A stretch of 64,000 bases of DNA from an uncultured Chloroflexia bacterium (GCA_963766645.1 CAVYAY010000002.1:1318529-1382528), one strand, 5' to 3'. Shown: positions 1 to 64,000, numbered from the stretch's first letter. The notes: a model not told the origin generated them from the letters alone. Made by a program: numbers and translations.

Positions 1-557
1 CGATGGACGCGCGGCTCAAGCTGCTGCCGGCTGGGAGTATCGCCGGCTCGGCGGACACGCTGCTGCAGTCGACGACGGCTGCCGCGCGTCATCGAAGGCC
101 TGCGTGACATGGCGGACCACGTCGATTTTCGACGTGGCGCCAGTGACGCACGACTTGCTGCATCTGACCCGTCTGGCTGACGTGACGCTGGTGGTATTGC
201 GGTCGGGCGGCGCAGCCGGAAGCAGCGCCGCGCGCGCGTTGCGACGCTGCGTGGGGCTAATCCGGCGGGGCTGCTGGGCATCGTCCTCAACCGCGCGCCG
301 GTGGTGATGGCGCTGCGCCGGAGGCAGGCCTGCCGGTGGTCTGAGGCAGCGAAGCGGCGCGATCCGGAGCCGGTGACGAGGCGGCCGAAAAGGCGGCCGC
401 GCCGGAAGAGCGACTCGAGATCGACGTGGACGAGCTGCTGGCGGACCTGGAGGCGTCGCTGAGAGTTGATCCGCGACATCCGGAGGTCAAGACGAGCCGG
501 AGGACGACATGTTGGACGGTGAGGAGCCGGAGAAGAAGAAGACGCAGAACTCGTGAC
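1..557 (+). CDS. P-loop ATPase / tyrosine-autokinase-like C-terminal fragment of a polysaccharide chain-length regulator (5' end outside window; frame broken)
   Basis: Pieces LKLLPAGS, FDVAPVTHDLLHLTRLADVTLVVLRSG and GLLGIVLNRAP occur in this order but in three different + frames. The order matches the C-terminal half of CpsD/BY-kinase (MinD/ParA-fold) proteins. An acidic/Lys-rich tail ends at TGA 555-557. Confidence 0.4.
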
Positions 558-799
558 GATGGACCGCTAGTCACTCTTCGAAACCAGCTGTAAGGAGACA
601 CGAAATGGCAAAGCTAGGAATTATTTCGGTGATTGCAGGATCTCTGGTCTGCTGGCCTCGACGCAGGTGGCGTCGGCGGAGAGCATCACGAAGCAGATCG
701 GCATCACGGCATCGACGCTGATCGCGCTGGGCTGGTTGGGGCTGCTCACGTTGCTGGCGATCGCGATCATCTTGCCGCTGGTCAGGCGCTAAGACGCAG

Positions 800-1341
800 C
801 TATCCGGCGACGGCCGTGAAGCGGCCGGCCGTCTGGCCGCACGTCGGGCAGCAGGCGCGCGGAAGCTGGATGGGTCGCCGACAGCGATGCCGTTGCGGCC
901 GAACCAGCCGCGGCTCGATCTCCAGGGCGAAGCTGTAGGGCTTATCGGTGTTCTTGATCTTCCTCCGAGAAGCGGATCGAGGTCCGCGAAGCCGACGATT
1001 TCGCCGCATTCGCCGATAAAGGCGACGGTGAGTGTAGCCCCGTATCCTTCATCCAGAAGCCACGTCCCGGTGGGTCGATGACAAAAAACATGCCGGTGTC
1101 CAGCGGTAGCTCGGTCCGGCCCATGAGGCCTTTGCGCGCGCTCCGCGGGCGTGTCGGCGATTTCGACCTCGAGATGCGCCGTGGTGCCGTTCGCCGCGAC
1201 GAGGGTGAGCGGGACGCGCTGAGTGGTGTCGCTGGAGCCGCAGGTTCCCAGCAGCAGGGCAATCGCGACCAGGACGGCGGCGAGAGCAAGACGGCGACGG
1301 AGCAGGTCGATGCGAGTGCCCCAGACGGCTGACATAGGCAC
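800..1341 (-). CDS. DUF192 (COG1430) family secreted protein, frame-disrupted
   Basis: N-terminal signal/TM LALAAVLVAIALLLGTCG. Then HLEVEIADTPAERA, KGLMGRTELPLDTGMFF..FWMKDT, LTVAFIGECGEIVGFADLDP and YSFALEIEP..GIAVGD are spread over three minus frames in the canonical DUF192 motif order. The 3' end is uncertain. Confidence 0.6.
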
Positions 1342-1475
1342 GCATGATTCAGGTTACGCGTCCTGCCAATCTGCAGGCGATTGCTGCACTAGATTCGGAT
1401 TGCGGAGGCGAATTGCGCGGAATTCGCAACACGAAGTGCAGCCTTTTTCAGGCTGAAGCATTACATTTCCATACC

Positions 1476-1505
1476 TTGACCGGCTTTTGGGCTGATCAGC
1501 ATACT
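1476..1505 (+). promoter_or_regulatory. sigma70-like promoter candidate for the aldolase gene
   Basis: TTGACC (1476-1481), 18-nt spacer, CATACT (1500-1505), about 60 nt upstream of the TTG start at 1564 in an AT-richer intergenic stretch. Confidence 0.3.
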
Positions 1506-1563
1506 GCGAACGTCCTACAGGTTCTTAGTCACCGTTCTCTCCGCTGGTACCAGGAGGCTCACT

Positions 1564-2251
1564 TTGACTACAGCCAACATGGCCAACTACAAGAAAGAGG
1601 TCATCGAGGCCTCGCAGCAGATCGTGCAGAGCGGCATCATGACGAAGAGCCTGCACGGCAACGTGAGCATGAAACTGCCGGACCAGGACGCGTTCCTGCT
1701 GACCGCCGGCGGTTCACTGGCCACGATGCAGCCGGAGAACATCGCGCTGTTCCGGCTGGACGGTACGTTGATCGAAGGCACTGTGATGCCGGTGGGCGCC
1801 GAGATCATCCAGATGCACGGCGTCGTCTACCGAGCAGCGCCCGGAGTTTTCGAGCGTGATCCACACGCATTCGCCGTTCGCGACGGGCTTCGCCGTGGCT
1901 GGCAAGCCGATTCCCGGCGCCTATGAGGCGCTGGTGCGAAACGGCATGGTGGACGGCGTGCCGTTGGCCAATTACGGCCCGCGTGGCTCCGACGAGTCGA
2001 TCAACAACATCTCAAAGGTGCTCAAGGCGCACTCCGGGATCAAAGGACTGCTGCTGGAGAACCACGGCGTACTTGTCTTTGCCGACTCGCTGGGTGGCGC
2101 CGTGCGAGCGAACATCACGGTTGAGGAGGCAGCTGAGATCTGCCTATACGCCTATGGCCTGGGCGGCCCGAAGGCGATGCCATCCAACATGGTGGAGGCA
2201 ACAAACGCCCGCGCCGCATCGTTCGCAGCTGCCGGGACATTTCTCAAGTGA
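1564..2251 (+). CDS. class II aldolase/adducin-domain protein (L-fuculose-phosphate-aldolase-like), one frameshift near 1845
   Basis: ORFs 1564-1926 and 1856-2251 join into one protein: ..IIQMHGVVYR / PEFSSVIHTHSPFATGFAV..LLENHGVLVFADSLGGAV..EEAAEI. These are the typical His-rich metal site and fold motifs of this family. AGGAGG lies 7 nt upstream of the TTG start. Confidence 0.75.
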
Positions 2252-2295
2252 GGGTCCAAAGAGCTGATCTGCGAGGCGGCACCTGGACAACGACG

Positions 2296-2336
2296 GACGG
2301 CGGGGCAAGGAAGTAGAACCGCCGTCTCTATTTGTA
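2296..2336 (+). terminator. intrinsic terminator candidate after the aldolase gene
   Basis: GACGGCGG (2296-2303) pairs with CCGCCGTC (2319-2326), followed by TCTATTTGT. Confidence 0.4.
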
Positions 2337-2442
2337 AGGCCGAAGGATAGCAAGTAGGAGTTCGCCGGATTAAGCATCTCCGGCAGGGTGTCGAAACAGA
2401 TAGGGACGGCACGGGAGCGACGGCAAGGAGGCAGTAACGCGC

Positions 2443-3263
2443 ATGCATAAGCTTCTCAGCCTGCGAATCTTGCTCGGTGGCGCATTCGCGATAATCACGC
2501 TGATGCTGGTGGCCCAGAGCGGCGTCACCACGGTGGAAGCCCTTTCAAATTGCAGCGTGACCAACGACACGTTCGACAGTGAGGAGCAGGCGTTCCTCAA
2601 CGTCATCAACCAGTACCGGGTTACGAACGGCCTGACGCCGCTGACGGTGTCGGTCAACCTCAACCGCGCGGCGGCGTGGATGGCGGAGGACCTGGCTACC
2701 AAGAACTACTTTTCGCACACCGACTCGTCCGGCAGGGACAGCCAGACGCGCATAGCCGACTGCGGCGGCACGTCAGCCGCCGGTGAAAACCTGGCAGCGG
2801 GAACGAGGATCGACACGGCGCAGGCCGCCTTCAACCTCTGGCGTTCCTCGTACGGCCACAACCAGAACATGCTTTACGCGACCTACACGCAGATCGGCAT
2901 CGCACGGGTCTACAACCCGAACTCGCGCTACAAGTGGTACTGGGCCACGACGTTCGGCGTGCCGGACGACGGTACACGCATCGTCGCCAGCGTTAGCATG
3001 CTGAGCCCAACGCCGAGCACCAAGCTGGCGAGCACGACGGCGACGTTTACGTGGGGCGCGTCTGCCGGCGTCAGTGAATACAGGCTTGACATTGGTACCA
3101 CGCCGGGCGGGACGGACGTTTACTCCGGCTCCAGGGTTTGGGACAGAGCGTGACGGTGGGAAACCTGCCCTGGCAGTAAGCCGCAGCGTCTACGTCCGGC
3201 TATGGACTCGCGTGCGGGACGTGTGGCAGTTCACACGATTACGTCTACATGGGCGCGGATTAG
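2443..3263 (+). CDS. secreted CAP/SCP (PR-1-like, COG2340) domain protein with C-terminal extension; frameshifted after ~3140
   Basis: Signal-like N-terminus. CAP motifs are FLNVINQYRVTNGLTPL, AAAWMAEDLATKNYFSHTD, GENLAAG and WRSSYGHNQNML. The C-terminal part continues in other frames (..YVRLWTRVRDVWQF.., ..DYVYMGAD*) to TAG 3261-3263. Confidence 0.75.
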
Positions 3264-4160
3264 TGGCAGATGGCCCGATCGCAGGTTTGAAACGAGGCAG
3301 GCCGGTCATGTGACCGGCTTGCTTTGTTTCGAGATGCGGGTGCGTTAGTCGGTGGCGGGGAGCGGGCGGCCGAGGCGAGCTTGAAGGGGTAGAGCATCTG
3401 GCCGACGAAGCCGCGTGGCGGCACTTCGCCACTGATGATGCCGAATCCTGCGGCCTTCGTTCCGCGGGGCAGGTAGTGGGTGCCGAAGAGCCTGTCGTAG
3501 AACGGGAACAGGCCGGAGAAGTTCTTATTCAGCGCCTGCGCCTCTGCGGCGTGGTGCCAGCGGTGGTAGGCGGGGCTGGCGATAACGTTGCGCAGCGGCC
3601 CAAAGCTCCAGTCGACGTTGGCGTGCAGCATGATGGCGTAGAGGGTGAGGAAGGGCAGGTATGCAGCGAGCGCGGCGGGCGCGAAGCCGAGCAGCAAGCA
3701 GTGGCGTGGCGACGACGGCGCTGCCGATGGCGTCGTTCAGGGGGTGGACGCGGACGGAGGAGAGCCAATCGAGCTGCGTGGAGGAGTGGTGCACGGCGTG
3801 GATGCGCCAGAGGCGGGAGAAGGTGTGGAAGGCGCGGTGGTTCCAGTAGGCCAGCAGGTCAGCGAGGACGAGGAAGGCGGCGAACTGGAGCAAGAAGGGC
3901 TGGTGGCTGATGAAGGTGTCGCGCTCAGGCTGCTTTCGCGCAACTCGGCGAGTGGGAGGGGACGTGCCAAGGATGCGGCGGCGAGGCAGCAGGAGTGAGC
4001 CGCCGACCACGACGCCGGTGAAGACCTTGCCGAGCGTGGGCGTGAAGAGCCACCAGGCGACATCGACGAAGATAGCCGCCCGTCTCAAGAAGGGTTGTCC
4101 CTTCATCTGCGGCCAGCGTCGCTGGATGATGCCAAAGGCCAGGCGAGGACGGCGAGACAC
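3260..4160 (-). CDS. fatty acid hydroxylase / sterol desaturase family membrane enzyme, frameshift near 3690
   Basis: The three His boxes of the family are HRAFH, HAVHH (ORF 3525-4160) and HRWHH (ORF 3260-3697). Hydrophobic segments lie between them. The two ORFs abut in different frames. The 3' tail is probably extended artificially. Confidence 0.75.
3299..3331. terminator. palindromic hairpin between convergent genes (possible bidirectional terminator)
   Basis: GCCGGTCA-TG-TGACCGGC (3301-3318) followed by TTGCTTTGTTTC on the plus strand. It sits between the CAP gene and the desaturase-like gene. If functional, the true stop of the minus-strand gene lies upstream of it. Confidence 0.45.
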
Positions 4161-4236
4161 GATCAGAAGTGCGAGCTAACGTTCCATAGCGACTGATCGT
4201 ATGCCGCATGCGCTCCAGCAGGGTATCAGGAGAACG

Positions 4237-5153
4237 TTAACTGATCGTTTCGGTCGTGGGAGTCAGGCGGCTTTTCCATGATTCGAGTCCGATCTGGCCC
4301 TGATACTCCTGCAGTAAGCGCATGAGGAGACGTGAAAGACAGAGCGAGGGCCGGAACGCGAGGGTGCGTCTTCGAGGGGCGCGGACCTCCATGACCTCCA
4401 TCGCCTCTTCGACCAGGCGGGTCACTTCCTGCGGGCTGGAACCACGGGCGAGCAAGGCTATGACGAGCGCGTCCTCCTCCCGGCGCGGGACCATGGGGAA
4501 GCTCGGCATGAGATTCTTCCAGGTATCGCTCCATGGCGCCGCGGCTGCGGTCGAGATCGGGGTCGTCGAGGTTGAGCTCGTAGGTGCCGGAGTGCGACGT
4601 CGACTCGGAGTCTCGCAGCCAGTGCAGCTTCTGCTGCGATTGGCGCAAGGAGCATCGTCGCCTCGGTGGTGGCGCCGATGGCCTGCCGATCCAGGTCCTG
4701 GTCGGTGCGGACGGCGGAGTGGACGGCGCGAATCAAGCCGGAGGTCAGGAAGTCGTCCTTGGCGACGTACTCCCAGGCGCCTGCCTTGATGGCCGCGGCG
4801 GCAATATGCTCGTTGCCAGCGCCGGTGACCAGGATGACATGGATCAGCGGCCAGCGGTCGTGAATCGTCTCGACGAGTTCGAGCCCGCTCATACGCGGCA
4901 GCCCCTGGTCCGCCAGGACGACGTCGAAAGACTCACGGTTGAGGCGTTTCAGGGCCTCCTCGCCGGTCTCGGTCGTGGTGATCCGTTTGGCGCCGAACTT
5001 CTCCATGGCGCGGGCGATCAAGGTCTTGTCCAGGGGATCGTCTTCGACGATAAGGACGCGCATGGAGCGCGGTGAGAAGGGTTTGAGGTCTGGCTTGGCT
5101 TCGTCGGTCCTGGTAAACAGCGTCTTGATCATTGAGACTGCCTCCACTTTCAT
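4237..5153 (-). CDS. CheY-like response regulator with uncharacterised C-terminal extension, frame-disrupted downstream of the receiver
   Basis: Receiver motifs MRVLIVEDDP, DVVLADQGLPRMSG and ILVTGAG..AIKAGAWEYVAK are in ORF 4458-5153. Coding-like continuation runs in ORFs 4226-4648 and 4237-4509. Confidence 0.7.
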
Positions 5154-5250
5154 GAGTGAACCGCCCGGGCGCCGGCATAGGGCCGGGGCGGCGAGCTGGT
5201 TTCACTATCTTGTCCTCGTATTTCGGCAGGAAGTCTCATGTCGTTAGTGT

Positions 5251-7251
5251 TTGCGCCGATTTCCAAGAACAGTGTTCAGTACTTTTCGCAGTCGCCTGCT
5301 CCTTCTGTTCGCCGCCGCGATGTGCCTTCCTTTGCCCTCATCGTTTTCATTGCAGTGCAGCAGCAGCAACAAGAGCGCCGCGGAGCCGGTGATGACGCCC
5401 TGCGTTATTCCGAGACCGTTGGTTCCGAAGTGGAACGTTCCATCGGCTCGATCGAGGATCTGCTGGGCTCGCTGTCGCTAAACCCCGCGCTTCAGAACCG
5501 GGACGTCGATGCCTGTAACCAGCTGATGGCGAGCATTCCGACCAGCTTTCCGGCGTATCAAGATGCCTACTTCTTCGTCGCGGATCCAGGTGGCGATATC
5601 TTCTGTTCCAGCGTACCGCTCGACCCGAACGTACCCGCTGTGAACATCGCCGACCGAGGCTACTTCCAGCAGGTTGTCTCCACCCAAGCGTTCGCGGTCG
5701 GCGAATACCAGGTCGGGCGCATTACGGGCATCGCGAATATCGCCCACGCCACTCCAGTCTATTTGGAAGGGGAGATGGTGGCGGTGGTCCTCGCAACGGT
5801 GCCTATTGCGGTACTGAGCCAACGCGTCGCCGACGTGCCGCTGCCTGAAGGCGCTATCTACAGATTGCTCGACCGCGGTGGCACCGTACTTGCCTCCAAC
5901 GCGGATTCTGATTCGTGGACCGGGCAGCGATGTGGCACGCTCCGGGTTGGTATTGGCTCTGGGCGGGCGATTCCGGCACCGCCGAACTGAAGGGTCTGGA
6001 CGGCGAATCGCGGCTTTACGGCTTCACACCTGTCGGCGATCCCAGGTTACGGGCCTGACCGACGTGGTAGGCGTACCAACCTCGGTCGCCTTTGGCGCGA
6101 TTAACCGCGATATGGTCCGTAATCTGGCGCTGCTTGGCGTTGTTGCGGGCGTTGCCCTGATTGCCGTCTGGATGGGCTCAGGCTTCCTGACCAGACAAAC
6201 GCGCCACCTCATTGAGGACGTGCAAGGCTACGCCCGTGGCGAGACCCGCCAGCACGTTCCCAAAGGGCGCGGGGCCGTGAGCGAAATTACGGAGCTGTAT
6301 AACGCTTTCGATGCTATGGCCTCCGTCATCGACCTCAGAGAGGTGGAGCGCGGCGAGGCGGTGGAGGAACTGGAGGAAGCGAACGCTCACCTGGAGCGCC
6401 GCGTCGCCGGCCGCACCCGGGAGCTCAGCACACGCAATATGAGGCTGGAGCACGAGGTCGAGCAGCGAAAGTTGGCCGAAACTGAACTCGAGCGCTACGC
6501 CGTTGAGCTTTCGCGTACCAACGAGGACCTCGAGGCGTTTACCTACGCCGTGAGCCATGACCTCAAAGCCCCCTTGCGGGGGATCTCAGGCTTCGCGTCG
6601 ATGGTAATGGAAGACAATGCGGACACCCTAGACGAGACGGCGTGCGAGAACCTGACCATCGTCATGGAGAGCGCCGGGCAGATGCGGCGGCTGATCGACG
6701 ACCTCTTGAATCTATCTCGCATCGCCCGTAACGAGAACGGCTACGTTGACATGTCGATGTTGGAAGCAGTGCGCGAGGTGGAGTCGGAGATAGCATATGC
6801 ACTGAAGGAGAAAGGCATCGTTCTCAAGGTTGCAGACGATCTGCCGACGATTCACTCCGGCCCAATTCGCGTTAAACAAGTCCTGCGCAACCTGCTAGGC
6901 AATGCGTTGAAATACGACGACAACCCGAACCCGAAGATCGAGGTCGGTTGGCAGCAGGACGACGCGGCGAGCTATACGTTCTTCGTGCGCGACAACGGCA
7001 AGGGCATCGACAAGCGCTTCCAAGATCGCATCTTCGGAATCTTCCAACGGCTGGACCCCAAGCTGGAATCCGAGGGCACGGGCATCGGCCTCACCATCTG
7101 TAAGAAGGCGATCGAGTCGCTCGACGGCAGAATCTGGGTCGAGTCTGAGCTCGGCGCGGGTAGCACCTTTTACTTCAGCCTGCCGATAACTAACACTGAG
7201 GCAACTGATCAACCAGCCCCGGATCCTGCTCGTGGAAGACAATCCGCTTGA
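5251..7251 (+). CDS. sensor histidine kinase (TM - Cache-like - TM - HAMP - coiled coil - HisKA - HATPase_c), frame-disrupted in the sensor part
   Basis: H-box FTYAVSHDLKAPLR, N-box LLGNALKY, G-boxes DNGKGI and GTGIGL. The periplasmic Cache-like region is in ORF 5238-5990. The TM N-terminus (FRSRLLLLFAAAM) is in ORF 5251-5481. At least 3 frame changes lie between 5350 and 6060. Confidence 0.8.
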
Positions 7252-7666
7252 CGTAGCGCTGACTCGACGCGTCTTCGCAAGACAGGCCAGCGATATTTCA
7301 ATCAGGCACGCGAGCGACGGCCTGGAGGCCGTCGAGTTCCTGCGCAGTGACAGCGAGCCTTTACCCAGCCTGGTCCTCCTGGACCTCAACCTACCCAAGA
7401 TGAACGGCGTCGAAGTGTTGAACGCAATGCGTTCCGACGCGGCCCTGCGGTGTATTCCCGTTATCATGCTGACGACGTCGACGCGGGAAGAAGACATCCG
7501 GCGCTGCTATGAAGCGGGCGCGAACGCCTACATCGTCAAGCCGGTCGACCTGGCCGAGTTTCAGAGAGTGATCGACACCTTGCGCCTCTTCTGGACGGAG
7601 ATGGTGACCTTGCCAGAGCCACAATCGCAGCCACGGCAGATCGATTCGAAGCGCGAAGCCGCCTAG
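7232..7666 (+). CDS. single-domain CheY-like response regulator (Rcp1-like)
   Basis: SLVLLDLNLPKMNG, IPVIMLTTS and AGANAYIVKP. The conserved beta-1 strand (RILLVEDNP) starts upstream of the first canonical start (GTG 7232) in the same open frame (open from 7190). The real start may therefore be non-canonical or upstream, overlapping the kinase 3' end. Confidence 0.85.
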   Translation: MEDNPLDVALTRRVFARQASDISIRHASDGLEAVEFLRSDSEPLPSLVLLDLNLPKMNGVEVLNAMRSDAALRCIPVIMLTTSTREEDIRRCYEAGANAYIVKPVDLAEFQRVIDTLRLFWTEMVTLPEPQSQPRQIDSKREAA

Positions 7667-7951
7667 TCCAGAACTTCCGTCTCTTCCTCAACGATCTCAA
7701 CGTCCAGCCGCAGCGCCTGCAGGTAGACCGACGGCGTTTGCGACGACTTCTGACGCGTGGGCGCCGGTGTTGGACACTGCGGCGATTTCGATGCCGGCGA
7801 GCTGCCAGGCGTCGTTGTGGTCGACTTCGGCGATTGAGACGTTGAAGCGGTTGTGGAGACGCTGCTGAATCGACTTGATGACGGCGCGTTTCCCCTTCAG
7901 GGAGCCGTTCTCAGGCAGACGCAGCGTGAGGTGGCAGAGGGCTACGGGCAC
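7663..7951 (-). CDS. DUF503 (YlxP-like) protein, frameshift near 7740
   Basis: ALCHLTLRLPENGSLKGKRAVIKSIQQRLHNRFNVSIAEVDHNDAWQLAGIEIAAVS is the DUF503 signature. The C-terminus ..LQALRLDVEIVEEETEVLD* is in another frame. Its stop overlaps the stop of the convergent receiver gene. Confidence 0.65.
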
Positions 7952-8015
7952 GGGGAGCCTATTCTCAACCCCGTGTCGCGAGGGCCCAGCGCAGAGACAT
8001 AGGCCATACGGCAGG

Positions 8016-8703
8016 TTAGCCGGCGGGAGCCGGCTCTTCGTCCTCGACCGGGTCTTCGCCATCTTCGGGCTCAGCATGTTCCGCTTCGGTCTCTTCTTCC
8101 TCGCCGTCAACGGCTTCGTCCTCCTCCGCAACCGGGGCGGCTTCGACGAGACCTTCGGCGAGGTCGAGGATGGAGCCGTTGGCCGGGAGGGGCGGGAGGT
8201 CGCCGGGCTTGCTGAGGCCGAAGTGCTCGAGGAAGCGCAGGGTGGTGCCGAGCAGGGCGGGACGGCCGGGGCCGGGCGCGCGGCCGACCTCTTCGACGAG
8301 GCCGCGGGCGATCAGCGAGGCGATGGCGCCGTCGGAGTTGACGCCGCGGACCTGCTCGACGCCGGCGCGGGTCATAGGTTGCTTGTAGGCGATGATGGCG
8401 AGCGACTCCAGGGCGGCGCCGGAGAGGCGCTGACGGCTTTCGAGGCCGAGGAAGCGCTCGACAAAGGGACCGACGTCCGGGGCCGTGACGAGCTGGACGG
8501 CGTCGCGGGTGCGCTGCAGGCGGGTGCCGCCCTCGGCGCAGCGGACTTCGAGCTCCGCAAGCGCTTCTTCGATGGCGTCGGCCGGGCGGCGCAGGGCTCG
8601 GGCGAGCATCGAGATTTCGACAGCGCTCATCGGCGACGAAGAGGATGCTTTCGATGGCGGCCGGCAGGCGGTCCTTGCTGAGTGATGGCAGGCGCTTGTT
8701 CAT
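8016..8703 (-). CDS. scpB: segregation and condensation protein B, frameshift near 8635
   Basis: N-terminus MNKRLPSLSKDRLPAAIESILFVADE (ORF 8107-8703) continues as ..LSGAALESLAIIAYKQPMTRAGVEQVRGVNSDGAIASLIARGLVEE..GRPALLGTT..FLEHFGL (ORF 8016-8630). This is the canonical ScpB pattern, with an acidic tail. Confidence 0.85.
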
Positions 8704-9381
8704 GCCTTGACGGCGGTCTCCTCCTCGTTCTCGGCGGGCGCTTCGAGCGCTTCCGGCTCGTCCTCGACGGCGGGCTCAGGCTCGGCAGCCACGGATTCGG
8801 CGACGGTTGGGCGCCGCGGTGGACGGCCGTGCAGGCGCAGCTCGCGGTAGTGTATGCGGGTGCTGCGGTGGCTCCGCCAGCGCGACGTGGACCTTGTTCG
8901 GTCAGGATGTCGCGTGCAGCCTCGCTGGCCTCGTCGATGACGGAGGCGAGGTTGGCCTCCGGGGTCGACGTGGAGGTCGAGGTGCGACGAGGACGCCCTT
9001 GCGCTTCGCCCTGACCGTGGCGCGCACGTCGGCGACGTCGGGCACCAGGTTCACGGCTTCTTCGACGCGCTGGCCGATGGCGGCGGTGGAGAGGACGGCG
9101 TCGCCGACCTGGAGGTCGGTGACCTTGACCTGACCGCTGGAGCGCGGGATAGAGCTCGATGACGAGGACGGTAAGCGACATCGAGGGCGATGACAACAGC
9201 CGCGGTCGTGATGATGAACTTTGTGCCGTCGGTGTTGCGCTCGTCGAGCCAGTGAGACGGCGTCGCGCAGCCAGTTGATCGACTCGTCGGGGCCGCCCCA
9301 GGCGAGCGCGGTGATGGCGGCGGCGGCGAACATGAGGACGAGGCAGAGCAGGATCAGGACGACGCGGTTGAATGTGTTCAC
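8700..9381 (-). CDS. AmaP/Asp23-related alkaline-shock-family membrane-anchor-like protein, frame-disrupted
   Basis: The GTG start overlaps the upstream stop (GTGA). The N-terminus NTFNRVVLILLCLVLMFAAAAITALAW is AmaP-like. It is followed by VKVTDLQVGDAVLSTAAIGQRVEEAVNLVPDVADVRATV (Asp23-like) and an acidic tail ending ..ENEEETAVKA* that overlaps the scpB ATG (ATGA). Confidence 0.5.
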
Positions 9382-10684
9382 GGCGTCACCTCCTCGGGGA
9401 TTTGGGCCCACAACAAGCCGTCGCGCTCTTCGAGCAATCGGGCGGGAGTGAGCCGGTTGGTGAGGTCCGCGCTCGGATTCGGCGCGGACGCGGATGTAGG
9501 TGTCGGTCAGGCCTTCCCAGGCCCCGTCGCGGCGCGACTCCCAGAGCACGGTGGCCGTCGTGGCCGAGGAATCGAGCGCGGTAGGCCGCCGACATGCGGT
9601 CGGCAGAGTTCGATCAGGCGATGCACGCGCTGCTTCTTGACGGCGTCCGGCACCTGGTCCGGCAGCTTGAACGCGACGGTGCCGCTGCGCTGCGAGTAGG
9701 GGAAGACGTGGATGCCGGCGAACTGCATCTCCTGGCAGAAGGCGTAGCTCTCTTCGAACTCGGCCTCGGTCTCGCCGGGGAAGCCGACGATGACGTCCGT
9801 GGTGATGGCGACGTCCGGGCTGGCGGCGCGCAGGCGGCGAACGGCGTCGCGGTACTCGTCCCGCGTGTAGCGGCGGCGCATGCGCTGGAGGACGGCTGCG
9901 CTGCCGCTCTGCAGCGCGAGGTGGAAGTGGCGGCAGAGGCGCGGGTCTGCCCAGAGGCCGATGACCTCGTCCGAGAGGTCCTGCGGCTGCAGCGACGACA
10001 TGCGGATGCGCGGCATGGCGGTCTCTTCGAGCAGCGCCTTGAGCACGGGATAAGGCGTGCGGTGGCCCCAGTCGCGGCCGTAGGCGCCGAGCTGCGTGCC
10101 GGTGATGACGATCTCCTGGACGCCCTCGGCCTCGCGCTCCAGCGCTTCTGCGACGACGGCTTCGACGGGCTTGCGAGCGCTCGCGGCCGCGGGTTCTGGG
10201 GATGATGCAGAAGGCGCAGAGGTCGTTGCAGCCCTCCTGGGCGCTGATGAAGGCGCGGGTCTTGAGGGTGGCGGCGCGTGTCGTCGGCGGGAGCTCGACG
10301 GCTGCGTCGTGCGACGGGGTGCAGGTCGATGAGGCGGTCGGCGAGGGCGAGCTGGTCGGGCTGCCTGTAGACGAGGTCGGCGGCGAGGGCGTCGATCTTG
10401 TCGAAGGGCGCGGTCTCGAGCAGGCAGCCGGTCAGGGCGACGGTGGCGTCGGGCGCGAGGCGGCGCGCGAGCCGCACGAGGTGGCGCGACTTCTGGTCGG
10501 CGACGTGGGTGACGCAGCAGGTGTTGACGATGACGGCGTCGGCGTCGGCCTCGGGCGTGAGGCGGTCGACGACGTTCCAGCCGGCGTCGCGCAGGCGGCG
10601 CGCCATCGCCTCGGAGTCGGCGATGTTGAGCTTGCAGCCGAGGGTGAGGATGGCGGCGGTGGCGGGGGGGGTCCGGTCTGACAT
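9378..10684 (-). CDS. MiaB/MtaB-family radical-SAM tRNA methylthiotransferase, several frameshifts
   Basis: UPF0004 N-domain AAILTLGCKLNIADSE..AVIVNTCCVTH. The radical-SAM cluster motif EGCNDLCAFCIIP is readable in the third frame near 10200-10240. The core ..ITGTQLGAYG..RMSSLQP..HFHLALQSGS..LQRMRRRY..DVIVGFPGETE..FPYSQRSGT follows. The TRAM-like end is ..GLTDTYIRVRAE... Confidence 0.85.
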
Positions 10685-10817
10685 AAGCGAAGCCTTGTCG
10701 CAATCATACGGGCTGGTATCGGAGTGTCAAACTCGCGCGAATGTGAGACTGGGGAATCGAAATGGAGTTGCGATGGAGGTTGGGCGGTTGTTTCTGGCCG
10801 CGAAAGCCGGGTAAGCT

Positions 10818-10925
10818 GGACAGACCGAAGGGGAGTAACCCAAGACAGCGTCATCGTCAGGACGTCCCAATTACAACGGGGCCGGTGACGCGGCCCACGG
10901 CGGCGGGACAGACCTTCGGCTGATA
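10818..10925 (+). promoter_or_regulatory. yybP-ykoY (Mn2+) riboswitch candidate
   Basis: 5' GACCGAAGGGGAGUAACC and 3' GGGACAGACCUUCGGCUG form a closing helix CCGAAGG/CCUUCGG. The GGGGAGUA and GACAGACC blocks sit where I recall them in this class. It lies directly upstream of a TerC-family gene, the commonest regulated gene type. A hairpin CUGAUAGCUUUAUCAG and then GGAGG-GTG follow. Confidence 0.65.
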
Positions 10926-10941
10926 GCTTTATCAGCTGGAG

Positions 10942-11891
10942 GTGCCTCGTTTGGTCGTCGATCTCTGGGTCTGGCCCGCATTCATCGCCCTGATCTTCTT
11001 CTTGCTCGCACTCGACCTCGTCGTATTTCAACGCGATATCCACGAGGTCTCGATTACGGAGGCGTTTGTCTGGAGCGTCGATCTGGACGATCGTCGGGCG
11101 TTGCCTTTGCGGGTGTCATATGGGCGTGGCACGGGCATGACGCGGCGGGTGAATATATCGCGGGTTACGTCATCGAGCGCAGCCTGTCGGTCGACAACAT
11201 CTTCGTCTTCGCGCTGATCTTTACGTACTTCGCGGTCCCGGCAAACTATCAGCCGCGCATTCTGATCTGGGGCGTCGTCGGCGCCATCATGTTTCGCCTC
11301 GCCTTCATCGGCGCCGGCGCGGGACTGCTGGATGCGTTCCACTGGATGATCTACGTCTTCGGTGGATTCCTCGTCTTCACAGGCGCCCGGATGGCGGTTG
11401 GCAAGGAGATGGAGGTCCACCCGGAAGACAACCCGGCGCTGAGGCTGTTGCGGCGTGTGATCCCGATTACCTCCGACTATCGAGGGCACGCGGTTTTTCG
11501 TGCGGCAGGGCGGGCGGCAGGATGGCGACGCCGCTGCTGGCGGTGGTGATAACGCTCGCGACGACGGACGTCGATCTTCGCGGTCGACTCGATCCCGGCG
11601 ATTTTCGCGGTCACGGACGATGCGTTCATCGTCTTCTCCTCGAACGCGTTCGCCGTACTGGGCATGCGCGTCCTGTACTTCCTGCTCGCCGGTGCGATGC
11701 ATCGCTTCGTCTACCTCAAGATCGGGCTGTCGGCGGTGCTGATCTTCGTCGGCGTGAAGATGCTGACCGAGGAGTTCTATCACATGTCGATCTGGGTTTC
11801 GCTGGGAATCATCGCGGCGGTCCTGGCGGCGTCGATTGGCGGTTCTTTGTTCGTGACTCGGCGAGCGAGTGCTGAGATCGAGCCGGCGTAA
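10942..11891 (+). CDS. TerC/Alx-family integral membrane protein, several frameshifts
   Basis: WVWPAFIALIFFLLALDLVVF, GYVIERSLSVDNIFVFALIF, the second repeat AVDSIPAIFAVTDDAFIVFSSNAFAVLGMR and LYFLLAGAMHRFVYLKIGLSAVLIFVGVKM are found in alternating + frames. Confidence 0.8.
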
Positions 11892-11901
11892 CGGAGGTTC
11901 G

Positions 11902-12735
11902 ATGAACGAGAACAAACCGGTACTGGTTACGACGGACGGCTCGGCGCACTCGCACCGAGTGTTGCCGCACGCCGCGCTGCTGGCGACGGCGCTGGAGACA
12001 TCGTTGGTCCTGCTGCAGGTGCTTGATGAGGAGGAGGACGATTCGGATCACGCGCGAGCCACGTGTGGCGCAACGCTGGAGCGGCTGGGTATCGACGGCG
12101 AGGTGGTGGTTGAGGCGCGCGACGGGCAGGGGAAGACGGCTGACGCCGTGCTGCGGGTGGCGGAGCGGTTAGACGCGGCGGTGCTGGCTATCGACTCACG
12201 GGGCCACGGGGCGCTGCGTCACGCGTTGCACGGCAGTGTGGCGCTGGACGTGCTGTCATCGGCGAACCTGCCATTGCTGGTCAGCGGGCCGAATTTGGAA
12301 CCGCGGTCACGAGAGGCGTCGGCTTATCGCATCGTGGCGACGAGCGACGGCTCGAAGGCGTCGGAGGCGCTGCTGCACGCTCTGGGGGCGCTGGCAGGGG
12401 ACGGGGGCCTGGAGATCACGCTGCTGCGGGTGCACGAGCACGAGCCCGGGGGCCGGGACGATGCGGCCGCGGTGCAGCTCTGCCACGACGAGCTGGAGGC
12501 CGCCCGCAAGCTGCTGCCGGCAGCGTTGAGCGTCGAAGCGGTGGTGCGGGAGATCCCGCGCGGCGCCGGAATCGACACGGCGATTATCGAGAAGGCGCAG
12601 GAGCTGGGCGCACACGCGATCGCGATGTCGACGCAGGGCCAGAACGCGCGACGTCACGTGATGATGGGGAGCGTGGCGCTGACGCTGCTGGGGCGCTCGC
12701 CGCTGCCGTTGTTGCTGACGCGGGCAGAGGTCTAA
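11902..12735 (+). CDS. tandem universal stress protein (2 x UspA domain)
   Basis: Two repeats of the USP pattern: PVLVTTDGSAHS..AVLAIDSRGHGALRHALHGSVALDVLSSANLPLLV and IVATSDGS..HAIAMSTQGQNARRHVMMGSVALTLLGRSPLPLLL. Confidence 0.85.
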   Translation: MNENKPVLVTTDGSAHSHRVLPHAALLATALETSLVLLQVLDEEEDDSDHARATCGATLERLGIDGEVVVEARDGQGKTADAVLRVAERLDAAVLAIDSRGHGALRHALHGSVALDVLSSANLPLLVSGPNLEPRSREASAYRIVATSDGSKASEALLHALGALAGDGGLEITLLRVHEHEPGGRDDAAAVQLCHDELEAARKLLPAALSVEAVVREIPRGAGIDTAIIEKAQELGAHAIAMSTQGQNARRHVMMGSVALTLLGRSPLPLLLTRAEV

Positions 12736-12747
12736 GGCTTCGCACGA

Positions 12748-13010
12748 GGCCGACGGCTGCGCATCTTCGCCTGGCGGCTCATCTGCTCCGCCTTGTTGTG
12801 AGAGGGACGTGAGGGGAGACCCCTCAGACTACCCCCGCAGGGGCTGCGCCCCTACTGACCCTGCCTAAGTTTGCTGGGCTTCTTCCGGACTACGCATGAG
12901 GTTGGGCAGAATGCCCGGTCGAGGCGAGGCTGACGGCTGCGCATCTTCGCCCGGCGATTCCTCTGCTCCGCCTTCTTGCGGAGGAGACATGACATGAGAG
13001 GAGCCTTCGA
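12748..13010. repeat. ~174-bp intergenic tandem repeat (about 1.6 copies) containing a GGGGAGACCCC..GGGGCTGCGCCCC core
   Basis: GAGGCCGACGGCTGCGCATCTTCGCCTGGCGGCTCATCTGCTCCGCCTTGTTG (12750-12800) recurs as GAGGCTGACGGCTGCGCATCTTCGCCCGGCGATTCCTCTGCTCCGCCTTCTTG (12924-12976). The core resembles the elements at 38.5 kb and 52.5 kb. Confidence 0.7.
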
Positions 13011-13062
13011 CGGACTCAGGATGTGGTAGCCGCGCTCCCGATACCTCGCTAGATTGTCATAT

Positions 13063-14028
13063 CTAGGAGGGGCCGCCGATCCAGCGGAAGTAGGGGTCGA
13101 GGCTGGGCAGGACGCCGGTTGAGGCGGTGAGGAAGACGAGGCCGAGCACGAGGCTGAAGACGGCAGCGACGAGGCCGGCCATGACATAGATCGTCTGGCG
13201 GCGGCGGGTGGAGACGAAGCCGAAGGTCGACGTGATGGTGATCACGGTGTTGGAGACGAGCAGGCCGGCGACGAAGACGAAGAGCGCGCTGATGGCGACG
13301 CCCTGGCTCGTAGCGCCGACGGCGGTGGCGATGATCAGGGCCTGGGTGCCGGTCTCAGCGCCGATGCCGTGGATGACGCCGATGCCGAGGGCGGTGCGGG
13401 AGCTGTAGTTCTGGGGCTCAGCGTGGATGTGCTCGTGCTGGCCGATGCGGGAGCGTACCCAGTGCCAGGCGTTGCTGACGCCGGCGAAGACGAGCATCCA
13501 GCGGCTGCGCATGTGGAACTGGCCACCGCCGTGGTAGTAGCGATAGACCGAATAGAAGAGGTAGGTGGCGAGGAAGAGCAGGGTCGCGCCGACGAGCTTC
13601 TCCATGATCGGGTCGATCCAGCCCGGCAGGACCTCGGCGGCGAGGATGGCGATGACGCCGAGCACGACGACGACGGCGCCGTGGCCGATGGCGTAGAGCG
13701 AGCCGAGCCAGAGCGCCTGCTTCTGGCTGGGCGGCAGCGAGGCCGTAAGAACGCGGACGCTGGAGAGCGGACGCGCTAGGGTTGCGGTCGCGGCGCCGGT
13801 GACGCCAGACGGGAGCGCCGTGCCGGTAGCGACCAGCGGAGCGCCTTGATCATCCCGCGAGTGGGAGTGCGAGTGCGTGGAGTGGTGGCTCTCGTCCGTG
13901 AGCATGACGCCGGGCTCGCCGATGAGCCAGCTTTCGTCTTCGTCGTCGATGGCAGCGGCCGTGCTCGTGATGTCAGTAATCGCGGCGATGTGGTCCCAGT
14001 CGATGCCGTGGCGGATGCCGAGGGCCAA
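13063..14028 (-). CDS. NiCoT/NicO-like (HoxN/HupN/NixA-related) metal permease with His-rich loop
   Basis: Polytopic membrane protein. RHGIDWDHIAAI resembles the RHA-x-DADHI signature of Ni/Co permeases. It has a His-rich loop ESHHSTHSHSHS and a second half GVIHGIGAETGTQ. The open frame continues upstream (..LFLTAGIGGLGVYAAALA) without a canonical start, so the N-terminus is uncertain. Confidence 0.55.
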   Translation of the reverse strand: MALGIRHGIDWDHIAAITDITSTAAAIDDEDESWLIGEPGVMLTDESHHSTHSHSHSRDDQGAPLVATGTALPSGVTGAATATLARPLSSVRVLTASLPPSQKQALWLGSLYAIGHGAVVVVLGVIAILAAEVLPGWIDPIMEKLVGATLLFLATYLFYSVYRYYHGGGQFHMRSRWMLVFAGVSNAWHWVRSRIGQHEHIHAEPQNYSSRTALGIGVIHGIGAETGTQALIIATAVGATSQGVAISALFVFVAGLLVSNTVITITSTFGFVSTRRRQTIYVMAGLVAAVFSLVLGLVFLTASTGVLPSLDPYFRWIGGPS

Positions 14029-14206
14029 GGCCGCGGCGTAGACGCCGAGGCCGCCGATGCCGGCGGTCAGGAAGAGGGATTCGAGGCTGATGAGGGCCCT
14101 CCGCAGTTCGATCTAAATGCAATCAATTGCAATAACGTCCCGTCGCAGTGACTCTATCGCGGCTCAGCGGGCGTGTCAATCAAGGGCGCGGCTATACTGC
14201 GGAGCG

Positions 14207-14464
14207 ATGCTTCGGGGTTACTTCAGGATGCTGCTAAAACGGGTCGTTCGCTACGGCATTATCGGAGCCGGCCCAGCGGTTGTGCTCTTTGCCTTCGCTT
14301 TGCTAGCAGGGCTGCCGCAATGGGTAGCGTTCGTAGCGATCGTCATGGGAGCGCTGATCGGGAGCGTTTTGGGCCAGATCCTCATGCCACGTCTGTTTGG
14401 CCCGGAGCCGCCGCCAACGCCGCCTGCTCCTCGTGGTCGAGGAAGCGGAAGAAGAGGATCGTGA
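14207..14464 (+). CDS. hypothetical small membrane protein
   Basis: MLRGYFRMLLKRVVRYGIIGAGPAVVLFAFALLAGLPQWVAFVAIVMGALIGSVLG gives two predicted TM helices. Its 3' end overlaps the convergent ctaG. No recognisable family. Confidence 0.3.
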   Translation: MLRGYFRMLLKRVVRYGIIGAGPAVVLFAFALLAGLPQWVAFVAIVMGALIGSVLGQILMPRLFGPEPPPTPPAPRGRGSGRRGS

Positions 14465-15203
14465 TCGCGGCGAAGCTCGCGGCTTCACCGAGCGCCCCCA
14501 TGACGAGGCCAGCGATCTGCTGGTCGTCCCTAGCCGAGACGCCCCAGAGGCGATCAACCGTGTCGTAGTAGTGGTAGATGACGCCGCTGCTGGCGAAGAA
14601 GAGCAGCGCCAGCAGGCCCATCGGCATGCCGGTGGCAAAGAGGTAGAGCAGGCGCGCGCCCTCGCCCTGGTGGCCAGTGAGGGGTGTTGGCTGCACCACG
14701 GGCCACCAGAACAGGATGCCTGTCGCCATGAAGGCGATGTGCATCGTGATGTGGATCGGGAGGTTGTCCAGGGCGGCGCCGTAGACCGGCGGCACGTGCC
14801 AGAACCACATGTTGACAATGAACAACGTCCCGGAGAAGAGGGGATGCGTCACGGTGCGCGCGACGCGGTTGATCAGCCGTGGGCGCAGGAAGGGGTCGAC
14901 CAGCGCGGGGGAGAGGCCAAGAAGGAGAAGCGGCGGGCCGACGGTGGTCACCGCAACGTGCTGCAGCATGTGCAACGAGAGCAGGCGGTTGGCCCCTGAG
15001 TCGAGTGGCGAGACGAGCGCGAGGAACATGACGGTGACGCCCGCGGTGAACGCGGCGGCGCGCCAGCCGTTGAAGGCGCCTTTCAGGGTCGTGACGCCGT
15101 AGGTATAGAAGGCGAGGGCGATAAAGGTGCCGGCGACGATGCTGGGCTCGAGGCTCCAGGCGCCGACATCGACCTGACGGCCGAGGTGCAGGAGGAGGGG
15201 CAT
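14382..15203 (-). CDS. ctaG: cytochrome c oxidase assembly factor CtaG (caa3/Bacillus type, PF09678-like)
   Basis: Polytopic protein with LSLHMLQHVAVTTVGPPLLLLG, FWHVPPVYGAAL, IHITMHIAFMATGILFWWPVV and DQQIAGLVMG, characteristic of Caa3_CtaG. The start ATG at 15203 is 1 nt after the upstream stop. Confidence 0.8.
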   Translation of the reverse strand: MPLLLHLGRQVDVGAWSLEPSIVAGTFIALAFYTYGVTTLKGAFNGWRAAAFTAGVTVMFLALVSPLDSGANRLLSLHMLQHVAVTTVGPPLLLLGLSPALVDPFLRPRLINRVARTVTHPLFSGTLFIVNMWFWHVPPVYGAALDNLPIHITMHIAFMATGILFWWPVVQPTPLTGHQGEGARLLYLFATGMPMGLLALLFFASSGVIYHYYDTVDRLWGVSARDDQQIAGLVMGALGEAASFAAITILFFRFLDHEEQAALAAAPGQTDVA

Positions 15204-15204
15204 G

Positions 15205-15630
15205 TTAGGGGCCCGGCTTCCAGCCACCGGCCATGTCGACGGCCTGCTGGACCATCTGGATGCGGCGGCGGCTGAGGATGTTGAGCGCGACGCCGGCGAT
15301 GCCGATTAGCGGCACGACGATGCCGATGGCGAGCAGCAGGGCGCCGGTGCCGGGCGTCTGGTCCTGGTCGATCATGATCCAGCCGGCGACGGCGGAGCCG
15401 AGACCGAAGTGGAACATGAGGAGGAAGATCAGCATCGGCAACTCGAGGAGGCGGCCGCGGTCGACGGGAGACTGCAACTCGGGCGGCGTCCGTCCACTCG
15501 AGCGCGCTTCATTCCAGCGCGTTGCGTAGCACGTCTTGTGAATCCAGCGCCTGTCGAGAAAACCGGCGGCAGACCAGTCTTCGATTTGTTCGCGGCACTT
15601 GCTGCAGCGTCCGGGCCATTCGACCATCAA
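15205..15630 (-). CDS. hypothetical membrane protein with N-terminal Cys-x2-Cys ... His-x2-Cys segment
   Basis: GRCSKCREQIEDW...WIHKTCY is followed by two TM helices. It abuts ctaG. Confidence 0.45.
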   Translation of the reverse strand: MMVEWPGRCSKCREQIEDWSAAGFLDRRWIHKTCYATRWNEARSSGRTPPELQSPVDRGRLLELPMLIFLLMFHFGLGSAVAGWIMIDQDQTPGTGALLLAIGIVVPLIGIAGVALNILSRRRIQMVQQAVDMAGGWKPGP

Positions 15631-15686
15631 GGCATCACCCCACCGCCACCATTATGGTACGAAGGGTTAGTAGGGCAAAGGGCCAT

Positions 15687-16301
15687 TCAGTCTATACAGC
15701 AGAGCTCGCCACGGGTGAAGGCTTCCCAGCCCTCACGAGCGAGGACGGCGACGATGATCAGGGCGGCAACCGGGTCGGCCCACCACCAGCCGAGCAGCGC
15801 GTTGGCACCGAGGCCGAGGAGCAAAGCGGCGGAGAGGTAGCTACAGACGAGCGTCTCGCGCGATTCGGCCTCGAGGGCGCGGCTGTTGATGCGGTGCGCC
15901 AGCCGGTGCTTGGCGACGGACATGGCCGGCATGATGACGAGCGAGGCGGTCGCGATGCCGATGCCGAGGTAGGAGACGTCTGGCTCTTCGGTGGCGATGA
16001 GGTCACGGACGGCTTCGTAGCCCACGTAGAAGGCAAGCAAGATGAAGGTGAGACCGACGAACTGCGCGGTGCGCTGCTCCCAGGCGGAGTCTTCTTCGCT
16101 GCGCCTGAGCAGGTGGACTAGGACGACGACACCGGCGCTGACCTCGATGGTGCTGTCGAAGCCGAAGCCGACGAGGGCAATGCTTCCGGCGATGAACCCC
16201 GCGGCAATCGACAGGACGGCCTCGGCGGTGTTGTAGGCGAGCGTGGTGCTGACGAGGCAAAGGGCCCAGCGTGTGTCCGTCTTGAGCTGTAGCGTTTGCA
16301 T
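15687..16301 (-). CDS. cation diffusion facilitator-type transporter (short, TMD only)
   Basis: SIALVGFGFDSTIEVSAG, AESRETLVCSYLSAALLLGLG and WWWADPVAALIIVAVLAREGWEA match the CDF TM2/TM5-6 metal-site pattern. About 6 TM helices and no cytoplasmic domain. Confidence 0.7.
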   Translation of the reverse strand: MQTLQLKTDTRWALCLVSTTLAYNTAEAVLSIAAGFIAGSIALVGFGFDSTIEVSAGVVVLVHLLRRSEEDSAWEQRTAQFVGLTFILLAFYVGYEAVRDLIATEEPDVSYLGIGIATASLVIMPAMSVAKHRLAHRINSRALEAESRETLVCSYLSAALLLGLGANALLGWWWADPVAALIIVAVLAREGWEAFTRGELCCID

Positions 16302-16310
16302 AGTTAAAAG

Positions 16311-16410
16311 CTGGGGCTTCGCCCCGAGACTCCACTAAAGGCGGCGTCCAAGGCGATAGCTAAGTCGGGGCTCTGCCGCGAAGCCCCACTAAAGGCGGCG
16401 CCAAGGGCGT
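16311..16410. repeat. two tandem ~54-bp hairpin-containing repeats in the CDF leader
   Basis: GGGGCTTCGCCCCGAGACTCCACTAAAGGCGGCGTCCAAGGCG (16313-16355) and GGGGCTCTGCCGCGAAGCCCCACTAAAGGCGGCGCCAAGGGCG (16367-16409). Confidence 0.7.
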
Positions 16411-16492
16411 CTTGCCGCCAGGCGCGCGTAGATTATCGCGATATGCGGCTGGCTGTCTTGTTCTGACCCGCGGCGGGCGTGCTACGATCCTT

Positions 16493-17449
16493 GTGACGGT
16501 GCACACAAAGTCTTTCTTCCTGTTCGGGGCGGTTGTTGCTGCCATCTTCGTGACTGCCTGTGGCGGCGGAGGCGGCAAGAAGTTCTCCGACACGGTAGTG
16601 ATCGGCGCCGACGATATACGGCCGGAGCTGGTCAGCACCGAACTGGTCACGGGCAAGAACCGCTTCGCCTTCGCGCTGATCGACCCTGACGGGTCGCTGA
16701 TCGTCGACGCGAAGGTCCACATGGTCTTCTACCGCCTGCAGGATGACGGGACGGAGGAGAAGCGTTTCGAGATGGACGCGATCTCCAGCGTGCCGGCGCG
16801 CGACGCGGGTATCGCCGAGACGATCCAGCACGTCCACGCGGACGGTACGGTGCATATCCACGCTAACGTCGGCGAGCAGGTCGGTATCTATGCGTCGGTT
16901 ATTGACTTCGATGAAGCCGGACGCTGGGGTGTTGAGCTGCAGGTGGACACCGGCAAGCGCAAGGAGACGATCCGCCCCAGCTTTATGGTGGGGTCAGTGG
17001 CGACGACGATCCCGATCGGCGCGGACGCGCCGCACAGCGTGAACCGAACGGTAAACGATGTGGACGACATCACTCTGATCGACAGCTCGGCTACGCCGTC
17101 TGAGGAGATGCATACGGAGACGATCGCCGAGGCGATCGACGCGGGACGGCCGGTGCTGGTGTTGTTCGCTGTGCCGGGCTACTGCACCAGCCAGCTCTGC
17201 GGCCCGGAGTACGAAATCATGCGCAAGCTCTACCCGCAGTACCGCGACCGCGTCTCTTTCATCCACGTCGAGCCCTATGAAGTGCCGTCCAGCCCGGACA
17301 AGGTGCTGGTGCAGGCGGCGGTCGACTTTGGTCTTCAGTCGGAGCCGTGGTTCTTCGTGATCGACGCGCAAGGGAAGGTGTCGATGAAGTTCGAGGGGCC
17401 GACCAGCATGCTGGAGCTGGTGAACGCGCTGGACGCTGTCGTCAATTAG
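16493..17449 (+). CDS. lipoprotein with C-terminal thioredoxin-fold (TlpA/Sco-like) domain
   Basis: Lipobox FVTAC-GGGGG. The C-terminal part PVLVLFAVPGYCTSQLCGPEY ... WFFVIDAQGKV has thioredoxin-fold topology with an atypical C-x4-C. The N-terminal beta-rich domain has a His cluster (HVHADGTVHIH). Confidence 0.55.
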   Translation: MTVHTKSFFLFGAVVAAIFVTACGGGGGKKFSDTVVIGADDIRPELVSTELVTGKNRFAFALIDPDGSLIVDAKVHMVFYRLQDDGTEEKRFEMDAISSVPARDAGIAETIQHVHADGTVHIHANVGEQVGIYASVIDFDEAGRWGVELQVDTGKRKETIRPSFMVGSVATTIPIGADAPHSVNRTVNDVDDITLIDSSATPSEEMHTETIAEAIDAGRPVLVLFAVPGYCTSQLCGPEYEIMRKLYPQYRDRVSFIHVEPYEVPSSPDKVLVQAAVDFGLQSEPWFFVIDAQGKVSMKFEGPTSMLELVNALDAVVN

Positions 17450-17461
17450 GCACGAGGGCGG

Positions 17462-18112
17462 CTACCTGACCACATCGTAGCGTAGCCAGGCGTAAGCGCC
17501 GTCCAGCATCTGGCAATCGCGCAGCTTCATCTCAATCGGCGTATTGGCGGCGAAATCAAGGGTTCGATAGATGGTGTGCGGACTCATCCCGCCGACCAGG
17601 ACGGGATGCAGGAGCAGGCTGACCTCGTCGACGAGTGCTTGACGCAGCAGCGCGCCGTTGAGCGTGCCACCGGACTCGACGCGCACCGTGGCGGCGCCAT
17701 ATCGCGTCGCAATCTCCTGCAGTGCCAGGGAGAGATCGACTCGTTCTTCGCCGGCCGTGAGGTCTTCTACATCCTGGTAGCGCAGGTAGTCGCGATGTTC
17801 GCGAGGCGTGGAGCCAGCGCAGATCGAAACGAAGGCGGACCAGAAGGGCCACATTTTGACGCGGCGCCAATCCTTGATGCGGCCTCGGCTATCGATGACG
17901 GCGAGGCGGCCGCGGCGCGACGGGTCCAGCGGAGCTTGTGACGGTGGCTCAGGGGCTTGTCGCAGCGCGGCGAGGATCGTGTCGCTGCCGGCCAGGGTCA
18001 GGTCTTCGTCCCAGTGGCGTGCCAGTTGATAGAAGAGGCCGAAGTTGGGAGCGAGACCCGTCGTGCGGCCATCGGCGCTGACGGCGTTATGCAGGATGAC
18101 CTTCGGTCGCAT
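17462..18112 (-). CDS. RibD C-terminal domain / dihydrofolate-reductase-like reductase
   Basis: MRPKVILHNAVSADGRT.., VRVESGGTLNGALLRQALVDEVSLLLHPVLVGG. The start is taken at the internal ATG (MRPKV). Confidence 0.7.
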   Translation of the reverse strand: MRPKVILHNAVSADGRTTGLAPNFGLFYQLARHWDEDLTLAGSDTILAALRQAPEPPSQAPLDPSRRGRLAVIDSRGRIKDWRRVKMWPFWSAFVSICAGSTPREHRDYLRYQDVEDLTAGEERVDLSLALQEIATRYGAATVRVESGGTLNGALLRQALVDEVSLLLHPVLVGGMSPHTIYRTLDFAANTPIEMKLRDCQMLDGAYAWLRYDVVR

Positions 18113-18179
18113 GCCGAGATGATGCGCCTGGAGCCTTGTGGCGGCGAGGGCCGAACGGCCCAGACCGTAAACTGCGCGG

Positions 18180-18554
18180 GTGAGCACGCTGGCCGCTCTA
18201 ATTGGCAGCATCCTTTTTGTATTTCTGGTTGCAAGCCTGCTTTTGGCGTGGCTGTGGCGCAGGACGGACGATGAATCCCGTGGTCTGGTGCTGGCGATCT
18301 GGAAGTTGCCGCTGCGGAAGAAGATAAGGCTGGCGCGCTCGCTCGCCGGCGACCGGCGGATCCCGTTGCTGGTGCGCCTGCTGCCGCCCGCGATGGTGCT
18401 TTACCTGGCCATGCCGCTAGACGTGATACCGGACTTCATTCCAATCCTAGGCCAGGCTGACGACGTGCTGGTCGCCGCCGTGGGAATCGTCCTGCTGCTG
18501 CGGCTGACGCCGCGCCACGTGCTGGAGGAGAAGCTGAGGGCGCTGGAACGCTAG
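18180..18554 (+). CDS. DUF1232 (YkvA-like) membrane protein
   Basis: LYLAMPLDVIPDFIPILGQADDVLVAAVGI is the DUF1232 signature. Confidence 0.7.
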   Translation: MSTLAALIGSILFVFLVASLLLAWLWRRTDDESRGLVLAIWKLPLRKKIRLARSLAGDRRIPLLVRLLPPAMVLYLAMPLDVIPDFIPILGQADDVLVAAVGIVLLLRLTPRHVLEEKLRALER

Positions 18555-19006
18555 TGGACCGTGAACGAGCCGTTCATGGTGTCCGGGTGGACGTCGCAGC
18601 GGAAGTAGTAGGTGCCGGGCGGGGGCGCGTCGAAGGTGAAATTGACGACGGCAGGTCCGGTGACGAGGTCACCGCTGAAGATCTTCTGGGCGAGGCTCTT
18701 GTCGTTGTAGAGCGCGAAGTTGTGCAGCACGCTGGGGTCCTGATTATCGAACTGGACCGTAACAGACGCGCCGGAGGTGGCCGTGAGGGCGCGCTGGTCG
18801 AACGCGAGGTTTTTCGCGACGAGTTGGATTACGGTCTCGCCGGGGGCGCTAGGGGTGGGCGGCGCGGAGCTTTCGGTGGTCGGCGCCGGGGTGGGGAAGA
18901 CCTCGCGTTCGGCGCCGATACCGTCCATCGACCCGATAACAACGCCGGCGAAGACCAGCGCGAGGGGAATGAGGGAGAAGACGAATATCTGCCAGCTCTT
19001 GAACAC
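18551..19006 (-). CDS. membrane-anchored type-1 (blue) copper protein, cupredoxin fold
   Basis: N-terminal TM helix and a Pro/Thr/Ser linker. Cupredoxin ligands are HNF ... YYFRCDVHPDTMNG (His, Cys, His, Met spacing). It lies immediately downstream of coxI. Confidence 0.75.
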   Translation of the reverse strand: MFKSWQIFVFSLIPLALVFAGVVIGSMDGIGAEREVFPTPAPTTESSAPPTPSAPGETVIQLVAKNLAFDQRALTATSGASVTVQFDNQDPSVLHNFALYNDKSLAQKIFSGDLVTGPAVVNFTFDAPPPGTYYFRCDVHPDTMNGSFTVH

Positions 19007-19033
19007 GAGTCCTTCTTTGCTCCTTGGCGCTGC

Positions 19034-20701
19034 CTAGTGAGTCCCCGTTCCGTGTACCTGGGTTGAGGCGGCACGCCGAGCCATGCGGCGGTCCCAGGCG
19101 GGCCGTTCACTGTGGATCTCCGGCAGCTCGTCGAAGTTGTGCTCCGGAGGCGGCGAAGAGGTCATCCACTCCATCGAGTTGCCTTCCCAAGGGTCGTCGC
19201 CGGCCGACTTCGGGTGCGTCGTCAGTGTCTTGATGACGTTGATGATGAATACGAGGATTGAGAGGGCGATGACGAAGGCGCCGATGCTGGCGATGAGGTT
19301 CCATGTCTCCCAGCCGAGACCGCTCTGGTACTCAGCAATGCGGCGGGGCATGCCCTTGAGGCCGAGGATGTGCATCGGCATGAAGGTCATGTTCATTCCG
19401 ATGAGCATGAGCCAGAAGTGAATCATGCCGAGCGTTTCGTCCATCATCTTGCCGGTCATCTTGGGCATCCAGAAGTAGATGCCTGCGAAGACGCCGAAGA
19501 CGGAACCGCCGAAGAGGACGTAGTGGATGTGGCTAACGACCCAGTAGGTGTCGTTGATCGCGTAGTCGATTGGGACGACTGCGTGGAAGACGCCGTCAAC
19601 GCCGCCGATGAGGAACATGAAGAGGAAGCCGATGGCGAACATCATGGGGACGCGCAGGCTGATGCTGCCGCCCCACATGGTGCCGAGCCAGTTGAACATC
19701 TTCACGCCGGAAGGCACCGCGATCATCATCGTGGCGAGCATGGTCCAGACGGTGAGCGGCACGCTAAGGCCGGTGGCGAACATGTGGTGCATCCAGACCG
19801 TGAAGCCGAGGACGCCGATGCCGGCGCCGGCGAAGATGACGGCCTTGTAGCCGAAGAGCGGCTTGCGTGAGAAGACGGGGAGCACTTCAGAGACGATGCC
19901 CATAGCCGGCAGGATCATGATGTAGACGGCCGGGTGACTGTAGAACCAGAACAGCTGCTGATAGAGCAGCGGGTTGCCGCCGAATCGCGGGTCGAAGAAG
20001 TGGGTGCCGATATAGCGGTCGGAGAAGAGCATGGTGAGGACGCCGGCGAGCACGGGCGTGGCGAAGACGACGAGCACGGAGGTGACGACGATCATCCAGA
20101 CGAAGATCGGCATGCGCATCAGCGTCATGCCGGGGGCGCGCATCGTCATCGTGGTGACGAGGAAGTTGATCGCGCCGCCGACGGAGGAGATACCGAGGAT
20201 CTGAACGCCGAGGATCCAGAGGTCGGTGCCGTGGCCGGGGCTGTAGGTGCTGGTGGATACCGGCGGGTACTCCGTCCAGCCAGCAGCTGCGCTACCGCCT
20301 GCGACGAAGAAGGAGCTGAACATGATGACCGCGGCGAGGGGGATGAGCCAGAGGCTAAGTGCGTTGATGCGGGGGTAGGCCATATCCTTGGCGCCGATCA
20401 TCAGCGGCAGCAGGTAGTTGCCGAAGCCAGCGCCGACGGGGATGACGAAGAGGAAGAGCATCGTCGATGCGTGCATCGTGAAGAACTGGTTGTATTTGGC
20501 GTGGGAGAGGAAGGTGTTGTCCGACCATGCGAGCTGGGTGCGGACGAGGAGCGCGAGGATGCCGCCGATGACGAAGAACGACAGCGTGAAGATCAGGTAC
20601 ATGATGCCGATCTTCTTGTGGTCAGTGGTCAGCAGCCACTCGAGGATTACGTTGCGCGACTGCGCTCCGTGTGCTGGTCTTGCGATTGCTTCGGTCGCCA
20701 A
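19034..20701 (-). CDS. ctaD: cytochrome c oxidase subunit I (heme-copper oxidase, A-type)
   Basis: 555 aa, 12+ TM helices. Motifs include FFVIGGILALLVR, WFYSHPAVYIMILP, HHMF and VSHIHYVLFGG. Confidence 0.97.
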   Translation of the reverse strand: MATEAIARPAHGAQSRNVILEWLLTTDHKKIGIMYLIFTLSFFVIGGILALLVRTQLAWSDNTFLSHAKYNQFFTMHASTMLFLFVIPVGAGFGNYLLPLMIGAKDMAYPRINALSLWLIPLAAVIMFSSFFVAGGSAAAGWTEYPPVSTSTYSPGHGTDLWILGVQILGISSVGGAINFLVTTMTMRAPGMTLMRMPIFVWMIVVTSVLVVFATPVLAGVLTMLFSDRYIGTHFFDPRFGGNPLLYQQLFWFYSHPAVYIMILPAMGIVSEVLPVFSRKPLFGYKAVIFAGAGIGVLGFTVWMHHMFATGLSVPLTVWTMLATMMIAVPSGVKMFNWLGTMWGGSISLRVPMMFAIGFLFMFLIGGVDGVFHAVVPIDYAINDTYWVVSHIHYVLFGGSVFGVFAGIYFWMPKMTGKMMDETLGMIHFWLMLIGMNMTFMPMHILGLKGMPRRIAEYQSGLGWETWNLIASIGAFVIALSILVFIINVIKTLTTHPKSAGDDPWEGNSMEWMTSSPPPEHNFDELPEIHSERPAWDRRMARRAASTQVHGTGTH

Positions 20702-20730
20702 GTTACCTCACCCCCCGGTGGGCCCGCGTA

Positions 20731-21333
20731 CTAGTACGACAGGTAGAGAATCGATAGCACGAACACCCAGACAACATCGACGAAGTGCCAGTAAAGCACC
20801 GCCGCGTCGGCGAAGAGGTGACGTGTCGGTGTGAAGTCGTTCCAGAAGGCGCGCAGGAGGACCACAAAGAGCATTGCGAGTCCGACGATGACGTGTGAGC
20901 CGTGGAAGCCGGTTATCAGGAAGAAGGTTGCGCCGTAAGTGCCGGAGCTGGCGTTGAGACCTTCGTCCATAAGGTTGAGCCACTCGTAAATCTGACCGCC
21001 AATGAAGATGCCGCCGAGGACCAGGGTGAGGACGAGACCCAGCTTGAAGAGCTGACGGTTGCCCTTCTTCAGAGAGATTATGGCGGCGTGGGCCGTGACG
21101 CTGCTTGAAACCAAGAAGACGGTGAGGATGACGCCGAAGGTCTTGTCGACGGTGTGCTCAATGTCGTGAGGCGGCCAGCCGATAGCCTGGTTGCGGACGA
21201 AGAAGTAGCCGGCGAACATGCCGCCGAAGAGCATGATCTCCGAGGCGATGAAGAGGACCATTCCCGCCATGCCGCGGCTCATGCCTTCGGAGGCGTGGGC
21301 GTGAGCCGGCGCGGCAGCGGCTTGAATCGCCAT
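20731..21333 (-). CDS. ctaE: cytochrome c oxidase subunit III
   Basis: 200 aa. FFLITGFHGSHVIVG and YWHFVDVVWVFV are canonical subunit III motifs. Confidence 0.93.
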   Translation of the reverse strand: MAIQAAAAPAHAHASEGMSRGMAGMVLFIASEIMLFGGMFAGYFFVRNQAIGWPPHDIEHTVDKTFGVILTVFLVSSSVTAHAAIISLKKGNRQLFKLGLVLTLVLGGIFIGGQIYEWLNLMDEGLNASSGTYGATFFLITGFHGSHVIVGLAMLFVVLLRAFWNDFTPTRHLFADAAVLYWHFVDVVWVFVLSILYLSY

Positions 21334-21335
21334 TG

Positions 21336-22151
21336 CTAGTTGCCCTCCCTGGAGGCTGTCTGCTGTGGCTTAACGCCCTGCGCTGCCTGGGTTTCCGATA
21401 GCCATGCCTCATAGTCCGCCTCGGAGCGCGCGTCGATAACGAACTCCATGTTGGCGTGGCGCAGGCCGCAGAACTGGTAGCACTGGCCGTGGTAGACGCC
21501 TTCTTCCTCGATGACCATGTGCATCTCGTTGATCATGCCGGGTATGGCCTGAATCTTGTACAGGGTATTCGGCGCGGAGAAGCTATGGACGACGTCGGTC
21601 GAGCGAACCTTTACGACGATGGTTTTGCCCACCGGCACGACGAGCGCGGGCGGCGTGAAATCGTCGTAGTTCGGGGGCGTCGCCTGCACCGTGACTCCGC
21701 CGTCGGGATAGATGAACTCCCACCACCACTGGTGGCCGACGGCTTCGACTGTAAGGTCGACGTCCGCGGGATCGGGCGGCGTTTTGAGGTCCAGCAGAAG
21801 GACGAGCGCAGGAACAAACAACGCAACCAGGATGATGATCGGGATGATCGTCCAAGTGAACTCGAGGACGCTGGAGCCGTGAACCTGCTCCGGGATGGTG
21901 TCGTCAACGCGGCGGTAGCGAAGCATGGCCCAGATGATGCCGGCGGTGACGATGAAGAAGACGAGGAAGGAGACCGCAAGCACCGCCTCGTAAAGGAGGT
22001 TGACGTCCTTACCTGTCTCGGTGACGGCGTGAGGGAGCTGGAATACCGTGACCGCACCGACAATGGTGACGATGGCGAGGATAAGAATGAGCGTAGCCGC
22101 GATAATAATCGAGACTGGCGGCCTGCGGCGGCCCGCAGGGTCTTGAGTCAT
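21336..22151 (-). CDS. ctaC: cytochrome c oxidase subunit II (CuA domain, no fused cytochrome c)
   Basis: Two TM helices and HQWWWEF. CuA ligands are VVHSF ... CYQFCGLRHANM. The protein ends about 40 aa after the CuA site with no CxxCH. The start is taken at MTQDP. Confidence 0.93.
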   Translation of the reverse strand: MTQDPAGRRRPPVSIIIAATLILILAIVTIVGAVTVFQLPHAVTETGKDVNLLYEAVLAVSFLVFFIVTAGIIWAMLRYRRVDDTIPEQVHGSSVLEFTWTIIPIIILVALFVPALVLLLDLKTPPDPADVDLTVEAVGHQWWWEFIYPDGGVTVQATPPNYDDFTPPALVVPVGKTIVVKVRSTDVVHSFSAPNTLYKIQAIPGMINEMHMVIEEEGVYHGQCYQFCGLRHANMEFVIDARSEADYEAWLSETQAAQGVKPQQTASREGN

Positions 22152-22372
22152 TCGGATCCCTCCCCCGACGCCCGCCTGCCAAGACGGGCCGGGCTTTCGC
22201 AGCATAGGTTTGGCTTCGAGTTTGTGTCAAGCGTCACGATGGGGCGTTTTAGATTCGTTTTGGCGCGTGGACGACGCCTGGCGTGGGGCGCCTCCTGGGT
22301 ATTGCGGCGCTGGAGTATTCCTTTCGTGGGCGTTACATTTGCCGCATTCAGGAAAGCTCGGAGGATTAGAGG

Positions 22373-22948
22373 TTGCGTTATCTGCTTGTGGCCGCACTCG
22401 GGCTGAGCCTGGCCCTTGGTATCGCCTGCAGTGGTGACGATGATGGATCGTCTGTCGGCGGCAGTGGCGGCTCTTCGGCCGCTCCTACCGAAACGTCCGG
22501 CGGGGCCCCCTCGGGTGGCGGAGCGACGCTGCAGGACGCCTGCACGCTGCTGAGCGAGGCGCAGGTAAACACGGCGTTGGGGGACGATCAGGTTGCGATG
22601 ACGAACAGCCAACCGGCGACGCAGGCTGAATCGACATGCCAGTGGGAGGGCTCCAAGACGGGGAATCGGTACCTGCATCTGACGCTGCGGACGGCCCAGA
22701 ACGCGGCGTCGGTCTTCGAGAACGACTACCGTTCGGCGGACGGCGCTGTGAGCGTGCCGGGTATCGGTGACGAAGCGTTCGCTCTGCCCGGCCAGGACAC
22801 ACCGAACAACTACCGGTTTCTGACGATGGCGGCGCTGACGAGCAGCCTTTACATCCAGATAAACATCGCCGGGCCAAACCGGCCGGACGAGGCGGCGCTA
22901 TCGACGCTGACGACGGTGATGGAGCAGGTGGTATCGAATCTGCAGTAG
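22373..22948 (+). CDS. secreted lipoprotein (DUF3558-like)
   Basis: Lipobox LALGIAC and a Gly/Ser linker. It has conserved Cys pairs (DACTLL ... STCQWEG) and GDEAF, as in actinobacterial DUF3558 lipoproteins. TTG start after GGAGG. Confidence 0.5.
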   Translation: MRYLLVAALGLSLALGIACSGDDDGSSVGGSGGSSAAPTETSGGAPSGGGATLQDACTLLSEAQVNTALGDDQVAMTNSQPATQAESTCQWEGSKTGNRYLHLTLRTAQNAASVFENDYRSADGAVSVPGIGDEAFALPGQDTPNNYRFLTMAALTSSLYIQINIAGPNRPDEAALSTLTTVMEQVVSNLQ

Positions 22949-23007
22949 CGCCCGTCTGGATTGACTTGCCGCGCGGCGAATTCCTATAGTTGACGCCTGT
23001 CCCACGT

Positions 23008-23083
23008 GCCAAGGTAGCTCAGTCGGTAGAGCACAGCTCTGAAAAAGCTGGGGTCGCCGGTTCAAGTCCGGCCCTTGGCACCA
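23008..23083 (+). tRNA. tRNA-Phe (GAA)
   Basis: Cloverleaf GCCAAGG/CCTTGGC acceptor, anticodon stem CAGCT/AGCTG with loop CTGAAAA, T-arm GCCGG-TTCAAGT-CCGGC, encoded CCA. Confidence 0.95.
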
Positions 23084-23105
23084 CCTTCCTTTTAAGCCTA
23101 CGTGC

Positions 23106-23603
23106 CTAGCGATTCGTGCCGACGTAGTTGCCGACGTCCTTCCAAACCAGCGCAGCGCCCGAATGACCGGCGACGACCATGGTTGCTATCGCGATGACCC
23201 CGAGGACGGACGAAGCAGCGTAAGTGGCGACGGGAGTCCACTCCGGTAGCTTGAATCGCTCGCGCCAGGTCTCCAGGACCCAGAGGCCGCTGGCCGCCAT
23301 GGCAAAGAGAAAGGCGAATAATCGGGCCGCGTCGCCCTGCTCTGGATGGTCGCCGAAACCCACCCGGACACCTGCTGCCTGCCTGATGGTCCCTTCCATA
23401 GTCTCACCCGTCGAAGAGGCGACGATCGCGGCCCCGGCGCCAGCGAGGGCCAGGATGGCGATAGGCAGCGCGTATTGATGCCGCCAATCAGTTCTCCAGC
23501 CCAAGACGATGAGCGCCACGGCGGCGAGCGGCACCAGCACCACGGCTACATGTACCACCAGCGGATGTAGCGGTAACCCAAAGATCGTATCAACACCCAG
23601 CAC
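23106..23603 (-). CDS. DUF2231 membrane protein
   Basis: GLPLHPLVVHVAVVLVPL at the N-terminus, 4 TM helices and C-terminal VAGHSGAALVW. Confidence 0.65.
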   Translation of the reverse strand: MLGVDTIFGLPLHPLVVHVAVVLVPLAAVALIVLGWRTDWRHQYALPIAILALAGAGAAIVASSTGETMEGTIRQAAGVRVGFGDHPEQGDAARLFAFLFAMAASGLWVLETWRERFKLPEWTPVATYAASSVLGVIAIATMVVAGHSGAALVWKDVGNYVGTNR

Positions 23604-23773
23604 GTTTCACTCCAAACTCTGCATTCTGCGGTCCAAACCGGCCTCGATGATTACTCTGACCGCGCTTTTGCGTGTGAAACAAGGGTAAAAGGTCGGCGAA
23701 TTCTCTGCCTAAGGACACCCGCGGTCAGGCGCGGCTCGATCTCAGCGCCGGGTTCGGTTGAGCAAGCTATGCG

Positions 23774-23782
23774 TGATAGAAT
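23774..23782 (+). promoter_or_regulatory. extended -10 promoter candidate (TGATAGAAT) for the PAC2 gene
   Basis: TGn-TAGAAT lies about 50 nt upstream of ATG 23831. No good -35 element was seen. Confidence 0.3.
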
Positions 23783-23830
23783 CCAACCAAGTCTAAGTGG
23801 CCAGGACGCCTTGGATTGGAGGCCACCCGT

Positions 23831-24715
23831 ATGACCCATCTCCGTATCCTGCAGACGCCTGAGTTGAAAGAGCCAACTCTGATTGTCGCCTTCGCCGGTT
23901 GGTCCGACGCCGGGGGAGCCGCGAGCGGTGCCGCTCAGTATCTGATTGACCGCTGGCACGCCACGCGGATAGCGGAGTTTGAGGCTGAGGAGTTCTATGA
24001 CTTCTCGCAGCTGCGGCCCACCGTGCGATACGAGGGCGAGCAGCGGGTCATCGAATGGCCGGACAACGCGTTCTTCCACCATCAGGCCGGGGAGCAGGAT
24101 CTGATCATCTTTAACGGCATCGAACCGCACCTGCGCTGGAAGGCGTACACGGCTTCGATGATGGAGGTGATCGAGAAGTTCGACATCAAGCTGGTGATTT
24201 CGCTCGGCGCCCTGTTCGTTGATTACCCGCACACGCGGCCGATGAGGGTCACGGGGACGGCGCCGGACGCCGAGATGCTGGAGCGTGCCGGAATCTACAC
24301 CCGCGGCGGCCGTTACGAGGGGCCAACGGGTATCAACGGCGTCTTCAACGCGTCGCTGCGGGAGAAGACGGTGCAGAACGGCAGCATCTGGGCCAACGTG
24401 CCGCACTACGTCTCGGCATCACCGAACCCGCCGGCCACGCTGGCGCTACTGAAGTCGCTGAGCGCGATGCTGTCGCTGGAGGTGCCGTTGGGCCGCATGG
24501 TGCGCGCCTCTGCCGCCTTCGACGCACAGCTCAACGAGGCGACGTCACGCAACACCGAGGTGTCCGACTACGTGAAATCTCTGGAAGAGCGCATCGACTC
24601 CGAGGGCTTCGACGACGATGAGGACTACGAGGTCGTCGAAGAGGAGCTGCCGGCGACAGAGAGCATCGTCCAGGACATCGAGGACTTCCTGCGGGGTTCT
24701 GCGAAGGACGAGTAG
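23831..24715 (+). CDS. PAC2 (proteasome assembly chaperone 2-like) family protein
   Basis: PTLIVAFAGWSDAGGAAS, LIIFNGIEPHLRW, YEGPTGINGV, WANVPHYV and an acidic C-terminal tail give the pattern of bacterial PAC2/COG2047 proteins. Confidence 0.7.
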   Translation: MTHLRILQTPELKEPTLIVAFAGWSDAGGAASGAAQYLIDRWHATRIAEFEAEEFYDFSQLRPTVRYEGEQRVIEWPDNAFFHHQAGEQDLIIFNGIEPHLRWKAYTASMMEVIEKFDIKLVISLGALFVDYPHTRPMRVTGTAPDAEMLERAGIYTRGGRYEGPTGINGVFNASLREKTVQNGSIWANVPHYVSASPNPPATLALLKSLSAMLSLEVPLGRMVRASAAFDAQLNEATSRNTEVSDYVKSLEERIDSEGFDDDEDYEVVEEELPATESIVQDIEDFLRGSAKDE

Positions 24716-24890
24716 CCGGGCCTCAGGGCTGAGCTTCAGGCCCGCGCTCGAAAGTCACGCTTCACCTCTCCTCTCGCTTTATAAGTGCTGTTAAGGCGGA
24801 AGTATTTTCTGGGCCGTGGGTGCGGTAGCCTAGAAGCAACACTTGCGCGCTGTTCACGGCTCGACGCCGTTCTGATCCCCGGAGCTACAC

Positions 24891-25637
24891 ATGAATCCGT
24901 CCGAAGACTCCGCCAGCCCGTTCGCCGTTGAGGCGGTGAACGTGGTCAAGACGTACCAGACCGACGACGTCGAGGTGCATGCGCTTCGCGGCGTGTCGCT
25001 GCAGGTGCCGAAGGGCGAGATGGTCGCGATCATGGGACCGTCCGGTTGCGGCAAAACGACGCTGCTCAACTGCCTGAGCGGGCTCGATGCGATTGACGAC
25101 GGGATCGTCAGGGTAGACGGCGTCGACATCAACACGCTCTCGGATGACGACAAGAGTCACTATCGTGCGCAGCGAATGGGCTTCGTGTTCCAGTTCTACA
25201 ACCTGCTGCCGGTGCTCAGCTCCGCGGAAAACGTAGAGATGCCGCTGCTGGTCAGCGGCGTCCCGGCCAAAGAGGCCCGCGAGCGCGCCTTACACTCGCT
25301 GAGCCTGGTCCATCTCGAGGAGTGGGCGGGGCATAAGCCGGCGCAGCTCTCCGGGGGCCAGCGGCAGCGCGTAACGATCGCGCGGGCGCTGGTCAACGAC
25401 CCCGCTATCGTCTGGGCCGACGAACCGACGGGCGACCTCGACTCGAAGAACGCGGACGAGATCATGGAGCTGATCGTCGGGCTGAATGAGCGCAACCAGC
25501 AGACCTTCGTCATCGTGACGCACGACCTCCACATCGCCCAGTCGACGCACCGAATTGTCAACATGCTGGACGGTCAGATCATCGAAGAGATGCAGACCGA
25601 ACGCGGCCGCGTCCTCGCCAAGGGCGCCGCGAAATGA
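24891..25637 (+). CDS. ABC transporter ATP-binding protein (MacB/LolD-type)
   Basis: Walker A GPSGCGKTT, Q-loop, signature LSGGQRQRV, Walker B AIVWADEPTGDLD, H-loop VTHD. Confidence 0.93.
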   Translation: MNPSEDSASPFAVEAVNVVKTYQTDDVEVHALRGVSLQVPKGEMVAIMGPSGCGKTTLLNCLSGLDAIDDGIVRVDGVDINTLSDDDKSHYRAQRMGFVFQFYNLLPVLSSAENVEMPLLVSGVPAKEARERALHSLSLVHLEEWAGHKPAQLSGGQRQRVTIARALVNDPAIVWADEPTGDLDSKNADEIMELIVGLNERNQQTFVIVTHDLHIAQSTHRIVNMLDGQIIEEMQTERGRVLAKGAAK

Positions 25638-25681
25638 AGGCTCAGAAGATCGGCAGAAACGTAAGCGGGAGATGAAGCAGC

Positions 25682-28600
25682 GTGGATAACCTGTTTGGCG
25701 TACCGCTCAGCAGCTTTCTGATCGCGCTGACGCTGCTCGTAATCCTGATCGGCGGCGTGCTGGTCTGGATCTGGTGGCGCAATCCGCTGCTGGTGCGTAT
25801 GGGATTGCGCAACGTTGTGCGGCGCAAGACTCAAACGACGTTAATCGTGATCGGGATGATGCTGGCGACACTGATTGTCAGTGCGGCATTCGCGACCGGT
25901 GACACGGTCGGATACTCGGTGACCAATCAGATTTACAACGACCTGCAGGGGGCGGACGTCGTCCTGGCCTTCGACAGGAACGCGGCGACGACGGGTGTTA
26001 CCGAGCTTTCCGACGCGGACGTGGCAGGGCTGCGCCAGGCGCTGCGTGACGATCCGGACGTCGAAGGCGTCAGCGGCGTGGTGCAGACTCGCGTGCCGGC
26101 GATCAACACGGAGGACAAGCGAGCCGAGCCGCTCGCGACGCTGGCCGGTGTCGACCCCGATTCGGTGGACGTGCTGGGCGGCCTGACCGCTTTGAACGGC
26201 CAACAGCTTTCGGCCACAGGCCTGGCGGACAACCGCGTCTACATCACGAAAAGGCTGAGCGAGGAAATCGACAGGGGACCAGGCGACAGTCTGACGATCT
26301 ACTACGCCAACAAACCGGTTGAACTGGTGGTGACGGATGTTGTGCGGGACAACGCGATGACCAGCTCTAACGAAGGACAGGACTCGTTTTCCAGTACGAC
26401 CGGCGGCATCGTCACTTCGCTGGAGCAGTGGCGCGCGATCACAGGCGACGAAACGCGGATCGACCTGATCGCCGTTTCGGCGGTGGGTGGCGTGCGCGAC
26501 TCGCTGAGCCGGGTCGATGGGGTTGAGAAGACCGTCCAGGATTACATCGACGCGTCCGGCGCGCCGATGGAAGTGATCCTGACGAAGCAGGATCTGGTCG
26601 ACCTCGCCGAGCTGATCGGCTCGATCTTCGTCACGTTTTTCGTGGTCTTTGGCCTGTTTTCGATCGCAGCGGGCGTGATGCTGATCTTCCTGATGTTCAT
26701 CATGCTGGCGGCGGAGCGCCGCTCCGAGATGGGCATGGCGCGCGCCGTTGGCATGAAGCGGATGCACCTCACGGAGTCGTTCGTGGCGGAGGGGATGGCC
26801 TACAACATCGGCTCGGCGATGGTGGGAGCGCTGCTGGGGCTGGCAGTTGCCGGGCTGCTGATCTGGATCATGGCTCAGATATTCAGTGATTTCGGCCTTG
26901 GGATTACATTCCATTTCAATCCGCAAGGATTCGTAATCGCATACTTCCTGGGCCTTGTGATCACGTTCATCACGGTGGCGTTTTCCTCGTGGCGCGCCGC
27001 AAACCTGAACATCGTCGAGGCGATCCGGGACCTGCCGGACCAGGCGAGGCTGAGCCCCAAGGAGGGATCGCTGCGAAAATTGTTGCCGGCCACGGTGGCC
27101 GTCGTCTGGACGCTGGCCTGGATCGCGATGGTCGTCATCTGGGGCGTTGCGGCCTTCCTTTTCTTCACGCTCGGGTTGACGACATACGGCGCCGGCATGA
27201 TCGGCGGCGGACTGTTGGCAGGCGCCTATGTCTGGGGCGTGACGCGCGTTAACCGGCAGTGGGGCGCCCTCAGCATGCGGGGCCGCATCGGCTACGTGCT
27301 GTGGTGGGTGGGCTTCAGCGCGATGGCATTCGTGACGTGGCTGCTATTCCGCACGCGTCGTTGGGCCGGGGAACATCGCAACATGGGCGGCTGGGCGGTG
27401 TGGGCGCTGATGATCGGCGCGGTGGCGACGTGGTGGGGCGGCTGGCCCGGTAATATGGCGTTCGCCTACACGGCGGGCACGACGTTATTCATATTTGCCA
27501 TCGCGATGCTCGCGGTCTACTTCGGCGCCAACGCGCGGCGGGCGTTCACGATCGCCAGCCTGCTGATCCTGTGGTACTGGCTGCTACCACTGCCATTCAG
27601 CTTCTTTGTCGATGATGCGTCCAACTATAGCGACCCGCTGCTTCAGCTGGCGAAACTCCTCGGCGTGGCGCCTGCCGACGAGGTCGTGGGCGACATCGAG
27701 ATGTTCTTCGTGTCTGGCATCGCTATGACCTCCGCGGCGACGCTGTTCGTGATCTTCAACGCGGACCGGCTGCTGAGCGCCGTCAACGCGCTAACACGGT
27801 TGCTTGGAGGTATCACGCCCGCGATGCGGATGGCGATTTCCTACCCGCTGGCCTCAAAGTTTCGCACCGGAATGACGCTGGCGATGTTCACGCTCGTGGT
27901 CTTCAGCCTGGTGGTGATGGCGACGCTGAATTCCAACTTTACGCAGCTGTTCCTGGGCCAGGATGCGAAGGGTGGTTTCGACGTGCGAGTCTTCGCGAGT
28001 TCGTCAAACCGGATCCCGGACCTGGGCGCGGCGCTGCAGGATACGGGGTACGACGTCGGAGCCAACATTACGGGTATCGGCACGCTGCTGACGGATGACC
28101 CTCAGGTGAAGGTCACCGGATCGGATGAGGATTTCGCAACCTACCCGGTCCAGGGCATGGACAAGGAGTTTGTCGACCTGGCTCGTTTCCCGTTGACGAC
28201 GCGGGCGATCGGGTACGAATCGGACGCGGCCGTGTTCGAGGCGCTGCTGAACGACCCGACGCTGGCGATCGTCGACGAATCGAGGACCGCACCGGCGGGC
28301 GGCTTTGGCGGGGACAACAACGACTTCCGCCTGGGGCCGAGCACGGAAGAGCTGCGCAAGACGCCATGGGAGCCGATCCCGGTGACGGTGCGGGACGCTA
28401 AGACGGGCAAAGAGGTCGAGCTGCGTGTTATCGGGGTGCTGGAGCCGCAGGTAACATCCGTGACGTTCGCCTGGGCGGCGTTGTTTACGCAGCGTTCGGT
28501 CGTGGAGGATTATCTGGGCGGCGGAGAGATGGAGAGCTTCTACCTGACGACACGCGACCCGTCGAAGAAGGCGACGGTTGAAGTGGCTTCGAGCATCGAG

Positions 28601-29089
28601 GCGGCACTCCTGCAACGTGGCGTCGTGGCCGACTCGCTGCAGCAGAAGCTGGAGGACTCAGCGTCGCAGTCGAGCGCGTTCCAGTATCTCTTCGAAGGAT
28701 TCATGGGGCTGGGGCTGATTGTCGGCATCGCGGCGCTGGGTGTGATCGCGTTCCGAACGGTGGCGGAGCGCCGCCAGCAGATCGGGATGTTGCGGGCAAT
28801 CGGCTACACGCGGAGATTGGTTGCGCTGTCCTTCTTCATGGAGTCGTCGTTCATCGCGCTGGCCGGCATCGGCATGGGGCTGTTCCTGGGGTCGGCGCTT
28901 TCGTACAACCTGCTGACCAGTCCGCAGTTGATCGGCGAGGCGGGGGCGAAGATCAACTTCCACTTCCCGCTGGTGCGGCTGGTGATCATCATCGGCGTCG
29001 CCTACGGGGCGAGTGCGATCATGACGTTCATCCCGGCACGCAGTGCGGCACAGGTGCCAGTTGCGGAGGCCCTGAGATACGCTGGTTAG
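25682..29089 (+). CDS. large ABC transporter permease with two FtsX-type domains and extracytoplasmic MacB-like domains
   Basis: 1135 aa. N-terminal LRNVVRRKTQTTL, the first FtsX 4-helix unit (..AERRSEMGMARAVGMKR..), a central polytopic hydrophobic region and a second FtsX unit (..AERRQQIGMLRAIGYTR..) at the C-terminus. Confidence 0.85.
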   Translation: MDNLFGVPLSSFLIALTLLVILIGGVLVWIWWRNPLLVRMGLRNVVRRKTQTTLIVIGMMLATLIVSAAFATGDTVGYSVTNQIYNDLQGADVVLAFDRNAATTGVTELSDADVAGLRQALRDDPDVEGVSGVVQTRVPAINTEDKRAEPLATLAGVDPDSVDVLGGLTALNGQQLSATGLADNRVYITKRLSEEIDRGPGDSLTIYYANKPVELVVTDVVRDNAMTSSNEGQDSFSSTTGGIVTSLEQWRAITGDETRIDLIAVSAVGGVRDSLSRVDGVEKTVQDYIDASGAPMEVILTKQDLVDLAELIGSIFVTFFVVFGLFSIAAGVMLIFLMFIMLAAERRSEMGMARAVGMKRMHLTESFVAEGMAYNIGSAMVGALLGLAVAGLLIWIMAQIFSDFGLGITFHFNPQGFVIAYFLGLVITFITVAFSSWRAANLNIVEAIRDLPDQARLSPKEGSLRKLLPATVAVVWTLAWIAMVVIWGVAAFLFFTLGLTTYGAGMIGGGLLAGAYVWGVTRVNRQWGALSMRGRIGYVLWWVGFSAMAFVTWLLFRTRRWAGEHRNMGGWAVWALMIGAVATWWGGWPGNMAFAYTAGTTLFIFAIAMLAVYFGANARRAFTIASLLILWYWLLPLPFSFFVDDASNYSDPLLQLAKLLGVAPADEVVGDIEMFFVSGIAMTSAATLFVIFNADRLLSAVNALTRLLGGITPAMRMAISYPLASKFRTGMTLAMFTLVVFSLVVMATLNSNFTQLFLGQDAKGGFDVRVFASSSNRIPDLGAALQDTGYDVGANITGIGTLLTDDPQVKVTGSDEDFATYPVQGMDKEFVDLARFPLTTRAIGYESDAAVFEALLNDPTLAIVDESRTAPAGGFGGDNNDFRLGPSTEELRKTPWEPIPVTVRDAKTGKEVELRVIGVLEPQVTSVTFAWAALFTQRSVVEDYLGGGEMESFYLTTRDPSKKATVEVASSIEAALLQRGVVADSLQQKLEDSASQSSAFQYLFEGFMGLGLIVGIAALGVIAFRTVAERRQQIGMLRAIGYTRRLVALSFFMESSFIALAGIGMGLFLGSALSYNLLTSPQLIGEAGAKINFHFPLVRLVIIIGVAYGASAIMTFIPARSAAQVPVAEALRYAG

Positions 29090-29115
29090 CGCGGCAAGGC
29101 GGTAGAATCGTTGAT

Positions 29116-29322
29116 ATGAAGACCGAGTTTTACGAATCGGACCCGTTTTCGCCACAGAAGGCGGCGCTGCTGCTGCGAATCGACACGGACTACCGCTTTG
29201 AGAAGGGCGAGGAGGTCGTGATCGCGGAGGGTGGCAAGACCGTGAAGGTACGCGTGCTGGACGTCAGGGTGCGCATCGACGCCGGGGTGCTGAGCCGCGA
29301 AGTCCTCGGGCTTAAGCTATAG
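29116..29322 (+). CDS. hypothetical small protein
   Basis: 68-aa ORF with coding-like composition, tightly packed between the permease and the lipoprotein gene. No recognisable motif. Confidence 0.35.
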   Translation: MKTEFYESDPFSPQKAALLLRIDTDYRFEKGEEVVIAEGGKTVKVRVLDVRVRIDAGVLSREVLGLKL

Positions 29323-29331
29323 GCAGAGATC

Positions 29332-29994
29332 ATGTCGTACTTTCCTGCCCGCCTCGGCTTCGCGCTTCTTGGCTTCGTCGTGCTTACGTTGATCGCGTGC
29401 AAAGGCGACGACAAACCGACTGCAACCTCTACCGCGCCTGCGGCAGTAACGGCAGCAGCGACGCCGGCGCCGACTGATACGCCGCCGGCAGCCACCGAGA
29501 CGCCGGCGCCAGAGCTTATCGACCCGTGCAGCTTGCGCGAATCACTGGAGGGCCAGCCGCTGACCGACGGCCCGTCGTTTGCGCTGGACGGCGGGGCAGG
29601 CTGGCAGCTGTGCATCGGAGGCGCCGCGGCGGGGAGCAGCGAGAAGTACCTCTTCGGGACGGCGGACGGCGGCGTCAGCTGGACGCTGCTCTCGATGACG
29701 ACGCTGGGCAGCCCGACACCTGAGCCGGGCGTCGGCGAACTGCCGAACGGCAACGCCGCGGAGGCTTTGTTCTTCACTGACGCGGAGAAGGGGTGGCTGG
29801 GGTTGAGCAGCCCGGGGCAGAACCTCTACCACAGCGACGACGGCGGGGTGAGCTGGAGCGCGGTGGCTGGATTGTCGCCGGGCCTGCCCGTTACCGCGAT
29901 CGACTTTTCGGACGCGGACACCGGGACGCTGACGACGCCGGACGGGGACTGGACGACGGCCGACGGCGGCGCGACGTGGGCGCCGGCGCCCTAA
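29332..29994 (+). CDS. lipoprotein with BNR/Asp-box repeats
   Basis: Lipobox TLIAC and a PT-rich linker. Three Asp-boxes: TADGGVSW, SDDGGVSW and TADGGATW. Confidence 0.65.
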   Translation: MSYFPARLGFALLGFVVLTLIACKGDDKPTATSTAPAAVTAAATPAPTDTPPAATETPAPELIDPCSLRESLEGQPLTDGPSFALDGGAGWQLCIGGAAAGSSEKYLFGTADGGVSWTLLSMTTLGSPTPEPGVGELPNGNAAEALFFTDAEKGWLGLSSPGQNLYHSDDGGVSWSAVAGLSPGLPVTAIDFSDADTGTLTTPDGDWTTADGGATWAPAP

Positions 29995-30066
29995 GCCATT
30001 TGACTAGTTATGTAAGGCCGTTTACCTTATAGCTCCCCGTCGACCCTTCTCAGGAAGGGTTTCTTC

Positions 30067-30864
30067 ATGATGATGAGAGCTTCGCGACTGCTGCCGCTGC
30101 TGATCTTCGCGCTGGCTTTGCTGGCGTCGGGCTGTGGCGTGCCTTTGCCAGCGCCGCAACTGACGGCCACGGCGGAGAGCCAGCTGCCGCCGCCAGCGCT
30201 GGACCGGAGCGGCAGCCAGGTGCAGTCGGCCAGCTCCGGCGCGCCGAGCAACAGCGCCCTCAGCCTGCAGCAGACGGTGATCGACAAGAACCCTCCCTCC
30301 GCCCTCGCGCCACTCGAGGACGACGAGCTTGAGGGTGCGACCGCTGTTCCGGAGGAAGCCGACGCGGTCGAAACACCGGAGGCCGACGCGGTCGAGGCAG
30401 ATACGCCGGAACCCGTAATCGAGCTACCAACGCCGGAAGCGCCGACGCCGACACCGGAGCCAGAGGTAGACGCTTCGCTCTACCCGCAGGAGATGCTCGC
30501 GCTGCTGAACCAGTACCGCCACGAGATTGGCATCCCGGAGCTGCAGTTCGACGCGACGCTGACAGCCTCGGCGATGGCGTACGCGGAGTACATGGCGACG
30601 ACGAATTTCTTCGGCCACTATCCGCCCAGCGGGTCGACGCCGTCAGGGCGGATCGCCGCGGCGGGTTTCGAGGGGCAATACGAAGGTGAGGCGCTGTCGG
30701 CGGGGCAGCCATCGCCGGCGGTGGCGCTGAGCCGGCTGCTGGGCAGCTCGGCGCACGCGGCGATCCTGCTCAACCCGAACGCGGTGCTTGCGGGCGTGGG
30801 CTACTACTACGACGCGAACAGCTACTACGGCTACTACTGGTCGGTGGTTACGGCGAAGCCCTAG
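30067..30864 (+). CDS. secreted CAP/SCP (PR-1-like) domain lipoprotein
   Basis: Lipobox LASGC and an acidic Pro-rich linker. CAP motifs are LLNQYRHEIGIPEL, YAEYMATTNFFGHY and SSAHAAILLNPN. It is the second CAP protein in the window. Confidence 0.75.
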   Translation: MMMRASRLLPLLIFALALLASGCGVPLPAPQLTATAESQLPPPALDRSGSQVQSASSGAPSNSALSLQQTVIDKNPPSALAPLEDDELEGATAVPEEADAVETPEADAVEADTPEPVIELPTPEAPTPTPEPEVDASLYPQEMLALLNQYRHEIGIPELQFDATLTASAMAYAEYMATTNFFGHYPPSGSTPSGRIAAAGFEGQYEGEALSAGQPSPAVALSRLLGSSAHAAILLNPNAVLAGVGYYYDANSYYGYYWSVVTAKP

Positions 30865-30882
30865 AGCGCCAGTCCTGCCGCG

Positions 30883-30912
30883 AAAAGGCCGCCCGAAAGG
30901 CGGCCTTTTGGT
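30883..30912. terminator. bidirectional intrinsic terminator
   Basis: AAAA-GGCCGCC-CGAAA-GGCGGCC-TTTTGG lies between the CAP gene (+) and the tRNA genes (-). Confidence 0.7.
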
Positions 30913-30918
30913 TGCGTA

Positions 30919-30994
30919 TGGCGCGCTGGGAGGGACTCGAACCCTCGACCTCTGCCTCCGCAGGGCAGCGCTCTATCCGCTGAGCTACCAGCGC
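30919..30994 (-). tRNA. tRNA-Arg with anticodon GCG
   Basis: Minus strand: GCGCTGG-TA-GCTC-AGCGGATA-GAGC-G-CTGCC-CTGCGGA-GGCAG-AGGTC-GAGGG-TTCGAGT-CCCTC-CCAGCGC-G-CCA. The D-loop GGAUA gives A20, an Arg identity element. The anticodon loop reads C-U-G-C-G-G-A. Confidence 0.85.
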
Positions 30995-30999
30995 GGGAA

Positions 31000-31087
<88 letters not shown>

Positions 31088-31130
31088 GGACTCCTAGTCT
31101 ACAACGTTGAAAGGTACGGGACACCCCCGT

Positions 31131-31419
31131 GGCTTTGAAAGACGGGGACACCCCGTGCCCCGCTAAGGTGCGCACGAGACGTCCTGGTTCTTGGTTGCTA
31201 GGCCTCGATGGCCTGAGCGTTGATTTGGCTTCGAAAGACGGGGACACCCCGTGCCCCGCTAAAGGGGCGCACGAGGCGTCTGGTTCTTGGTTGCTAGGTC
31301 TCGCTGGCCTGGGCGTTGATTTGGCTTTGAAAGACGGGGACACCCCGTTCCCCGCCGAAGAGGCGCATGAGGCCTCGAAGGTCTTGGCCGCTAGGCCTCG
31401 ATGGCCTGGGCGTTAATGT
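31131..31419. repeat. three tandem ~96-bp repeats reiterating the 3' end of the yceI-like gene
   Basis: Units start at 31131, 31227 and 31323 (GGCTT[T/C]GAAAGACGGGGACACCCCGT..). Each ends with a copy of CTAGGCCTCGATGGCCTG.GCGTT.AT (31198, 31294, 31391), the reverse complement of ..INAQAIEA-stop. Only the last copy is part of the CDS. Confidence 0.85.
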
Positions 31420-31963
31420 CCAGCGTGACCTTGTCGGCGAGCATGAAGGTGCCGCCTTCCATGGGGACGTTCCAGGTCACGCCGAAGGCTGTCTTGTCGA
31501 TCTCGCCACGCATGGTGAAGCCGACTTTGCGCTTGCCGCTGATGGGGTCGAGTACGGGGCCGGCGTACTCGCCTTCGAGCGCGACTTCGCCGGTCGTGCC
31601 TTTGATCGTGAGGTCGCCGGTGACGTCAAACTTGCCTTTGCCTTTGTCGGCGACTCTCTTCGTGGCGAACTCGATGTAGGGGTTGTTCTCGACGTCGAAG
31701 AAGTCGGCGCTCTTGAGGTGGCCGTCGCGGTTGGGGTCGTGGGTGCTGAAGGTGCTCATGTCCATGCGGCCCTTGAGGCTGGAGTTGGCGGGATTCGCCT
31801 CGTCCAGATTGAGCTCCGCGTCGGCGACCGCCAGGGTGCCTTTGATGAACGACACGCCGAGGTGGCGGATGGAGAACGAGACCTGCGTGTGTGCTATGTC
31901 GACCTGCCAGGCCAAATCTGTCACCTCCCCAAAGACCAGGTGCGATTCAAAATGTGCGGCCAT
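31391..31963 (-). CDS. YceI-like (polyisoprenoid-binding) family protein
   Basis: HTQVSFSIRHLGVSFIKGTL, HDPNRDGHLKSADFFDVENNPYIEF, GDLTIKGTTGEV and DKVTLDINAQA form the YceI lipocalin-like signature. Confidence 0.8.
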   Translation of the reverse strand: MAAHFESHLVFGEVTDLAWQVDIAHTQVSFSIRHLGVSFIKGTLAVADAELNLDEANPANSSLKGRMDMSTFSTHDPNRDGHLKSADFFDVENNPYIEFATKRVADKGKGKFDVTGDLTIKGTTGEVALEGEYAGPVLDPISGKRKVGFTMRGEIDKTAFGVTWNVPMEGGTFMLADKVTLDINAQAIEA

Positions 31964-32154
31964 TCTTAGGGCTGGGGCGCCAAACCGCAAGCGCCGCATG
32001 TGGGACAAAGAGAGTCGGTGCGAGTGGGCCTCGGCCAAGGCGTCGATTCCGGGGTGCCGATCCGACCTTGACATCAACCACGGTTGCTAAACATGATTCG
32101 CAGGCTTCGCAGAGGCGGGACGCGGGACTGCATCGAGTCACAAAGGAACCTGAG

Positions 32155-33819
32155 ATGGTCGAAGAACGAAGTTGGGCAGACGAGGCCGATGTCGTGGTCG
32201 TTGGGGCAGGCGCGACGGGGCTGCCAGCGGCTATCGCGGCGTGTGAGGCCGGCGCTTCGGTACTGATCATCGAGGGCAACTTTGACATCGGCGGCCACGC
32301 GGGGATCAGCGGCGGCAACATTCCATTGGGCGGCGGCACGAGCGCTCAGGAGCGGGCCGGTATTGTGGATACGCCGGACATGCTGTTCGCCGACCTGACG
32401 GACTGGTCCGTTGTGCAGTCGAACGGTTTCCCGGACTATCGCTACAACGACCGCGAGATCATCCGCGCTTTCGCCGACTGGAGTGCACCGACGTATGAAT
32501 GGCTGCTGGAGAAGGGCGTCGTGTTCATCGACCAACCGATCGATAACCGAGGGGCGCACGGCACCGGCAACTCGGCGCCGCGAGAGGCGCATTTCGCCGC
32601 GATGGACTGGGTGCAGTTTCAGACGGGCAAGGCGCAACCGCCGGAAAGGGGGCCGACGACCTCTTCCGGCATCGGGCTGGTCCGGCCACTGGAGGCGGCT
32701 GCACGCAAGATGGGCGTCCGCATCCTGCTGAAGCACAAGATGACGTCGCTGATCCGCGACGGAGCCGGGGGCCGGGTGATCGGGCTCACTTGCACAAACG
32801 AGGGTCGGGAGCTGGATATCCGGGCGCGGAAGGCGGTGATCCTGGGGACCGGCGGATCGACGAGCAACGTGAATTTCCGGCGCATCTTCGACCCGAGGCT
32901 GACCGAGGAGTACAGCACGGCGGGCGACCCGTTCAGCCCGCAGGACGCCAGCGGCGAACTCGCGGCGATGGCGATCGGAGCCTCGTTGTGGGGCACGTAC
33001 AACCAGAGCGCGGAACACGGCATCGCGCTGGCCAAGGCGGGGCAGATCGGGACCTATCACGGCTACGGCCCGCTGATGTGGCAGCCGGGCAGCCCGGTGT
33101 TTCACCTGGCGCGGGCGACGGGACTCAAGGTGGCAGACTGGCAGAATGCGATCCTGGTGAACCAGGCCGGTTACCGCTTCTACGACGAGACCGCGCCGCA
33201 GTACATGTCGAATAACTACGAAGCCGTGCCGGACTACGTGCCGGGGAACTGGCGGAACGCGAGGGACATCGAGTACAACCCGCGCAACTTCATCAACGCC
33301 GCGATGGCGGGGACGGGCGAGGCGAGGAATGGAGGCGGGCCGATCTGGGCGATCTTCGATTCGGCGGCCGTGGCGCGTGAGGGTTGGGTGCCGGAGCCGC
33401 CTCACGTCAATGTCGCTGAGGGGTATTTCTTCAGCGGCGGCACTATCGAGGAGCTGGCTGCGAATATAAAGAACAAGTACCAGCGCGAGCCGATGCCGGC
33501 GGGCGTCCTGGCCGAGACGGTGCGGCGCTACAACAGCTTCGTCGATGCCGGCGAGGACCCGGACTTCGAGAAGCCGGCGCCGCAGTACAAGATCGAGACG
33601 CCGCCGTTCTACGCGGCGTGGTCGACGCCGGTTGTGCACGACACGAGGGCGGGGCTGCGGATCAACGCGCAGTGCCAGGTAGTGGACCTATCGGGTGAAG
33701 TGATAGCGGGGCTGTACTGCGGCGGCGAATCGGCGGGCGGCTTTGCGCAGCATGGCCTGGCGAGGTGTGTGGTGCAGGGGCGTATCGCGGGGATGACTGC
33801 GGCGGCTGAGAAGGCGTAG
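32155..33819 (+). CDS. FAD-dependent oxidoreductase (fumarate reductase / 3-ketosteroid dehydrogenase-like FAD_binding_2 family)
   Basis: Dinucleotide fold DVVVVGAGATGLPAAIAACEAGASVLIIE, VILGTGGSTSN and C-terminal GLYCGGESAGG. The ATG at 32155 is preceded by AGGAA. Confidence 0.8.
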   Translation: MVEERSWADEADVVVVGAGATGLPAAIAACEAGASVLIIEGNFDIGGHAGISGGNIPLGGGTSAQERAGIVDTPDMLFADLTDWSVVQSNGFPDYRYNDREIIRAFADWSAPTYEWLLEKGVVFIDQPIDNRGAHGTGNSAPREAHFAAMDWVQFQTGKAQPPERGPTTSSGIGLVRPLEAAARKMGVRILLKHKMTSLIRDGAGGRVIGLTCTNEGRELDIRARKAVILGTGGSTSNVNFRRIFDPRLTEEYSTAGDPFSPQDASGELAAMAIGASLWGTYNQSAEHGIALAKAGQIGTYHGYGPLMWQPGSPVFHLARATGLKVADWQNAILVNQAGYRFYDETAPQYMSNNYEAVPDYVPGNWRNARDIEYNPRNFINAAMAGTGEARNGGGPIWAIFDSAAVAREGWVPEPPHVNVAEGYFFSGGTIEELAANIKNKYQREPMPAGVLAETVRRYNSFVDAGEDPDFEKPAPQYKIETPPFYAAWSTPVVHDTRAGLRINAQCQVVDLSGEVIAGLYCGGESAGGFAQHGLARCVVQGRIAGMTAAAEKA

Positions 33820-33821
33820 CG

Positions 33822-34289
33822 CTAGGACGAGCACTCCGGGTTAGCCACCGGCCAGGTAACTCCGACGGTGAGCGCCTCATAGCATCGTTTCGAGACGTCA
33901 ACCGTCACGATGACCAGATTGAGGCCGCCCACTGTGGTGCCTCCGCCGCTCACCTCACCCCTGGCGGGCAGGTTGGCGCATTCGCCCTCGCTGAGCAGTT
34001 CCTCGTGCCCAGCGTCATCCCGGCTGACACACTCGGGAGGGGCGACGAACCCAACGTGGGCTTCATAGGTGCGAGAACGCAGAGGCAAGCCGAGGACGGT
34101 CAGCCCGCCGCTGGCCCGGAGATCAAACACGACGCCTGTAGAACCGTCGCTGGCGGGGTCGGGAATTGGTCCTGTCGCGGGTGATTCGGTCGTCGTCCGG
34201 GTCGTGCCGAAGGCGCCTGCGCCCAGCGCCACGATAATCGCGACCGCAACAACGCCTGCCAGGATCATCCAGGGTGCGTCACGACTCAT
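33822..34289 (-). CDS. hypothetical exported protein, last gene of the SipW-type cluster
   Basis: N-terminal hydrophobic segment ending ALGAGAFGTT. The mature part is Cys-containing and beta-rich. It is co-directional and 142 nt downstream of the RTX-like gene. Confidence 0.45.
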   Translation of the reverse strand: MSRDAPWMILAGVVAVAIIVALGAGAFGTTRTTTESPATGPIPDPASDGSTGVVFDLRASGGLTVLGLPLRSRTYEAHVGFVAPPECVSRDDAGHEELLSEGECANLPARGEVSGGGTTVGGLNLVIVTVDVSKRCYEALTVGVTWPVANPECSS

Positions 34290-34431
34290 GGCGTCTCCAT
34301 CGTTGCCGCGCTATGCAGCACGACGGTCTTATTGTTGAAGGAGGGGCTTTGGCAGGTGTGCTAACCGCCCCTGTGGTGCCTTTGGTTGGATTGTAGGTAG
34401 CGGCAGGCGGGGTGGCAACGCAGGCGCGGCG

Positions 34432-35760
34432 TCAGGGGGTGGCGGTTTCGGTCGGGTCCGGGGCCGCTGTTTCGATTGGGTCGGGCTCCGACGTTGGGCT
34501 GGGTGATGGCGTCTCGGTTGGCACTTGCGTGGTTGTCGGCGATGGCGAAGCGGTGGCTGTCGGCTGTGGCGTTTGGGTTGGCGAGGCGGTGGCTGTCGGC
34601 TGTGGCGTCTTCGTTGGCGTAGCGGTGGCCGTCGGCTGGGGCGTCTGCGTGGGCGACGGCGTGGCGGTTGGGGACGTCGTGGCGGTTGGGGACGTCGTGG
34701 CAGGCGTTTGCGTTGGCTCGGCAGTGGCTGTCGGAGTCGCGAGGCTGGAGACGATGGCCGGGGCTTCGTTGGAGGGCTCCGACTCGAGGCCTTCGATGAT
34801 CGCGGCGGTGACGACGTAGTAGTAGGTCGTGTCCTCGGCGACGCCGACGTCGGCGAAGGACGTGTCTGCGGTGCTGCCGAGCGGGACGTAGGGGCCGCCG
34901 GGTGTCTTCGAGCGGTAGACGTTGTAGTACATGGCTTCTTCGGCGGGCTCCCAGGTAATGACGATAGTGGGGATGGAGTGGTGGCCTTCTGCCCAGCAGT
35001 CGTAGGGGCCGCCGGGGTGCTCGCAGTTGGTGATGCTGTCGGTGCCGTCACCGCCGTCGCAGTAGTCGAAGCCGTCGCCGCCGTCGAGGGAGTCGTCGCC
35101 GCGGCCGCCGTAGAGCTTGTCGTCGTCGGGGCCGCCGTTGAGGTAGTCGGGGCCGTTGCCGCCGTAGAGGCGGTCCTCGCCGGGGCCGCCGTAGAGCGTG
35201 TCGCCGGCGTTCTGGGCGTAGAGGCGGTCGTTGCCTTCGCCGCCGACGAGGACGTCGACGCCGTTTTCGCCGTAGAGCTTGTCGTCGCCGGGGCCGCCGT
35301 CGATGCAGTCTTCGGCGTTGCCGCCGTAGATGACGTCGTTGCCGCCGAGGCCGAAGATCAGGTCACGGCCGTTGGTGCCGTGGAGCTGGTCTGCGCCCTC
35401 GGTGCCGACGACGACGTTGTCGAATTCGAGGGAGGCGCATTCGGGGGGAGGGGCGGGGTGCTCGGGCTCTGGGGTGATCCAATTGCCAGAGGCCGCCTCA
35501 GCCGGCCCAGAGACGCCACCTGACCAAGCGAGCGCGCTAGGTTGTATGAGACCAAGCAAACTGAGCAGCAGCATGACGGCGAAGAGACCAATGGCGAGGA
35601 CGTCGCGATATGCGGATCGTCTCAGTTGTGGCACCGGACTACCGATAGAGATCGTGGCCTCCGGTCGGTAACTACCAGCGTGAGGAGACCGAACTGACCA
35701 GAGAACCAGCGTTAGGAGTCCAAGCAGAAGGAGCCCAAAGAGCTTTAGGATGGCCTTCAT
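34432..35760 (-). CDS. exported protein with RTX-like Ca2+-binding nonapeptide repeats, FN3-like domain and PT-rich C-terminal tail
   Basis: At least 10 degenerate GGxGxDxL/I units ([52 protein letters not shown] ...). An FN3-like segment follows ([24 protein letters not shown]). The tail is ~110 aa of PTATxSPTQTPQ-type repeats. Two N-terminal hydrophobic segments are present, the second ending SALAWSGG. Confidence 0.7.
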
Positions 35761-35763
35761 CCG

Positions 35764-36360
35764 TTAAGCCCGGAGTCCAACCTTCCGTCGCCTCATCCAT
35801 GCTTTTGTTTCATAGAATCCCCAACCGAGAGCTGTAATACCAGCAATGAGGAGCAGGAGCTGCTGCAGCCGGAATTCCTTGAATAGGAATCCAATCTCGG
35901 GAATCGTCAAGAAGACCTTGCCCCTGAGCCTTTCAGGAGTGACGAATCCCGAGTCTTGTGTGACATTCGCATCGCCCTTCGTGCGGATCTGCCGTACGGT
36001 TTGCGTGTACTGCTCGCCGGTCTCGGAGTCCGTCACATTCACGACGAGGTTGACGAACCCAATCGCACGATGCGCAGCCAGGAACTTCAGATCTTCGCCG
36101 ACTTCGAACAGAATGATCTCACCGACCTTAACCGAGCTCGAACTCGCTGGCTTCGTCACGATGATGTCGCCGCGGCTCAGTGCTGGCTCCATGCTTCCAG
36201 ACTGAACTGTCGTAATCCTGTAACCAAGTGCCTGTGTAACGAGGAGTCCCAGAACTAGGATGCCGAGGATTGACGAGAAAAGCAGGCTCCCGAGAACGCC
36301 TGCTGCCGTTGCCAAAAGCGAAGGCTGGCCCTGTCTTTGAGCTGCTGTGTTAACGGCCAT
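35764..36360 (-). CDS. signal peptidase I, archaeal/ER (SipW) type
   Basis: VQSGSMEPALSRGDIIV, AAHRAIG and TKGDANVTQDS match the Ser/His boxes of SipW-like S26B peptidases. It has N- and C-terminal TM anchors. Confidence 0.8.
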   Translation of the reverse strand: MAVNTAAQRQGQPSLLATAAGVLGSLLFSSILGILVLGLLVTQALGYRITTVQSGSMEPALSRGDIIVTKPASSSSVKVGEIILFEVGEDLKFLAAHRAIGFVNLVVNVTDSETGEQYTQTVRQIRTKGDANVTQDSGFVTPERLRGKVFLTIPEIGFLFKEFRLQQLLLLIAGITALGWGFYETKAWMRRRKVGLRA

Positions 36361-36374
36361 GAGTCTTTCTCCGG

Positions 36375-36412
36375 GGTTGGGAGGTTGGAGGCAAACCTCT
36401 AACCTCCCAACC
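36375..36412 (-). promoter_or_regulatory. 12-bp perfect intercistronic stem-loop between the TasA-like gene and the peptidase gene
   Basis: GGTTGGGAGGTT (36375-36386) and AACCTCCCAACC (36401-36412). On the mRNA it sits 14 nt after the upstream stop and just before the GGAGAAAG ribosome-binding site of the peptidase gene. No U-tract follows. Confidence 0.6.
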
Positions 36413-36426
36413 GATTAAACTCTCGG

Positions 36427-36897
36427 CTATGTCGTCACGTTGATCGTGACGGTGAAGTCGATGTTGCTGTTCTGACAAGAGTCAGGTAGGTCTGCGTCGG
36501 CATTCAGTTCAACCGACCACAGGTCTGAAATACCACCGCCACCGACGACTACGCTCGTGTTGGCGAGCCGCTGAACTCGGCCAGTTGTGTGAGCCGAGCC
36601 GCCGCAACCCAGGTCATAACTAATGCCAGTAACGGTCCCGGCATCGAGGCCACTTTTCACGTGAACGTCCACGTCCCCACAGTTGTCAAGGCCACCCTTG
36701 TACACCTGTGTCCAGCCACCATTAGGGACAACAGGATTTGCGACAGTGCCTTCATCAAAGAAATTGACGCACACTTGTCCGGCTACTGCGCCGTTGTCGA
36801 TACCGCCGGTCTGGCTACCGGTCCATGCTAGGGCGGCCCCAATGAGACCAGCAGCCAGGAGGGAGACGATAATCGTCCCGCCAAAGAACTTACGCAT
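36427..36897 (-). CDS. small exported protein with SipW-cognate (TasA/camelysin-like) signal peptide
   Basis: MRKFFGGTIIVSLLAAGLIGAALAWTGS resembles the ..GGGTWA.F class of SipW-dependent signal peptides. The mature part is beta-rich with several Cys. It is the first gene of the cluster. Confidence 0.5.
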   Translation of the reverse strand: MRKFFGGTIIVSLLAAGLIGAALAWTGSQTGGIDNGAVAGQVCVNFFDEGTVANPVVPNGGWTQVYKGGLDNCGDVDVHVKSGLDAGTVTGISYDLGCGGSAHTTGRVQRLANTSVVVGGGGISDLWSVELNADADLPDSCQNSNIDFTVTINVTT

Positions 36898-37411
36898 AGC
36901 TAACTCCTACATCAATGACCCACGCCGCCTCCCCGTCGGTACGCAGGTCTGCGTGTCCTAACGATGTGGGGTCCGTTTAGAAAGAGATCGCTCCCGTATC
37001 ACCTCCCTGTGGGGGCGAACGGGAGCGAGTGTGATTGCTTTCGCCACGTAGAAGGCCAGGCGCGCCTTTGATTAAAGGACGTAGCCTGGCCTGCTACGAT
37101 GGGAAGGCAATGTGAGTGGCGCTTACACTCCCGTTGCCCCGGCGTCTCGCGGTTACCGCCACGAGGCGCCGTTTTCTATTCAGCAAACAGCCGGTCGCGT
37201 TGCCGCGTCCGGCTGGTCACCGTGGGTCATGTGGCGTCGTAGTGGCGACAGGGGGCGTGATTACACCGCACCTTGCGTTGCCTGACGACGCCGGCCCCGT
37301 GCTCGGGGCCCGTATCCTCCTTGCCCCGAATCGAGGCGAGAGGCGGGGTGCGGGAGCAGAGGCGGGGGTGCGGGAGCTTGGTACGCATACGTTATGTTCG
37401 TATCAAGTGGC

Positions 37412-37440
37412 ACTCTAGAGACGCAGGCGATCTATGTCAA
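37412..37440 (-). promoter_or_regulatory. near-consensus sigma70-type promoter reading toward the SipW-type cluster
   Basis: Minus strand TTGACA (37440-37435), 17-nt spacer, TAGAGT (37417-37412). It lies about 510 nt upstream of the ATG at 36897. Confidence 0.5.
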
Positions 37441-37537
37441 GGGTGTGTGGATGCGAAACGAGAATTTCACTAAAGGATAGATATAAGAAATGCACTTCCT
37501 ATTTAGGTTGGAAACGAGACGTTAGGGCGAAACGTGA

Positions 37538-37613
37538 TGGTGGGCGGTACAGGACTTGAACCTGTGACCTCTTCCGTGTGAAGGAAGCGCTCTGCCAGCT
37601 GAGCTAACCGCCC
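37538..37613 (-). tRNA. tRNA-Val (CAC)
   Basis: Minus strand: GGGCGGT-TA-GCTC-AGCTGGCA-GAGC-G-CTTCC-TTCACAC-GGAAG-AGGTC-ACAGG-TTCAAGT-CCTGT-ACCGCCC-A-CCA. Confidence 0.93.
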
Positions 37614-37668
37614 GAGGGCGCCTCCCGATTGTAGGTAGCGCTACGCGTGGTGGCAACGTGGCGTGCGG

Positions 37669-38364
37669 TCAGGCGACGATGACGACCTCGCGGGCGACGA
37701 TGGACGGGATGGGCTGGACGAAGACGCTCCGGGAATCGCGGGCAGCGGCGGTCTCGCGGTCGGCGCCGGTGCGGCGGACCATGCGCCAGGGGAGGACGTC
37801 GAGGCTATCGAACCAGGCCTCGGGCACGCCGTCGAAGGCAGGCGGGGGCGTCAGGGCGTAGGTCTCCGGTATGGCGTGGCACTGGATGTAGCGGCGCATC
37901 TCCGGGAACTCGGCGTGGACCAGCGGGCCGTGGATGTCGCGCCAGTGGTGCTGAAACTCGTCGACGCTGAGGCCGGGGCGGCGGGTGAGCAGGCTCATGA
38001 ACTTGACCATGCCGCGGCGTTCGCCGGGGGAGGGCAGGGCGTCGATGATGGGGACCTCGGTGGCGAAGAGACGGCCGCCACTGCCGGGCTGCATGAAGTT
38101 GGCGACGTCGGCAATGGCGGCCTGCCAGGAGGGGCTGGCGACGGCGGCGTCGAAGGCGTCCATGTCGTCGAACCAGGCCTCGGCGGCGCCGTCAAAGGCG
38201 GGTGGGTAGGTGTCGTAGACCTCGGGGCAGGCGTGGGCCTGGATGTAGCGACGGAGGCCGGGGGAGCCGGCAATCATGGGGCCGTGGACGTCGCGCCAGT
38301 AGGCCTGGAAGGCGTCGACGGACATGCCGTCTTTGCGAGTGAGGAAGCCGAGGAGTTTGATCAT
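37669..38364 (-). CDS. tandem EthD-domain protein
   Basis: Two repeats of the EthD pattern: MIKLLGFLTRKDGMSVDAFQAYWRDVHGPM..RRYIQ..FDGAAEAWFDD and VKFMSLLTRRPGLSVDEFQHHWRDIHGPL..RRYIQ..FDGVPEAWFDS. Confidence 0.75.
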   Translation of the reverse strand: MIKLLGFLTRKDGMSVDAFQAYWRDVHGPMIAGSPGLRRYIQAHACPEVYDTYPPAFDGAAEAWFDDMDAFDAAVASPSWQAAIADVANFMQPGSGGRLFATEVPIIDALPSPGERRGMVKFMSLLTRRPGLSVDEFQHHWRDIHGPLVHAEFPEMRRYIQCHAIPETYALTPPPAFDGVPEAWFDSLDVLPWRMVRRTGADRETAAARDSRSVFVQPIPSIVAREVVIVA

Positions 38365-38480
38365 TGGAATGCCTCCGATGGCTGAATCGCCGTCTCGACG
38401 ACGGGACCTCAAGGCTTCGCGTCCTGCGCCCCGCTATCGCTTGGGCTTGTGCGCTTCGCCTTCTATGAAACCTAGATTCC

Positions 38481-39225
38481 GAGGGGACACCCCTCGGGCT
38501 CCCCGCGCATGGGCTGCGCCCCCGCTACCCCTGCAGGCGTGCGACGACGACGTGGCGGTGCGTTGAGTTGAGTATGGACTCTGCAGGATGAATGATGCAG
38601 CTTCGATGGACGGGGCGTTTGAGGGTGCCCCGCCGGACGGCTGATCTGCTGCGCCATCCGGACGACAGTGACACAGGTGGGACACCCCCTCGGGCTCCCC
38701 GCACATGGGCTGCGCCTCCGCTACCCTTGCAGGCGTGCGACGACGGCGTGGCGGTGCGTTGAGTTGAGTATGGACTCTGCAGGATGAATCCTGCAGCTTC
38801 GACGGATGGAGCGTTTGAGGTGCGCCGCTGGACGGCTGATCTGGTTCGCCATCCGGAGAACATCACTGCATGGGGAATTCGCCTCGGGCTCGACGCAGGG
38901 GCTGCGCCGTGCTCATGGAGGTGTGCGACGACGACGGGGAGGTGCATTTGGTGCGAACTCTGCAGGATGAATGATGCAGCTTCGATGGACGGGGTGTTTG
39001 AGGGTGCGCCGCCGGACGGCTGATCTGGTTCGCCATCCGGAGAACATCACTGCACGGGGAATTCGCCTCGGGCTCGACGCGCAGGGGCTGCGCCGTGCTC
39101 ATGGAGGTGTGCGACGACGACGAGGAGGTGCATTTGGTGCGAACTCTGCAGGATGAATCCTGCAGCTTCGATGGAGAGGGCTCATATCTCTCTTCGCCTG
39201 CCTTGAGTGCAGGCGTGCTGCCTTC
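38481..39225. repeat. array of four ~185-195-bp tandem repeats with internal CTGCAGGAT-N3-ATCCTGCAG palindrome
   Basis: The CTCGGGCT landmark recurs at 38689, 38883 and 39067, and an equivalent lies near 38494. Units 1-2 carry GGGACACCCC..GGGCTGCGCC..TGCAGGCGTGCGACGACG. Units 3-4 carry GGGGAATTCGCCTCGGGCTCGACGC..GGGGCTGCGCCGTGCTCATGG. All carry CTGCAGGATGAAT[GA/CC]TGCAGCTTCGA. Confidence 0.9.
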
Positions 39226-39255
39226 GCGTCACGCTGGTGCGGCCTCTTGCTCTCG

Positions 39256-40137
39256 TTAGGAGGGGCGGAGGGGAACCTTGCCGGAGAGGGCGACGTTGGG
39301 GCTGTCGCCAATCCAGCGCTGGGGGCCGGCGGCGGCGCCGGTGGTCTGGAGGTGACGGCCGAAGAAGGCGTAGACCTTGCTCCAGGCGTCGACGGCCTGC
39401 TCCGGGCGGTAGCGGTAGCGGTCGGTGGAGAAAAAGGCGTGGCCGGCGCCGTCGTAGCGGTAGAACTCGTAAGTCTTGCCGAGGCGCTTGAGTTCTTCCT
39501 CGGTGCGGTCGACCTCCGTGGGCGGCGGGTTGTCGTCGTCGTTGCCGAAGATGCCGAGCAGGGGGCAGTTGAGGTCGGGGGTCATGGTGATTGGCGCGAC
39601 GGGGCGCTTTTCGTTGAGCTGCTTCTCGTCGTCGACGATGACGCCGCCACCCCAGCAGTCGACCGCGGCATCGATGTCGCTGAGCTGGCAGGCGGCGATG
39701 TAGACCTGGCGGCCGCCGCTGCAGAAGCCGATGATACCGACCTTGCTGTTGTGGTATGGCTGGCTACGCAGGTAGCGCGCTGCGCCGGCGACGTCGCCGA
39801 CAACTTCGTCGTCCGCCATGCCGCCCATGCCGCGGCCGCGGGCGCCAACGTCATCGGGGTCGCCGGGGCCGAAGCGGTGCCAGAGGTGGGGCGCGATGGT
39901 GGCGAAGCCGTGGTTGGCGAGCTTCCAGGTGACCTCGAGGGTCCACTCGTCCCAGCCGGGGTAGTGGTGAATGACGACGACACCGGGGAAGGGGCCGTCG
40001 CCTTCGGGCTTCGCGACGTAGGCCTCGATGGTGTCGCCGCGGTGGCCCTGGATGTTTACGGTTGTGGTCTGGATGCCTCGGTAGGTCACGGCGGTCACTC
40101 CCTCTGAACACGGGGCCTCTGCGGGTTGCGGGGACAT
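39256..40137 (-). CDS. dienelactone hydrolase family protein
   Basis: PGVVVIHHYPGWDE, the nucleophile elbow GIIGFCSGGR, and GNDDDNPP..YDGAGHAF form the DLH alpha/beta-hydrolase pattern. The start is chosen at ATG 40137, and the long upstream ORF part is Arg/Pro-rich noise. Confidence 0.8.
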   Translation of the reverse strand: MSPQPAEAPCSEGVTAVTYRGIQTTTVNIQGHRGDTIEAYVAKPEGDGPFPGVVVIHHYPGWDEWTLEVTWKLANHGFATIAPHLWHRFGPGDPDDVGARGRGMGGMADDEVVGDVAGAARYLRSQPYHNSKVGIIGFCSGGRQVYIAACQLSDIDAAVDCWGGGVIVDDEKQLNEKRPVAPITMTPDLNCPLLGIFGNDDDNPPPTEVDRTEEELKRLGKTYEFYRYDGAGHAFFSTDRYRYRPEQAVDAWSKVYAFFGRHLQTTGAAAGPQRWIGDSPNVALSGKVPLRPS

Positions 40138-40296
40138 TATGACGGTTTGAGGTTGGTGATGCAGAATCGCTGGCAATCGGACACGTGGAGCGCAGGGTGG
40201 CGGGGTCGAGTGCGAGGCTTGGGCTGAAGCGCCTGCGTCCAGAAAACGAGCTAGCTCTGACAGCGGTGCTAAGCTGCCGGGCGAAGGAGGCGTGGC

Positions 40297-41337
40297 ATGA
40301 AGCTGGTGGTCTACGGGCCGGCGAGACGGCTGGGGCTGGTGCAGGACGGGTCGGTTATCGACGTCAGCGGTGCGTACGCTCGGTACCTGGGAGAGACGCT
40401 GGGCGAGCGTCGGCCGTACGAGATGGCGGCGGCGACGGCGCCGGAGGAGCTCGGCGCGTTCATCGAGTCGGGAGAGCGGGCTATCGAGGCGGCGACGCGC
40501 GGGGCGGAGCACATGATGCAGCGCGCGGCGGAGCGAGTGGGCCTGAACGGGGAGCAGATCGTGTTTCCGCTAGGCGACGTGAAGTTGCAGGCGCCGTACG
40601 CGCGGCGGGCGCGGATCATGATGGCCGGCGGCAACTACGTGATCCATAGCGCGGGGATGACTCGCAGCGGGGACGGGCCAGCGCCGACGCTGCAGGAGCT
40701 ATATGACCAGAGCCGCCAGCGCGGCATCTGGGGCTTCTACTGCTTCCCGGAGAACGCCGCAGGGCCGGACGAGGACGTCGTCTACCCCTCGCGCACGGAC
40801 CGACTGGACTACGAGGGCGAGGTTGCCGTGATCCTGGGTCTGAAGGGGAAGGACATCGCGGCGGACAAGGCGGCGCCGTACTTCTGGGGCTATTTGCTGC
40901 AGAACGACATCAGCGCCCGCTCGACGATTCCGACGCCGGACCATCCGCAATCGAGCTTTATGCGTTCGAAGAACTTCGACGGGTCGATCGCAGCCGGGCC
41001 GTACGTGGTGGTCGGCGAGTTCCCGGACGCGCAGGACATCTCGTGGGAGACGCGGGTCAACGGCGAGGTGCGGCAGCAGGGCAACACGAAGGACATGACG
41101 TTCACGTTCGCCGAGTACGTCGAGTACATGTCATCCGACATGACATTGCTGCCGGGCGATGTGATCAGCGCGGGGACAACGGCGGGGACGGCGCAGGACT
41201 CGAGCGAGCTGCTGCCGGCCGAGCCGGGCAAGCCGCCGGTGCGGTCGCCGGAGCGCTTCTTGAAGCCGGGCGACGTGGTCGAGGTGTCGAACCCGGCGAT
41301 GGGAACGCTGCGGAATCGCATCGTGGCGAAGGCGTAG
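40297..41337 (+). CDS. fumarylacetoacetate hydrolase (FAH) family protein
   Basis: An N-terminal small domain, then LDYEGEVAVILGLKGKD, NDISAR, M.F and PGDVISAGT, typical FAH-fold metal/substrate motifs. Confidence 0.8.
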   Translation: MKLVVYGPARRLGLVQDGSVIDVSGAYARYLGETLGERRPYEMAAATAPEELGAFIESGERAIEAATRGAEHMMQRAAERVGLNGEQIVFPLGDVKLQAPYARRARIMMAGGNYVIHSAGMTRSGDGPAPTLQELYDQSRQRGIWGFYCFPENAAGPDEDVVYPSRTDRLDYEGEVAVILGLKGKDIAADKAAPYFWGYLLQNDISARSTIPTPDHPQSSFMRSKNFDGSIAAGPYVVVGEFPDAQDISWETRVNGEVRQQGNTKDMTFTFAEYVEYMSSDMTLLPGDVISAGTTAGTAQDSSELLPAEPGKPPVRSPERFLKPGDVVEVSNPAMGTLRNRIVAKA

Positions 41338-41343
41338 GACTAA

Positions 41344-42633
41344 CTAGCTCGTCATCAGGTCGCGGTAGTACTTGTAGAAGCCGCGCTGGCCAAGCTCCGT
41401 GAACGGAGCACCCCCGCCCCGGCGCCCCGGGTGCAGCTCCATGGTCTCTTCATGACCCAAGCCCATCTGGTAGTTAAAGTCATGCTGGCGGGCGATGTAG
41501 CCGCGCGCGGCCTCAGTGCACTGGCCCCAGTTTTCGCCGTCGTCCTGCTCGAACATCCCAGTCGCGTTGAAGGCAAACTGGCAGCCCTTCAAGAACGCCT
41601 GCTTGACGTCTTGCGGCGCGTCCTTGTCGACGCAGACCCAGGACCAGATCTCCATGCGGTCGGGGCCTTTGGGCATCCAGACACGCAGGAGGCCGTTGCC
41701 GCCGAAACTCATGTTGGGGAAGATCGTGGCGTGGACGGGCCAGAGCGTATCGGCTCGCTCCTCCCCCAGCCGTTCGCGGACCTCGGGCCGGATCTCTTCC
41801 AGGTAGGTGTCGACGACGGTGGGCGTCCCGCGGGCGCTGCGCGATACGCGCTGCGACGGCTTGCGGACCTGGATCCCCATGCCGTGCCCGTCCTTGGGGC
41901 TGACCTCCATCATTCTTTCCCAGGTGTCGCTGACGGCCCCGGGACCCATCGCGGAGCCATGGGTGTACTGGACGTGGTAGAAGTCGCCGACGAAGTTGTC
42001 CGCGGCGAATTTCCAGTTGCAGGACATCGACCATTTGTGGGTGCCGCCGATCACCTCGGTGCCGCCAGCTCGCCGGTTGAACATGATGTCCATGTAATAG
42101 GTGGCATCGCCGAGGTACTCGGTAAGCGGCACGATTCCGGGGTCCCAGCAGCCGAAGATGAGGCCGCAGTAGCTTTCCAGTCGCGGCACGGGGATGAGTC
42201 CCCACTGGTCTCTGTCCAGCTCCTCGAAGTAGGCGCCCTTGAAGTCCGGCACGCCGATCAACTTGCCGTCAGGAGCGTAGGTCCAGGCATGGTAGGAACA
42301 GGTGAAGGCGGCGGTGTTGCCCTCGTCGGCGCGGCAGACCTTCATGCCGCGGTGGCGGCAGGAGTTGAGGTAGGCGCCGATCTTGCCGCTCTTGTCGCGC
42401 GTGACCAGAATCGGGTCTTCGCCCATGTAGGTAGTGAAGAAGTCGCCCGGGTTCTTGAGCTGGCTGTCATGACAGAGATAGAGCCAGGTCCGCGCGAAGA
42501 TTTTCTCGAGCTCAACCTGGTAGACCTGAGGTTCGATGAAGATACGACGGTTGACGAGGCCGTCCTCGGCACGGATGAGTGCGTTCCAGTCGTAAGTGCC
42601 GTTCGTTTGCGTACCGTTGGCCTGCTCGAGCAT
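41344..42633 (-). CDS. aromatic ring-hydroxylating dioxygenase, large (alpha) subunit
   Basis: Rieske motif CRHRGMKVC...CSYHAWTY. The catalytic-domain Fe site is DFYHVQYTH. 429 aa. Confidence 0.9.
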   Translation of the reverse strand: MLEQANGTQTNGTYDWNALIRAEDGLVNRRIFIEPQVYQVELEKIFARTWLYLCHDSQLKNPGDFFTTYMGEDPILVTRDKSGKIGAYLNSCRHRGMKVCRADEGNTAAFTCSYHAWTYAPDGKLIGVPDFKGAYFEELDRDQWGLIPVPRLESYCGLIFGCWDPGIVPLTEYLGDATYYMDIMFNRRAGGTEVIGGTHKWSMSCNWKFAADNFVGDFYHVQYTHGSAMGPGAVSDTWERMMEVSPKDGHGMGIQVRKPSQRVSRSARGTPTVVDTYLEEIRPEVRERLGEERADTLWPVHATIFPNMSFGGNGLLRVWMPKGPDRMEIWSWVCVDKDAPQDVKQAFLKGCQFAFNATGMFEQDDGENWGQCTEAARGYIARQHDFNYQMGLGHEETMELHPGRRGGGAPFTELGQRGFYKYYRDLMTS

Positions 42634-42659
42634 TACTCTGGTCCTTTCGATGATTGAAT

Positions 42660-43178
42660 CTAGAAGAACATGGACATGTTCTTGGACATGACCACATTCT
42701 GGGCGAGCACGATCTTGCGGCGTGCGATCTTGAGATCATGTCCGACGCGGCGGAGGGTGTCGTAGCGCGTGCCGACGAAAATGTCGATTTCGTGCTCCAG
42801 CCGCCCACGGTAGAGCAGGAAGAGAGACGTCACGTCGTAATCGCCCGGCGTTGCGGCTTCCTCAGCCTGGACGTTGGTGATGAGGTGCTGCGTGCGGGAG
42901 GGCGGGTCTTCGGCCCAGGCCATGCCGGAATCGAGCCGGCCAACGCGGGCCTTGAGCATGTCGAGGTCGTCGTTGAAGTAGGCGAGCTGGTTTGAGGCGG
43001 AGAGCTCGTGTTCGAGGTCGTTGGCCAGGCGATTGGAGCGCGTAGGCATCCAGTAGCGGACGTCTTCAGTGAAGAGGTCAAGCCATTCGTGGTAACGGCG
43101 CTCGTCGAGTAGCCGGGCCTCCTGATAGAGGAACTGCTCTACCTCGCGTAACAGATCAATCTTCGCCTGGGTGATCAT
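42660..43178 (-). CDS. aromatic ring-hydroxylating dioxygenase, small (beta) subunit
   Basis: FLYQEARLLDERRYHEWLDLFTEDVRYWMP is the SnoaL-like beta-subunit signature. 172 aa, directly upstream of alpha on the minus strand. Confidence 0.85.
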   Translation of the reverse strand: MITQAKIDLLREVEQFLYQEARLLDERRYHEWLDLFTEDVRYWMPTRSNRLANDLEHELSASNQLAYFNDDLDMLKARVGRLDSGMAWAEDPPSRTQHLITNVQAEEAATPGDYDVTSLFLLYRGRLEHEIDIFVGTRYDTLRRVGHDLKIARRKIVLAQNVVMSKNMSMFF

Positions 43179-43236
43179 GGCTGCCTCACTATTTCTGACT
43201 GATTGTCTGCCTCAACCGCCGTGATGGCTACCACAA

Positions 43237-44057
43237 TCAATGCAAGGGCCGCGGTTCGGGGTTGCGGCGTTCCATGACGTTCTCGAAACGGTAGCGCACG
43301 TTGTCGTCTGTCGACTGCATGAAGGGCCACATGTAGAACTTGCCGGCGAGGAGGTCTTGCAGCACCAATTCTGCCTGCTCCTCCGGCGGCGTACCCGTCC
43401 AAGTCTCCTGTAGAGGGTTGTACCCCGGCTCGTCCTTGTTCCACAGGTCGCGGGGCGGTTGCGCCCGGACGCCATGATCTTTGTGTCTACGAACAGCGGG
43501 CAGAGGACGCTGACGCCGATTTTGGCGTTGCGCTGCTTTAGCTGGAGGTGCAGTGCCTCGCTAAGGGCGACGACGGTGTGCTTGGTGACGCCGTAGATGC
43601 TGCTGCCGGTTACGAGGCCCCCGATGGAGGAGGTGTTGATCACCCAGCCTTCTTCATCCTGGGCCAGCATGATCGGAACGAAGGTGCGGATGCCGTTGAT
43701 GACGCCCCACTCGTTGACGCCGAGGATCCACTCCCAGTCCTTGAGGGTCGATTCCCACATCGGCTTGGCGGGGAGGAAGACGCCGGCGTTGGTGCACGCC
43801 AGGTGCACCTTGCCGTACGCACGAAGGGTTGCCTCCGCCAGCGCCTCGACCGACTCGCCCTTAGAGACATCGGTGAGCACGCCGAGCACGTCGTACTCCT
43901 GGCGTCGAAGTTCAGTGACGGCGTTGTCGAGCGCCTGCTGCTCGATGTCGGCGAGGACGACCTTCATGCCTTCGCGGGCGAAACGCTCCGCGATGGCGCG
44001 ACCGATGCCGCTGGCGGCTCCAGTGATGACGGCGACTTTCCCGGGGAGGTCTTGCAT
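43237..44057 (-). CDS. short-chain dehydrogenase/reductase (SDR), one frameshift near 43435
   Basis: TGAASGIGRA, NAG and YGVTKHTVV (YxxxK). The C-terminus continues in another frame (..FYMWPFMQSTDDNVRYRFENVMERRNPEP..) and aligns with the intact paralogue at 44277-45158. Confidence 0.85.
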
Positions 44058-44276
44058 GGCAGTCTCCTTTGCCGGCGGTCCATCTTGTCCCACCATGCGA
44101 AATCTAGACTTGCGCCGCGAAATCGTCCAGATTCAGTCGAGAACGGTGCGATGATGACAAAGTGAGCACGTGTCCATCACGGCTTCGGCCGTTCGAGAAA
44201 GTGCGGCAGATCGTGGTCGTTTGACGCGCTATGCGTCGAGCAGGGGAGCAGCGAACGTAAGAGGGAGCTAACCGAG

Positions 44277-45158
44277 ATGCAGGATTTCGAAGGCAAGGTT
44301 GCGGTAGTCACGGGAGGTGCCAGCGGCATCGGATTGGCGATGGCCACCCGGTTTGCGCAAGAGGGCATGAAGATCGTGCTCGGCGACATCGAACAACCCG
44401 CGCTCGAGGCGGCCGTTGCCGGTTTGCGTCAACAGGAGTTCGAGGTTCAGGGCGTGGTCACAGACGTCGCCGACGCTGCTTCGGTGGAGAATCTGGCGCG
44501 AGAGACTATCGAGCGATTTGGCAAAGTGCACATCGTCTGCAACAACGCGGGGGTCGGCGGGTCGCGGGCAGCGCGGGTCTGGGATGCGACGCTGGACGAC
44601 TGGGAATGGGCCATGGGTGTGAACCTGTGGGGGGTCGTCCATGGCATCCGGGCATTCGTACCGATCATGCTGGCCCAGAATGAGGAGGGGCACGTGGTCA
44701 ACACGGCATCGGTGGCGGGCCTGGTGCAGGGGAACCGGGTCTACAGCGTTACCAAGCACGCGGTGGTGGCTCTTACAGAGGCGCTCTACGACGGACTCAT
44801 GCTCGAGGGGGGCAAGGTCGGGGCATCCGTGTTGTGCCCGGGCCTCTACTTCACCAACCTCAGCACAGCTGAACGCAACCGCCCCGAAACCTTGAATGAG
44901 AGGCCGGGGGAAGAGAAGACGACGGGCTCCGACCCGACGGTTGCAGACCGGGCCAGGCAGCTGAGGGACAGGTTAGGCCGTGAGCCCGATGACCTTGCGG
45001 AGAGGGTCCTCCAGGCGGTCAAGGACAACCAGTTCTACATCATCACGCATGACGAGTACGACGACGTGATCCGGGAGCGAATGGAGAACATACTGACGCG
45101 CCGCAATCCCGACCCGAAGGGCCCCGGCCTGACCTGGATCCGACCTCGCGAGGGATGA
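44277..45158 (+). CDS. short-chain dehydrogenase/reductase (SDR), paralogue of 43237-44057
   Basis: TGGASGIGLA, NNAG, YSVTKHAVV and the C-terminal FYIITHDEYDDVIRERMENILTRRNPDP. It is divergently oriented to its paralogue. Confidence 0.9.
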   Translation: MQDFEGKVAVVTGGASGIGLAMATRFAQEGMKIVLGDIEQPALEAAVAGLRQQEFEVQGVVTDVADAASVENLARETIERFGKVHIVCNNAGVGGSRAARVWDATLDDWEWAMGVNLWGVVHGIRAFVPIMLAQNEEGHVVNTASVAGLVQGNRVYSVTKHAVVALTEALYDGLMLEGGKVGASVLCPGLYFTNLSTAERNRPETLNERPGEEKTTGSDPTVADRARQLRDRLGREPDDLAERVLQAVKDNQFYIITHDEYDDVIRERMENILTRRNPDPKGPGLTWIRPREG

Positions 45159-45213
45159 TTCCAGCGATCGCGTGCGCGTCGGGTAGGATGGCAGGTGAGG
45201 AGACCCGAGAGCC

Positions 45214-46218
45214 ATGACCACGCAATTGACGTTGGAAATCACGCTGGACGGGCAGGCGTTCCCGCCGAACCACCGCTACGACCTGGAGCAGCCGTTGCTG
45301 CAAGGGCGGGTGCCGATCGAAGGCGTGACGATCAGGCCGTCGGCCCCGATGCAATCCGCGGGCTACTTCGATAACCCGAAGTTCAAGGCCGGCGACTTCG
45401 GGCTGCTCGACATCAACGTTGGCGACGTGATCCCGGCGATGGAGGCGGGCTGGGACATGGTCTGCCTGCCGGTGTTTAACAAGCGCAAGCCGGTCTATAA
45501 CTATCTCTGGGTGCGCGCCGACCGCGGCATCGAGTCGCCGAAAGACCTCGAGGGCAAGACGTTCGGCACGGTGGGCTACGCGAGCTCGATATCGACGTTC
45601 AGCCGGGGCCTACTGCAGCGATTCTTCGGCGTTGACCTGACAAAGCTGCGGTGGCTGCTGCCGGCGCCGGGGCCGTTCCCGTTATACCGCGGCGTCGAGT
45701 CGCAGATGGAGATCGCGACGGGGGAGCGCAAGAGCGCGATCCAGCGGCTGCTGGACGGCGACATCGACGCGAGCACGGGCGACATCACGGACGCGGCTCT
45801 GTGGCAGGCGCTGGAGTCGAGCGACAAGGTGAAACGCCTCTTCCCCGACTACCGGGAGATGAACCGGCAGCTGTGGCAGGAGCACGGGGTCCACACACCG
45901 ACGCACGTCATCGTCATGGGAGGCAGGCTCAGCCGCGAGCACCCGGACCTGGCGCGCAAGATCTACGACGCGTTCGTGGAGTCGAAGCGGTTGGCGCTGA
46001 ACGACGCGCTGGGCGACGGGACGAGCTACTCGATGCTGATGCACATGCGCGAGGCGATCCGCGACCAGCTGGCCGAGTGGGGAGACGTCTATCCGATGGG
46101 AATCAAGGCGGACCGCAACACGATCGACTGGTTCCTCGACTTCAATCTGGAGCAGGGCCTAACGCGGGAGCGCCTGAGCTACACGCAGGTCTTCGCCGCC
46201 GGCACGCTGGACACGTGA
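45214..46218 (+). CDS. 4,5-dihydroxyphthalate-decarboxylase-like protein (periplasmic-binding-protein/NMT1-like fold)
   Basis: Pattern GRVPIEGV.., LPVF.KR, GIESPKDLEGKTFG, LLDGDIDA, RLFPDYRE, THVIVM, YPMG and QGL..RLSY..VFA resembles the PhtD/Pht5-type decarboxylase family as I remember it. No signal peptide. Confidence 0.5.
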   Translation: MTTQLTLEITLDGQAFPPNHRYDLEQPLLQGRVPIEGVTIRPSAPMQSAGYFDNPKFKAGDFGLLDINVGDVIPAMEAGWDMVCLPVFNKRKPVYNYLWVRADRGIESPKDLEGKTFGTVGYASSISTFSRGLLQRFFGVDLTKLRWLLPAPGPFPLYRGVESQMEIATGERKSAIQRLLDGDIDASTGDITDAALWQALESSDKVKRLFPDYREMNRQLWQEHGVHTPTHVIVMGGRLSREHPDLARKIYDAFVESKRLALNDALGDGTSYSMLMHMREAIRDQLAEWGDVYPMGIKADRNTIDWFLDFNLEQGLTRERLSYTQVFAAGTLDT

Positions 46219-46895
46219 CATCTTCGTTCCCGCCGGACGCCTTTCGCAAAGAGGACGAGTCGCCGGACAGCGTTTTCTACGAATCGGCGCGGCTAGTGAA
46301 CCACATCGATGACTACGCCATCGCGGCGGTGGGCGAGGCGTACCGCTGCTTTCTGCCGCCGGAGGGTGAGTACCTAGACCTGATGAGCAGCTGGGTGTCT
46401 CACTTCCCGGCCGATTTCCCGCGGAATCGGATCGTCGGGCACGGGATGAACGAGGAGGAGCTGAAGGCGAACCCGGCGCTGGCTGAGTACGTGCTGCAGG
46501 ACCTCAACGAGGACCCCAAGCTGCCGTTCGAGGACAGCCGCTTCGACGGCGTCGTGATTTGCGTGTCGGTGCAGTATCTGACGCGGCCGGTGGAGGTGTT
46601 CGCCGAGATCGGGCGGGTGCTGAAGCCGGGGTGCCCGCTGATTGTGGCGTTCTCGAATCGCTGCTTCCCGATGAAGGCGGTGCGGCTTTGGACCACGCTG
46701 GGCGACTCTGGGCACGCGCGGCTGGTCTCGACGTATGCCGCCGAGTCAGGCGCGTTCGCGGAGGCGGAGGCGTACGACTTCAGTCCGCGGCAGACGGGGT
46801 ATGGCGTGCCGCCGGAGCTGAGGGAGCGTGTGGCCACCGGGGGGATCTATAGCGACCCGTTGTTCGTCGTGGTGGCGAGGAAGAAGCAAGCGTAG
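46215..46895 (+). CDS. class I SAM-dependent methyltransferase
   Basis: The GTG start overlaps the upstream stop (GTGA). YLDLMSSWVSH, FDGVVICVSVQYL and VLKPGCPLIVAF are Methyltransf_11-like motifs. The long upstream part of ORF 45651-46895 is out-of-frame overlap with the previous gene. Confidence 0.7.
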   Translation: MTSSFPPDAFRKEDESPDSVFYESARLVNHIDDYAIAAVGEAYRCFLPPEGEYLDLMSSWVSHFPADFPRNRIVGHGMNEEELKANPALAEYVLQDLNEDPKLPFEDSRFDGVVICVSVQYLTRPVEVFAEIGRVLKPGCPLIVAFSNRCFPMKAVRLWTTLGDSGHARLVSTYAAESGAFAEAEAYDFSPRQTGYGVPPELRERVATGGIYSDPLFVVVARKKQA

Positions 46896-46987
46896 GCGGG
46901 GCGTCGTCTGCGGGACTTGGCGATGAGGAGGACGGGCCACTTCCGATCCTTCGGCTTCGCCATCAGGATGCCAGAGGGATGGGACGC

Positions 46988-47311
46988 ATGATCTACGAGC
47001 TGCGTATCTACGACGTGATCCCCAGCAAGCTGCAGACGCTGAACGACCGTTTTGCAAACACAACGGTGCGTATCTTCGAGAAGCACGGCATCAAGGTCGT
47101 CGGCTTCTGGACGGACGTTGTTGGGGTGAGCAACCGGATAACGTACATAGTGGCGTTCGACGACATGGCGCACCGGGATACGGCGTGGCGGGAGACACTG
47201 AGCGACCCGGACCTGGTGCAGGCGTTCTCGGAGTCGGAGAGGGACGGGCCGTTAATCGCGCGCATGACGAACACGCTGATGCAGCCGACGTCCTACTCTC
47301 CGCTGCAGTAA
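46988..47311 (+). CDS. NIPSNAP family protein
   Basis: MIYELRIYDV.P.KL..L.DRF...T..IFEKHGIKVVGFW and ITYIVAFDDMAHRD..W are typical NIPSNAP. Confidence 0.75.
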   Translation: MIYELRIYDVIPSKLQTLNDRFANTTVRIFEKHGIKVVGFWTDVVGVSNRITYIVAFDDMAHRDTAWRETLSDPDLVQAFSESERDGPLIARMTNTLMQPTSYSPLQ

Positions 47312-47315
47312 TCGC

Positions 47316-48080
47316 CTACGCCGCCGTGGGGAGCGTCAGGAGCATCTGAAAGCCGCCGCGGGGACTGGGCGCGGCGCGCAGGCCGCCACCCTGCGCCTCG
47401 ACCAAGCTCTTGCAGATCGCGAGGCCGAGTCCGCTGCCGCTGGCTTCCCCTTGGTGTGAGCCGCGGTAGAAGGGCTCGAAGACCTGCTCGATCTCGCCGG
47501 GTGGAACGCCGGGGCCTTCGTCCTGCACGGCGATGAGCACGCTGTCGCGGGCGCAGCCGACGCGGATCGTGATGCCGCCGCCGGGCCGCGAGTACTTGTG
47601 CGCGTTTTCGACCAGGTTGTTGAGGACTTGCCGCAGTCGGTGCGGGTCGGCAAAGAGAAGCAAAGCCTCCGGATATAGCTCAATCTGCAGGTTGCGGCCG
47701 GGCGCCAGGGCCTGCAGGTCGTCGGCGTGGTCGACGATGAAGGAGCGGACCTCCATGGTCACGGGCCGCACGGTTGCGGCTTCCTGCTTCACGAGCGTTT
47801 CGAGGTCGCCAACGATGACCTGAGCGAGCTCCGCCGAGCGGTCGATACGGCGCATGATGTCCTTGACCTCGTCCAGGCTGATGCGCGTCTTGCGCTGGAG
47901 CACGACGGACGAGTAAGCGTGGATCACCGTCAACGGAGATCGCAGCTCGTGCGTGACTGCGCGCAGCAGAGCGCGGCTCCACTGCGGCAGGCCTGTCCCG
48001 TCCGGATCCCCGCCCGAGCGCTGGAAGATGCCGGCGCGGGGCGATGGACGGGAAGCGGTAACGATATCTTTAGCGACCAT
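47316..48080 (-). CDS. histidine kinase core (HisKA + HATPase_c) without recognisable sensor/TM region
   Basis: H-box VTHELRSPLTV, N-box LNNLVENAHKY, DEGPGV and GSGLGLAICK. Only about 45 aa precede the H-box. Confidence 0.85.
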   Translation of the reverse strand: MVAKDIVTASRPSPRAGIFQRSGGDPDGTGLPQWSRALLRAVTHELRSPLTVIHAYSSVVLQRKTRISLDEVKDIMRRIDRSAELAQVIVGDLETLVKQEAATVRPVTMEVRSFIVDHADDLQALAPGRNLQIELYPEALLLFADPHRLRQVLNNLVENAHKYSRPGGGITIRVGCARDSVLIAVQDEGPGVPPGEIEQVFEPFYRGSHQGEASGSGLGLAICKSLVEAQGGGLRAAPSPRGGFQMLLTLPTAA

Positions 48081-48302
48081 TCAATACCCCCAGGGGACTG
48101 ATTTGCCGTGGCGGCGGGGAACCGCAGGCCCTGACCTACAGGTCCAGTTGCGAGGATATTGCTAAACTGCCGCGAAACATTGCAGCCGCATCTCACAGGC
48201 ATCACACGGCCGTCTCAGTTTGCATAACGGGAATCTACGCCCGCTTGAGCCCTCTTCACGATTAGCTCGTTCAAGCCGACCTGTAGAGGAGAAGAACGAG
48301 CA

Positions 48303-48677
48303 TTGAGTAAGGGAAGAAATGTGAAGCAGGCACTGATCGTCGATCCCCAGGGAGCAGTCGAAGACTTTGCGAGCAGCGCGCTAGGGCTCTACGAGCAGAC
48401 AACGGCCCGCTCGCTGCAAGAAGCGGCGGCCCTGGCATCGGGGGCTGAGTACGACCTCGTCCTGATCGCGAAACCGGCCGAGATTTGCGACGGCGCAATG
48501 TGGACGATGGTGGAGCGCATCGCGAAGCTGGCAAGCGGCGCGGCCTTTGTCATGATCCACACGGAAGCCGGCGACGCTGCATTCCACGCGCGAGCTGCGG
48601 CCCTCGGCGTCACGGTGGTGACGACGCCGCTGGGCGTGATGGCGCGAAGGCTGATCGACGAGGTGACAGCGGGCTAA
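48303..48677 (+). CDS. hypothetical receiver-like (pseudo-receiver?) protein
   Basis: The alternating beta/alpha pattern ALIVDPQ .. YDLVLIA .. AFVMIH .. VTVVTTP resembles a CheY fold. It lacks the acidic pair and the conserved Lys context. A GTG at 48318 behind AAGGGAAG may be the real start. Its stop overlaps the convergent regulator gene. Confidence 0.4.
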   Translation: MSKGRNVKQALIVDPQGAVEDFASSALGLYEQTTARSLQEAAALASGAEYDLVLIAKPAEICDGAMWTMVERIAKLASGAAFVMIHTEAGDAAFHARAAALGVTVVTTPLGVMARRLIDEVTAG

Positions 48678-49357
48678 CCGCGCAGGCGGTAGCCGACGCC
48701 AGCCAGCGTTTCGATCTGCGCGGTAGCCCCAGGGCCGAGCTTGCGGCGCAGGCGGCTCATGCTGACGCGCAGCAAGTGGTGCGAGCCGACGAACTCAGGA
48801 CCCCAGACGACGGTGAGAATCTGGTCGTGGGTGAGGACGCGGCCCTGGCCGCGCATGAGGAACGCCAGGATGGCGAACTCAGTGCGTGAGAGGTCGACGG
48901 TCTGTTCACCAACGATGACCTCGTGCACGGCATCGTCCAGCGTGATGGGGCCGACGGAGAGACGCTCGCCACGGGCGCCGCCGGGTCGCCCACGGCGCAG
49001 GGCGGCGCGGACGCGCGCAAGGAACTCGGTAGCGCCGAAGGGCTTGCGGATGTAGTCATCGGCGCCGGCATCGAGGGCGCGCGCCGCGATCGGTTCGTCG
49101 GCCAGGGTCGTGAGGATGAGGATCGGTGCGTCGGACAGTTCACGGACCTTGCGGCAGAGCTCGAGTCCATCGAGGCGCGGCATGCGCACGTCGGCGATAA
49201 GCAGCGCGGGGGAGAGATCATTGAACAGGTGCAGCGCTGTCTCGCCGTCCGAGCAGGAGACGACGAAGAACCCGTTGAGCTGCAGGATGCGCGAGACGGC
49301 GGCCAGGATCGTGGGGTCGTCGTCGGCGACGAGGATGTGCGGCGTGAAGCGGGTCAT
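48674..49357 (-). CDS. OmpR/PhoB-family response regulator
   Basis: Receiver HILVADDDP .. LLIADVRMPRLDG .. ILILT .. DDYIRKPF, plus a winged-helix output LSRTEFAILAFLM..VLTHDQIL..VW..LRVSMSRLRRKL..GVGYRL. Confidence 0.93.
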   Translation of the reverse strand: MTRFTPHILVADDDPTILAAVSRILQLNGFFVVSCSDGETALHLFNDLSPALLIADVRMPRLDGLELCRKVRELSDAPILILTTLADEPIAARALDAGADDYIRKPFGATEFLARVRAALRRGRPGGARGERLSVGPITLDDAVHEVIVGEQTVDLSRTEFAILAFLMRGQGRVLTHDQILTVVWGPEFVGSHHLLRVSMSRLRRKLGPGATAQIETLAGVGYRLRG

Positions 49358-49698
49358 GACGGTCTCCCGCGACGTTCGATGGCGTTAGACGGTGCTGGTG
49401 AGGCGATCCTTGCCCTGGAACCTTCGGCCCTGCTTTCCCTGCGATGTCGCTGCCGGATAACAGCTCGCATGGAACCCCCCAGGTTTATTGGCGGCACATG
49501 ATTTGGGTGACTTCAGGGCGGGGTATGGGGACGCCCAGGAGCGCGAAACTGGGCACAGGCACTCCTGGACGTTTATACGAATCGACCAATGAAACGTCGA
49601 TCCGTATGTTTCATACCGCAATTTCGGGCGTTTAAACCAAACTGTTATCCGTTTGTGCCGTCTCTGAGACGGTCTGTATATGTTCTCGCATGCGGCTG

Positions 49699-50463
49699 TT
49701 ATTTCTGCTGCGCGAGCCGGGTGCCTCCCGCCTGGTCCATCGAGTACGTCAGCGCGAGGCCGCCTTCATCGTTGTCGGGCTCCGGCAGGCCAAAGAGGCG
49801 CAGGCCGGTCGGTTGTAGGTAGGTGATGGCACCGGCGTCGCCGACGCGGAAGGGGCGGTCGTGGCCGGGGTAGAAGGCATCGGCGGCCTCGAGGAGCTTG
49901 CGAATGCTGGCCTTCGCCGCATCTTCGTCCCAGAAGACGATGCGCGGCAGGCCGGTCTTCACCGACAGTGCGTTGGGCAAGGCGTCGCCGCTGATTGCCA
50001 ACGTGCCGTTTTCGGAGCGGACGAGGAGCGCCATGCTGCCCTTGCTGTGCCCCGGCGTCTCGATGACGCTGACGCCGTCATCGATCTCGTCCCCGCCGCT
50101 GACCTCCTGAAGCTGCGTCGATTCGAGGATGAGGCTGGTGTAGCCGGTGGTTGCCCAGTCGGTAGGCAGCGGGTTCTTGATGTACTCGCGCTCCACCGGG
50201 TGGATGAGGACCTTTGCGTTGGGGAAGAGGTCGATGTTGAGCATGTGGTCCCAGTGCGAGTGGGTCAGAAAGATGTAGTCGATGTCGTCCGGCGTGAGGC
50301 CGCGTTCTTTGAGGCGCTCGAGCAGTAGGGTACGGCGGCCGTTGTGCGCGACATCGACGAGGATGCGCTTCGTGCCTTCGATGAGGGTGACGCCGCAGAA
50401 GGCGAGGTTGCCCTGATCGGTGCCGAGGGAGAAGCCCTGGAGGATGGTCTCAACTTTAGCCAT
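49699..50463 (-). CDS. MBL-fold metallo-hydrolase
   Basis: LTHSHWDH metal motif, TPGHSKGS and GH near the C-terminus. Confidence 0.8.
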   Translation of the reverse strand: MAKVETILQGFSLGTDQGNLAFCGVTLIEGTKRILVDVAHNGRRTLLLERLKERGLTPDDIDYIFLTHSHWDHMLNIDLFPNAKVLIHPVEREYIKNPLPTDWATTGYTSLILESTQLQEVSGGDEIDDGVSVIETPGHSKGSMALLVRSENGTLAISGDALPNALSVKTGLPRIVFWDEDAAKASIRKLLEAADAFYPGHDRPFRVGDAGAITYLQPTGLRLFGLPEPDNDEGGLALTYSMDQAGGTRLAQQK

Positions 50464-50466
50464 CGC

Positions 50467-50829
50467 TTACTGGACGACCGCGTCGTCGGTGAGGGGCATG
50501 AAGACGCAGAGGCGGCCTTGCGGGCTGTTGCGGGTGATGTGGCCTTTGCCGGTGAGGTCTTCGATCAGGGTGAGGACGCCGGGCCTCACGGTCAGCTTTT
50601 GGCCATCGCCGGTCTCGATCTCACCTTCGCCGAGGACGGTAGCGATGATCTGGCGGCGCGGGCCGACGTGCCAGTCTACGTTGGTGCTGGGCTGCATTTT
50701 CACGACCTGCACGCCGGTGCCGGCGATGAGGCCGGAGCGGCCGTTCTCCAGGGTGACTTTGACGGGTTCCATGCTGCTGGAGCCGTCGGGGCGGGTAAAG
50801 ATGCGCCAGACGTCTACGGTTTCTGCCAT
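50467..50829 (-). CDS. small cupin-like beta-barrel protein
   Basis: 120 aa, beta-rich, with WHVGPRRQ..VLGEGEIETGDG ... GHITR. It lies 3 nt upstream of the MBL gene. The family assignment is tentative. Confidence 0.4.
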   Translation of the reverse strand: MAETVDVWRIFTRPDGSSSMEPVKVTLENGRSGLIAGTGVQVVKMQPSTNVDWHVGPRRQIIATVLGEGEIETGDGQKLTVRPGVLTLIEDLTGKGHITRNSPQGRLCVFMPLTDDAVVQ

Positions 50830-51041
50830 TGGAGTGCTCCTAATCCATTTGAGGCAAGTCTATGTCAGATTTGGTTGCATCGCCGAATACGGTCCGCGTC
50901 CACCTGCACAGGTTGAAGGAAAAGCTAAGCGCCTCAGGCATGCTGCTAATCACCGAGGCAATCTTCAAAGGCATTCTGGTGCGTCCTGGCGTTGAGTGAT
51001 TCGAAGTTGGTACGTTTTTGAAATAGAACGTAAACGTATAT

Positions 51042-51383
51042 TTGGTGACGAGGGGTCGAGGGGCTGTCAACATGTTGGCACTCGAGCCAACCCAATTCTT
51101 TTCTCAAGGAATGGTCGTCATGAGGAACAAGGCCCGAAACCTCGGAATCTTCCTTGGCTCCATGGTCATCGTGGCTGTATTCACCTACTTGATAGCCAAT
51201 AAACGACGCCTCGCGCTGCTCCTGGTCCGGGTACCACGTGCATCAAACTATCGATATCTTTACACCACTGCAGCGGTAACAACAAACAACAATGGTGCCA
51301 CTGCCTTGAGCGCGAACACTGTGTATGGCACCGGTTCAACTTCGTCTGTGAATGATTGGATCCACAACTGGACGGGTTGGTGA
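51042..51383 (+). CDS. orphan small membrane protein in a low-GC island
   Basis: It has a basic N-terminus, one TM helix (LGIFLGSMVIVAVFTYLIA) and a Thr/Asn/Ser/Gly-rich tail ending ..SSVNDWIHNWTGW. An internal start (MRNKARN, 51120) is possible. The composition is unlike all neighbours. Confidence 0.35.
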   Translation: MVTRGRGAVNMLALEPTQFFSQGMVVMRNKARNLGIFLGSMVIVAVFTYLIANKRRLALLLVRVPRASNYRYLYTTAAVTTNNNGATALSANTVYGTGSTSSVNDWIHNWTGW

Positions 51384-51591
51384 GTCTGGAAGCCGCAACA
51401 TTAAGACGGCAGACGCTCGCTGGTTTGGCCCCTCACCATCCTCGATCACAACACTTCGAGGGCACTGAAGGAACGGGCCTCAGACTCTCGGTCAGCTTTT
51501 GTAGCTCCTCGCAGGTGAGCTCGATGAATCGTCAGGATTGAACCTGCAGTAAGGCGTCTCTTATCCGCGGCCCCTTTCAGCCTCACGGGGT

Positions 51592-52401
51592 CTAGGGGGT
51601 GGCGCGGCGGGCGCCGCCGTCCATGTAGATGGCGCTGGCCTGGACGTAGCTGCAGGCCTCCGAGGCGAGGAAGCAGGTGACTCTGGCGACCTCCTCCGGT
51701 TCGCACATGCGGCCGGCGGGGAGCTCGCGGGCGGCGCGGTCGATTGCGGCTTCGATCTCGGCCTCGTCGGCGAACGCGGCCGGCGCGCTGGGCCGCGACG
51801 CGGCGGTGCTCGCGGGTGCGCGGCGTGTTGGTGAGGCCGGGGCAGATCGTGTTGACGAGGATGCCGTCCTTGACGCCGACGTCGGAGAGGGCGCGCGTCA
51901 TGTTGAGGATGTTGACGTTGGCGAAGCTGGCGGGGAGGTTGGTGGCGGTTGGGCCGGTGCCAGCCGCGCCAGCGATGTTGACGATGCGTCCCCAGCCCTG
52001 GGCCTGCATGTAGGGGAACGCCATCTGCGATAGGCGGAGGTAGCTGTAGAGCTTGAGGCCGAGGGCGTCGTCGATCAGCTCCGGTGGTCAACTCGTCGAG
52101 GACGTGCGCCTGCTGGGCGGCGCCAGCGACGTTGACCAGGATGTCGATGCCGCCAAAGTGCGTGGCGCAGGCGGCCATGGCGTCGCTGGCAGCCGGCTTC
52201 GGTGCTGAGGTCGGCGGAGACCCAGAACGCCTCACCGCCGGCGTCTTCGATCTCGGTGACGACCTCGGTGAGGCGGCGCTCGTCGCGGGCGACGGCGCAG
52301 ACGCGGGCGCCTTCCTCGCGAGCTCGAGCGGCGCAGGCGCGTCCGATGCCGCTGCTGGCGCCGGTGACGAGGGCGCGCTTGCCTGTGAGTCCTAAGTCCA
52401 T
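51592..52401 (-). CDS. short-chain dehydrogenase/reductase (FabG-like), at least 3 frameshifts
   Basis: KRALVTGASSGIGRA (ORF 52075-52401), GGIDILVNVAGAA (ORF 51561-52235), GRIVNIAG and VNTICPG (ORF 51446-52024). The end ..YMDGGARRATP* is readable at 51592. Confidence 0.75.
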
Positions 52402-52495
52402 CGTTCAGTCCTATTCAAATTCGAAATGTCTTGGAGCTGAGCCCCTGCGCATCGCTCTTGCGCTGCTCCGCCCGGGTTACTAAATGGAAAGAACT

Positions 52496-52671
52496 GGGGG
52501 ACACCCCCCAGGCCCCCCCGCGCATGGGCTGCGCCCCCGCTACCCCTGCCGGCGTCTGCGATTGGGCAGCATTGCAGTACGTTGGTCAGGTCGTGGGTGG
52601 TTAACGCCGAACCGGGGGCTGAACCTCGCGGCATGGCTTCGTTCGGACGGCTGCGCTGCTCTGTCATTCGC
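52496..52671. repeat. solo copy of the GGGGACACCCC..GGGCTGCGCCCC..GGACGGCTG element
   Basis: GGGGGACACCCCCCAGGCCCCCCCGCGCATGGGCTGCGCCCCCGCTACCCCTGCCGGCG closely matches units 1-2 of the 38.5-kb array. It ends with GGACGGCTGCGCTGC, as the array units do. Confidence 0.75.
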
Positions 52672-52676
52672 AAGGT

Positions 52677-54072
52677 CTAGTTCCCTGGGATCGTGAGGCG
52701 GATTAGCTCCGCGGCGTCGGGGAGGGCTTCCAGGTTGCGACAGGCTTCGATGAGCTCGGCGTACTGCGACTCGGAGATCGGGATGCCGCCGGCGATGGCG
52801 CCGATGCGGCGCACCTCCTCGTCGAAGTCCCAGATGAACTCGCGGCCGGTGGCCTTGCGCGTGTAGCGCTTGCCGTCCTTGGTGAAGATCGTGATCTTCG
52901 GCCCGAAGAGGGTCTGACGCTTGGACGGAATGAGCGTGACGCGCTGCATCAGGTCGAGCACGGCGGGCGGGTCGTCCGGCTCGGGGCCGGTCTTGAGCAG
53001 CGGGAAGCCGCGCTCGACGGCGCCGTAGGCGGAGTAGTAGTGCGTGCTGCCGGGCTTGGGCTGGTTGTCGCGATCGGCGCCGGGAAGGCCGGGCTGGGGT
53101 AGAGCGGTCTCGAACCAGTTGACCACCGCCTCGATGCGGTCGATGTCCTCGGGCCGGATGTCGTTGTCGCGGCAGAGCGCCGGCGGTGACGTCGATGTGG
53201 GCGATGTTGAAGCCGGCGACGGAGTGGATGCGGTAGAGCGTCTCGAGGAACTGCCAGCGCTTGCCGAGGTCCTCGGCGATGCGCTCGAGGTCTGTCTGCT
53301 TGGGCCCGTCGAAGGCGTAGCTGAGCTTGCCGCGGTTGTTGCCGGTGTAGGAGGTGGTAGAAGCCGGCGTCGCCCTCGAGGACGGTCTCGCCGCCGCGGC
53401 ATGCCCTGCTTCGCCAGCGCGACGGCGAGCAGGGCGTTGCGCACCGCGCCGCCTTCGCGCAGGGAGCGGCCGCCGCTGCGGGCGCCCTCCAGGTTGCCGG
53501 CCGCGAGGTTGACGCACTGCGCGATGGCGCCGTGGATCTGCTCGCGCGTCGAGGCCGCATGATCTTGGCCGCCGCGATGGCGGCGCCGAAGATGCCGAAC
53601 ACGGGCCCGGCGTGGAAGCCGCGCGCCATGACCGTCGGGATGAAGTCGGCGGCCATGCGCTCCATGACTTCGTAGGCCGGCGACGATGCCGGTGATGTAC
53701 TGCTGGCCGGTGGCGCTCTCGAGCTCGGCGGCGAGGAGGCCGGTCGGGAGGATGTTGCAGCCGGGGTGGGTCAGCATGCGGAAGGTGTCCCATTTGCCGC
53801 CGGCGTAGATCAGCTCCGAGTTGACGAAGGCGGCGCCGCCTTTGGTCAGCTTGGTGCCGTCGACAAGGACGGTGGCGACGCCGCCTCCGCCCGCTTCTTC
53901 CTCCTGCATCAGCGCGAGGGCGTCTTTGCCGGGCTGCGTGCCGGCGCCGATCAGCGCGGAGCTGAGGCCGTGCAGGGTGAGGCCTTTGGCGCGGTCTACG
54001 ACGTCGGGCGGGAGGTCGTCGTACTCGAGGTCGTGCGACCCAGTTGGCGAGTTGGCGGCTGAGAGAGGGCAC
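52677..54072 (-). CDS. MmgE/PrpD family protein, multiple frameshifts
   Basis: LSRQLANWVA..YDDLPPDVVDRAK, LHGLSSALIGAG, GGVATVLVDG, THPGCNILPTGLLAAE, YEVMERMAA..MARGFHAGPVFG and the C-terminal part in ORF 52677-53909 are spread over all three minus frames. The 586-aa Arg/Pro-rich ORF 52540-54300 is mostly out of frame. Confidence 0.75.
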
Positions 54073-54318
54073 GGGCTGCTCCTGGAGGTTGCGGCGCGGG
54101 GACGTACGTACTTTAGACCACGGTCCGGGGGAGTGGGAGTTCAGGGCGGGAACTGAAGGGTAGTTGGCGTTACGTTTACGATGATGCGCCTGTCTATCCA
54201 GTCCAACAGTCGTTGCCACGAGGAGAGGGAGAGCTTGAGGGGTTGAGCGATCGGGCTGGATACAACGAATCGGCGGGGTACCGCCGATTCGTTGCGTCAC
54301 ACCGTGGAGGTATGGAAG

Positions 54319-55856
54319 TTAGCCGGTCATGCCGGGCTTTGCCGCCTCGATCGTCTTCATATCGTGCGAGATGGCGAGGTCCTTTAGCTGCTGCTTGAGC
54401 CAGTCGGAGGCCTGGTGGCTGTGGATCGCTTCTCGCAGGGCGCCGGCGCGCATCAGGCGCTCGTCGTGGTCCATGGTGAGCGCCGCGTACAGCGTGTCCG
54501 CCGTATCGACGATGTCGTAGGGGTTGACGCGGAGGGCGCCGGGCTGGAGCTCCTCCCAGGAGCCGGCGGTCTCCGAAAGGGCGAGGACGCCGTCGTTCTC
54601 GTTGAGCAACGGGCCTTCCTTGGAGACGAGGTTGAGCCCGTCGGCCAGGGAGTTGACCAGCAGCACGTCGTAGAGCGTCATTGCCGCGAGGGCGTGGGTG
54701 CGGTTGTTCTGGAGGAATACGGTGACAGGTTCCCAGGAGGGGGTGCCGTAGCGGCGGTTGATCGATTCGACCAGGGCTGTGACGCGGGACTGATACTCGG
54801 CGTACTCGGCGATGGAGCCGCGCGATGGGATGAGGAAGGCGAGGAAGCGCACCTTTTCGCGCAGCTCGGGGTGGCGGCGCAGCAGGAGGTCATAGGCCTC
54901 GAAACCGTCGGCGATGTTCTTGCTCGGGTCCATGCGGTCGACGCGGAGGATGGTCGCGACGTCCGGCGGGCCAACGAGCGACTGGCGGTAGTGCTGGAGC
55001 GTCGGGGACGCGCGCAGGGTGGCGATGTCCGACAGCGTCGATCGAGACCGGGTTGGCCCAGACGAAGGTCGTCTGGCCGAGGTACTCGACGGAGCCCTGA
55101 CGCTCCAGCACGATGGCGCGCTCACCGAGGTAGGCGCGGCAGGTAGCGAGGAAGTTCTCGACGCTGGATTCTGTCTGGAAAACAACGCTGTCATTGGCGA
55201 GCAGGCCGCTGCAGATGCGCCGCACGATCGACTCGGGCAGGATGATGCCAGGCGGCCGGGCCGGGCCACGGGATGTGGACGAAGTGCTGCAAGGCCGCCA
55301 TCGGCCGGGCGGCGCGAATCAGCCGCGGCGCGAGGTAGAGGTGGTAGTCGTGCAGCATGACCTGCGTGTCGCAGCCATCGTCCGGGATCTCTTCGATGAT
55401 GGCGTCGGCGAAAGCCTGGTTCACGGGCAGATAGCCGTCGTGCCAGGAGCTGCACGCTTCGTCTGCAACATCGCGGTTGGCGAGCATTTCGCCCAGCGAG
55501 TGCTGGATGAACCAGAGGATCGGGTTGCAGAAGGACTCGTAGTAAGGCTGGAAGGCGCCCTCCGGCAGGTCGAGCAGCTTGAGGCTGCTATCGGGGCCGA
55601 TCTTGACCTGCTGGCCGAGAATCGCTACGGCGCGGTCAGCCTCGCTACCGGCGGCGGCGATCCAGGTGACGGGCTGACGCCGGGCGACGGAGTTTAACGC
55701 CGTCGCGACGCCCCCAGCCGCGTCGCGACGGCGTATGCGACCGCTCTCGTCGAAGCAGTGTTCGACGGGTCCGCGGTTGCTTGCCATAATCAGGCGATTC
55801 GGGTTTTCGCCGTGGGAGATGGTGGGTGGGCTTGGTTTGTCGACCTGGGACAGCAT
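54319..55856 (-). CDS. otsA: trehalose-6-phosphate synthase-like GT20 glycosyltransferase, frameshifts near 55200 and 54990
   Basis: LIMASNRGPV, CNPILWFIQH, MLHDYHLYLAP, HFVHIPWP (ORF 55191-55856), SVVFQTESSVENF (ORF 54890-55225), RVDRMDPSKNI, LVNSLADGLNLVSKE and ALRVNPYD (ORF 54319-55455). Confidence 0.85.
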
Positions 55857-56002
55857 TTAGCGGGTCCTCCTGGCCTCGGCTCACGTGAGCTCCGGCGACT
55901 GTTGGAGCGGGCGGCCCGTCTACAGGGCCGTCCGGCTCCTCCAATGACTTAGGAGGAGGGTTCGGTTGCTGTGGAGGCGTCCCCGGCTGTCAAAAGCAAG
56001 GA

Positions 56003-56040
56003 GGAAAAAATAACAGCCGGAGGATGTCTCCCGGCTGTTG
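56003..56040 (-). terminator. intrinsic terminator (expression platform of the riboswitch)
   Basis: Minus strand AACAGCCGG-GAGACATCCT-CCGGCTGTT followed by ATTTTTTCC. Confidence 0.7.
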
Positions 56041-56054
56041 ACCGAAACCCATCC

Positions 56055-56182
56055 TCTTTCAGTGGCCTACGAGGTTAGCTGTCGGGTTAGGGCTGAAAGA
56101 GCTGCCCTGTCCTCTTGCGAGGACTTCACCCCTTTTTAGGTGGGTCCCCCGTTTCCCCGAAGGGAATTAGGCCTTAGGTACG
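56055..56182 (-). promoter_or_regulatory. ydaO/kimA-class c-di-AMP riboswitch aptamer
   Basis: Minus-strand RNA: GGCCUAAUUCCCUUCGGGGAAACGGGGGACCCA ... GGGGUGAAGUCC ... CCCUAACCCGACAGCUAACCUCGUAGGCC, with closing helix GGCCU/AGGCC. These blocks closely match the conserved cores of B. subtilis ydaO as I recall it (GCGGGGGACCCA, GGGGUGAAUCC, CCCGAACCCGUCAGCUAACCUCGUAAGC). Confidence 0.8.
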
Positions 56183-56187
56183 GACAT

Positions 56188-56216
56188 AAGATACCGGCTG
56201 TAGCACGGCTTGTCCA
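56188..56216 (-). promoter_or_regulatory. sigma70-like promoter for the riboswitch-otsA transcript
   Basis: Minus strand TGGACA (56216-56211), 17-nt spacer, TATCTT (56193-56188). The predicted start lies a few nt before the aptamer P1. Confidence 0.45.
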
Positions 56217-56382
56217 GCGGCTGGCAGTTTCAGGAATCTCTCAAAAGGACTCGATTTCGTCTCGAACAGGGGTCGAGTCGTGTAGTGTTCGCGAAGTCCC
56301 GATTTGACTGAGGGCACAGTTACCCGAAAAATAGCAACAAATTTCAGCCGAGGCGGCTTCAGTTTAAGGAAGAGATGCTTCG

Positions 56383-56670
56383 ATGAAGTCAAGCAAGAAC
56401 TGGAACCTCATGGCGACGCACGGCATCGTGCTGTTCTTTATCGCTGCCAATCCGGAGTCGACGATGCGTCAGATGTCGGAGGCCCTTAGCCTGACGGAAC
56501 GCCGCATCGCGCAGGTGGTGCGCGACCTGGCGGATGCGGACCTGCTCCAGGTCACGCGCAACGGCAGGCGCAACTCCTACTCGGTGAACCCAAACGCGGG
56601 GTTCCGCCACCCAACGCTGTCGCACATCACGCTGGGCAAATTCGTCGAGGTCCTTAGCGGCACTCTGTAG
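56383..56670 (+). CDS. small winged-helix (ArsR/MarR-like) transcriptional regulator
   Basis: 95 aa. STMRQMSEALSLTERRIAQVVRDLADADLLQVTRNGRRNSY is an HTH plus wing. It is divergent from the riboswitch-otsA unit. Confidence 0.6.
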   Translation: MKSSKNWNLMATHGIVLFFIAANPESTMRQMSEALSLTERRIAQVVRDLADADLLQVTRNGRRNSYSVNPNAGFRHPTLSHITLGKFVEVLSGTL

Positions 56671-57697
56671 CAGCCGGGCTCAGACCTCTTGTGGCGCTTC
56701 GCTGTCGCCGTCCTGTCGCCGACGCTGCCGTGTTCTGAGGCGGCGCTGCCGTTTGTGGCGGCCTCAAGACCAAATTGCGCGCCTGGTGCAGGATTCGCTC
56801 TTTGGCGGTAAGGGTGGGGCCCTGCGATTGCGACGGCGTCTCATAGCTGCCGGAAAGTGCCTCGGGCACTAGGGACGTGACCTCCGCGCCGAGCAGCATG
56901 GTGTTGGCGCTGAGGAAGACCCAGAACAGAAACGCGACAACGGCACCCAGCGAACCGAAGACGACATCGTAATTGCCGAGGTTTTCGAGGTAGACGTTGA
57001 AGCCGATCTTGACGATTTCGAACAGGACAGCGGCAACCAGTGCGCCGGGGACGATGTAGCGTGGCGGCTGCCGGCGCGCCGGCACGAGCCAGTAGACCAG
57101 GAAGAACGCGACAAAGGAGATCAGCACCGGTAGCAGGAAGGAAGCGACGTCCCAGCCGAAGCCCAACTGTTGGGCTGCAGGGCCGAAGACGGGTACGTCT
57201 TCGCTGGCGCGCTTGGCGATGCGTAGCGTGCTGGTGGCGGCGATTGAGAGCACGAAGAACGGCGTGAACGAGAGGACGATGCCGATATCGAAGAGCTTCT
57301 GGATCAGCAGCGGCCGCCGCTGCTCGACCTTGAAGACGACGTTCAGAGAGCTGCGCAGAACGCCGAAAAGAGCGCTGCCAGACCATGCCATGCCGATGAG
57401 CCCGATGATGCCGATGGCGCCGCCCTGATCGCTTGCCACGTTCCGCAGAGCTTCCGAGACGTTGGCGCGGCCCTCGTCCTGGCTCAGCGGGATGTTCTTC
57501 ATGATCTGGTCGACGATGTCCTGCTGCAGCGATTGGTCTCGTAGAAAGAAGCTGATGATGCCGACCGAGAGGATCATCAGCGGGAAGAGCGAGAACAGGA
57601 CGTAGTAGGACAGCGCGGCGGCGCGCTGGCTGCAGCTGTCTTCGAAGAAGGCCTTGACAGATCGGAAGGCGAGAATTCGAAGTCGCCTGAGCAGCAT
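56654..57697 (-). CDS. YihY/BrkB family membrane protein
   Basis: AAALSYYVLFSLFPLMILSV, six TM helices, YGSLGAVVAFLFWVFLSANTMLLGAE. Confidence 0.85.
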   Translation of the reverse strand: MLLRRLRILAFRSVKAFFEDSCSQRAAALSYYVLFSLFPLMILSVGIISFFLRDQSLQQDIVDQIMKNIPLSQDEGRANVSEALRNVASDQGGAIGIIGLIGMAWSGSALFGVLRSSLNVVFKVEQRRPLLIQKLFDIGIVLSFTPFFVLSIAATSTLRIAKRASEDVPVFGPAAQQLGFGWDVASFLLPVLISFVAFFLVYWLVPARRQPPRYIVPGALVAAVLFEIVKIGFNVYLENLGNYDVVFGSLGAVVAFLFWVFLSANTMLLGAEVTSLVPEALSGSYETPSQSQGPTLTAKERILHQARNLVLRPPQTAAPPQNTAASATGRRQRSATRGLSPAATECR

Positions 57698-57726
57698 CGA
57701 TCAAGGCTATCACGGGGCGTCCTGCG

Positions 57727-58368
57727 TCAGGCGGTCGATTCGATCCCGGTCATGACCATAGAGACGGCGGTGTCGACGTCGATGTCGTCCGTGTTGAGTG
57801 TCATGTCGTAGTGAGACGAGTCGAGCCAATCGATGTTGTAGATGTGCTTGAAGAAGTCGATGCGCTGGTGGTCGGAGTTCTTGACTGAGGCGGCGGCATC
57901 CTTCTCGTTGAGGCTCTGCTCTTCCGCGATCCGGCGGGCGCGGCGCTCCCCGGAACCGGAGACGAGCACCTTGAAGACGGCGGGTGCATTCTGGAGGACG
58001 GCCTGGCCGGCGTGGCCAACGATGACGCAGCCGCCGCGCCCGGCCAGGTTGGTTAGGACCTGCTCGATGATGGCACGGTAATCGGAGGACGTCATCATCA
58101 TGGTCGAGGGGCTGGTCGAGGGCGGGGCCGGCATGACGCCCTCGGAGACTACCGTGGTCATAGCGAGGCGTTCGAGCATGCGCTCAATAAAGGTGGGCCA
58201 GCGCTCGGCGGCGGCGACGGTGTCCGGCGAGACGCCGGCGATCGAGGCGGCTTCCGAGACGATTTCGTTGTCGTAGTAAGTGAAGCCCAGCTTCTGGCTG
58301 ACGAGTTGTGCGATGCGATGGCCGTCAGAGCCCTGTTGAACGGAGAACGTGACCACATTGACCGGCAT
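57727..58368 (-). CDS. cytidylate kinase-like family protein (PF13189-like)
   Basis: VVTFSVQQGSDGHRIAQLVSQKLGFTYYDNEIV, CVIVGHAG..VL, RRIAEEQSL and DSSHYDMTLNT. The canonical P-loop is degenerate, as in that family. Confidence 0.6.
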   Translation of the reverse strand: MPVNVVTFSVQQGSDGHRIAQLVSQKLGFTYYDNEIVSEAASIAGVSPDTVAAAERWPTFIERMLERLAMTTVVSEGVMPAPPSTSPSTMMMTSSDYRAIIEQVLTNLAGRGGCVIVGHAGQAVLQNAPAVFKVLVSGSGERRARRIAEEQSLNEKDAAASVKNSDHQRIDFFKHIYNIDWLDSSHYDMTLNTDDIDVDTAVSMVMTGIESTA

Positions 58369-58511
58369 CTTGCCCTCCTCGCAGCGCCGAGCACTGCTTG
58401 CTCCCCCGCTGTGCAGCAACTTATAGGCCATCCACTGGTTTCTGGCAATCAAACTGCACCTGACGTAAAGAGCACAAACCGGTCGAGACTCTTACAATTG
58501 CGTTGCTTGCC

Positions 58512-59924
58512 ATGCCTCGGACTCGAAGAGCCGGCCTGATCCTTGTCTCTAACCGCCTGCCGGTGACGGTGCGGCAGGACGGCGGCGTGATGTCGCTGCA
58601 GCAGTCGGGCGGCGGTCTGGCGACGGGGCTGCGAGGCGCGCGGGAGAAGCGCGGCGGCGTCTGGATCGGCTGGCCGGGCGACGTGCCAGGCACGCAGAAC
58701 CGCGCGGCCGTGGACAGCCAGCTGGAGGAGATTTCAGCGGTGGCGGTTTACCTGACGCGCCGCGAGCAGAAGGCGTTTTACGAGGACTTCTCCAACGCGG
58801 CGATCTGGCCGGTGTTCCACGACCTGATCGAACAGCTGCCGCAGGACATCTTGGGGTGGGACACCTACCAAGAGGTCAACCGAAGTTCGCCGATGCGATC
58901 CTGGCCAACTACCACGAGGGCGACATCATTTGGGTCAACGACTACCACCTGATGCTGGTTCCCCAGATGGTCCGCCAAGCGCTGCCGAAAGCGCTGGTCG
59001 GTTTCTTTCTGCACATCCCGTTCCCGCCGCCGGAGGTCTTCCGGGTGCTACCGCCGCGACAGGAATTGCTGACCGGGCTCCTGGGCGCCGACCTGATCGG
59101 GTTCCACACGCGGACGTATGCCGACAGCTTCCTGGCCGCCGCCGGACCGCTGCTTGGGAGTGAGGACGACTTCAACGGGCCTGCGCGTCGGCCGGCGCAA
59201 CATCCGCGTAGGCGCCTTCCCTATGGGCATCGACGCCGAAGCGTGGCAGACGCGGGCTCGCAGCACGGCCGTGGCGAAAGAAGTGCTGGCGCTGATGCAG
59301 GACGCCGGGCAAACGGAAGATCGTCCTCGGGCATCGACCGCATGGACTACACGAAGGGCCTGCCGCGACGGATCCACGCGATCGAGCGGCTGCTGCAGTC
59401 GGACCCTTCGCTGGCCAACAAGATGCGCTTCATCCAGGTGGCGTTCCCGTCGCGGGAGCGCATCGAGTCGTACGCGGGCTTGCGGCGGCAGCTGAACGAG
59501 GCGGTGGGTCGGATAAACGCGACGTTCGGCAGTCCGCGGTCGCTGCCGGTGCACCTGGTGCAGCGATCGTTCTCGGACGACGAGGTCTCGGCGTTGTACT
59601 CGGCGGCGGACGTGATGATGGTGACGCCGTTGCGCGACGGTATGAACCTGGTCGCGAAGGAGTACGTCGCGTCGCGCTTGCACAGCGACGGGGTCCTGGT
59701 GCTGAGCGAGTTCGCGGGCGCTGCCGACGAGCTGAAGGATGCGATCCTTGTCAACCCGTACAACACCGAGTCCGTCATGGACGCGATCAAAGCGGCGATT
59801 GACATGCCCCTGAGCGAGCAGGTGGCGCGGATGACGCAGCTGAGCGAAGAACGTCCTCAAGAAAGACATCCACTACTGGACGAAGACCTTCCTCAACGAG
59901 CTGACGCGGGCGGCCGAGCGCTAG
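58512..59924 (+). CDS. otsA: trehalose-6-phosphate synthase (GT20), several frameshifts
   Basis: LILVSNRLPV, GGGLATGL, FSNAAIWPVFH, IWVNDYHLMLVP, GFFLHIPFP, GIDRMDYTKG, VTPLRDGMNLVAKEY, SEFAGAA and ILVNPYN. The C-terminus ..DIHYWTKTFLNEL.. is in a third frame and ends at TAG 59922-59924. Confidence 0.85.
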
Positions 59925-61319
59925 GCCCAGTCTTCGTCGCGAGATTCCACTCCCGTGGTTTCGGGAGGGTCTCAGGTACCGGTCCCGGTTCGACACGCGG
60001 CCGGCGCGTCGCCGCCATGCCGCCACGCTGCCAGGCGATGAGCGCGATAGCCGTGAGGCTGACGCCGATGAGGATCAGCACGGCCCGGACCGGCAGGATG
60101 TCCAGCATGATGCCGGCGAGGAAGGTCGGTACGAGCGCGCCGATGCTGCCAGCGGCCGACTGCGTGGCGAAGACCTGCGCCACGAGGTTGGAAGGCACGC
60201 GGTGGTAGACCTCGGTTCGCGCGGCGACCTGGACGAAGCTCGAGCCGAGGCCGGCGATCGGCAGCAGGAAGATGGTGGCGACGATGGCGTCGGAGAGATT
60301 GAGCCAGTTCGTGAAGTCGTCGATCGGGCCGAAGGCGCCGGAGATCTGCGGCGCGAAGCCATCGACGAAGGGCAGCGCCAGCAGCACCGACGTGAAGCAG
60401 ACGAAGCCGGCCAGCGAGAGGCTGCGCGCGTTGACGAAGGTCAGCAGCATCGGCGCGGTGACGAGTCCGAGCGCCAGTCCCAGGGCGCCCGGGATAGCGA
60501 TGTAGATCGCGTTCTGGGCGCCGGTGTGCAGCGTGTCTTCGATGAAGACCGGCGCCACGACGACGAACATCAGCATCCCCGTATCGAGGAGGACGCGCAT
60601 CAGAGTGATCGAGGTGAGGCGGGGGTCGGCGGCGATGGTGTGGATAGCCGGCAGGCATCGACTTCCACCAGGCCAGCCGCTCGCGTCGCGGCGTTCGCCG
60701 TCGCGGAGACTGAGATCCGGAATCGAGGCAAAGATCAGCGTGCTGAGTGGCGAGACAGACGAGGACGATGACGTAGAGACCATCCTGATTGCAGGAGCTT
60801 CACCGCGAGGGGCGCGACGATGCCCGCGCCGATCAGCTGCGCCACCAGCGAGAGCGCCTGCAGGAAGGACGTGGCGTGGGCGAGCCGCTCACGCGGCACG
60901 ATCGCGAGCACGGCGGCGCTTTCGGCGGGTGAGAAGAACTGGTAGGCGGTCCAGACCAGGAACGTCAGGCCGATGACGGCATCGACGCCGGGGTTGAAGT
61001 TGATGAACCAGTAGACGACAAGCATCCGCAGGAGCAGGGAAAGGAGCAGGACGAGCTTTCTCGGCAGCAAGTCGGCGGCGAGGCCGCCGGGCAGGCTGAG
61101 GACGATTGACGGGACGACGGACGCGAGCACGAAGGCGCTCGTCGCGACGGACGATTCCTGCCGACTGATCACGGCGATGAACAGTCCGTAGATCAGGGCG
61201 TTCTGGCCGAGCAGCGACAGGAACTTGGCGTAGCAGTACCGGACGAAGCGATGGTCGGCGAAGAGGCCAAGGCCATCTTGCAACGGCGCTGAGTCCGGCG
61301 GGGGAGACGTCTCGCTCAC
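59893..61319 (-). CDS. MFS transporter, frameshift near 60760
   Basis: Twelve hydrophobic segments are split between ORFs 60735-61319 and 59893-60783. GGLAADLLPRK in loop 2-3 is MFS-like. The 3' end overlaps the convergent otsA paralogue. Confidence 0.7.
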
Positions 61320-61849
61320 ATGAGCAGCTTACGCAGTCTTGCCCTGGCTGCGGGAGTATTTCTGAGCACAAATGGTTGCTTCTGTTCGCTGGTCTGCCGC
61401 CGGTAGGCCAGAGAGCGATGCAGCCGCTCACTAGGAGCGTTGCCTTCCGACACGTAGGCGTAAAGGGTCGGGACCTTGAGGACGTCAAACGCGAAGTAGG
61501 CACAGATAGCGACCCCTTCGCGTCCCAAGCCGCGGCCGCGATAAGCCGGGGCGACGAGCAGGTCGATACGGGCGCTCCCGGGATGGGGGCCGTTCAAGCT
61601 AAGCACGAACTCGCCGACACGGCGGTTGCCGAGCATGGCGATGAAGATCCAGCCGCTGGTGCTGATGGCGCGGTAGATGAGCTCGATCTCTCCGGCCGTG
61701 TATGGGCGGTAGGGCTTATCGCGTCGCTCGGCGTCGGCGAAACGCAGCGATACGGGGTCGTTGCTCCACTCGACTGCCGCGTCGATGTCGTCGTGACGCC
61801 AGGGGCGCAGTCGAAGGCGCGGGCCTCGGAGGACGAGTCGCGACTGCAT
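61316..61849 (-). CDS. GNAT family N-acetyltransferase (RimJ/RimL-like)
   Basis: LRLRPWRHDDIDAAVEWSNDP, the acetyl-CoA motif APAYRGRGLGREG, and YAYVSEGNAPSERL. Confidence 0.75.
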   Translation of the reverse strand: MQSRLVLRGPRLRLRPWRHDDIDAAVEWSNDPVSLRFADAERRDKPYRPYTAGEIELIYRAISTSGWIFIAMLGNRRVGEFVLSLNGPHPGSARIDLLVAPAYRGRGLGREGVAICAYFAFDVLKVPTLYAYVSEGNAPSERLHRSLAYRRQTSEQKQPFVLRNTPAARARLRKLLM

Positions 61850-62202
61850 CAGGAGGATTCGAGGGCGCCGGCGGCTTTGAGCTGCGTTTTGTTGGCGAGG
61901 CGGCGCCAGCACTGCTCCAGCAAGTCGCGCAGCGTGTCCTCATCGACGATGGAGAGGTGGACAAGGACCGCGTCGTAGCCGTCGTAGTGTGGTGTCTTGA
62001 AGAAGACATCAGGGCGGGTCTCCATGAGGAAGTGCTGCTCGATATCCTCGATCGGTTTGAGAACGAGGACTTCGCCATCTTGCCAGAGGCGAGCCATCAG
62101 GCGGCGGCCGACGTGCAACGCGGGCGTGCTGTAAGACGTGCCGATGGTGACGCCCGGGAGGTGAGTGGCGAGGCGTGTTACGTCGTCGAAGCTGAGGCGC
62201 AT
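61849..62202 (-). CDS. MmcQ/YjbR family protein
   Basis: LPGVT.G.SY.TPALHVGRRLMARL, VLVLK, F..PHYDGYDAVLVHL and LRDLLEQCWR fit the YjbR-like fold pattern. Confidence 0.6.
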   Translation of the reverse strand: MRLSFDDVTRLATHLPGVTIGTSYSTPALHVGRRLMARLWQDGEVLVLKPIEDIEQHFLMETRPDVFFKTPHYDGYDAVLVHLSIVDEDTLRDLLEQCWRRLANKTQLKAAGALESS

Positions 62203-62333
62203 GGGCGTATTTTAGAGAAACTAGGATGCTCTCCGTTTGACTGAACCTTCCCACTGCGGAAGGCACAAATGCGGCAACCGACGCCTCGGGCAATCGCCAA
62301 CGCGCGGCCGGGTCCGGCGACTGCGAGCCCTGG

Positions 62334-62801
62334 CTAGTCCCCGACCTTGAACGGGATAGACGTGACGACTGCGCCGTCTTCCAGCAAGCGAACCTCGTAG
62401 CTGCCTTCGGGCAAGGGCCCACCGTTCTCGAGTTTCAAGAACCAAGCCGCGTCACCGGATTTGTTACCCACGACTTCGCCTTGCTCAAGGACCTGTTCCC
62501 CATCCTGATACCAGACGTTGTCGATCCGGAGTGTTTCGTCTGCCCCTGACCAGCGGTACCAGACCAGCACCCGGTCAGTACCTGCCGGGAACTGTGTCCC
62601 GGTCTGCTCTGGATCGAAGGTATCGTCGCTGCTCGTCCCCAAGCTCACGGCCTTGATCGCCGCGCTAGACGACGCCGGTGCGTATTGATCAAGGGCGGCG
62701 GCATCCCCTGCCGAATTCGAGGTCGAAGAACACGCCAGAGCGATCATCGACACAACTATTGCCACCACAAGGCTCAGCACGGGAGTCCTGCGCTTCGTCA
62801 T
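62334..62801 (-). CDS. secreted lipoprotein, unknown function
   Basis: Lipobox MIALAC-SS. The mature domain is beta-rich (VLVWYRW..IDNVWYQDGE..YEVRLLEDG). Confidence 0.5.
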   Translation of the reverse strand: MTKRRTPVLSLVVAIVVSMIALACSSTSNSAGDAAALDQYAPASSSAAIKAVSLGTSSDDTFDPEQTGTQFPAGTDRVLVWYRWSGADETLRIDNVWYQDGEQVLEQGEVVGNKSGDAAWFLKLENGGPLPEGSYEVRLLEDGAVVTSIPFKVGD

Positions 62802-62932
62802 TCGCCCCTCCTGTGGGCTGGGAGTGATCCATCGTCCGGGGAGCCTATTAGACGCCTGCGGCATACCACTGTCAAAGAATCGAGGGACGTTGAAAACAGG
62901 ACGAGGACGCCCAGCCTGGCAAGGCGTCTGAG

Positions 62933-63520
62933 CTACTCGATCGAGTTGAGGACGTTGTAGAGGTCCGGGAGGCCGAAGTCGTCCGTGACGCGGGCTTCGG
63001 CGTAGAAGCTGTAGCCGACCGCCTCCCACTGCAGGATGAAGAGGCTCTTGTCGTTGCCCTGGATGAGATTCGCCTGGCTGCCCATGATTTTGACCTGGTC
63101 GATGATGCCGTAAGCGACCGGGTCTATGTGGTAGGGAGATACCTCGATACGGAGGTCCGCAGCCCGGTTGTCCGGCCGTAGATAATCGAACGTCACAGAC
63201 GCAAAGCCGAGTCCGCGGCCGACGTCAGCGGCGGGGCCGGAACGAGAGGCGCTGATGTGCTCCATAGCCCAGCCGGGCGTCGAGCGAGGGTAGGCTACTT
63301 CATGGCAGATGAACGTTTCGGCCTCGATGATGGTCTCGAAGCTGTCGTTGACCGGAAGGTAGCTATCCGTAGTGGTTGGTGCGTTACTCACGCCGCAGAA
63401 GGCTGCAGGCTCGGCGGAGGAGCCACCACTTGCAAGCAGCAGAGTGACCAGGGCAACCACCGTAGAAGCTGCGATCGCGTTGAACGACCAGAGATAGATC
63501 AGCTTGGAGCGTCGGCTCAT
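62933..63520 (-). CDS. membrane-anchored/secreted protein, paralogue of the next gene (DUF4367-like?)
   Basis: It has an N-terminal TM segment and shares EAETFICHEVAYPRSTPGW, LIQGN..ILQWE and the ending DFGLPDLYNVLNSIE with 63592-64000. Confidence 0.5.
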   Translation of the reverse strand: MSRRSKLIYLWSFNAIAASTVVALVTLLLASGGSSAEPAAFCGVSNAPTTTDSYLPVNDSFETIIEAETFICHEVAYPRSTPGWAMEHISASRSGPAADVGRGLGFASVTFDYLRPDNRAADLRIEVSPYHIDPVAYGIIDQVKIMGSQANLIQGNDKSLFILQWEAVGYSFYAEARVTDDFGLPDLYNVLNSIE

Positions 63521-63591
63521 ACGCGGCAGCCCATATCTATATATCGGCGTTTCTGCGGGGTCTCATCCGGGTAGACCCCTAGTGTATTGGT

Positions 63592-64000
63592 CTAACGCAC
63601 GGATTCGAGGATTTGTAACAGGTCTTCGAGTGGGAAGTCGTCGCCGAGGCGACCGTGCGCCACGAAGTGGAAGTTGCCTTTGTCCCAGATCACAGCTACA
63701 TCGTCGCCGGACGCCTCTTGTAGCGTTGCCTGAGTGCCTTGCAGCGTGATCGGCTCTCCGCCCTGCGCGGGTGTCGCGCTGTAGCCGGGCAGGATCGCTG
63801 CGAGGGTCAATCGCGCCGGGCCGGCACCGAAGCCGTAATCGAGCGCGACGTTGGCGGAGCCGGTGCCTTCGATCAGGTTGCCGAGATTGGTGTTTCGGGT
63901 TACGACGACGCCCTGGAGCGTCATACCTGCCGTTTGGCGAGGATAAGGGACCTGGTGGCAGATGAACGCTTCGGCTTCCTGACGCGTGGCGAAGGACTCG
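63592..64000 (-). CDS. paralogue of 62933-63520 (5' end beyond window)
   Basis: The frame stays open to the window edge. EAEAFICHQVPYPRQTAG, TLQGTQATLQE..VIWDKG and the ending DFPLEDLLQILESVR parallel the neighbour. Confidence 0.5.
   Translation of the reverse strand, partial: ESFATRQEAEAFICHQVPYPRQTAGMTLQGVVVTRNTNLGNLIEGTGSANVALDYGFGAGPARLTLAAILPGYSATPAQGGEPITLQGTQATLQEASGDDVAVIWDKGNFHFVAHGRLGDDFPLEDLLQILESVR

Follow-up and report, generated by a model that had tools for sequence, protein, structure and literature searches.

Dedicated signal peptidases of the ER/archaeal type that work together with polymerising matrix proteins have been characterised mainly in Bacillota (TasA, CalY and BsaA), and related fibres are known from a few archaea. 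In the Bacillus subtilis operon tapA-sipW-tasA the peptidase gene is the central one of three and both partners are substrates of the enzyme, one being the major subunit and the other a larger, rarer accessory whose N-terminus resembles the N-terminal strand of the subunit (PMC10151520, PMC9674648, PMC9245690). TapA donates its N-terminus to TasA (PMC10151520). The sipW-bsaA-bsaB-bsaC locus of Clostridium perfringens combines a SipW peptidase with small polymerising matrix subunits and a large secreted accessory that carries an adhesion-type domain, VWA (PMC11580942), and in a model proposed for this species a signal-anchored monomer takes its donor strand before SipW cleavage (PMC11580942, PMC7395162). 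In the archaeon Pyrobaculum the AbpA/AbpB pili are donor-strand polymers of a peptidase-processed, beta-rich subunit, and the larger neighbour of AbpA, AbpB, has been suggested to start assembly and to bear adhesin domains distally (PMC9245690).

The locus that we discuss is in a 64,000-nt stretch of DNA from an uncultured Chloroflexia bacterium (GCA_963766645.1 CAVYAY010000002.1:1318529-1382528), which we refer to as the window. An earlier note had described four minus-strand ORFs here as an operon of a SipW-type peptidase with three cognate substrates. All four are present where it placed them (Table 1), with gaps of 66, 3 and 142 nt between successive genes, as are the features that it quoted, namely GAALAWTGS in gene 1, SGSMEP, HR and TKGDAN..D in gene 2, PSALAWSGG in gene 3 and ALGAGAFGTT in the fourth ORF. 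The ATG of gene 3 is 3 nt past the peptidase stop codon, and the genes flanking the module in the window look metabolic. The leader of gene 1 runs up to a tRNA-Val gene (37538-37613) and includes a promoter-like site (37412-37440, TTGACA-17-TAGAGT) and a conserved 67-nt block (37086-37152) that has 91% identity with the upstream region of a related locus, L012. Its RNA fold z-score is -7.5, and no Rfam family was matched in it. No RNA run was found to contain the locus.

Table 1. Features of the locus, with positions in the window and the basis of each assignment
Feature	Position	Strand	Basis
Upstream leader/intergenic region, tRNA-Val to gene 1	36898..37537	-	tRNA, promoter and fold predictions
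Gene 1, small secreted protein, 156 aa	36427..36897	-	ORF
Gene 1 signal peptide, aa 1-24, MRKFFGGTIIVSLLAAGLIGAALA, predicted cleavage A24/W25	36826..36897	-	AF2 helix, motif conservation
Gene 1 predicted mature N-terminal extension, aa 25-43, WTGSQTGGIDNGAVAGQVC	36769..36825	-	AF2 coil, conservation
Gene 2, archaeal/ER-type signal peptidase I, 198 aa	35764..36360	-	ORF, TIGR02228
Gene 2 catalytic residues Ser56, His97, Asp130/Asp136	Ser56 36193-36195; His97 36070-36072	-	
Gene 3, large modular accessory protein, 442 aa	34432..35760	-	ORF
Gene 3 two hydrophobic segments, aa 4-23 and 54-72, with Arg-rich loop between	35545..35751	-	read from sequence
Gene 3 shared motif, aa 79-94 (16 residues), after PSALA, predicted cleavage A78/W79	35479..35526	-	consensus of 17 products
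Gene 3 RTX calcium-binding beta-roll, 14 nonapeptide units, aa 119-244	35029..35406	-	PF00353, tandem repeats
Gene 3 FN3-like domain, aa 265-333	34762..34968	-	phmmer vs PDB
Gene 3 Pro/Thr-rich C-terminal tail, aa 338-442	34435..34749	-	composition
Fourth ORF, 155 aa, N-terminal membrane segment, 4 Cys	33822..34289	-	ORF

Genes 1-3 (36897 to 34432, minus strand) are a conserved module of Chloroflexota, with named relatives in Dehalococcoidia. The related loci come from metagenomes and from Dehalococcoidia and Chloroflexota MAGs, and gene order was scored where the sequence was long enough. In all 28 of these the peptidase gene comes next after the small gene, and in nearly all a third gene comes after that; the small gene-peptidase adjacency is kept even in a distant member, L030. 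Flanking genes vary between loci, and the proteins of these loci are only 32-50% identical. Three loci are informative in other ways. In the MAG locus L034 the peptidase domain is fused to a transmembrane segment, the sequence SQWTADG...AGYW and a PT tail, and this motif peptide is almost the sole non-repetitive extracellular sequence. L031 has four small genes and two third-type genes in tandem, an expansion of paralogs that is to be expected for major and minor subunits. L012 has two different SipW-type peptidases within 5 kb, each adjoining its own small secreted proteins, which speaks for system-specific enzymes. The earlier note did not recognise this composition as a described system, and we agree, as there are no Pfam or NCBIfam models for it and the source names are only "hypothetical protein".

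The fourth ORF is a neighbour outside the conserved module: its product has no W motif of the kind discussed below, tblastn found no homolog in any of 33 related loci, including the closest, L012, and loci with several kb downstream, and within the 142 nt that precede it there is a promoter-like site of its own (34390-34418). Its family matches in Pfam and NCBIfam are sub-threshold and confined to the membrane segment. The three cognate substrates proposed earlier are thus reduced to two, and conservation as a unit, which the earlier note had wished to see checked in relatives, holds for the order of three genes and not for the fourth.

The gene 2 product scores above the cutoff of TIGR02228 (61.5 bits, cutoff 51.85), in keeping with the archaeal/ER (SipW-like) type first assigned to it, and well below that of the SipW equivalog NF046067 (54.9 bits, cutoff 190). 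As judged by these models it is SipW-like and not a SipW ortholog. Residues S56, H97, D130 and D136, which include the Asp residues of the GDxxxxD box, are invariant in an alignment with SipW, archaeal and ER-type enzymes, as in a Ser-His and not a Ser-Lys peptidase, there are membrane segments at both the N- and C-terminal ends, and the closest solved structures are human SEC11A/C. The peptidases of the three-gene loci form a clade of about 45% identity with a sharp similarity gap to all other S26 enzymes, and from His97 to the RTKGDAN box gene 2 is longer by an insert of about 14 aa that is specific to this clade. There is no other S26 motif and no LepB-type housekeeping peptidase within the 64-kb window.

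By profile search the gene 1 protein founds an unannotated family of about 145-165 aa: an exhaustive search gave 48 cluster representatives of similar length at E<1e-3, and for the gene 1 protein there was no sequence match in Pfam, NCBIfam or PDB, leaving the family without a curated model. In the family alignment G20, W25, G40, N72 and C98 are invariant and A24, P58 and C141 nearly so; there is a conserved Cys pair and no conserved Lys in the mature part. The AF2 model (pLDDT 89.9) is a 7-strand beta-sandwich, with residues 2-23 as the helix of the signal peptide and residues 25-43 as a coil of pLDDT 60-73 in an otherwise confident model. The signal peptide is unusually conserved in sequence for such a segment (for example MRKLF...G at -5), and the site after it has A or S at -1, A, V, T or S at -3 and G at -5, each in 41/41 family members, from which we infer cleavage at A24/W25. 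The coil that follows has the invariant W and conserved T, G and S, contains the AG-x-V that opens strand 1, and is a candidate donor strand. The protein is the putative major structural subunit, presumably a disulfide-containing beta-sandwich with a flexible 19-residue N-terminal extension. The AF2 monomer looks like a complete sandwich, and a free acceptor groove is not evident.

In the case of gene 3 the topology at the two hydrophobic segments is presumed from the sequence; in homologs there is either one such segment or a pair, or else a single one together with an extended hydrophilic N-terminal region. A Pro-rich linker directly follows the shared motif, and beyond it are three further parts. 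The RTX block matches PF00353 (90.4 bits, E 6.4e-26, cutoff 23) and is encoded by a 27-nt tandem period in 11.1 copies (TRF); calcium-binding repeats had been recognised correctly in the earlier note, which counted about 10 where there are 14. Its FN3-like module is borne out by phmmer matches in PDB to 3MPC, a "Fn3-like protein" (E 7.3e-11), and to 5G56 (E 2e-9), and the Pfam fn3 model has no match in gene 3. The PT-rich tail is likewise there, although at 105 aa (58% P+T) and not 110, and includes at the DNA level a 36-nt tandem repeat in 3.4 copies at 34535-34656. In the tail we see neither a sortase motif nor a C-terminal membrane segment. Once cleaved, the third protein would have no obvious cell anchor. 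Across loci the N-terminal module of the third-gene products is constant and the bodies are variable, and elsewhere the passengers are FN3-like modules, a NosD-type beta-helix with Big_1, Ig-like repeats, or a PT tail alone. As other domains replace the RTX block in homologs, we regard RTX as one of the passengers and not as what defines the protein.

What joins the products of genes 1 and 3 is the element G-x-[AV]-x-A / W-[TS]-G-S-(about 9 residues)-G-x-hydrophobic, which comes after a hydrophobic segment in both. The shared A-L-A-W-[ST]-G motif proposed earlier proves to be far beyond chance, its Trp being invariant and in register in 41/41 small proteins and in 17/17 third-gene proteins from other loci. 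The consensus of these 17 distinct products has G at +13 in 16, W at +15 in 14 and F at +8 in 14; the two families share the register of the G at +13, with a hydrophobic residue at +15, and the small-family HMM aligns in register to the third-protein N-termini of L019 and L020 (E 5e-5 to 7e-5). Conservation of about 15 residues beyond the predicted cut, in the same register in both families, argues for a role in the mature proteins and not in recognition alone, as do the Pro linker directly after the motif in the third protein and the make-up of L034. Pro or Gln at -1 makes a poor signal peptidase I site, and among third-gene products there are three with Pro and one with Gln at this position. 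The SipW-cognate models TIGR04088, TIGR04089 and TIGR04090 have no match in the window proteins (E<=1) or in their N-terminal segments (E<=10), and only sub-threshold matches in the 41 small-family members (E 0.11, 0.16 and 0.0018). TIGR04088 is an HMM of the SipW-class signal peptide, such peptides being conserved enough to model. The earlier note held that absence of a cognate-model match together with processing at ordinary LepB-type sites would speak against it; the match is indeed absent, but the site that we predict differs from an ordinary, anonymous LepB site.

With regard to TasA and camelysin, the link made earlier holds for the logic of the operon; the case for homology is borderline. 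PF12389 has no match in the window gene 1 protein and weak matches in 6/41 of the family, the best (P0108) with 21.4 bits against a threshold of 22.5 over residues 3-85. Comparison of the small family with TasA/camelysin by hhalign gave a probability of 39% and an E of 3e-4 when the signal peptides were kept, and with these removed an E of about 0.1, not significant against 0.16-0.5 for reversed controls. TasA was not found by PDB profile search from the small family, and Foldseek with the gene 1 model gave nothing in PDB at E<1e-3, with TasA absent from the top 50. The structural comparison suggested earlier gave no match to the TasA jelly-roll (5OF1, 8AUR), the gene 1 model being a smaller 7-strand sandwich. 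We conclude that any similarity is borderline and confined to the N-terminus.

The module resembles tapA-sipW-tasA in having three genes with an ER/archaeal-type peptidase in the centre and both partners as (here predicted) substrates, in the pairing of a small subunit with a larger accessory that has a similar N-terminus, and in that the signal peptide and first 60 or so residues of some small-family members weakly match PF12389 in a consistent register. However the order is reversed, with the subunit gene first and the accessory last; TasA has 234 aa and A-F-N-D where the small protein has about 130 aa when mature and W-T-G-S; the accessory lacks a TapA-like domain and carries RTX, FN3 or beta-helix modules that can be exchanged; and the host is of Chloroflexota and not Bacillota. 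The Bsa locus has the same combination of parts, and one small-family member weakly matches the BsaA model TIGR04090 (E 0.0018; the window protein not at all), but BsaA is TasA-related with Lys-Asn isopeptide bonds, where the small family has a Cys pair and no conserved mature Lys, and the accessory domains are different, VWA there and those of gene 3 here. In the case of AbpA/AbpB the parallels are the processed beta-rich subunit, the larger neighbour and the archaeal type of the peptidase here, but the archaeal locus has no dedicated peptidase, AbpA is a jelly-roll homologous to TasA, and neither sequence nor Foldseek links the small family to AbpA. The weak Foldseek matches are mostly donor-strand pilins (Caf1, FimA, CsuA/B, PapA and CfaB; E of at least 0.06, TM about 0.3), none of them significant. 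Chaperone-usher pilins such as Caf1, FimA, CsuA/B and PapA have an Ig-like beta-sandwich, are of similar size and also bear a flexible extension at the N-terminus, but there are no chaperone or usher genes here and assembly would be tied to a signal peptidase. The host lineage is generally regarded as having no outer membrane. Classical RTX proteins, finally, use type I secretion through a C-terminal signal; gene 3 shares their GGxGxD nonapeptides, 14 in number, but has N-terminal membrane/signal segments and a C-terminal PT tail.

That gene 2 encodes a dedicated peptidase with two substrates we hold with high confidence on the sequence data. The wider reading, in which genes 1-3 are a dedicated secretion-maturation module whose product is probably an extracellular polymer fitted with a modular initiator or adhesin, is in our judgement evenly balanced. 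Sec would export both proteins, and the peptidase would cut each of them after the near-invariant Ala and before the invariant Trp, such that both mature proteins would begin with Trp. By analogy with TapA/TasA, AbpB/AbpA and BsaA, the N-terminal peptide would then enter a neighbouring small subunit as a strand; head-to-tail polymerisation of the small subunits would give an extracellular fibre or matrix, and the third protein would plug one fibre end, start assembly and show a Ca2+-stabilised adhesive module. For a strand-exchange polymer as the product our confidence is only moderate. Only tentatively, and with rather more doubt than belief, do we see here an undescribed surface fibre of Chloroflexota/Dehalococcoidia made of Trp-starting beta-sandwiches of about 130 residues joined by N-terminal strand insertion once their own archaeal-type peptidase has cut them. 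The same 16-residue N-terminal peptide, on the accessory protein, would couple to this fibre adhesin or enzyme modules that can be swapped (RTX, beta-helix, FN3, Ig), and the fibre would be either a very remote, stripped-down branch of the TasA superfamily or an independent invention of the same assembly logic.

It is possible, although we think it unlikely, that the dedicated peptidase has its two substrates and there is no fibre, the products being released or surface monomers (a Ca2+-dependent adhesin and a small binding or S-layer-associated protein) and W-T-G-S only a determinant of recognition and cleavage. All of the evidence for the module is equally compatible with this, the small protein is modelled as a complete monomeric sandwich that matches the structure of no filament subunit significantly, and RTX, beta-helix, Big_1 and FN3 passengers are typical of adhesins or enzymes. 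The conserved stretch past the cut, with its G at +13 and hydrophobic residue at +15 in both families, is harder to explain for monomers, as are its position directly before the Pro linker, its near-exclusive place in the extracellular part of L034 and the tandem small-gene paralogs, which are typical of polymer subunits.

Two further explanations have much less to commend them. Gene 2 could be a general signal peptidase, of the archaeal type in some Chloroflexota, whose location has no substrate-specific meaning; the lack of another S26 motif in the window would fit, and the TasA-like AbpA of archaea is processed by a generic peptidase (PMC9245690). We think this highly improbable given the strict gene order despite low identity and differing flanks, the fusion of peptidase and third protein in L034, the paired peptidases of L012 and the separate clade with its private insert. 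We give least credence to the idea that the hydrophobic N-termini stay uncleaved and anchor both proteins in the membrane, with W-T-G-S serving glycosylation, lipid or envelope attachment or mutual docking and the peptidase acting elsewhere or non-canonically. The unusual conservation of the hydrophobic segment, the Pro or Gln at -1 in some third-gene products and their often long cytoplasmic N-termini or two membrane segments are what it has in its favour; but the -3/-1 rule holds in all of the small proteins, the catalytic Ser, His and Asp of the peptidase are intact, and SipW-class signal peptides are likewise conserved (TIGR04088).

Chloroflexota and Dehalococcoidia have few cultured members and their surface appendages are largely uncharacterised. 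Our analysis is purely computational and overturns no concept, but the module would carry the logic of the dedicated peptidase into Chloroflexota, with a substrate family so far known only as "hypothetical protein", and the processing site, Ala/Trp-Thr-Gly-Ser, is sharply defined and testable. Annotation of these genomes would gain from curated HMMs that cover the small family and the N-terminal motif. A short N-terminal peptide appears sufficient to couple very different passengers to the system, and such coupling could explain attachment or aggregation in Dehalococcoidia of sediment and soil.

The small gene, the peptidase gene and the large-protein gene form a unit that recurs in related genomes, and the ORF that follows them is best treated separately. 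All four minus-strand ORFs are present just as the earlier note describes them, and are listed with the other features of the window in the table. The gaps between genes 1/2, 2/3 and 3/4 are 66, 3 and 142 nt, G+C is 60-70% all along the window, and the region is bounded by tRNA-Val and unrelated metabolic genes. Two non-coding tandem arrays stand either side of this neighbourhood, one of them adjoining tRNA-Leu and tRNA-Arg, and there is a c-di-AMP riboswitch of the ydaO/yuaA type elsewhere in the window.

Features of the window (nucleotides in window positions; aa, residues of the large protein)
Feature	Position	Strand	Detail
Gene 1, small protein	36427-36897	minus	ORF, 156 aa
Gene 2, peptidase	35764-36360	minus	ORF, 198 aa
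Gene 3, large protein	34432-35760	minus	ORF, 442 aa
Gene 3, two hydrophobic segments	aa 4-23 and 54-72
Gene 3, motif	to aa 94		PSALA-W79 and on to residue 94, then Pro-rich linker
Gene 3, RTX nonapeptides	aa 119-244		14 repeats; PF00353, 90.4 bits
Gene 3, FN3-like domain	aa 265-333		PDB 3MPC, E 7e-11
Gene 3, tail			105 residues, 58% Pro+Thr
Gene 4, fourth ORF	33822-34289	minus	ORF, 155 aa
Promoter-like site upstream of gene 4	34390-34418		TTGCCA-17-TACAAT, in the 142-nt gap
Non-coding stretch	36898-37537	minus	640 nt, between tRNA-Val and gene 1
Conserved block in that stretch	37086-37152		67 nt
tRNA-Val	37538-37613
tRNA-Leu and tRNA-Arg	30919-31085
Tandem array	31130-31414		96-nt unit x 3.0, 87% matches
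Second tandem array	38578-39175		186-nt unit x 3.2, 84% matches
c-di-AMP riboswitch	56049-56183	minus	RF00379, 98.3 bits, well over gathering score

Gene 2 was thought to encode a signal peptidase of the archaeal/ER type, and this is borne out. It matches the NCBIfam model for archaeal-type signal peptidase I (TIGR02228) with 61.5 bits against a cutoff of 51.85, Ser56, His97, Asp130 and Asp136 are invariant when it is aligned with archaeal and ER-type enzymes and one named SipW, and human SEC11A and SEC11C are the nearest solved structures by sequence. It is thus a Ser-His enzyme of the ER/archaeal type with N- and C-terminal membrane segments. The score with the Bacillus SipW equivalog is 54.9 bits, far from the cutoff of 190, and on sequence the protein is aptly called SipW-like but is not a SipW ortholog. 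The enzymes most like it, 41-52% identical and 186-216 aa long, carry an insert of about 14 residues, private to this group, that lies between His97 and the RTKGDAN box. A wide gap sets them apart from the remaining matches: their E values are 1e-33 or lower, and the next are about 1e-12.

We assembled 33 related loci by three routes, namely look-ups of peptidase relatives, scans of genomes and metagenomes, and look-ups of distant members of the small-protein family, and examined gene order by tblastn with the four window proteins. The scan of species-representative genomes, for which 10 closer small-family sequences were the query, gave 3 matches, all Dehalococcoidia MAGs, and the metagenome scan gave 15 related loci. 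The window's own taxonomic placement comes from its nearest relatives, which are Dehalococcoidia/Chloroflexota MAGs. The first two routes gave 28 loci with enough sequence to judge; in every one the peptidase gene comes after the small gene, and in nearly all there is a third gene behind it. In L030, the locus of a distant small-family member, a peptidase gene again comes next. The flanking genes are EthD, DLH and FAA hydrolase in the window, and in loci L003, L013 and L014 the trio has an enoyl-CoA hydratase and a 455-aa protein at one end and a PALP enzyme at the opposite end; since the flanks differ between locus groups, the trio moves as a unit. A single 581-aa ORF in a Chloroflexi MAG (L034, 5706-7451) joins the peptidase to the third-type protein; the small protein of this MAG is annotated only as "hypothetical protein". 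Of the third-type protein the fusion has no more than a membrane segment, the motif SQWTADG...AGYW and a very long PT repeat, which suggests from the sequence that the N-terminal peptide and linker are the minimal functional unit. L031 (1-5495) has a tandem array of four small paralogs and two third-type genes. The 8.9 kb examined there contain no peptidase gene, which may lie on another part of the contig or of the genome.

There are further observations on these loci. The protein of about 455 aa lies directly upstream of the trio in L003 (4512-5882), L013 (4074-5441) and L014 (4135-5505) and has no counterpart in the window; its lipoprotein-like N-terminus and HEA[IV]H motif make it a possible metalloprotease. 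The large protein of L012, a locus from a Dehalococcoidia MAG, is 65% identical to that of the window, but its small protein is only 37.5% and its peptidase 45% identical, while L008 and L016 have a small protein closer to that of the window (49%) and a large protein of different architecture. This discordant divergence suggests recombination or module swapping inside the operon. About 0.5-1.2 kb beyond its trio on the downstream side, L012 also has another SipW-type system (5116-7663), distinct from the first. It comprises proteins of 202 and 212 aa, neither matched by any Pfam or NCBIfam model, and then a polytopic membrane protein of 406 aa that has an archaeal-type signal peptidase domain at its C-terminus (TIGR02228, 81.8 bits). 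The 212-aa protein carries ...SMAYALWFEDLQANIDVTTGTLDG, and its N-terminus is TasA-like to the eye.

The fourth gene had been proposed as a third substrate, which is not upheld. No homolog was found by tblastn at any related locus, including L012, where the large protein is so similar. Its product is unrelated to the small protein (BLASTP E 0.58), for which reason we rejected it as a paralogous subunit, it lacks the Trp motif discussed below, and the gene has a promoter-like site of its own. For these reasons it is, as judged from sequence, a neighbour outside the module, and it appears to be an orphan. With regard to co-occurrence, therefore, genes 1-3 are conserved as a unit and gene 4 is not part of it. 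The fourth protein is predicted to be membrane-anchored and has four Cys (87, 104, 136, 153). Its only matches fall below threshold and involve the membrane segments of the family models for mycobacterial Rv0361 and Rv3627c.

The small protein has no Pfam or NCBIfam match and no PDB match at E<=10 by sequence or profile search, and a word-based search found only one relative. When 1.84 billion cluster representatives were searched exhaustively with a profile, 48 matched at E<1e-3, nearly all of 141-189 aa. In an alignment of 41 sequences the N-terminus is conserved as MRK[LF]F...G-x-A-[LF]-A-W-T-[GS]-S, residues G20, W25, G40, N72 and C98 are invariant and C141 nearly so, the two Cys suggesting a likely disulfide, and there is a conserved C-terminal strand, CQG..[IV].Y.VT.NVxT. 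Inspection of the N-terminus led us to reject a class III prepilin signal (no G/F-type site ahead of the hydrophobic stretch), a lipobox (no Cys at +1) and a Tat motif (no twin Arg). The AlphaFold2 model is confident with the 41-sequence alignment (pLDDT 89.9), though with 2 sequences pLDDT is 35, and has a helix (2-23), a lower-confidence coil (24-43) and a seven-strand beta-sandwich (44-152), so that the modelled protein is a beta-sandwich with a flexible N-terminal extension.

The link between the small and large proteins is their N-terminal element. When both sets are aligned on the Trp, it is present in all 41 small proteins and all 17 distinct third-gene products. The small proteins all have Gly at -5 and Ala, Val, Thr or Ser at -3, with Ala (39) or Ser (2) at -1, mainly Thr at +1 and Ser at +3, and Gly at +13/+14 before a hydrophobic beta-strand. 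The third-gene products have Ala or Val at -3 (16/17), Ala, Thr or Gly (13), Pro (3) or Gln (1) at -1, Gly at +2 (13/17), Phe at +8 (14/17), Gly at +13 (16/17) and Trp at +15 (14/17), and then a Pro-rich linker. In L019 and L020 the N-terminus of the third-gene product is also matched, in register, by the small-family HMM (E 5e-5 to 7e-5). The bodies that follow vary, with RTX repeats in many loci, FN3-like modules in others, a NosD-type beta-helix with Big_1 in L017, Ig-like repeats in L031 and only the PT tail in L034; the N-terminal peptide is thus the constant part, to which exchangeable passenger domains are attached. Of the substrates claimed in the earlier note, two therefore have the shared motif, and the fourth gene product does not.

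For these substrates, membership of the TasA family is not established by our comparisons. With the TasA/CalY alignment of 29 members (TasA sequence identical to 8AUR over residues 28-261) hhalign gave a probability of 39% and E 3e-4 for the small family, over the signal peptide and about 55 mature residues, in a sensible register (Ala24 with TasA Ala27, AG-x-V-x-V with AGTLDL, P-x-G with KPGD and N-x-G with NNG). However, without signal peptides the match was not significant (E about 0.1, against 0.16-0.5 in reversed controls), and the same held for a profile of a divergent sub-clade, and for this reason we have not filed the family under TasA. Pfam PF12389 is the most frequent family among weak matches, with 6/41 members, the best being P0108 (residues 3-85, 21.4 bits against a cutoff of 22.5), and has no match to the window small protein; TasA is absent from the Foldseek top 50 for the small-protein model against PDB. 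NCBIfam SipW-cognate models gave sub-threshold matches to a few small-family members and none to the window proteins, their isolated N-terminal segments or the second system of L012. A remote homology to TasA confined to the N-terminal module is possible.

The stretch upstream of gene 1 may be a regulatory leader. From its promoter-like site on it folds far better than shuffled sequences (z = -7.5), and its conserved block is 91% identical to L012 2006-2070, upstream of the L012 small gene, though the proteins are only 37-65% identical. The L003/L013/L014 and L008/L016/L018/L017 groups have conserved upstream blocks of their own, and a CCGGAAAGGAG element is common to several blocks, 110-175 nt ahead of the start codon. 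The leader matched no Rfam family, and a search in it for a conserved small ORF found none.

We think it probable, with good confidence, that gene 2 is a dedicated peptidase for the two proteins with the Trp motif. One rival is a housekeeping peptidase: neither a second S26 peptidase (by motif scan) nor a LepB-type enzyme is present within the 64-kb window, but the strict synteny and the L034 fusion speak against this rival. By the -3/-1 rule, cleavage is predicted to fall after the near-invariant Ala and before the invariant Trp; cleavage one residue earlier, the register in one HMM alignment to TasA, is less likely because Leu or Phe would fall at -1. The alternative here is that the hydrophobic segments are membrane anchors left uncleaved, against which stand the residues at -3 and -1 in all 41 small proteins. 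A further rival accepts a secreted pair that is non-polymeric. Foldseek of the small-protein model against PDB gave nothing at E<1e-3; chaperone-usher pilins, CBM3 modules and NBR1 make up most of its weak matches (E>=0.06, TM about 0.3). The runs with the locus found in a transcript search were DNA metagenomes only (soil, freshwater sediment, salt marsh).

A polymer formed by strand exchange is a more tentative proposal, to which we give a little less than an even chance. There are precedents in TapA, which donates its N-terminus to TasA (PMC10151520; see also PMC9674648), in AbpB, a proposed initiator with adhesin domains (PMC9245690), and in the sipW-bsaA-bsaB-bsaC system, where the small subunits polymerise by donor-strand exchange, in the proposed model ahead of cleavage by SipW, and are accompanied by a large VWA protein (PMC11580942). 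The mechanism proposed here from sequence and model mirrors these cases. The SipW-like logic of the earlier interpretation is thus retained, for three genes and not four, and for substrates not demonstrably of the TasA family. The small and third proteins would be exported by Sec and cut at Ala/Trp by their peptidase, and the conserved mature N-terminal peptide would be the inserting strand by which the small protein polymerises. At one end of the polymer the third protein would supply its own copy of this peptide, so starting assembly, and would display an adhesive, Ca2+-stabilised module.
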